Shown here: piece by piece, positions 1-10,442 of the stretch
Numbering within the stretch: the first letter of the stretch is position 1
Layout: every line of letters begins with the position of its first letter
Source of the DNA: a candidate division WOR-3 bacterium
GTDB taxonomy: Bacteria; Hydrothermota; Hydrothermia; LBFQ01; DSFT01
Assembly: GCA_965649115.1 (NCBI GenBank)
Contig: CBFGJN010000063.1
Location: 1-10,442 of the forward strand
Direction of reading: 5' to 3'
DNA: 10,442 nucleotides
The notes under the pieces: generated by a model
What the model was told of the DNA's origin: nothing
The model's input: only the letters and a program-made list of their open reading frames with translations
Database searches by the model: none
Program-made: the position numbers and the translations under genes

Positions 1-127
1 GGGGGATTATTAGGGGGGCTCTGCCCCCCAAAGCCGAAATATGGGTATTTTAAAGGCGAAGCCTTGAATATAGGGTGGGTGGGAAAATAAAGAAAAATAA
101 ATAATTCCAGAATTATTGGACAAGGCA
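1..127 (+). mobile_element. MITE-like repeat copy A (left end cut off by window edge)
   Basis: Aligns by eye with 1268-1395: GGGGGATTATTAGGGGGGCTCTGCCCCCCAAAG, hairpin AAGGC-GAA-GCCTT (53-65), GGGTGGGTGGG (73-83), right TIR AATTATTGGACAAGGCA (111-127). Confidence 0.8.
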
Positions 128-147
128 TAAGATATAATCCTTAAAGC

Positions 148-157
148 TTTAAAATTT
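148..157 (+). promoter_or_regulatory. Putative -10 element (TTTAAAATTT; hexamer TAAAAT 150-155) for the tRNA-Val/GT2 transcript
   Basis: Same motif lies just upstream of nuoG, ctaB and glmM. An alternative perfect TATAAT is at 133-138. AT-rich background limits confidence. Confidence 0.45.
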
Positions 158-170
158 CAAACTTCTTTTA

Positions 171-244
171 GGGCGGGTAGCTCAGTAGGTGAGAGCGCTG
201 CCCTTACAAGGCAGAGGTCAGAGGTTCAAGTCCTCTCCCGCCCA
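171..244 (+). tRNA. tRNA-Val (anticodon TAC), CCA not encoded
   Basis: Acceptor stem GGGCGGG(171-177)/CCCGCCC(237-243), D-stem GCTC/GAGC, anticodon arm CTGCC-CTTACAA-GGCAG (TAC 205-207), T-arm AGAGG-TTCAAGT-CCTCT, discriminator A244 followed by TTT. Confidence 0.97.
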
Positions 245-247
245 TTT

Positions 248-913
248 ATTAAACCACTTATTATTATTCCAACTTATAATGAGTTTCCACAAATTTTAGA
301 ATTTATTTCAATTATTAAAAAACTAAATTACGAATTTTTATTCATAGATGATGGTTCTAATGATGGAACAACTGAAATTATAAAAGAATCAAATGTTAAT
401 TATATCAGAAATGAAAGAAATTTTGGTAAAGGTTATTCATTAAAAGTTGGTTTTGAGTATGCTATAATGAATAATTATGATTGTGTTATTACAATTGATG
501 CAGATAATCAACATCCAATAGAATATATTCCACTATTTTTAGAGAAATTAAAATTTTTTGATATTGTGATTGGTTCTCGTAGAAAACAAATGAATATAAA
601 GAAAATGCCTATGGATAGATATTTTTCAAATAGATTCAATTCCGCTTTTATATCAATTTTATGTTTAAAAAACATTCCCGATGCTCAAAGTGGATATAGA
701 GGTATAAAAATTGATGTTATAAAAAATTTAAAAATTAATTCTAATGGATTTGATTTTGAAACCGAATTTATTATAAAAGCAGTGAAGAAAGGTTATAAGG
801 TCGGTTATATTGATATTCCAGCTATTTATAATTCGAAAAAAAGCCATATTAAAAAATTTAAGGATACATTAAAGGTTTTAAAAGTTTATCTAAATGTAAT
901 TTTTCATAGTTAA
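248..913 (+). CDS. Glycosyltransferase family 2, DPM1-like (polyprenol-phosphate glycosyltransferase type); start extended upstream of the ORF-track ATG 467, probably ATT 248
   Basis: The frame upstream of 467 is open and reads IKPLIIIPTYNE...FIDDGSNDGT...NFGKG, the canonical GT2 N-terminus. Downstream are DAD (IDADNQH), IVIGSR, DAQSGYR and FDFETE motifs. No in-frame ATG/GTG/TTG lies between stop TAA 128-130 and 467. Confidence 0.88.
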   Translation: MKPLIIIPTYNEFPQILEFISIIKKLNYEFLFIDDGSNDGTTEIIKESNVNYIRNERNFGKGYSLKVGFEYAIMNNYDCVITIDADNQHPIEYIPLFLEKLKFFDIVIGSRRKQMNIKKMPMDRYFSNRFNSAFISILCLKNIPDAQSGYRGIKIDVIKNLKINSNGFDFETEFIIKAVKKGYKVGYIDIPAIYNSKKSHIKKFKDTLKVLKVYLNVIFHS

Positions 914-915
914 TT

Positions 916-1007
916 AAAGGCTAAAACTGGGTATTTTAGAGGACGTTAGGAAGCCGAAGGCTTAATTTCAGGGTGAGCTGGAAAATAAAGAATTATTGAA
1001 CACAGCA
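916..1007 (+). mobile_element. MITE-like repeat copy B (5'-truncated, degenerate)
   Basis: AAAGGCTAAAACTGGGTATTTTA, hairpin AAGCC-GAA-GGCTT (951-963), degenerate GGGTGAGCTGG, right TIR variant AATTATTGAACACAGCA (991-1007). Confidence 0.72.
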
Positions 1008-1016
1008 AAAAATTTA

Positions 1017-1180
1017 TGCTTTGTCTAGTGATTGATAATCAATCACTTATAAAAAATTCATTGAAATACTTGAAATAATGGGGGGATTAAGGGGGCGAAG
1101 CTTTTAAGGCGAAGCCTTATTTTCAGGGTGGGCGGGCAAAATAAGAAATAATCTATATTTCAGAATTACTAGACAAAACA
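1017..1180 (+). mobile_element. MITE-like repeat copy C (164 bp, internally deleted), flanked by exact 9-bp direct repeat AAAAATTTA
   Basis: Left TIR TGCTTTGTCTAGTGATT (1017-1033), right TIR AATTACTAGACAAAACA (1164-1180); AAAAATTTA at 1008-1016 and 1181-1189. Confidence 0.8.
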
Positions 1181-1189
1181 AAAAATTTA

Positions 1190-1395
1190 TGCTTTGTCCA
1201 ATAATTATTGTTAAATCCTTGATTATCAATAACTTATAAAAGTTTTGAGGAAATTATAGATTTTATGGGGGGATTATTAGGGGGGCTCTGCCCCCCAAAG
1301 GCAAAAAACGGGTATTTATAAGCCGAAGGCTTAATTATAGGGTGGGTGGGGAAAATATAGAAATAATCATATTTTTAGAATTACTAGACAAAACA
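1190..1395 (+). mobile_element. MITE-like repeat copy D (206 bp, full length)
   Basis: Left TIR TGCTTTGTCCAATAATT (1190-1206), right TIR AATTACTAGACAAAACA (1379-1395); IHF-like site, two hairpins and G-tract inside; colinear with the reverse complement of 10235-10438. Confidence 0.85.
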
Positions 1396-1414
1396 AAAAT
1401 TTATTTATTAGAAC

Positions 1415-1424
1415 TTTAAAATTT
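1415..1424 (+). promoter_or_regulatory. Putative -10 element (TAAAAT 1417-1422) 7 nt before the nuoG ATG; leaderless-type promoter
   Basis: ACTTTAAAATTTTCAAAATG with no Shine-Dalgarno; near-identical context upstream of glmM. Confidence 0.55.
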
Positions 1425-1429
1425 TCAAA

Positions 1430-3814
1430 ATGCCTAAAATTTTCATAAATAACAAAGAATATGAATTTAAACAAGGTGAAACAATTTTGGAGGTTGCTTG
1501 GAGAAATAACATATTTATTCCTGTTTTTTGTTATCATCCCAAAATGCCTTATGTAGCTGCTTGTAGAATTTGTAATGTTGAAGTTAAAGTAAATAATATC
1601 ACAAGAATTATGCCAGCATGTGCAACAGTGTGTTCAGACAATATGGAAGTTATAACAAATAGTCCTGTTGTTAAAAATGATATTCAAAAAGGTGTTCTTG
1701 AATTACTATTATTAAATCATCCTTTGGATTGTCCTACATGTGATGCGGGAGGGGAATGTGATTTACAAGAGCTAACATTAAGATTTGGAAGTGATAGAAG
1801 TAGATATGAATTCCCAAAGAGAGAATTTGAAAGGAAGAATGTTAGTCCATTTCTTGACCTTTATCCAAATAGATGTATTGAATGCGATAGATGTAGTAGA
1901 TTTTTTTGGTTAATTGGAGGAGGAACTGAATGGGGAACTTATAATAGGGGTTGGTATGAGGTTTTTGGTGTTTGGGAAAAAGAAATTATAGAAAATGAAT
2001 TTTCTGGAAATATGTGGGAAATTTGTCCTCTTGGTGCAATAAATGATGGAAGTTATAAATTCAAAGCAAGACCTTGGGAAATTGAAAGTATTGAAAGTAT
2101 TGCTCCTGACGATTCTATTGGTTCTAACATATATGTAGAAGTAAGAAGGAAAAAACCATTAAGTAGAGGACCTTTTGAAATTGGAGGGAGGAGAAAGGAT
2201 TTATTTAAAGTTTATAGAATCACTTCAAGGGATAACCCCTCTGTAAATGATTTTTGGCTTTCAGATAGGGAAAGATATTCTTATAGTTGGGTAAATGCTG
2301 AAAATAGAATTGCTTATCCAACAATTAAAGAAAATGGAAATTATAGAAAAGTTAATTGGGAATATATTTTAGATGCTATTTACGAAGATATTAAAAATTT
2401 AAAAAGTGATGAAATCGCTTTAATTAGTGGTGCAAGAAGTTCAAATGAAAGTGCATTTTTATCAAAGATATTATTTAAGGAATTTTTATTTACTGAAAAT
2501 ATAAGCTTTCTGAATTATGATAAAGACCCAATAAAAGAAGTTTTTGGATATTCAATTGGAAATGCTAAAATTACAGATATTGACACTGCTCAAAACATAA
2601 TTATTTTTGGTGATATTAAGAATAGCTTTCCAATCCTTGGAATTAGAATTATTAAAGCAAAAAGAAATAATGCTAATGTTTATGTTTTTAACTATTATAA
2701 GGAAAGGTACATAAGTGAAAATTGGGCAAAAGGTATTCTTTTTCATCCAAATGAGATTGAATTTTATGCTTATAAACTTGCAAAACTACTTAAAGATGGT
2801 GAAAAATTTGAAGATATTGAATTGAAAGATGGAAAAACTATTATTATTCTACCTGATAATTTACCATATAGTGTTATAAGAAATGTTTTAATTGGTTCAG
2901 TTTATAGAGAAAATTGTAAGGTTTTAATTTTGAGAACAAAACCCAATGCCCAAGGATTTATTGATGTTGGACTAAATAGTGTTTCAATTTATGATATTAT
3001 TCAAAATGCAAACGAAGGTAAAATTAAGGCATTATTTATTTGGCATACTGATTTAATTTTAGAATTTCCAAGTAGGAATGAAATTGAAAATGCTTTAAGT
3101 AAAATTCCTATAATTATTTATATTTCTCCCTTTGCAGATTATTCTATAAAATATGCAAAATATATCTTACCTGAAACGACAATTTTTGAAGAAGATGGAA
3201 GTAGAACAAATTGCGAAGGAAGGGTACAAATTCACAAACAAGCGTTATGGAATTATGAAGATAGTATGCCTGCTTGGTGGATATTCAAAAGTTTAATTAA
3301 AAGATTTGGAATAAATTTAAATATCAATTCAATAGATGATATTAGAAAATTGATGAAAAAAGAAGTTTTTGAATATAATAGTGTTAGCTTTGATAAAAAA
3401 CCAAATTATAGAAATTATCCACCATTTATTCCATCAATTAAAAAACTTATAAAATTTTATGAATATGATTTAGCAAATTATGTCCTTTCGTATAAGAAAA
3501 TTGATTTAATTGAGCCAAGTTTAAAACCAATTGAAAATGTCTTAATAACATCAAATCATATATACAAAAGCTCATTTTATGCATGTAGAAGTGAGATTTT
3601 TTATGATTACATAAAACCCTATATAAGGACTATTGAAGCAAATTCAAAAACATTAAAACAAATTGCTTGGGAAAAAACTATCAAAATTGGTGATGAAATT
3701 TTTGAAGTGAAAATTAATGAGGGTATTGTTGATAATGTTTTAATTTACAGACCACTTTTCTTTGATAGTAAAATAAATTACTACTTAAATAGGGAAGGTC
3801 TATTGAAATTATGA
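1430..3814 (+). CDS. nuoG: NADH-quinone oxidoreductase subunit G-like protein (2Fe-2S and 4Fe-4S domains plus molybdopterin-oxidoreductase-like domain)
   Basis: N1b motif FCYHP...AACRIC...PAC, N5 motif HPLDCPTCDAGGECDLQ, N4 motif RCIECDRC...FSGNMWEICPLGA, then FKARPWE and a C-terminal ILPETTIFEEDGSRTNCEGRVQ motif. Confidence 0.85.
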   Translation: MPKIFINNKEYEFKQGETILEVAWRNNIFIPVFCYHPKMPYVAACRICNVEVKVNNITRIMPACATVCSDNMEVITNSPVVKNDIQKGVLELLLLNHPLDCPTCDAGGECDLQELTLRFGSDRSRYEFPKREFERKNVSPFLDLYPNRCIECDRCSRFFWLIGGGTEWGTYNRGWYEVFGVWEKEIIENEFSGNMWEICPLGAINDGSYKFKARPWEIESIESIAPDDSIGSNIYVEVRRKKPLSRGPFEIGGRRKDLFKVYRITSRDNPSVNDFWLSDRERYSYSWVNAENRIAYPTIKENGNYRKVNWEYILDAIYEDIKNLKSDEIALISGARSSNESAFLSKILFKEFLFTENISFLNYDKDPIKEVFGYSIGNAKITDIDTAQNIIIFGDIKNSFPILGIRIIKAKRNNANVYVFNYYKERYISENWAKGILFHPNEIEFYAYKLAKLLKDGEKFEDIELKDGKTIIILPDNLPYSVIRNVLIGSVYRENCKVLILRTKPNAQGFIDVGLNSVSIYDIIQNANEGKIKALFIWHTDLILEFPSRNEIENALSKIPIIIYISPFADYSIKYAKYILPETTIFEEDGSRTNCEGRVQIHKQALWNYEDSMPAWWIFKSLIKRFGINLNINSIDDIRKLMKKEVFEYNSVSFDKKPNYRNYPPFIPSIKKLIKFYEYDLANYVLSYKKIDLIEPSLKPIENVLITSNHIYKSSFYACRSEIFYDYIKPYIRTIEANSKTLKQIAWEKTIKIGDEIFEVKINEGIVDNVLIYRPLFFDSKINYYLNREGLLKL

Positions 3815-5103
3815 AAACTTATAAAATTGTTAATTTAGGATGTCCAAAAAATGTCGTAGATAGTGAAATTATTATGGGTTTGTTGGAGAATGCTAATTAT
3901 AAATTTTCTGAAAATGGTAAAATTGTAATTATAAATACATGTGCTTTTATTGAAGATTCAATAAGGGAGAGTGAAAGTGAAATAGAAGAATATATTCAAA
4001 AGAAAAGGAATGGTGAAATTGAAAAATTAATTGTAGCTGGATGTCTTGTTCAAAGAAAAAAGCAAAAAATTTTAGAAGAATTTCCCGATATTGATTTAAT
4101 AATAGGACATGATGATATTGAAAAAATTGTAGATTTAATTGAAAATAAAGTAAAACCAAAAATTTTTGAGAATCCAAGATATATTCCAAACTCAAATTTA
4201 CCAAGAATTATTACAACAAATTATTATGCTTATGTTAAAATTGGTGAAGGTTGTTCAAGAAGATGTTCATTTTGTACAATTCCTTCAATTAGAGGAAATT
4301 TTCGTTCAAGACCTATTGAAGATATTGTAAATGAAGTGAAGATGCTATCAGAATTAAATGTAAAGGAAATTATATTAGTTGCACAAGATTTTACACTTTA
4401 TGGATATGACTTATATGGAAGATGTGCTATTGTTGATTTAATTGAGGAATTGAATAAAATTGATAAAATTGACTGGTTTAGAATTTTATATGTTCATCCT
4501 TATGGGATTGTAAAAAATGAAAATTTTGTTAAATTATTGGCAAATTCAAAATTTGTTCCCTATCTTGAAGTTCCAATTCAACATATAAATGATAGAATTC
4601 TAAAACTTATGAATAGAACAGGTGGTAAATTTGCTATATTAAAAGCTCTTGAAATAATAGAAAAATATCTAAAAAATTATACTTTAAGAACAGAGATTAT
4701 TGTTGGTTTTCCTTCTGAAACAGAAGATGAATTTAATGAATTAATGGATTTTATTTTGGATAGTCCATTTTCAAGAATTGGAGTTTTTCCATATTACAGA
4801 GAATTTTCAACACCTTCTTATAATTTTGAAAATCAAATAGATGAAAGTATTAAAAATGAAAGATATGAAATAGCAAAAGAAATTTCATTTAGGAAATTCT
4901 TAGAATTTCAAAAGCATTTAACAAATAAAAAAATTCCCGTTTTAATTGAAGATTATGAAAGAGGTTATTTTTATGGTAGAACAATTTACGATGCTCCAAA
5001 TGTAGATGGAAGGGTTATTCTTAAAGGTTCATTTAAAATTGGCAAAATTCACACCGTTGAAATAAATAGTGTAAATGAGGAGGGAGATTTAATTGTTAAG
5101 TGA
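3811..5103 (+). CDS. rimO: Ribosomal protein S12 methylthiotransferase RimO
   Basis: LGCPKNVVDSE, INTCAFIE, radical-SAM CSRRCSFC, VAQD, IVGFPSETE and TRAM-type GRTIYDAPNVDG; ATGA overlap with nuoG. Confidence 0.93.
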   Translation: MKTYKIVNLGCPKNVVDSEIIMGLLENANYKFSENGKIVIINTCAFIEDSIRESESEIEEYIQKKRNGEIEKLIVAGCLVQRKKQKILEEFPDIDLIIGHDDIEKIVDLIENKVKPKIFENPRYIPNSNLPRIITTNYYAYVKIGEGCSRRCSFCTIPSIRGNFRSRPIEDIVNEVKMLSELNVKEIILVAQDFTLYGYDLYGRCAIVDLIEELNKIDKIDWFRILYVHPYGIVKNENFVKLLANSKFVPYLEVPIQHINDRILKLMNRTGGKFAILKALEIIEKYLKNYTLRTEIIVGFPSETEDEFNELMDFILDSPFSRIGVFPYYREFSTPSYNFENQIDESIKNERYEIAKEISFRKFLEFQKHLTNKKIPVLIEDYERGYFYGRTIYDAPNVDGRVILKGSFKIGKIHTVEINSVNEEGDLIVK

Positions 5104-5530
5104 TGAAAAAATTTTTAAAATAATGTTAAAAGATTGTAAAAAATTATTAAAAAATGATGAAATACCGATTTGTGCTATAATTACTGATGGCAAGAAAATT
5201 ATTTCAAAAGGATTTAATAAAACGAAAAATGATGTTTTAGGACATGCTGAAATTATTGCTATTAAAAAAGCTATTAAAAAGCTAAAAGTTAAATTTTTAA
5301 ATGGTTTTAAAATTTATGTAAATGTTGAACCTTGTATTATGTGTTCTTTTGCTATTGTCCTTTCAAGAATTTCTGAATTAGTTTATGTTTTAAGAGAACC
5401 AAAATTTGGAGGTGTTTATAGTCTTTATCAAATTCCAAATGATATTAGATTAAATCATAGAGTTATTGTTAGAAAAGTTGATTATTTTGAAGAAGAATTT
5501 AAAAATTTATTAAAATTATGGAGAGAATAA
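5093..5530 (+). CDS. tadA: tRNA-specific adenosine deaminase TadA (nucleoside deaminase family)
   Basis: EIPICA, HAE and EPCIMC zinc motifs, EPKFGG and RLNH; TTG start preceded by SD-like GAGGAGGGAG within the rimO 3' end. Confidence 0.82.
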   Translation: MLSDEKIFKIMLKDCKKLLKNDEIPICAIITDGKKIISKGFNKTKNDVLGHAEIIAIKKAIKKLKVKFLNGFKIYVNVEPCIMCSFAIVLSRISELVYVLREPKFGGVYSLYQIPNDIRLNHRVIVRKVDYFEEEFKNLLKLWRE

Positions 5531-6675
5531 TAGTAAAACCTTCAATTAATGAAATTTTAAGTTATCCAAAAATTGTAAGTGGTCATCAACCAATTTTTTT
5601 CTATTATGGAATTCTATTAAAAGCCATTTTATTAAAAAGTCACAAAAATCACTTATTTTTAATTGCAGACCACGATGAAAGGAATGAAATTTACACTTGG
5701 ACAATAGATGATAATTTCAATATCCATAAAATTTCCTTCTTAAAATTTAGTGAAAAAATTATTTTTGAAAAATTTCCATCTGTTAGTCAAAAGCATTTAT
5801 TTAATTTTTATAAGAGTTTCAAAGCATTAACAAATAAGAAATTATTAAAGAAATTAGAATTTGCCTTTGAATTAGCATTTAATTTAGTCAAAGAAGTTGA
5901 TAATTATAGTGATTTTATGATAAGTTGGACATTTAAGTTTTGTAATTTAAATTTAAATGTTAAGAAAGTTTCTGAAATATCAAAAACTGATGAATTTAAA
6001 AATTTCGTTATTGAAGTTTCAAATAGTGATTTTAATAAAAAATTTAATGAAGTTTTGTTAAAACTAAAAAGAAAACCATTTAGATTGCTTAAAGAAAATG
6101 AACTTCCATTTTGGAAAGTTATTAATAATAAAAGAGAGCCTTTATATAAGGATGATTTAAAAAATTTGGATAAATTGGAAATTAGACCAAGAGCTTGGAC
6201 ACTAACATTATTTTTTAGGAAAAATGGATGGGCATTTTTACATGGTAAGGGTGGTTATGGTTATGATAAAATTATTGAAATGATTTTTGATAATCTTTCA
6301 CCAAAATTTCTTATTACAGGTGATAAATTTTTAGATTTAGATATTGAAATTAAAAGTTTTGATGAGTTTTATAAGCTTAAAAATATCATTAGCGATTTAA
6401 AATGGCATTCTGAATACCTTTTTAAGTGCTTTTGTCCCCTAAAAGATATAAATTATTTCTTTAATTGGAATTTGAATTTAGATGAAAACTATTTGAAATA
6501 CGAAAAATTTAATTTGGTTTTAAATAATCCAAAAGCATTTAATTTGATTAGACAAATTAACGAGAAGTTATTTTTTCAAGCAAAAGAAAGTTCAATTTAT
6601 AATTATTTAATTGATTTATATAAAAGAGCTAAAAATTGTTCATTTAGAGAATTTCCATTTTTTATTGTGGTTTAA
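5518..6675 (+). CDS. Uncharacterised protein with GHQP, ELPFW, RPRA and HGxGGxxYD motifs (possibly distant BshC-like nucleotidyltransferase/ligase fold)
   Basis: 385-aa ORF in an AT-rich context, overlapping tadA by 13 nt; motif-like islands IVSGHQPIFFYYG, ELPFW, IRPRAWTLTLFFR, FLHGKGGYGYD. Function is inferred only. Confidence 0.7.
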   Translation: MERIIVKPSINEILSYPKIVSGHQPIFFYYGILLKAILLKSHKNHLFLIADHDERNEIYTWTIDDNFNIHKISFLKFSEKIIFEKFPSVSQKHLFNFYKSFKALTNKKLLKKLEFAFELAFNLVKEVDNYSDFMISWTFKFCNLNLNVKKVSEISKTDEFKNFVIEVSNSDFNKKFNEVLLKLKRKPFRLLKENELPFWKVINNKREPLYKDDLKNLDKLEIRPRAWTLTLFFRKNGWAFLHGKGGYGYDKIIEMIFDNLSPKFLITGDKFLDLDIEIKSFDEFYKLKNIISDLKWHSEYLFKCFCPLKDINYFFNWNLNLDENYLKYEKFNLVLNNPKAFNLIRQINEKLFFQAKESSIYNYLIDLYKRAKNCSFREFPFFIVV

Positions 6676-6686
6676 AATTTTATATA

Positions 6687-7529
6687 TTGATAAAGCACCT
6701 TATTGAAATTACAAAACCAGGAATTACTTTATGGGTAGGGATTACTGCTTTTGGAGGTTCAATCATTGCTAATGTTGATATTATTAAATCAATAATAATT
6801 AGTTTTTTTGTTATGGTTTCAGCAGGAGGTTCAGCAGTTTTAAATAACTATTTTGATAGAGATATTGATAAAATTATGAATAGAACTAAAAATAGAGCAT
6901 TAGCAAGTAATAAAATAAATCCAAAAATTGCCTTAATTTATGGATTTTTATTATGTATTTTAGGACTTTTAGGAATTTTATATTTTAGTTTTAAAGCTTT
7001 CATTTTAGATTTAATAGCAATAGTATCATATTCGTTTGTTTATACATTTTTAAAAAGAAAAACTCCCTTCTCAATAATAATTGGTTCAATTCCAGGAGCG
7101 CTTCCAACTTCAATTGGATATGTCGCTATGAAAAATGAAGTTGATATTATTGCTTTTAGTCTTTTTTCATTAATGTTTTTATGGCAACCTTCTCATTTTA
7201 TTTATTTGTCTTTATTCTTAAAAGATGATTATAAAAATGCAAAAATCCCTACAATTTCAGTTAAATATAGTTATGAATATAATAAAATTTTAAGCTTTCT
7301 TTATTCATTCTCAATAATTCCAATAACAATAGCAATTTACTATATTGCTAATTTAAGTATCAGCTTTTTGATTTTAGTTCTATTTTTGAATATAATTTGG
7401 ATTACTATTAACTTTACTTATTGGAAAAACATTATTAACGAAAAAATAATGTTTATTTCATCAAATTTTTATGTTTTATTTATATTCTCACTTATTGCCC
7501 TTGATAAAATTATTATTCATAAACCCTAA
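6687..7529 (+). CDS. cyoE: Protoheme IX farnesyltransferase (heme o synthase, UbiA family; CtaB/CyoE)
   Basis: NNYFDRDIDKIMNRTKNR, LKRKTP, GSIPGALP, FLWQPSHF and DDYKNAKIP motifs; multiple hydrophobic segments; TTG start. Confidence 0.92.
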   Translation: MIKHLIEITKPGITLWVGITAFGGSIIANVDIIKSIIISFFVMVSAGGSAVLNNYFDRDIDKIMNRTKNRALASNKINPKIALIYGFLLCILGLLGILYFSFKAFILDLIAIVSYSFVYTFLKRKTPFSIIIGSIPGALPTSIGYVAMKNEVDIIAFSLFSLMFLWQPSHFIYLSLFLKDDYKNAKIPTISVKYSYEYNKILSFLYSFSIIPITIAIYYIANLSISFLILVLFLNIIWITINFTYWKNIINEKIMFISSNFYVLFIFSLIALDKIIIHKP

Positions 7530-8937
7530 AATAAGTTTTTTTATTTATTTTTGAACCTTTAAAAAGCAGAATATAAATTCCATCATTTAAATTTTGAGTG
7601 TTTAAATTAAAAATAATTCTATTTGTTCCTTTAACACTATAAACTTTTTCAATTAATCTTCCAATATCATCAAAAAGATAAACATCAACATCATCATTTT
7701 CATTTAAATAAGCAGAGATTGTTAAAATCTCTCCTCTTTTTATTTTTTTATTTGAAATATATATTTCCAAATTTAAATTTGAACTATCAATATAAACACT
7801 ATTTATTTTATTGGGGGTTCCAAAATCAATTAAGGAACTTTTCCAACTATCCTTCAAATAGCCTTTTAAACTTGGATTTATTTTTTCAAGGGTAAGAACA
7901 CCTTTACCTCCATAAGAAGAACTATAATAAACACTATCAAACTGAAAATTAAATTTTGAAATTAAAACTAAGCTTTCATAATTATCATTCAACGATATAA
8001 AATCTACAACACTATCTGCCCTAAAAACTTTAAAGCTTTTTGGATTTATTTTTCCAATTAATCTAAATTCATTTTTTGCCATATCTAAAATTCTAAATTT
8101 TGACAAATCAATTTCAATATCACTATTATTATAAATTTCAATCCATTCAGGATTATAATCATATTCAATTTCATTTATTATTAAAATTGGATAAAAAATT
8201 GGTACATAAAAGTAATCGTAAAAATTTTTTGAAAGAATTTCAATTTTTGGTGATTTTGGATTTGAAATTGTAATTTCATAATTGCTATTTGGATTTATAG
8301 AAACATTAAAATAGAATGTATCTTTTGAAATGATTTTTATAGTGTCTGAAAACAATTGATTTGATAAATTTTTTATTATAATTTTTAAATAATTTGAAGT
8401 TAAGTAAGCACTATCCAATTTTAATAAGCTGTTTGAGAAGATTGAATTTTGATAGTTTGGTGTTCCATTTACATTTAAACTTATTCCCCATTCGTCAATA
8501 TCATAATTTATTCGTTCAATTGAATGAGCAATAGGAACATTTAAAATTGGTTTCTCAAATTTAGCAATTGTATCATTAAATTGATTTAATATATATATAC
8601 TATCATTTTTTGAAAGACCATTTCCAATGGCATTATCATCAACAGTTAAAACATTTCCAAATAAATTATAATTTATTGGACAATTTAAAAAATAATTACT
8701 ATCAATTATTAGCGTAAATTCCTTTGGTAAAGTAAACATTCTTGATTGAATATAATTTGGAGGATTTTGAACTTGAATAATGTAATCAATATCTTCCCCA
8801 TCTGAAATTTTAAAACCATTTAAATAGATTGTATCATTTGAATTATTATAAATTTCAATATATTCTCCACAACTCTCATCACTTGGATAATTCATTACCT
8901 CATTTATTAAAAGATTTCCTAATAAAATCCAAAACAT
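7513..8937 (-). CDS. Exported/surface protein with two lamin-tail domains and a C-terminal Ig-like (T9SS-CTD/FlgD-like) domain
   Basis: Two repeats of INE...EY/WIEIYN...GTP (LINEVMNYP..GEYIEIYNNS; IINEIEYD..PEWIEIYNNS); C-terminus LFDDIGRLI...LNTQNLNDGIYILLFK; Asn-rich. In-frame stop just upstream fixes the ATG at 8937. Confidence 0.8.
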   Translation of the reverse strand: MFWILLGNLLINEVMNYPSDESCGEYIEIYNNSNDTIYLNGFKISDGEDIDYIIQVQNPPNYIQSRMFTLPKEFTLIIDSNYFLNCPINYNLFGNVLTVDDNAIGNGLSKNDSIYILNQFNDTIAKFEKPILNVPIAHSIERINYDIDEWGISLNVNGTPNYQNSIFSNSLLKLDSAYLTSNYLKIIIKNLSNQLFSDTIKIISKDTFYFNVSINPNSNYEITISNPKSPKIEILSKNFYDYFYVPIFYPILIINEIEYDYNPEWIEIYNNSDIEIDLSKFRILDMAKNEFRLIGKINPKSFKVFRADSVVDFISLNDNYESLVLISKFNFQFDSVYYSSSYGGKGVLTLEKINPSLKGYLKDSWKSSLIDFGTPNKINSVYIDSSNLNLEIYISNKKIKRGEILTISAYLNENDDVDVYLFDDIGRLIEKVYSVKGTNRIIFNLNTQNLNDGIYILLFKGSKINKKTYFRVYE

Positions 8938-10198
8938 AATCTATAAATTTCTTTTCAAGACTTTCAGCATATATTCTTATTATTGGTTCAGTATTTGATG
9001 GTCTAATGTGAATCCATCCATTACTTTGCTTTAAATATAATCCATCTTCAAAATTTTTTTCAAAATTTGAAAATTCTTTTAAAAACTTTTCCTTGATTTC
9101 TTCAAAATTATCGTTTTCAATTTTTTCCTTTATAAAATGTGTTCTTGGAAGATTATTTATAAGTTTAAAAATTCTTCCCTCAACATAGCTATTTAAAATC
9201 AAACCTAAGGATAGTAATCCATCTCTTGTTTTGTTAAATTTTGGATAAATAATTCCACCGTTTCCTTCTCCTCCAATAATACTTTTTGTTTCTTCAATTC
9301 TTTTTATTACATTTGCTTCGCCTACTTTTGAGCGAATTACATTTACCCCAAATTCTTTCGCTATAAAATCAACTAACATCGTTGTAGAATAATTCACTAC
9401 AATATCTCCTTTCTCTCTTTGAAGAATTTCATATATTCCAACTAAAATTGTCCATTCCTCTGAAAACAATCCGAAATTTTTCAATCCAAATAAAAGTCTA
9501 TCTCCATCCGGATCAGTAGCAAAAACTAAATCACATTCATCTTTTAGTTCTTCTAAATGTCTTAAATGTTCAATTCTTGGTTCAGGATTTCTTGTAAATA
9601 CCCCACTATTATCACAATTTATCTTAATAATGTTTTTTATACCAAATTTTTCAATTAGTTCTGGAAAAACCTTATAGCCTGCACCATTCACGCAATCAAT
9701 AGCAACTTTTATTGAACTATTAATAATTTTTAAACCTACAAAATCAACAATAGATGAAATATGAATTTTATAACTATTTTCGGCATATATTAAATCACCT
9801 ATACATGATGAAAAATTTAAATTGTTTAAATAATTTTTTAATGTTTCAAGTTCTTCTTCAAATAAAAATCTATTTTTTATGGCAAGTTTCAATGCATTAT
9901 ATTCACTTGGATTATGACTTGCTGTAATAATAATACCTCCATCTAAATTTAAGTTTTTTATTATATATAAGCTTGTTGGTGTTGGACAAATTGAAAGACT
10001 ATAAACATTTTTACATGTTGAGAGAGCAGTATTTATAACTATTGGATATAGGACTTTTCCAGAGCTTCTTGTATCTCTTGAAACAACAATGTTTTTACCA
10101 TCTAAATAATTACAAAATGCATTTGTCCAAATTAAAGCACTATAAGGATTTAATTCATTTGGATATAATCCCCTTATTCCTGAGACTGAGATTTTCAA
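8900..10198 (-). CDS. glmM: Alpha-D-phosphohexomutase (phosphoglucosamine mutase / phosphomannomutase)
   Basis: SGIRG, catalytic TASHNP, metal-binding DPDGDR, sugar-binding GEGNGG, IRPSNTEP; TTG start. Specificity (GlmM vs PMM/PGM) cannot be resolved by eye. Confidence 0.85.
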   Translation of the reverse strand: MKISVSGIRGLYPNELNPYSALIWTNAFCNYLDGKNIVVSRDTRSSGKVLYPIVINTALSTCKNVYSLSICPTPTSLYIIKNLNLDGGIIITASHNPSEYNALKLAIKNRFLFEEELETLKNYLNNLNFSSCIGDLIYAENSYKIHISSIVDFVGLKIINSSIKVAIDCVNGAGYKVFPELIEKFGIKNIIKINCDNSGVFTRNPEPRIEHLRHLEELKDECDLVFATDPDGDRLLFGLKNFGLFSEEWTILVGIYEILQREKGDIVVNYSTTMLVDFIAKEFGVNVIRSKVGEANVIKRIEETKSIIGGEGNGGIIYPKFNKTRDGLLSLGLILNSYVEGRIFKLINNLPRTHFIKEKIENDNFEEIKEKFLKEFSNFEKNFEDGLYLKQSNGWIHIRPSNTEPIIRIYAESLEKKFIDYVLDFIRKSFNK

Positions 10199-10204
10199 TT
10201 TTCA

Positions 10205-10214
10205 AAATTTTAAA
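10205..10214 (-). promoter_or_regulatory. Putative -10 element (TAAAAT 10212-10207) 8 nt before the glmM TTG; leaderless-type promoter
   Basis: Minus strand reads ACTTTAAAATTTTGAAAATTG; no Shine-Dalgarno. Confidence 0.55.
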
Positions 10215-10234
10215 GTAGAAATTGAAAAATTAGG

Positions 10235-10438
10235 TGCTTTGTCCAATAATTCTGGAAATATAATCATTTCTATGTTTTCCCACCCACCCTGAAATAAAGG
10301 CTACGCCTTTAAAATGCCCATTTTTCGGCTTTAGGGGGCTTCGCCCCCCATCAAAACCCCTCTAAAATCAATAATTTCCTTAAAATTTTTATAAGTTATT
10401 GATAATCAATAACCTAACAACAATTATTGGACAAAGCA
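10235..10438 (-). mobile_element. MITE-like repeat copy E (204 bp, full length, inverted, perfect 17-bp TIRs)
   Basis: TGCTTTGTCCAATAATT (10235-10251) and AATTATTGGACAAAGCA (10422-10438) are exact inverted repeats; the interior is the reverse complement of the copy D layout. Confidence 0.88.
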
Positions 10439-10442
10439 AAAA

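Follow-up and report, generated by a model that had tools for sequence, protein, structure and literature searches.

The window analyzed here, the whole contig of 10,442 bp, contains five copies of a short hairpin in which one stem pair occurs as C-G in some copies and as G-C in others, and it raises the question of whether such a stem is kept for the structure that it forms in a single strand and, if so, whether it works as DNA or as RNA. The contig belongs to the genome under study (G000; 1.85 Mb, 27.6% GC, 99 contigs, 94.5% complete), that of a hot-spring bacterium. The initial annotation had placed the hairpins at 53-65 and 1106-1118 (AAGGCGAAGCCTT), at 951-963 and 1320-1332 (AAGCCGAAGGCTT) and, on the minus strand, at 10311-10295 (TAAAGGCGTAGCCTTTA). 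All five were recovered at these places, and a repeat search put the four plus-strand copies in register. Each of them lies within a copy of a MITE, or miniature inverted-repeat transposable element, where it is termed hairpin 2 to distinguish it from a neighboring hairpin 1. The features of the window that bear on the question are the following.

1-127, plus strand: MITE copy A, of the family defined by nhmmer, cut by the contig start, with the right repeat ending ...GGACAAGGCA at 127
Internal parts of copy A, plus strand: hairpin 1 at 13-29; hairpin 2, AAGGC-GAA-GCCTT, at 53-65; G-box at 72-83
147-157, plus strand: promoter-like CTTTAAAATTT, with TTTAAAA 20 nt past the right end of copy A, 14 nt before tRNA-Val (171-244)
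916-1007, plus strand: MITE copy B, right half only, directly past the stop of a GT2 gene; hairpin 2, AAGCC-GAA-GGCTT, at 951-963
1008-1016, no strand: 9-bp spacer AAAAATTTA between copies B and C, a reused target duplication
1017-1180, plus strand: MITE copy C, a deletion form of about 164 bp with both inverted repeats; hairpin 2, AAGGC-GAA-GCCTT, at 1106-1118
1181-1189, no strand: second 9-bp spacer AAAAATTTA, between copies C and D
1190-1395, plus strand: MITE copy D, full length, 206 bp (self-match 100%, 94% to C64)
Left parts of copy D, plus strand: left repeat TGCTTTGTCCAATAATT; palindrome TTGATTATCAA at 1219-1229
Right parts of copy D, plus strand: hairpin 1 at 1280-1296; hairpin 2, AAGCC-GAA-GGCTT, at 1320-1332; G-box at 1339-1350; right repeat to 1395
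1414-1424, plus strand: promoter-like CTTTAAAATTT, with TTTAAAA 19 nt past the right end of copy D; ATG of a NuoG-like gene at 1430
10205-10215, minus strand: promoter-like CTTTAAAATTT, 20 nt beyond the right end of copy E, before a phosphoglucomutase-like gene (10198-8900)
10235-10438, minus strand: MITE copy E, full length; hairpin 2, TAAAGGC-GTA-GCCTTTA, at 10311-10295

Hairpin 2 is an internal module, at model positions 130-142, of a non-coding MITE of about 205 bp. In 79 pattern-defined copies the modal length between anchors was 202-204, many copies were flanked by clean target-site duplications of 9 bp (for example TCAGAATTT, GAATTAAAT and ATTTTTCTG), and the terminal inverted repeats measured 17-19 bp, with a profile consensus of TGCTTTGTCCAATAA... 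on the left and ...TTAYTRGACAAAGCA on the right. The copies in the window contain no ORF of at least 60 amino acids. A profile built from 46 full-length copies was run over G000 and returned 731 matches, which cover 96,049 bp or 5.2% of the genome; copies also stand at 83 of the 198 contig ends. The sequence AAGSSGNASSCTT occurs 331 times in G000, compared to about 0.4 occurrences expected from base composition, with 324 sites inside MITE matches and the other seven in MITE fragments. Shorter forms of approximately 163-178 bp are deletions between both hairpins at a common GCGAAGCC core, and they retain both ends together with target duplications of their own. Among the 217 copies with two ends, nine have gaps in hairpin 2 and 77 in hairpin 1; for the G-box and the left palindrome the counts are 20 and 17. 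These figures carry a bias because the profile alignment anchors on GC-rich blocks. The family is very abundant, and hairpin 2 is its most consistently retained internal module.

Among the genomes searched, the family is confined to the genus: it was present in all four other genomes of the genus and in none of 26 genomes outside it. Public loci with the hairpin motif came from one Candidatus Hydrothermia bacterium MAG in 46 of 53 cases, the other seven being single chance matches. A 360-kb sample of a sister species (G002) gave 48 MITE matches. Three of nine syntenic sites, defined as arrays with both flanks on one G000 contig, were filled in G002 and empty in G000, from which it follows that the element moved after the two species split. 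Contigs of four DNA runs compared with the window showed repeat pile-ups and chimeric joints at MITEs, with no usable empty-site joint. Literature searches on this lineage and its miniature inverted-repeat elements found no description of the family, and, to judge by title and abstract, the papers found on bacterial MITE stem-loops with compensatory change do not concern such a hairpin. Fragments of the element keep the right end in 246 cases and the left end in 100, an excess to be expected if insertion of new copies takes place on the promoter side and the older copies upstream decay.

Given its terminal inverted repeats and its target duplications of 9 bp, the element appears to be moved as double-stranded DNA by a DDE transposase. 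The ends may be of the IS5/IS903-like type, which combines a 9-bp duplication with GGCTTTGT-type ends. In the 94.5% complete assembly of G000 (99 contigs), DDE_Tnp_1 (PF01609 and PF13737) had no match, and PF01609 was found in none of the four other genomes of the genus. An autonomous partner with the same ends was sought in the same assembly (94.5% complete, 99 contigs) among ORFs bounded by inverted repeats, split matches and multi-copy ORFs, and none was found. Ten inverted-repeat-bounded regions with ORFs all lacked matching duplications, the split-match candidate for a parent was an ordinary gene between two MITE fragments, and multi-copy stretches of about 1 kb were ordinary paralogs. 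The DDE_Tnp_1 loci of relatives have no similar ends, and their proteins match only neighboring genes in G000. The ISAba12-like repeats (GGCTTTGTTGCACAAA; Table 2 of PMC6382973, partial text) and the ends of the present element (TGCTTTGTCCAATAA) have only the GCTTTGT core in common. MITEAba12 resembles the present element in being non-autonomous, DDE-moved and flanked by 9-bp duplications, and differs in its size of 113 bp, its AT-rich core and the absence of a target-site trend in the available part of that source (PMC6382973), whereas the element described here homes to promoters and has no parent IS in the genome or genus searched.

We used the hairpin 13-mer in ungapped form, present in 558 of the 731 MITE matches, as the base of the stem and loop counts. 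The compensatory C-G/G-C swap that had been proposed from the window copies holds across this set. Pair 4 (133-139) is C-G in 359 copies, G-C in 142 and something else in 57, with 363 C-G and 147 G-C in the count made for the column-pair controls; pair 1 (130-142) is A-T in 534 and G-C in 11, pair 3 (132-140) is G-C in 509 and A-T in 18, the closing pair 5 (134-138) is C-G in 455 and T-A in 14, and pair 2 is A-T in 544 with no alternative state. All five pairs are Watson-Crick in 396 of the 558 copies, and sliding the 3' arm by 1-3 columns lowered pairing from 94% to 6-59%. At pair 4 the fraction of doubly changed copies is 0.26, a value reached by none of 464 complementary column pairs 4-14 nt apart and by none of 540 G/C control pairs. 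Doubly changed copies number 19 at pair 132-140, 14 at 134-138 and 11 at 130-142; the corresponding fractions are reached by 42, 57 and 67 of the 464 control pairs, and those of pairs 3 and 5 by 11 and 22 of the 540. The ratio of doubly to singly changed copies at pair 4 is 2.4, compared to approximately 0.5 in the best control pairs. A test on 41 sequences (the five window copies and 36 from the unselected G002 sample) gave 96.6% of cells paired, compared to 87.8 ± 1.3% in shuffles, and a covariation score of 0.192 compared to 0.057, with none of 500 shuffles reaching either observed value and all slid registers collapsing; two pairs vary on both sides in this set, which 17 of the 500 shuffles equaled. 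These results confirm that the covariation of hairpin 2 is real, and that it concerns essentially one pair, with two or three others contributing weakly.

The further proposal, that the covariation reflects selection preserving the structure, holds insofar as the arms stay complementary, but few old changes lie behind the signal. The stem G/C columns are off consensus in 7.4% of cells, compared to 7.6% for background G/C columns and 16% for the loop. In diverged copies the stem was intact at 0.72 and 0.52, compared to 0.50 and 0.29 predicted from background divergence, values that are subject to the same anchoring of the alignment on GC-rich blocks. Nearest-neighbor energies of the hairpin are modest, ranging from -3.4 to -4.9 kcal/mol at 37 C, and are alike on both strands.

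The loop had been described as changing while staying GNA. This is the case in 426 of the 558 copies (76%), and the other 132 include AAA, TCC or TCT (22 together) and GTC loops; the full distribution is GAA 375, AAA 59, GTA 44, TCC 14, GTC 11, TAA 8, TCT 8 and rarer forms. A C-G closing pair, counted separately from the loop, is present in 455 of the 558. Loop positions 1, 2 and 3 are at consensus in 80%, 81% and 90% of copies, and a specific conservation of G-N-A is thereby not supported, since the middle base is kept as well as the G and the loop varies more than the stem does. The strand of the loop is fixed, with 375 GAA and no TTC. Judged by sequence, the C-G-closed GAA loop is of the type found in unusually heat-stable DNA mini-hairpins, which include GCGAAGC and CCGAAGG types (PMC13037366, partial text). 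According to the same partial text, the GCGAAGC mini-hairpin melts at 76.5 C and the CCGAAAGG tetraloop variant (GAAA loop) at 65 C, values that do not refer to the triloop CCGAAGG core found here, which is absent from the table portion consulted. Copies with an AAA loop would be expected to lose the special stability, since mini-hairpins with a loop without G showed no melting (PMC13037366, partial text).

The best explanation of these observations, which combines the MITE identity with a mechanism and to which we give an even chance, is that hairpin 2 acts as a cis-module of the element, being neither a host signal nor an HUH site. A cis-role for the element is the best single reading; the DNA-hairpin mechanism itself, which we infer, comes slightly short of an even chance. 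The element would travel as double-stranded DNA via a DDE transposase, and the hairpin arms would pair within one DNA strand whenever the duplex opens, in replication, in transposition or by cruciform extrusion. Complementarity of the arms would be kept first by templated copying, from arm to arm and from the neighboring hairpin 1, and second by the multiplication of copies with an intact stem. A stem-loop had been thought unexpected for a DDE-type MITE, a view that does not stand, since stem-loops are usual in bacterial MITEs (PMC10969869, partial text).

Hairpin 1 bears on the origin of the swap and on whether hairpin 2 has any function. It has the form GGGGGGC-NNN-GCCCCCC (13-29 and 1280-1296; model 90-106), and in 307 ungapped copies its loop is hypervariable, with loops in reverse-complement pairs (GAA 58 and TTC 38, AAA 47 and TTT 31, TCT 41 and AGA 9, TCC 15 and GGA 13), as is the mark of a DNA palindrome whose loop flips frequently. 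In its G-C variant, hairpin 2 has the apex GGC-GAA-GCC, identical to that of hairpin 1, and 26 of 142 hairpins of this variant have the pyrimidine-first loops typical of hairpin 1, compared to 6 of 359 of the C-G variant (p = 2e-10). This enrichment of hairpin-1-type loops in the G-C form suggests templated copying, and the "compensatory" swap may be one such copy from hairpin 1. Within single elements, identity of the two loops was not enriched (8 of 71 for the G-C variant, 29 of 172 for the C-G variant), and the backing for exchange between the hairpins comes down to the enrichment in loop type. A micro-inversion as the origin of the swap was rejected, as it would give a TTC loop, found in none of the 558 copies.

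The number of events behind the swap was assessed from linkage, from a tree and from the sister species. The state of pair 4 has at most 0.12 bit of mutual information with any other column, compared to 0.86 between the two paired columns, and recombination can explain the missing linkage because linkage across the family is local only, so that the family is a mosaic. A tree of 146 near-full copies has 35 changes of pair 4, compared to 37-44 among the ten listed of 200 shuffles; the tree holds almost no signal for the state of this pair, and in a mosaic family it does not tell a large number of events apart from recombination. The 38 hairpins of G002 include 16 AAGCC-GAA-GGCTT, seven AAGGC-GAA-GCCTT with a further three carrying AAA loops, three AAGCGGAAGGCTT and one AAGCTGAAAGCTT, and this species thus has every one of the variants C-G, G-C, G·G (AAGCGGAAGGCTT) and T-A. 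Since the two species have the same set of variants, each variant seems to go back to a single old event, with amplification afterwards. The initial annotation had held that descent of the two variants from one ancestral event resembling a micro-inversion would undo its case; both variants occur in both species and one old event is probable, while a micro-inversion is excluded.

The same data also fit a reading in which the hairpin has no function, and its complementarity goes back to a founder palindrome and is maintained by ancestry, recombination and template-switch correction of quasi-palindromes. We consider this reading unlikely, though it is the strongest of the alternatives. It accords with the variants common to the sister species, with the common local context found in each of the minor compensated classes, as if each came from one event, and with a mosaic family in which linkage is only local. 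It also accords with stem G/C sites conserved no better than background and with the frequency of A/T swaps of compensatory look among arbitrary column pairs. Among three insertion sites shared between species of the genus, one pair of apparently orthologous copies has changed in only one arm, with G-C in one copy and C·C in the other. A point against the cis-module reading is the uncompensated G·G variant of the closing pair, which has 24 copies in G000 and is also found in G002, so that copies can spread with this pair broken. Against the absence of function stand the excess of doubly over singly changed copies at pair 133-139 relative to the best controls, the retention of hairpin 2 in 208 of the 217 two-ended copies as opposed to the frequent loss of hairpin 1, and the loop, which flips in hairpin 1 but never in hairpin 2.

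We also examined the position of the element relative to genes and promoters. The motif CTTTAAA[AC]TTT occurs 626 times in G000, compared to 27 expected; the genome-wide set shows no -35-like consensus upstream, and an ATG lies 4-9 nt past the end of the motif in 364 cases, which suggests that leaderless or near-leaderless mRNAs are the rule in this lineage. Of 312 right ends of the MITE, 111 are followed by a TTTAAA[AC] whose start lies at a distance of 19-21 nt, which is exactly 20 nt for 86 ends; for 29 the distance is 11-13 nt, and 74 have another copy about 9 nt further on; the 263 left ends have no distance peak to this motif. Copies A, D and E of the window follow the 19-20-nt distance. 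With genes taken as long-ORF calls, 245 MITE matches in spacers between same-strand genes are co-oriented with the genes and 20 are opposite, and 471 matches point at the following long ORF from its 5' side, compared to 103 that do not. The MITE thus usually lands in one orientation 19-20 nt upstream of the CTTTAAAATTT host promoter motif. Insertion upstream of promoters at a set distance and orientation is known from TnGBS, ISLre2 and ISKra4, in which unequal end repeats decide the orientation (PMC3942029, partial text). The transposases of these elements are Mutator-like, and insertion takes place 15-17 bp upstream of sigma-A promoters (same partial text), whereas the element described here has putatively IS5/IS903-like ends, a 9-bp duplication and a promoter motif without a -35 box. 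Insertion of this kind explains the orientation bias of the hairpin strand, and the bias need not mean an RNA function.

An RNA stem-loop is another unlikely alternative, in which the MITE is co-transcribed with its neighbors or reads into them and the hairpin serves as a stabilizer, a processing site or a weak terminator, as in Correia, ERIC and SPRITE elements. The co-orientation with genes and the strand-fixed loop speak for it, as do the MITE transcripts with stem-loops and RNase processing documented elsewhere (PMC10969869, partial text). The orientation is, however, explained by targeting, as seen in the distance peak of the right ends and its absence at the left ends; the 9-bp site is reused in stacks of copies, and orientation through unequal end repeats has precedent in promoter-targeting transposons (PMC3942029, partial text). 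The element is sited upstream of the promoter, so that only read-through from the preceding gene covers it, and the T-run after the stem (columns 143-148) is poorly conserved. An intrinsic terminator was rejected, with no terminator-like site in 1-1500 and weak conservation of columns 143-148. Mismatched cells in the stem are G·T in 50 and A·C in 50 cases, and nothing points to RNA because an RNA stem would be expected to tolerate wobble on one strand. Like the flipping loops of hairpin 1 and the loop enrichment of the G-C variant, these equal counts point to changes made in the DNA. An Rfam covariance-model search of the window passed only tRNA-Val, with the elements giving chance-level matches at E <=5, and the fold of the whole element did not surpass those of shuffles (z = -1.1). 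The hairpin might act as RNA, but none of the results is positive evidence of this. Of the earlier suggestion that the hairpin works as single-stranded DNA, as a cruciform or as RNA, the complementary arms and the fixed loop strand are upheld, and the equal mismatch counts go against the RNA part.

A more specific DNA reading, which we regard as improbable, would make the mini-hairpin a heat-stable single-stranded signal that the element requires for priming or to transpose to promoters. Extrusion would occur on the G-rich strand, and the reader of the signal would be the transposase or else a primase or polymerase of the host. It builds on an analogy: the CCGAAGG hairpin of RSF1010 ssiA is read by the RepB' primase (PMC13037366, partial text). 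The d(GCGAAGC) and d(CCGAAGG) cores of phage G4 and RSF1010 ssiA are identical to those found here, GCGAAGC in copies A and C and CCGAAGG in copies B and D, and the hairpins of both sides combine a C-G closing pair with a GNA loop (same partial text). Those of G4 and RSF1010 act in single-stranded replication origins and are read by primases (PMC13037366, partial text), whereas the present hairpin lies inside a double-stranded DNA transposon, 132 of 558 copies have no GNA loop, and the likeness is one of sequence.

The annotation had further linked the hairpin to HUH enzymes. REP/RAYT and IS200/IS605 elements resemble it in having short and abundant hairpins, and the stable-type hairpin with a conserved loop in hundreds of copies makes for a resemblance, and only that. 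To our knowledge, HUH elements of these types make neither terminal inverted repeats nor target duplications, they carry their hairpins at the ends and they need a Y1 gene. A single-stranded site for an HUH (Y1) enzyme is highly improbable here and was rejected, as the element has inverted repeats and 9-bp duplications, its hairpin sits mid-element (positions 130-142 of 205), the motif never occurs alone outside the MITE, and the 94.5% complete genome has no PF01797 match. The search of G000 for a Y1 transposase gene scored five candidates for Y1_Tnp (PF01797), and none passed.

The preferred reading, a cis-module of a DDE-moved element, places the hairpin among known kinds of MITE stem-loop. 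Correia/NEMIS, ERIC, RUP, BOX and SPRITE elements are likewise small, non-coding and high-copy, with inverted repeats and target duplications, and they are intergenic, often just upstream of genes, with internal hairpins (PMC10969869, partial text). Compared to Correia-type MITEs, the present family has a 9-bp duplication and putatively IS903-like ends, makes up 5.2% of the genome, stands at a set distance from a promoter motif and in a set orientation to it, and has a hairpin in which a C-G-closed GAA triloop goes with a compensated pair that is polymorphic. What is new is the combination of a promoter-homing carrier with a DNA mini-hairpin sequence and such a pair.

Families present in hundreds of copies per genome offer a natural experiment on structure selection and mutation bias, and the two neighboring hairpins behave in opposite ways here: hairpin 1 flips its loop freely, whereas hairpin 2 never flips, has a compensated pair and is hardly ever deleted. 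If hairpin 2 is needed in cis, the element would have a structural requirement that IS5-type elements are not known to have, and it could help explain how the family finds promoters. If it is read as a single-stranded signal, a DDE-type MITE would rely on the structure of a single strand. Should hairpin 2 prove dispensable, the family would be a clean case of apparent covariation produced by templated copying between hairpins, and a warning for covariation-based RNA discovery in repeat-rich genomes.

Several other features of the element and the window were recorded. The G-box AGGGTGGGTGGG (72-83 and 1339-1350; model 149-160) is highly conserved, with G columns at 94% consensus, and 223 of 225 exact GGGTGGGTGGG sites lie inside MITE matches. 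Counted with the GGG at model 118-120, this box brings the G-runs of one strand to four, hairpin 2 lies in the long loop between them, and a G-quadruplex might form. An internal box of the MITE, AACTTATAAAA(A/G)TTTT (1231-1246; model 41-58), resembles the host promoter motif in the same direction and could be an internal promoter or a targeting mimic. At 5518-6675, an ORF of 385 amino acids with deaminase-like and UbiA-like genes on either side had no Pfam match at E <=1e-5. The GT2 glycosyltransferase frame (248-913) is open from 248, four bases past tRNA-Val (171-244), and its Pfam match begins at residue 5, yet the first ATG, GTG or TTG is at 467; the gene thus seems to start at a non-standard codon adjoining the tRNA.

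What the first reader, a model, noticed from the sequence alone, without database searches (positions are those of the whole stretch)
1190..1395. Abundant ~205-bp non-coding element family with 17-bp TIRs (5 copies in 10 kb)
Seen: all three sizeable non-coding stretches of the window are occupied by one element (A 1-127, B 916-1007, C 1017-1180, D 1190-1395, E 10235-10438 inverted). Its fixed order is left TIR TGCTTTGTCCAATAATT, IHF-like palindrome, G-run, G/C hairpin, GNA hairpin, GGGTGGGTGGG, right TIR. No transposase is encoded. Copies differ by substitutions and indels yet keep the structural modules. Knowledge (from memory): the IS903 IR GGCTTTGTTGAATAAATC matches this TIR at 13 of 17 positions, and IS903 (IS5 family) makes 9-bp TSDs. 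Inference: a high-copy MITE mobilised by an IS5/IS903-like transposase in trans, carrying structured cargo that seems to be under selection.
Basis: partly seen in the sequence, partly recalled or inferred. Interest (0 to 1): 0.85.

Follow-up and report, generated by a model that had tools for sequence, protein, structure and literature searches.

The report
Promoter-seeking MITE and its IS903-like parent
The repeat is a real miniature transposon, copied hundreds of times in a hot-spring bacterium by an IS903-like insertion sequence that sits unassembled in the same genome, and both land at a fixed distance and direction upstream of the host's promoter-like box.

Summary
The ~205-bp element has 17-bp TIRs and 9-bp target duplications (104 of 260 exact; 0 of 260 within one mismatch in the control). 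It gives 733 profile hits, 236 of them full length, or 5.4% of a 1.85-Mb, 27.6% GC genome from a 'Candidatus Hydrothermia' lineage. One precise empty site was found in a sister species.

The missing transposase was found. 10 contig ends carry IRL plus the N-terminus, and 16 carry IRR plus the C-terminus, of an IS whose interior is unassembled (about 1,052 bp inferred). Its product matches a 300-aa public protein that hits the same NCBIfam IS5 model as IS102 (IS903 group).

New finding: insertion is targeted. The right end lies 9 bp (TSD) plus 9-10 bp, or 2-3 bp, upstream of a CTTTAAAATTT box that precedes start codons genome-wide. This holds for 137 of 224 solo elements or arrays on the right side, against 8 on the left, for 11 of 16 IS IRR ends, and in the sister genome. 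Repeated hits on the same regenerated target explain the head-to-tail arrays with 9-bp spacers, such as B-C-D in the window.

About half of such boxes (273 of 535) have element sequence just upstream. Selection on the "cargo" is not shown.

The parts
1..127 (+). Copy A: right ~127 bp of an element, cut by the contig start. The right TIR ends at 127.
   Evidence: It is 100% identical to two other contig ends, as expected of an assembly break inside a repeat.
128..136 (+). 9-bp target copy (TAAGATATA) next to A's right end
   Evidence: Read. The geometry is as.
147..157 (+). CTTTAAAATTT box, 19 bp from A's end and 13 bp before tRNA-Val (171-244)
916..1007 (+). Copy B: 5'-truncated element that starts right after the GT2 stop codon. 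Right TIR at 991-1007.
1008..1016 (+). 9-bp spacer AAAAATTTA between B and C
1017..1180 (+). Copy C: 164-bp deletion variant in which the G/C hairpin is degraded
1181..1189 (+). 9-bp spacer AAAAATTTA between C and D, identical to the B-C spacer
1190..1395 (+). Copy D (the finding): full 206-bp element with left TIR 1190-1206 and right TIR 1379-1395
1396..1404 (+). Right target copy AAAATTTAT, which is the spacer shifted or shortened by one A
1414..1425 (+). CTTTAAAATTTT box, 18 bp from D's end and 4 nt before the ATG of the NuoG-like gene (1430-3814)
   Evidence: The same box precedes this gene in four sister genomes, three of which have no element there.
10235..10438 (-). Copy E: full 204-bp element, inverted. 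Its right end is at 10235.
10226..10234 (-). 9-bp target copy next to E's right end (CCTAATTTT on the - strand)
   Evidence: Read
10204..10215 (-). CTTTAAAATTTT box on the - strand, 19 bp from E's end and 5 nt before the TTG start (10198) of the PGM/PMM gene

Best explanation
The element is a MITE: a non-autonomous derivative of an IS5-family, IS903-group insertion sequence (about 1,052 bp inferred) that is present in at least 16 near-identical copies in the same genome. The IS interior fell out of the assembly. The IS's DDE transposase recognises the shared 17-bp ends, moves IS and MITE alike, and duplicates 9 bp of target (shown). Insertion is not random. The 9-bp target lies 9-10 bp (main class) or 2-3 bp (minor class) upstream of the host's (A/G)CTTTAAAATTT box, and the element's right end (IRR side) faces the box (shown as a pattern). 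That box sits 4-9 nt before start codons and 13 nt before a tRNA, and has no conserved -35 partner. It is therefore most likely the -10 element of promoters for leaderless or near-leaderless transcripts (inferred). Because the duplication restores the target next to the box, later insertions hit the same 9 bp. This builds head-to-tail arrays of unrelated copies with identical 9-bp spacers, as in B-C-D upstream of the NuoG-like gene (inferred from the pattern). It is not known whether the transposase reads the box itself or a protein or distortion at the promoter.
For: TSD: 104 of 260 testable elements have an exact 9-bp duplication and 20 more have one mismatch. The next 9 bp outward give 0 of 260 with one mismatch or fewer. 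Exact matches occur only at k=9 (94 of 211), with 0 at k=10-12.

Mobility: G000 C4:35714-35925 (212 bp plus 9) is precisely absent in sister genome G002, which has one copy of the target. Other arrays are absent in G002, and some sites are occupied in both. 72 of 259 copies have a partner at 95% identity or more, and 31 at 98% or more.

Parent IS: 10 contig ends carry IRL plus an ORF start, and 16 contig ends carry an identical 127-bp IRR end with an ORF end. The 56-aa N-terminus finds P0001, a 300-aa protein with PF01609 and PF13737, at 92% identity, and its C-terminal 14 residues equal the IRR-side ORF. P0001 scores 245.5 bits on NF033579 (cut-off 140), which is also the best model for the IS102 transposase. 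The two proteins are 27% identical over 295 aa, E 6e-33. IS102's IR matches the TIR at 13-14 of 17 positions.

Targeting: the first CTTTAAA after the right end lies at offset 19 in 71 elements, 18 in 26, 11 in 18 and 12 in 7, out of 272. The left flank shows no peak. By unit, 137 of 224 right flanks (solo elements or arrays) carry the box at 17-20 or 10-13, against 8 of 224 left flanks. 36 of 42 arrays end at a box. The box is in register at 11 of 16 IS IRR ends and 0 of 10 IRL ends. In G002 it is in register for 25 of 41 elements. IRR ends of diverged IS relatives on metagenome contigs show the same register.

Arrays: 132 of 164 end-to-end junctions are exactly 9 bp. Of those, 111 join copies on the same strand, 7 on opposite strands, and 14 could not be oriented. 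Neighbours in arrays are no more alike than random pairs (83.8% vs 84.1%, p 0.66).

Box: TTTAAAATTT occurs 1,153 times against about 143 expected, and 498 occurrences are followed by an ORF start, with the spacing peaking at 5 nt. Box sites without an element show no -35 signal. The box is kept upstream of the NuoG-like gene in four sister genomes.
Against: The IS interior is not in this assembly. Its length and full protein are inferred from a public protein that is 92% identical over 48 residues, not read from this genome. PF01609 and PF13737 scans found nothing in the five genomes of the genus, which I attribute to the missing interior. 56 of 182 solo elements are not next to a box or another end, and the one clean empty site is of this kind, so targeting is a strong preference rather than a rule. 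No transcription start data exist, so 'promoter' is inferred from position only. Gene calls were crude (ORFs of 100 aa or more), and elements were defined by a TIR pattern allowing up to 3 mismatches. Short-read assembly collapses identical tandem copies, which biases the neighbour-identity test against local duplication. Purifying selection in a compact genome must add to the positional bias.
Confidence: 0.85

Rival explanations
1. Insertion is essentially random, and the fixed position upstream of the box is what purifying selection leaves behind in a compact genome. Only copies that spare genes and core promoters survive.
For: 0 of 272 elements lie inside ORFs of 100 aa or more, and about 84% of the genome is coding by crude calls. 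Orientation is biased only where genes run in tandem (112 of 122 co-oriented). It is not biased in divergent spacers (29 vs 38) or convergent spacers (18 vs 11).
Against: Selection predicts a minimum distance, not sharp peaks. 97 elements sit at offsets 18-19 and 25 at 11-12, with only 4 at 13-17 and 3 beyond 19 among the 133 with a box within 80 bp. The near-identical, presumably young IS copies show the same register (11 of 16). The register recurs in G002 and in diverged metagenome relatives.
Confidence: 0.1
2. The transposase targets a mimic of its own end (TGCTTT) in the target DNA. Arrays arise because a resident left end (TGCTTTGTCC) abuts the 9-bp target, and boxes are hit because many read TGCTTTAAAA.
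For: In the minor class the target is followed directly by TG plus CTTTAAAA (listing). In arrays the 9 bp abut TGCTTTGTC. The first logo showed CA-N9-TG.TTT.
Against: In the main class (offset 18-19) the 10 bp between target and box are variable and carry no TGCTTT. In the 19 cleanest sites G at the second flank position drops to 4 of 19. 36 of 42 arrays end at a box, which the box-target model predicts and end-mimicry alone does not.
Confidence: 0.2
3. The copies are mainly kept as a host module, such as an insulator or terminator between genes, an upstream promoter element, or an RNA/DNA G-quadruplex or hairpin signal. On this view the conserved interior reflects that function.
For: 273 of 535 box-plus-ORF sites have element sequence within 45 bp upstream. 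The G-rich strand is the sense strand in 112 of 122 tandem-gene spacers. The GC-rich modules are kept in most copies of a 27.6% GC genome. One hairpin pair shows a compensatory flip.
Against: Position and orientation are shared by the IS itself, so they need no host function. No terminator-like site was found. The sense fold is not better than shuffles (z -1.15). There is no Rfam match. The pair flip may be a single event inherited by a subfamily. Deletion variants that lack modules persist (length classes; copy C). No expression data could be obtained.
Confidence: 0.15
4. Arrays arise by local tandem duplication or unequal crossing-over of one inserted unit (element plus 9 bp).
For: The unit structure is regular: 132 of 164 junctions are exactly 9 bp, and 8 of 43 arrays have all spacers identical.
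Against: Array neighbours are as diverged as random pairs (83.8% vs 84.1%) although their spacers are identical. IS and MITE also alternate at 9-bp junctions. Four dimers carry their own outer 9-bp duplication with a different inner spacer, which fits movement as a unit.
Confidence: 0.05

Closest known systems
IS903 / IS102 (IS5 family, IS903 group)
   Same: Both make a 9-bp target duplication. The element size is about 1.05 kb (IS102 on pSC101 is 1,057 bp; the IS here is about 1,052 bp inferred). Each has a single DDE transposase gene starting a few tens of bp inside IRL. Both transposases hit the same NCBIfam model, NF033579, and are 27% identical over 295 aa. The terminal repeats match at 13-14 of 17 positions.
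   Different: The first base of the end is T rather than G. The host is a thermophile of the WOR-3/Hydrothermia lineage. The subterminal regions are G-rich. Targeting is strong and orientation-specific towards a promoter-like box. From memory only, IS903 prefers a loosely symmetric context around its 9-bp target. I could not read that paper here.
MITEAba12 and its parent ISAba12 (Acinetobacter), PMC6382973 (passages read)
   Same: It is a MITE with 9-bp duplications whose TIRs match those of a co-resident IS of about 1.04 kb. Its end, GGCTTTGTTGCA..., is of the same type as IS903. Mobilisation in trans was inferred in the same way as here.
   Different: It is 113 bp, and in the passages read its identity with the IS was confined to the TIRs. 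No promoter-box targeting or tandem arrays are described in those passages ('tandem' occurs 0 times in the text). Here the family fills 5.4% of the genome.
IS1202-family elements such as ISAjo2 that target dif/pdif sites, PMC10132070 (abstract in the search listing only)
   Same: Insertion occurs in one orientation at a fixed short distance from a short host motif.
   Different: The IS family is different, the target is a XerC/D site, and the distance is 5 bp. The elements here are IS5-family and the motif is a promoter-like box present about a thousand times per genome.
Tandem dimers from double insertion at one site in Drosophila, PMC5932611 (title and start of abstract in the search listing only)
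   Same: Head-to-tail arrays of transposons are thought to start from repeated insertion at the same target.
   Different: Those are eukaryotic elements and the paper concerns satellite evolution. Here the cause appears to be a target that each insertion regenerates next to a fixed motif.
Correia elements (NEMIS) of Neisseria; Ty3/Ty1 targeting of RNA polymerase III genes (both recalled, not checked here)
   Same: Correia elements are abundant intergenic MITEs with TIRs and an IHF-type site that sit near promoters. Ty elements show transposon targeting to a transcription start complex at a fixed distance.
   Different: As recalled, Correia elements duplicate TA and have no known fixed register to a -10 box. 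Ty elements are eukaryotic retrotransposons tethered by transcription factors. No tethering has been shown here.

Membership tests
MITE (non-autonomous DNA transposon) | Terminal inverted repeats at both ends | tested here: met
   17-bp TIRs are present. 272 G000 elements have both TIRs within 90-270 bp of each other.
MITE (non-autonomous DNA transposon) | Target-site duplication of fixed length | tested here: met
   104 of 260 elements have an exact 9-bp duplication and 20 have one mismatch. The control gives 0 of 260. Matches occur only at k=9.
MITE (non-autonomous DNA transposon) | Small, with no transposase gene of its own | tested here: met
   The element is about 205 bp, and no ORF of 60 aa or more lies within the copies.
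MITE (non-autonomous DNA transposon) | Autonomous element with matching ends in the same genome | tested here: met
   10 IRL and 16 IRR contig ends carry transposase termini. About 26 bp at the left and 25 bp at the right are shared with the MITE.
MITE (non-autonomous DNA transposon) | Presence/absence polymorphism with a precise empty site | tested here: met
   There is one clean case, G000 C4:35714-35925 against G002. Several arrays are absent in G002. Only 613 kb of G002 was compared.
IS5 family, IS903 group (the parent IS) | DDE transposase of the IS5/IS903 type | tested here: met
   P0001 scores 245.5 bits on NF033579 (cut-off 140) and carries PF01609 plus PF13737. It aligns end to end with the IS102 transposase, and the D, D and E positions lie in conserved blocks. 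P0001 is a public near-identical protein, not read from this assembly.
IS5 family, IS903 group (the parent IS) | 9-bp duplication and IRs of about 18 bp of the GGCTTTGTTGAATAAATC type | tested here: met
   The 9-bp duplication is shown. The TIR matches the IS102 IR at 13-14 of 17 positions, and only 3 of 18,492 windows of pSC101 match as well.
IS5 family, IS903 group (the parent IS) | Complete element of about 1.05 kb between the two IRs | tested here: inconclusive
   The interior is unassembled in G000. The 1,052-bp figure is inferred from the ends plus 300 codons. A metagenome relative (L175) has both ends 922 bp apart.
Known RNA family (Rfam) | Match to a curated covariance model | tested here: not met
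   A permissive scan of the window gave only tRNA-Val above the gathering threshold. Nothing was found on the elements.
REP/BIME-type repeats moved by RAYT | Short imperfect palindromes without TIRs or target duplication | tested here: not met
   The elements have TIRs, 9-bp duplications and a DDE partner. The presence of a RAYT gene was not tested.
Intrinsic terminator | GC hairpin followed by a T run | tested here: not met
   0 terminator-like sites in window 1-1500.

The most novel reading that the evidence does not exclude
An IS903-group transposase has evolved to home in on the host's -10 promoter box, or on RNA polymerase or another factor bound there. It inserts its IS and MITE 10 bp upstream in one orientation, a bacterial counterpart of Ty-type targeting to transcription start complexes. 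As a result about half of the organism's box-type promoters now have the element as their upstream flank, where it may act as insulator or modulator. The 9-bp-spaced arrays would then record repeated homing events in order, newest copy nearest the gene.
Probability: 0.35. Interest if true: 0.85.

Novelty: new variant of a known kind. Interest (0 to 1): 0.68.

Why it matters
MITEs and IS903-type elements are well known, so the element as such is ordinary. What is unusual is the rule of insertion. A cut-and-paste-type IS family usually regarded as weakly selective here lands at a fixed register and direction next to a motif that marks hundreds of gene starts. It has filled 5.4% of a small thermophile genome without hitting a single long ORF.

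This offers a natural system for studying how a DDE transposase is steered to promoters. It gives a simple mechanism for tandem transposon arrays. It also supplies a likely promoter model (a -10-only box with leaderless starts) for an uncultured lineage that has no genetics.

There is also a practical point. The family breaks the assembly at more than half of the contig ends (87 MITE ends; 26 IS ends; of 198) and hides its own transposase from gene-based surveys.

Tried and rejected

Looking for the IS as a pair of TIRs 0.26-8 kb apart found only ordinary genes flanked by two separate MITEs, without duplications.

Pfam scans for PF01609 and PF13737 over the five genomes of the genus gave 0 of 5. 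This reflects the unassembled IS interior, not absence. A PF01609 scan over the phylum hit 58 of 201 genomes. None of the 30 loci I inspected had the TIR.

BLAST of copy E against plasmids gave two short chance-level hits.

Genomes G001, G003 and G004 (about 72-84% nucleotide identity) were useless for empty sites, because nearly every block between elements maps to a different place.

My first idea, that new copies home to resident ends, was replaced by the box-target model.

An RNAalifold pairing between the left TIR and the GGGTGGG run is G-U rich and probably spurious.

Sequencing runs: the window is held by hot-spring metagenome contigs (four runs with 0.63-0.78 of the words). Laying contigs of four DNA runs gave repeat-driven joints and summed depths that cannot be read as copy number or expression, so there is no evidence either way on transcription.

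Fold z-scores: sense -1.15, antisense -5.43, the latter driven by TIR pairing.

Full report
**What is in the window.**
The window is contig C63 of a 1,848,020-bp, 99-contig genome (G000) with 27.6% G+C. Runs that hold the window are hot-spring metagenomes.

- A is 1-127, cut by the contig start.
- B is about 916-1007 and lacks its left part.
- C is 1017-1180, a deletion variant.
- D is 1190-1395.
- E is 10235-10438, inverted.

Rfam gives only tRNA-Val (171-244) and nothing on the elements. The genes around them are:
- a GT2 glycosyltransferase;
- a NuoG-like subunit (1430-3814);
- a MiaB-like radical SAM enzyme;
- a deaminase;
- a 385-aa ORF with no Pfam match;
- a UbiA prenyltransferase;
- an LTD-domain protein;
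- a phosphogluco/mannomutase (8900-10198, minus strand).

**A very abundant family.**
A profile built from 144 full copies finds 733 hits, 236 of them full length. Together they cover about 99.8 kb, or 5.4% of the genome. 87 of 198 contig ends lie in a copy.

The 110 full-size copies average 78% pairwise identity in the multiple alignment. Even so, 72 of 259 copies have a partner at 95% identity or more, and 31 at 98% or more. The family is therefore old but still active, or was so recently.

Module order is the family consensus, and most full copies keep each module.

The family is abundant in G000 and in sister species G002. G003 has at least one copy. G001 gave no match and G004 only fragments. 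It was not found in 36 genomes from other genera of the class, apart from one marginal hit.

**It is a transposon.**
Of 272 elements with both TIRs, 260 could be tested. 104 have an exact 9-bp direct repeat at their borders and 20 more have one mismatch. The next 9 bp outward never come within one mismatch. Exact matches occur at 9 bp only (94 of 211; 0 at 10-12 bp).

I compared 613 kb of G002, which is about 90% identical in shared genes. One G000 element (C4:35714-35925) is missing exactly, together with one copy of its 9-bp repeat. Several whole arrays are also missing, and some sites are occupied in both species.

**The parent IS.**
A search for long TIR pairs failed, as did Pfam scans for IS4/IS5 transposases in the five genomes of the genus. 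A tblastn with the transposase of IS102 then gave faint hits at contig ends. IS102 is an IS903-group element, and I read it from plasmid pSC101.

Sorting the TIRs that lie outside MITE hits gave two clusters:
- 10 contig ends carry TGCTTTGTCCAATAAAT followed by non-MITE sequence with an ORF start at position 68.
- 16 contig ends carry TGCCTTGTCCAATAATT followed by 127 bp that are identical in all 16 and encode an ORF end.

The contigs stop about 127 bp inside the element, as short-read assemblers do at repeats.

The 56-residue N-terminus finds a 300-aa public protein, P0001, at 92% identity over 86% of the query. P0001 carries PF01609 and PF13737, and its last 14 residues equal the IRR-side ORF. 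P0001 aligns end to end with the IS102 transposase (27% identity over 295 aa, E 6e-33). Both proteins hit NCBIfam NF033579 best and above its cut-off.

The inferred IS length is 1,052 bp, against 1,057 bp for IS102.

Metagenome contigs hold relatives at 61-75% protein identity with the same two ends.

The MITE shares about 26 bp with the IS on the left and about 25 bp on the right. On the right, a GGGNGGG...AAAATATAG stretch also aligns loosely with the IS.

**Where it lands.**
No element lies inside an ORF of 100 aa or more (0 of 272). Divergent spacers are occupied far more often (55 of 159) than tandem spacers (88 of 1,058) or convergent spacers (25 of 190). Between tandem genes, 112 of 122 elements point the same way as the genes.

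The reason appeared when flanks were oriented by the element. The right end is followed by the 9-bp repeat, about 10 variable bases, and then CTTTAAAATTT. Over all 272 elements, the first CTTTAAA lies at these offsets from the right end:
- offset 19 in 71 elements;
- offset 18 in 26 elements;
- offset 11 in 18 elements;
- offset 12 in 7 elements.

The left flank shows no peak. Counted per solo element or array, 137 of 224 right flanks have the box in register, against 8 of 224 left flanks.

The IS does the same. 11 of 16 IRR ends have the box in register and 0 of 10 IRL ends do. So do elements in G002 (25 of 41) and most IRR ends of the metagenome relatives.

In the window all three terminal copies obey the rule. 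A ends 19 bp before the box ahead of tRNA-Val. D ends 18 bp before the box ahead of the NuoG-like gene. E ends 19 bp before the box ahead of the mutase gene.

**What the box is (inferred).**
TTTAAAATTT occurs 1,153 times against about 143 expected from composition. In 498 cases an ORF of 80 aa or more starts within 40 nt, mostly 4-9 nt after it, with the spacing peaking at 5 nt. The box also precedes the tRNA by 13 nt, so it is unlikely to be a translation signal.

The box is kept in front of the NuoG-like gene in four sister genomes, three of which have no element there. Box sites without an element show no conserved -35 region.

I read it as a -10-type promoter element whose spacing would give leaderless or near-leaderless transcripts. 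No transcription start data were available.

Of 535 box sites followed by an ORF, 273 have element sequence within 45 bp upstream.

**Why there are arrays.**
Adjacent ends are exactly 9 bp apart at 132 of 164 junctions. At those junctions 111 pairs are head to tail, 7 are opposed, and 14 could not be oriented. Array neighbours are no more alike than random pairs (83.8% vs 84.1%, p 0.66). Arrays are therefore not local duplications, with the caveat that short reads collapse identical repeats.

36 of 42 arrays end at a box on their right side. IS and MITE also alternate at 9-bp junctions.

The simplest account is that each insertion duplicates the 9-bp target and so leaves an intact target next to the box. 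The next insertion then goes into the same 9 bp, between the resident copy and the gene. B-C-D in the window, with spacers AAAAATTTA, AAAAATTTA and AAAATTTAT, fits this account.

Four dimers have a different inner spacer but matching outer repeats, as if they had moved as one unit.

**The 'cargo'.**
The AAGSC-GAA-GSCTT hairpin keeps pairing through a C-G to G-C flip (67 vs 38 of 109, 4 unpaired). This may be one inherited event.

The G/C hairpin hardly varies, so it gives no information. No terminator-like site was found. The sense strand folds no better than shuffles (z -1.15). The antisense z of -5.43 comes largely from TIR pairing.

HU/IHF-family genes exist in the genome (3 matches), so the IHF-like site could be used, but this was not tested.

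Selection on a host function therefore remains open. A cis role in transposition is at least as likely.

**Comparison and novelty.**
The element is a MITE of an IS903-group IS. MITEAba12/ISAba12 is a described pair of the same type (PMC6382973, passages read).

Insertion at a fixed distance and in a fixed orientation from a host motif is known for other IS families, for example IS1202-type elements at dif sites (PMC10132070, abstract in listing).

My searches did not turn up a description of an IS or MITE that homes to a -10-type promoter box, nor any account of mobile elements in this lineage. These searches cover open-access text only. ISfinder could not be queried.

I rate the finding a new variant of a known kind.

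Noticed in passing
Genome-wide; in the window at 147-157, 1414-1425 and 10204-10215(-): An (A/G)CTTTAAAATTT box occurs 1,153 times (about 143 expected). It sits 4-9 nt before hundreds of start codons and 13 nt before tRNA-Val, with no conserved -35 region upstream. This suggests -10-only promoters and leaderless or near-leaderless mRNAs in this lineage.
   Followed up: partly
window 206-913: The GT2 reading frame is open from inside tRNA-Val to 913. The conserved N-terminal IIIPTYNE motif starts at about 257, yet there is no ATG, GTG or TTG before 467. The gene may start at ATT 248 directly after the tRNA, or be read together with it. tRNA and GT2 stay adjacent in four sister genomes.
   Followed up: partly
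L091 = G000:C18:8568-28567 compared with G002 C38, C7 and C131: Relative to G002 there is an inversion of about 11.5 kb. Both of its breakpoints in G000 carry an element with intact 9-bp repeats, while the G002 junctions carry none. A 2.3-kb segment bounded by two elements is absent in G002. In the more distant G001, G003 and G004, each block between elements maps to a different place.
   Followed up: partly
G000 contig ends: 87 of 198 contig ends lie in MITE copies. A further 26 lie about 100-236 bp inside the IS ends. This one family therefore accounts for most breaks in the assembly and hides its own transposase gene.
   Followed up: yes
L176 (metagenome contig), about 207-368 and 1172-1237: Shorter elements with the same TIRs and the TTGATNATCAA palindrome, but apparently without the G-rich modules, lie next to a related IS. 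They may be a second MITE lineage of the same IS family.
   Followed up: no
G000 C6 about 49961, C3 about 55388 and C20 about 28435: A few IS ends abut an element end or a 9-bp TIR fragment directly, without the usual 9-bp spacer. The cause was not examined.
   Followed up: no
window 5518-6675: A 385-aa ORF lies between the deaminase and UbiA genes and has no Pfam match.
   Followed up: no

Follow-up and report, generated by a model that had tools for sequence, protein, structure and literature searches.

The window analysed here is one entire contig, 10,442 nucleotides long, of a metagenome-assembled Candidatus Hydrothermia genome of 1.85 Mb (G000). The host is a hot-spring bacterium of an uncultured lineage. 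About 90% of the genome is coding, and 93% of it lies under the stop-to-stop ORFs that were called for the present analysis and form its gene set. Copies of one short repeat, a MITE, stand before a tRNA gene, a NuoG-like ORF and a GlmM-like ORF; we label them A to E along the window. Copy A (1..127, plus strand) lacks its left part because the window starts at the contig start, an assembly-derived truncation, and its right end, ...GGACAAGGCA, stops at 127. A non-conserved spacer of 19 nt follows (128..146, plus strand). Its first 9 nt are assigned to a target duplication by the genome-wide rule given below, the left flank that would check this lying past the contig end. The spacer leads to a promoter-like motif, the 11-mer CTTTAAAATTT (147..157, plus strand, with TAAAAT at 150-155), which lies 13 nt before the tRNA-Val (TAC) gene that it serves (171..244, plus strand).

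The NuoG-like ORF is preceded by a stack of three copies, all on the plus strand. Copy B (914..1007) is the oldest and most distal; it is without its left half and its right end, ...GAACACAGCA, falls at 1007. The linker between B and C is the 9-nt AAAAATTTA (1008..1016), a copy of the target duplication, and the linker between C and D (1181..1189) is identical to it. Copy C (1017..1180), the middle unit, has both ends and an internal deletion. Copy D (1190..1395) is promoter-proximal, of full length at 206 nt, and the best-preserved unit in the stack. The 18-nt spacer after it (1396..1413, plus strand) begins with the 9 nt AAAATTTAT, which is the linker sequence with one A fewer in its A-run. 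Next come the promoter-like motif CTTTAAAATTT (1414..1424, plus strand, TAAAAT at 1417-1422) and, 7 nt past the hexamer, the ATG of a NuoG-like ORF of 794 aa that is probably leaderless (1430..3814, plus strand; TIGR01973, 438 bits, slightly below the cut-off of 470).

Copy E (10235..10438, minus strand) keeps both ends, the right one pointing towards the GlmM-like gene. Its left end is 4 nt from the contig end, and these 4 nt of remaining left flank are the last 4 nt of CCTAATTTT, the 9-mer (read on the minus strand) with which the 19-nt spacer on the right begins (10216..10234, minus strand). The motif CTTTAAAATTT follows (10205..10215, minus strand, TAAAAT at 10212-10207), and 8 nt past the hexamer is the TTG start of a phosphoglucosamine-mutase-like (GlmM-like) ORF of 432 aa (8900..10198, minus strand; TIGR03990, 373 bits, cut-off 439). 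The preliminary description of this DNA gave gaps between the right end and TAAAAT of 22 nt for copy A, 21 nt for copy D and 22 nt for copy E, and all three are correct: A ends at 127 with TAAAAT from 150, D at 1395 with TAAAAT from 1417, and E at 10235 with TAAAAT from 10212. It also held that the gaps have nothing in common except a final CTT. The CTT is there, and conservation extends beyond it: the full CTTTAAAATTT is shared at 147-157, 1414-1424 and 10215-10205.

The repeat is a real transposon, non-autonomous and with a 9-bp target duplication. Its full form is a 206-bp MITE, T-GCTTTGTCC...GGACAAAGC-A, with 17-nt inverted ends; in the consensus of 233 full copies the left terminal repeat reads TGCTTTGTCCAATAATT and the right one, as reverse complement, TGCTTTGTCTAGTAATT. 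A profile search of the entire genome gives 770 matches that cover 100,390 bases, or 5.4% of the genome. When the 10-nt flanks of a copy are compared, they agree with at most one mismatch in 64 of 124 solo copies (0.6 in shuffled pairings) and in 51 of 97 copies that stand behind another copy (1.8 in shuffled pairings), so both classes pooled give 115 of 221 full copies against about 2.4. The register of these matches sets the duplication at 9 bp and leaves the terminal T and A as the element's own. No ORF of at least 60 aa occurs in the three-copy stack (914-1429). We dropped the reading of the repeat as a structured RNA: it has no Rfam match at E up to 1, and its fold is no better than that of shuffles (z = -0.96). 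A search of positions 1-1500 for a terminator-like site found none.

The preliminary description proposed a constant distance and a constant orientation from the three loci of the window, and both hold across the genome. The right end is kept in 475 copies; leaving out tandem copies and those with less than 90 nt of flank gives a test set of 362. For 164 of these, the first TAAAAT comes after a gap of 21-22 nt from the terminal A, a sharp peak when set against 100 dinucleotide-preserving shuffles (mean 2.7, maximum 6). A second spacing class, with a gap of 13-15 nt, holds 48 right ends (3.9 in shuffles). With up to 2 mismatches allowed in the 11-mer, 257 right ends fall within the two spacing classes; a further 34 have the motif at some other distance, and for 71 the first 70 nt contain none. 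Past the right end, 265 genes run on the element's strand and 34 on the other (binomial p = 1.6e-45). The left ends serve as a mirror control, and there the motif occurs in 66 of 215 cases at offsets of 1-69 with no peak.

TAAAAT is the core of CTTTAAAATTT, which is the general promoter-like motif of this lineage, and the hexamer matches TATAAT, the -10 consensus, at 5 of 6 positions. Exact copies of the 11-mer number 573 in the genome against about 20 expected from base composition, and for 387 of them an ORF of at least 80 codons starts 2-14 nt further on, the hexamer typically standing 6-10 nt from the start codon. From this position we infer a -10-type promoter with the transcription start site (TSS) at or adjoining the start codon; promoter, -10 and leaderless are all used here in this positional sense. 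Of the genes that lie behind CTTTAAAATTT, most appear to have almost no leader. We rejected an archaeal-type TATA box on the grounds that the start codon is just 6-10 nt past the hexamer. A -35 hexamer is not evident either: upstream of the motif, where it would be expected at 16-18 nt, there is no information content at 244 element-free sites or in the spacers of 141 occupied sites, and a consensus scan found no -35 at motif sites. If the TSS lies about 7 nt past TAAAAT, the terminal A of the element stands at about -35, which is where the preliminary description had placed it.

Six public RNA-labelled runs hold 5-10% of the sampled words, in the form of contigs only, which cannot show starts. 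These contigs come from a relative and are mostly 90-95% alike. One begins at 1412, directly upstream of the motif, although a contig cannot reveal a start, and the high summed RNA depth over the element is a sum across many repeat copies. Nothing in our argument draws on these RNA data.

The motif exists independently of the element. At 244 of 566 exact motif sites there is no element within 70 nt upstream. Two sister genomes nearly without the element (G001 and G004, with only 1-2 short weak matches) hold 360 and 481 copies of the motif. Across four sister genomes the motif is found, with at most 1 mismatch, at 12 of 12 orthologous upstream regions of nuoG, glmM and tRNA-Val, and the element is absent within 330 nt at 7 of the 8 sister nuoG and glmM sites. 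In G000 the better the motif, the more often an element stands at it: 187 of 387 exact motifs are occupied, 66 of 219 with one mismatch and 32 of 310 with two. A separate count finds the element at 295 of 566 exact-motif sites, so about half are occupied either way. The 19-nt spacer between element and motif is not conserved while the element is. Between G000 and its nearest relative G002, whose genes are about 90% identical, these spacers are unalignable even where both genomes carry the element, and it is the target duplications alone that suggest the spacer to be pre-existing target DNA. The comparison gave no clean pair of an occupied and an empty site. One apparent polymorphic site (L008 of G003 against C94 of G000) was rejected when a decayed element was found in G000 too.

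The MITE has a parent. Two kinds of identical IS termini occur at 26 places, nearly all of them contig ends. They have their first 18-30 nt in common with the MITE ends, and the left IS end contains the N-terminus of a transposase; the likeness is confined to the ends, and the interiors are unrelated. The 56-aa N-terminus matches NF033579, an IS5 family transposase model, at E = 3e-5, and fragments of 49-56 aa from G000 match it at E = 1e-5 to 3e-5, below the cut-off as they are short. Pfam gives only a weak match for the N-terminal fragments (DDE_Tnp_1_5, E = 0.033), and PF01609 has no match in the G000 assembly, where the IS interior was not assembled. The transposase of G000 is thus known from 49-56 N-terminal residues and from a relative found elsewhere. 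A protein search gave that relative, P0001, together with 8 metagenome loci. P0001 has 300 aa and matches the fragment at 92% identity. Its NF033579 score is 245 bits (cut-off 140), and it carries PF01609 and PF13737. IS5 is its best family, and all 8 families listed for it are IS-transposase models (IS5, IS1182, IS4, IS1380, IS982, IS701). A DNA search of the genus finds the IS interior at G000 contig ends only, and exact-pattern scans of genome contigs and of metagenome contigs gave no match to a piece of the IS left end. When inverted ends were paired at 600-3000 nt as possible full IS copies, the result was swamped by MITE ends. The motif lies 18-19 nt past the terminal A in 11 of 16 IS right ends of G000. 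On other metagenome contigs it is present in 5 of 7 IS right ends, at 11, 18 or 19 nt, and a sixth has a 2-mismatch variant at 19. Judged from sequence, the best explanation is that an IS5-family DDE transposase moves the MITE, and that this enzyme comes from a multi-copy IS whose inverted ends the MITE shares.

The stacks suggest how the copies accumulate. Head-to-tail stacks reach 6 units. Of 134 internal arrays whose units all point the same way, 104 have a promoter-proximal unit with a higher score than its neighbour and 29 have one with a lower score (p = 4e-11). There are also five pairs of copies at least 98.5% identical that sit at different loci with different duplications. Seven of these ten youngest copies are at a promoter motif and three are not.

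We believe the whole pattern is explained by oriented, promoter-targeted, safe-harbour transposition of an IS5-family element, and we give this a probability of roughly 0.8. The preferred target would be a 9-bp site whose near edge is 10 nt upstream of CTTTAAAATTT, entered in a single orientation with the right end facing the promoter. After insertion the terminal A would stand 21-22 nt from TAAAAT, near position -35. All sequence from about -34 onwards would stay intact, and there would be no conserved -35 to lose. For these two reasons the promoter is most likely kept and the insertion harmless, and with about 90% of the genome coding, such an insertion site would therefore be a safe harbour. 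The duplicated 9-mer beside the promoter would remain a good target, so that new copies re-insert there and older ones are displaced upstream and then decay, building head-to-tail stacks. We infer that the insertions are harmless and that the specificity lies in the transposase and not in later selection. On the safe-harbour reading the element has spread to about 5% of the genome without breaking genes. Promoter-guided safe-harbour targeting was one of two readings put forward in the preliminary description, and it is the one that the evidence favours: the motif is there before the element, the parent IS keeps the same distance, and the left-end control is flat. The targeting is not absolute, because 71 of 362 right ends have no motif, 34 genes are on the opposite strand and three of the ten youngest copies are off promoters.

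How the target might be found is a separate matter. We consider it possible, though rather doubtful, that the transposase is led to it by the transcription machinery itself, or by the promoter's mimicry of the transposon end. If polymerase guided the insertion, the holoenzyme on a promoter without a -35 would present the DNA at its upstream edge, and integration would occur there, giving bacteria a parallel to what Ty3 does at RNA polymerase III genes. As for mimicry, (TG)CTTT of the promoter resembles the first bases of the transposon end, and a transposase bound to it could set the distance of the cut. A TG stands before the motif in 19 of 35 sites of the minor spacing class against 29 of 200 free promoters (p = 1e-6).

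Selection only, with near-random insertion and survivors confined to the short stretch, between core promoter and upstream gene, where an insertion does no harm, seems to us an unlikely account. The very compact genome speaks for it, with its ORFs over 93% of the sequence. So does the scarcity of harmless space, as in the sisters an upstream ORF or a divergent promoter extends right to the motif. Every counted copy is a survivor, so selection has sharpened the pattern to some degree, and 105 of 362 right ends lie outside the two spacing classes. But the peak spans only 1-2 nt (one offset holds 141 right ends and its neighbour 47), while the left ends face divergent promoters at any distance, which means that variable distances are tolerated. 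The flat left-end control therefore makes selection against promoter damage insufficient on its own to produce so sharp a peak. Selection by position does not explain the 265-to-34 orientation bias or the repeated insertion at exactly the same 9-mer. The parent IS has an unrelated interior and the same geometry, and most of the youngest copies are already at promoters.

The other reading in the preliminary description was a domesticated regulatory or insulator module, in which the host retains the whole element or just its right end, at a fixed phase, because it acts there, for instance by activating from upstream, by standing in for a -35, by offering a binding site or by insulating against read-through. 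Occupancy of about half of the exact-motif promoters would fit this. The best-preserved copy being the proximal one is also what selection for function would predict. A swapped pair in one stem (AAGGC...GCCTT against AAGCC...GGCTT) would fit as well, and the right end does hold a -35-like hexamer (TAGACA, or TTGGACA with one extra base), which in the minor class is 18-20 nt from TAAAAT. In the main class 26-27 nt separate that hexamer from TAAAAT, more than a sigma-70-type promoter allows, and we rejected a hybrid promoter for that class on the same spacing. The fold at shuffle level, the lack of an Rfam match and the lack of a terminator-like site in the part of the window that was searched also count against such a module. 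The orthologous promoters of the sisters do without the element, stacks of up to 6 units with distal decay fit repeated insertion better, and a full IS with a different interior sits at the same position. We regard domestication as quite improbable.

It is very improbable that the element includes CTTTAAAATTT as its outermost part and carries it along to new genes. Two observations might suggest this: 195 of the 573 exact motifs have a right end within 40 nt, and at one contrary site L027 of G002 has the element and a perfect motif, C34 of G000 neither. Against it stand the many motifs without an element, the motif-rich but element-poor sisters, the motif kept at every orthologous site, the unconserved spacer and the target duplication between element and motif, which therefore puts the motif outside the transposed unit.

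Oriented promoter homing in bacteria has already been published, for Mutator-like transposases only (TnGBS, ISLre2 and ISKra4). According to that report, these elements enter upstream of housekeeping-sigma promoters at a set distance and always the same way round, the right inverted repeat adjoins the promoter, and the orientation is ascribed to the asymmetry of the ends (PMC3942029). Our element is alike in its fixed orientation and in the right end beside the promoter, for MITE and IS both. The transposases differ, IS5 family (NF033579) here and prokaryotic Mutator-like there, and so do the positions: the published elements lie 15-17 bp upstream of the -35 box, whereas here the end is near -35 itself, 21-22 nt from a -10-like hexamer, at promoters that, unlike the published targets, have no conserved -35 (PMC3942029). 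The load here is mostly a MITE of about 770 copies stacked at promoters, and the main text of that report does not contain the word MITE (PMC3942029). The ISAba32 subgroup of the IS1202 family offers another likeness. Its abstract describes insertion at XerCD sites at a fixed short distance and in one orientation, so that a functional host site, one orientation and a duplication of fixed length are common to both cases (bioRxiv 10.1101/2022.12.17.520857). There the recombinase site is 5 bp from the left end, the duplication is 5 bp and the transposase family is another one; the target is not a promoter, and the abstract has neither a MITE nor stacks (bioRxiv 10.1101/2022.12.17.520857).

The IS903 group resembles our element in its 9-bp target duplication and probably also in its one transposase ORF of about 300 aa (NF033579, as in P0001), and MITEs from IS of that group likewise have only the ends in common with their parent. 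A 9 bp duplication is typical of the IS903 group, and the short terminal inverted repeats here presumably resemble those of IS903, which has only a weak palindromic target preference. A full-text literature search, at the level of titles and abstract openings, gave no report of promoter targeting by the IS5 family or the IS903 group. The Correia or NEMIS elements of Neisseria and other bacterial MITEs are small, abundant and non-coding, with inverted ends and intergenic positions near genes; Correia elements insert at TA, and their ends can give rise to promoters. Our element instead duplicates 9 bp and lies before a promoter that was already there, at a set distance and in a set orientation. 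Homing of transposons to safe sites has been studied closely in eukaryotes, and in bacteria for a small number of systems. Among the eukaryotic examples are two retroelements that transcription factors guide, Ty3 of yeast and TRE5 of Dictyostelium; in compact genomes they find safe harbours at a fixed distance upstream of RNA polymerase III genes. The fixed-distance upstream safe harbour is the likeness; the difference is that ours is a bacterial DNA transposon.

What would be new here is that the family is the unrelated IS5 and that insertion is at about -35, within the polymerase footprint. The scale is also unusual: the element takes up 5.4% of a 1.85-Mb genome, sits at about half of its consensus promoters and forms stacks that reach six copies. 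If the targeting is true, whether by machinery or by mimicry, promoter homing would have arisen a second time, in an unrelated transposase family, and a MITE would have exploited it to settle at about half of the consensus promoters of a genome. The element would then be a natural test case for what in a promoter is read by a transposase, be it sequence, DNA shape or bound polymerase, and may be of interest for the design of site-directed insertion tools. For annotation of this lineage, the 11-mer CTTTAAAATTT would mark promoters. The assemblies of the genus are split into many contigs because of the repeats.

The right end of the element had been described as lying a constant 21-22 nt upstream of a TAAAAT box, always in the same orientation, at three loci in the window. 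The gaps are as given: 22 nt for copy A (1-127, the window beginning inside the copy), from 127 to 150, ahead of a tRNA-Val gene at 171-244; 21 nt for copy D, from 1395 to 1417; and 22 nt for copy E (10235-10438, minus strand, the window ending 4 nt past it), from 10235 to 10212 on the minus strand. Copy D is the last of three tandem copies, B, C and D (914-1395), and faces a NuoG-like ORF that runs from 1430, its ATG 7 nt after TAAAAT. The product is 93% identical to NuoG of a Candidatus Hydrothermia metagenome-assembled genome. Copy E faces a GlmM-like ORF on the minus strand whose TTG start, at 10198, comes 8 nt after the box. The final CTT that the gaps were said to share is present, but the conserved stretch is longer: all three loci read CTTTAAAATTT.

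The genome is 1.848 Mb in 99 contigs at 27.6% G+C, the window being one entire contig (C63, 10,442 bases). We searched it with a profile made from the window copies and then from 233 full-length genomic copies. This gave 770 matches covering 100,390 bases, or 5.4% of the genome, and these copy numbers are lower bounds because the assembly breaks at repeats. The right end is kept in 475 of the matches, and 362 non-tandem right ends with enough flank form the set for the distance test. The first TAAAAT follows at a gap of 21-22 nt in 164 of these 362 and at 13-15 nt in 48; when these flanks are shuffled 100 times with dinucleotides preserved, the means are 2.7 (maximum 6) and 3.9. If up to two mismatches to the 11-mer are allowed, 257 of the 362 belong to the two spacing classes, 34 have the motif at other offsets and 71 have none within 70 nt. 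Past the right end, 265 genes are encoded on the same strand as the element and 34 on the opposite one (p = 1.6e-45); the remaining right ends have no ORF beyond (22), run into another copy (123) or hit a contig end (31). The mirror control at left ends is flat, with the motif at 66/215, scattered across offsets 1-69. Fixed distance and orientation upstream of the box are thus borne out genome-wide, and a flat distribution, which the preliminary description had set against its own claim, is not what was found.

There are 573 occurrences of CTTTAAAATTT in the genome where base composition predicts about 20, and 387 of them stand 2-14 nt before the start codon of an ORF of at least 80 codons. 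Start codons mostly come 6-10 nt after TAAAAT, so most genes behind the motif would be leaderless or nearly so. Other copies of the motif precede tRNAs, or leaders carrying a Shine-Dalgarno; a minority of genes behind it have a leader with AAGGAGG. Neither the 244 element-free sites nor the spacers of the 141 sites of the main spacing class have any conservation signal upstream of the motif, so there is no -35 consensus. From these positions and the predicted starts, we read the motif as the lineage's general extended -10-type promoter, serving mostly leaderless messages. In the sister genomes G001 and G004, and at two loci upstream of glmM (L013 and L014), many pairs of the motif stand back to back on opposite strands, 5-30 nt apart. 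They amount to divergent promoters with hardly any sequence in between, an arrangement in keeping with promoters needing no -35 region.

The element itself is a transposon: a direct repeat flanks its full copies, and a register test gives nine duplicated bases. A T precedes GCTTTGTCC in 205 of 221 copies and an A follows the terminal AAGC in 212 of 221; both are part of the element, which gives it a length of 206 bp and inverted ends of 17 nt. The flanks match with at most one mismatch in 64 of 124 solo copies (0.6 in shuffled pairings) and in 51 of 97 copies behind another copy (1.8). Median pairwise identity among full copies is 78%, and five pairs at least 98.5% identical sit at different loci, each copy with its own duplication, which makes the family old and still active. 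An internal stem (window 53-65, 951-963, 1106-1118 and 1320-1332) comes in two forms, AAGGCGAAGCCTT and AAGCCGAAGGCTT, a swapped pair that may reflect compensatory change or a palindrome flip.

Two kinds of identical termini occur at 26 places in the genome. Almost all of these lie some 125 nt from a contig end, the pattern that a multi-copy insertion sequence (IS) would leave by breaking a short-read assembly. The left terminus has about 30 nt in common with the left end of the MITE, then a host-type motif (ATTTAAAATTTT) and, 4 nt later, the ATG of a transposase; this parent IS therefore keeps its transposase behind the same type of promoter it homes to. The first 49-56 residues of the transposase fragments match NF033579 (IS5 family transposase) at E = 1e-5 to 3e-5, and the fragments at L041 (C93:1-300) and L043 (C50:13900-14223) differ at several of these residues. 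The interior of the IS was not found in this assembly. Other metagenomes encode a protein of 300 aa that shares 92% identity with the fragment over its length; it reaches 245 bits against NF033579, where the cut-off is 140, and contains PF01609 and PF13737. At the right ends of the IS in this genome the motif comes 18-19 nt after the terminal A in 11 of 16, and 3 of the 16 abut a MITE; on other metagenome contigs it comes at 11, 18 or 19 nt in 5 of 7, a sixth having a two-mismatch variant at 19. The parent IS shares the geometry of the MITE, so the distance belongs to the transposition system rather than to the MITE interior.

These sequence patterns support promoter-guided safe-harbour targeting, as the preliminary description proposed. 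Selection must also contribute, since only surviving insertions are visible. Five features favor targeting over selection: a main peak 1-2 nt wide, a flat left-end control (which means that other distances to the promoter are tolerated), the 265 to 34 orientation, the same geometry in the IS, and the presence at promoters of 7 of the 10 youngest copies. Occupancy declines with motif quality, from 187/387 exact motifs to 66/219 with one mismatch and 32/310 with two. This fits recognition of the motif or of whatever binds it, although the two-mismatch group may include many sites that are no promoters at all.

The second spacing class, in which the motif starts 11-14 nt after the terminal GC, comprises 64 of the 362 right ends. 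Among the 35 members of its largest subclass, 19 have TG ahead of the motif, against 27 of 141 for the main class (p = 7e-5) and 29 of 200 for free promoters (p = 1e-6), and TGCTTT is the element's first six bases. Two explanations fit. The machinery may take the promoter's TGCTTT for a resident end and insert beside it, or a proximal copy may have been lost when its TGCTTT recombined with that of the promoter.

The 770 matches fall into 482 loci, of which 288 hold one unit and 194 hold two to six. Among 118 tandem-like pairs, 97 have 11 nt between the terminal GC of one unit and the GCTTT of the next, made up of the terminal A, the 9-mer and the initial T. The 9-mer linker is the duplication of the promoter-side copy. 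In the window B is half a copy, C is internally deleted and D is intact; both linkers are AAAAATTTA, and D is followed by the same 9-mer minus one A. The promoter-proximal unit scores above its neighbor in 104 of 134 internal same-orientation stacks and below it in 29 (p = 4e-11), and full-length units by rank from the promoter number 86/155, 44/155, 4/48 and 1/9. On the simplest reading, new copies inserted time after time into one and the same 9-mer, at its promoter-side copy. Insertion beside a resident left end would lead to an identical arrangement, and the gradient of intactness could also stem from selection acting on the proximal copy.

The suggestion of a domesticated regulatory or insulator module is not supported: the element has no Rfam match, copy D folds no better than its shuffles (z = -0.96), and neither the element nor its junction carries a terminator-like site (scan of 1-1500) or a sigma-70 consensus site. 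In the main class, 26-27 nt separate TAAAAT from a -35-like hexamer in the right end.

On the comparative evidence the motif is older than the insertions, and the promoter would have been there first. G001 and G004 have only 1-2 short weak matches to the element each, yet 360 and 481 exact motifs. Upstream of nuoG, glmM and tRNA-Val in four sister genomes the motif is present in 12 of 12 orthologues with at most one mismatch, and 7 of the 8 nuoG and glmM sites have no element within 330 nt upstream (for tRNA-Val the sequence compared reached no further than the motif). The target duplication sits between element and motif, which places the motif outside the mobile unit. Together these observations rule out a promoter carried by the element.

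The nearest relative, G002, is about 90% identical in genes, and we found no clean pair of filled and empty sites between the two genomes; the spacers are unalignable even where both carry the element. The one seemingly polymorphic site, in a comparison with G003 (L008 versus contig C94), holds a decayed copy in the genome under study. In one comparison (L027 versus contig C34) G002 has element and motif and our genome neither. Among a sample of loci from G002 and G003, flanks read by eye place the motif at the canonical distances for 11 of 17 distinct non-tandem right ends. Upstream of nuoG in G002 (locus L012, 1460-1540) a piece of about 45 nt like the element's middle lies directly before a one-mismatch motif. 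This suggests that old insertions disappear through internal deletion, which can also remove part of the spacer.

Similar behavior is described for the Mutator-like TnGBS, ISLre2 and ISKra4 elements, which insert in one orientation, 15-17 bp ahead of the -35 box and with their right end adjoining the promoter, a preference ascribed to the asymmetry of the ends together with a signature in the transposase (PMC3942029), and for the ISAba32 subgroup of IS1202, which inserts 5 bp from XerCD sites (bioRxiv 10.1101/2022.12.17.520857). The present system works in a similar way but is not a member of either: it has an IS5-family transposase, inserts at about -35 of promoters that have no -35 box, and carries its load mainly as MITEs. 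Titles listed for promoter targeting by IS903/IS5-family elements or bacterial MITEs included nothing relevant.

Elsewhere in the window a 474-aa ORF on the minus strand (7513-8937) matches no NCBIfam family at E-values up to 1e-5. A glycosyltransferase frame is open from 248, 4 bases after the 3' end of tRNA-Val (244); family matches begin at residue 5, and the first ATG, GTG or TTG does not come before 467. The gene seems to begin directly behind the tRNA, perhaps at ATT, and the sister genomes have the same layout.
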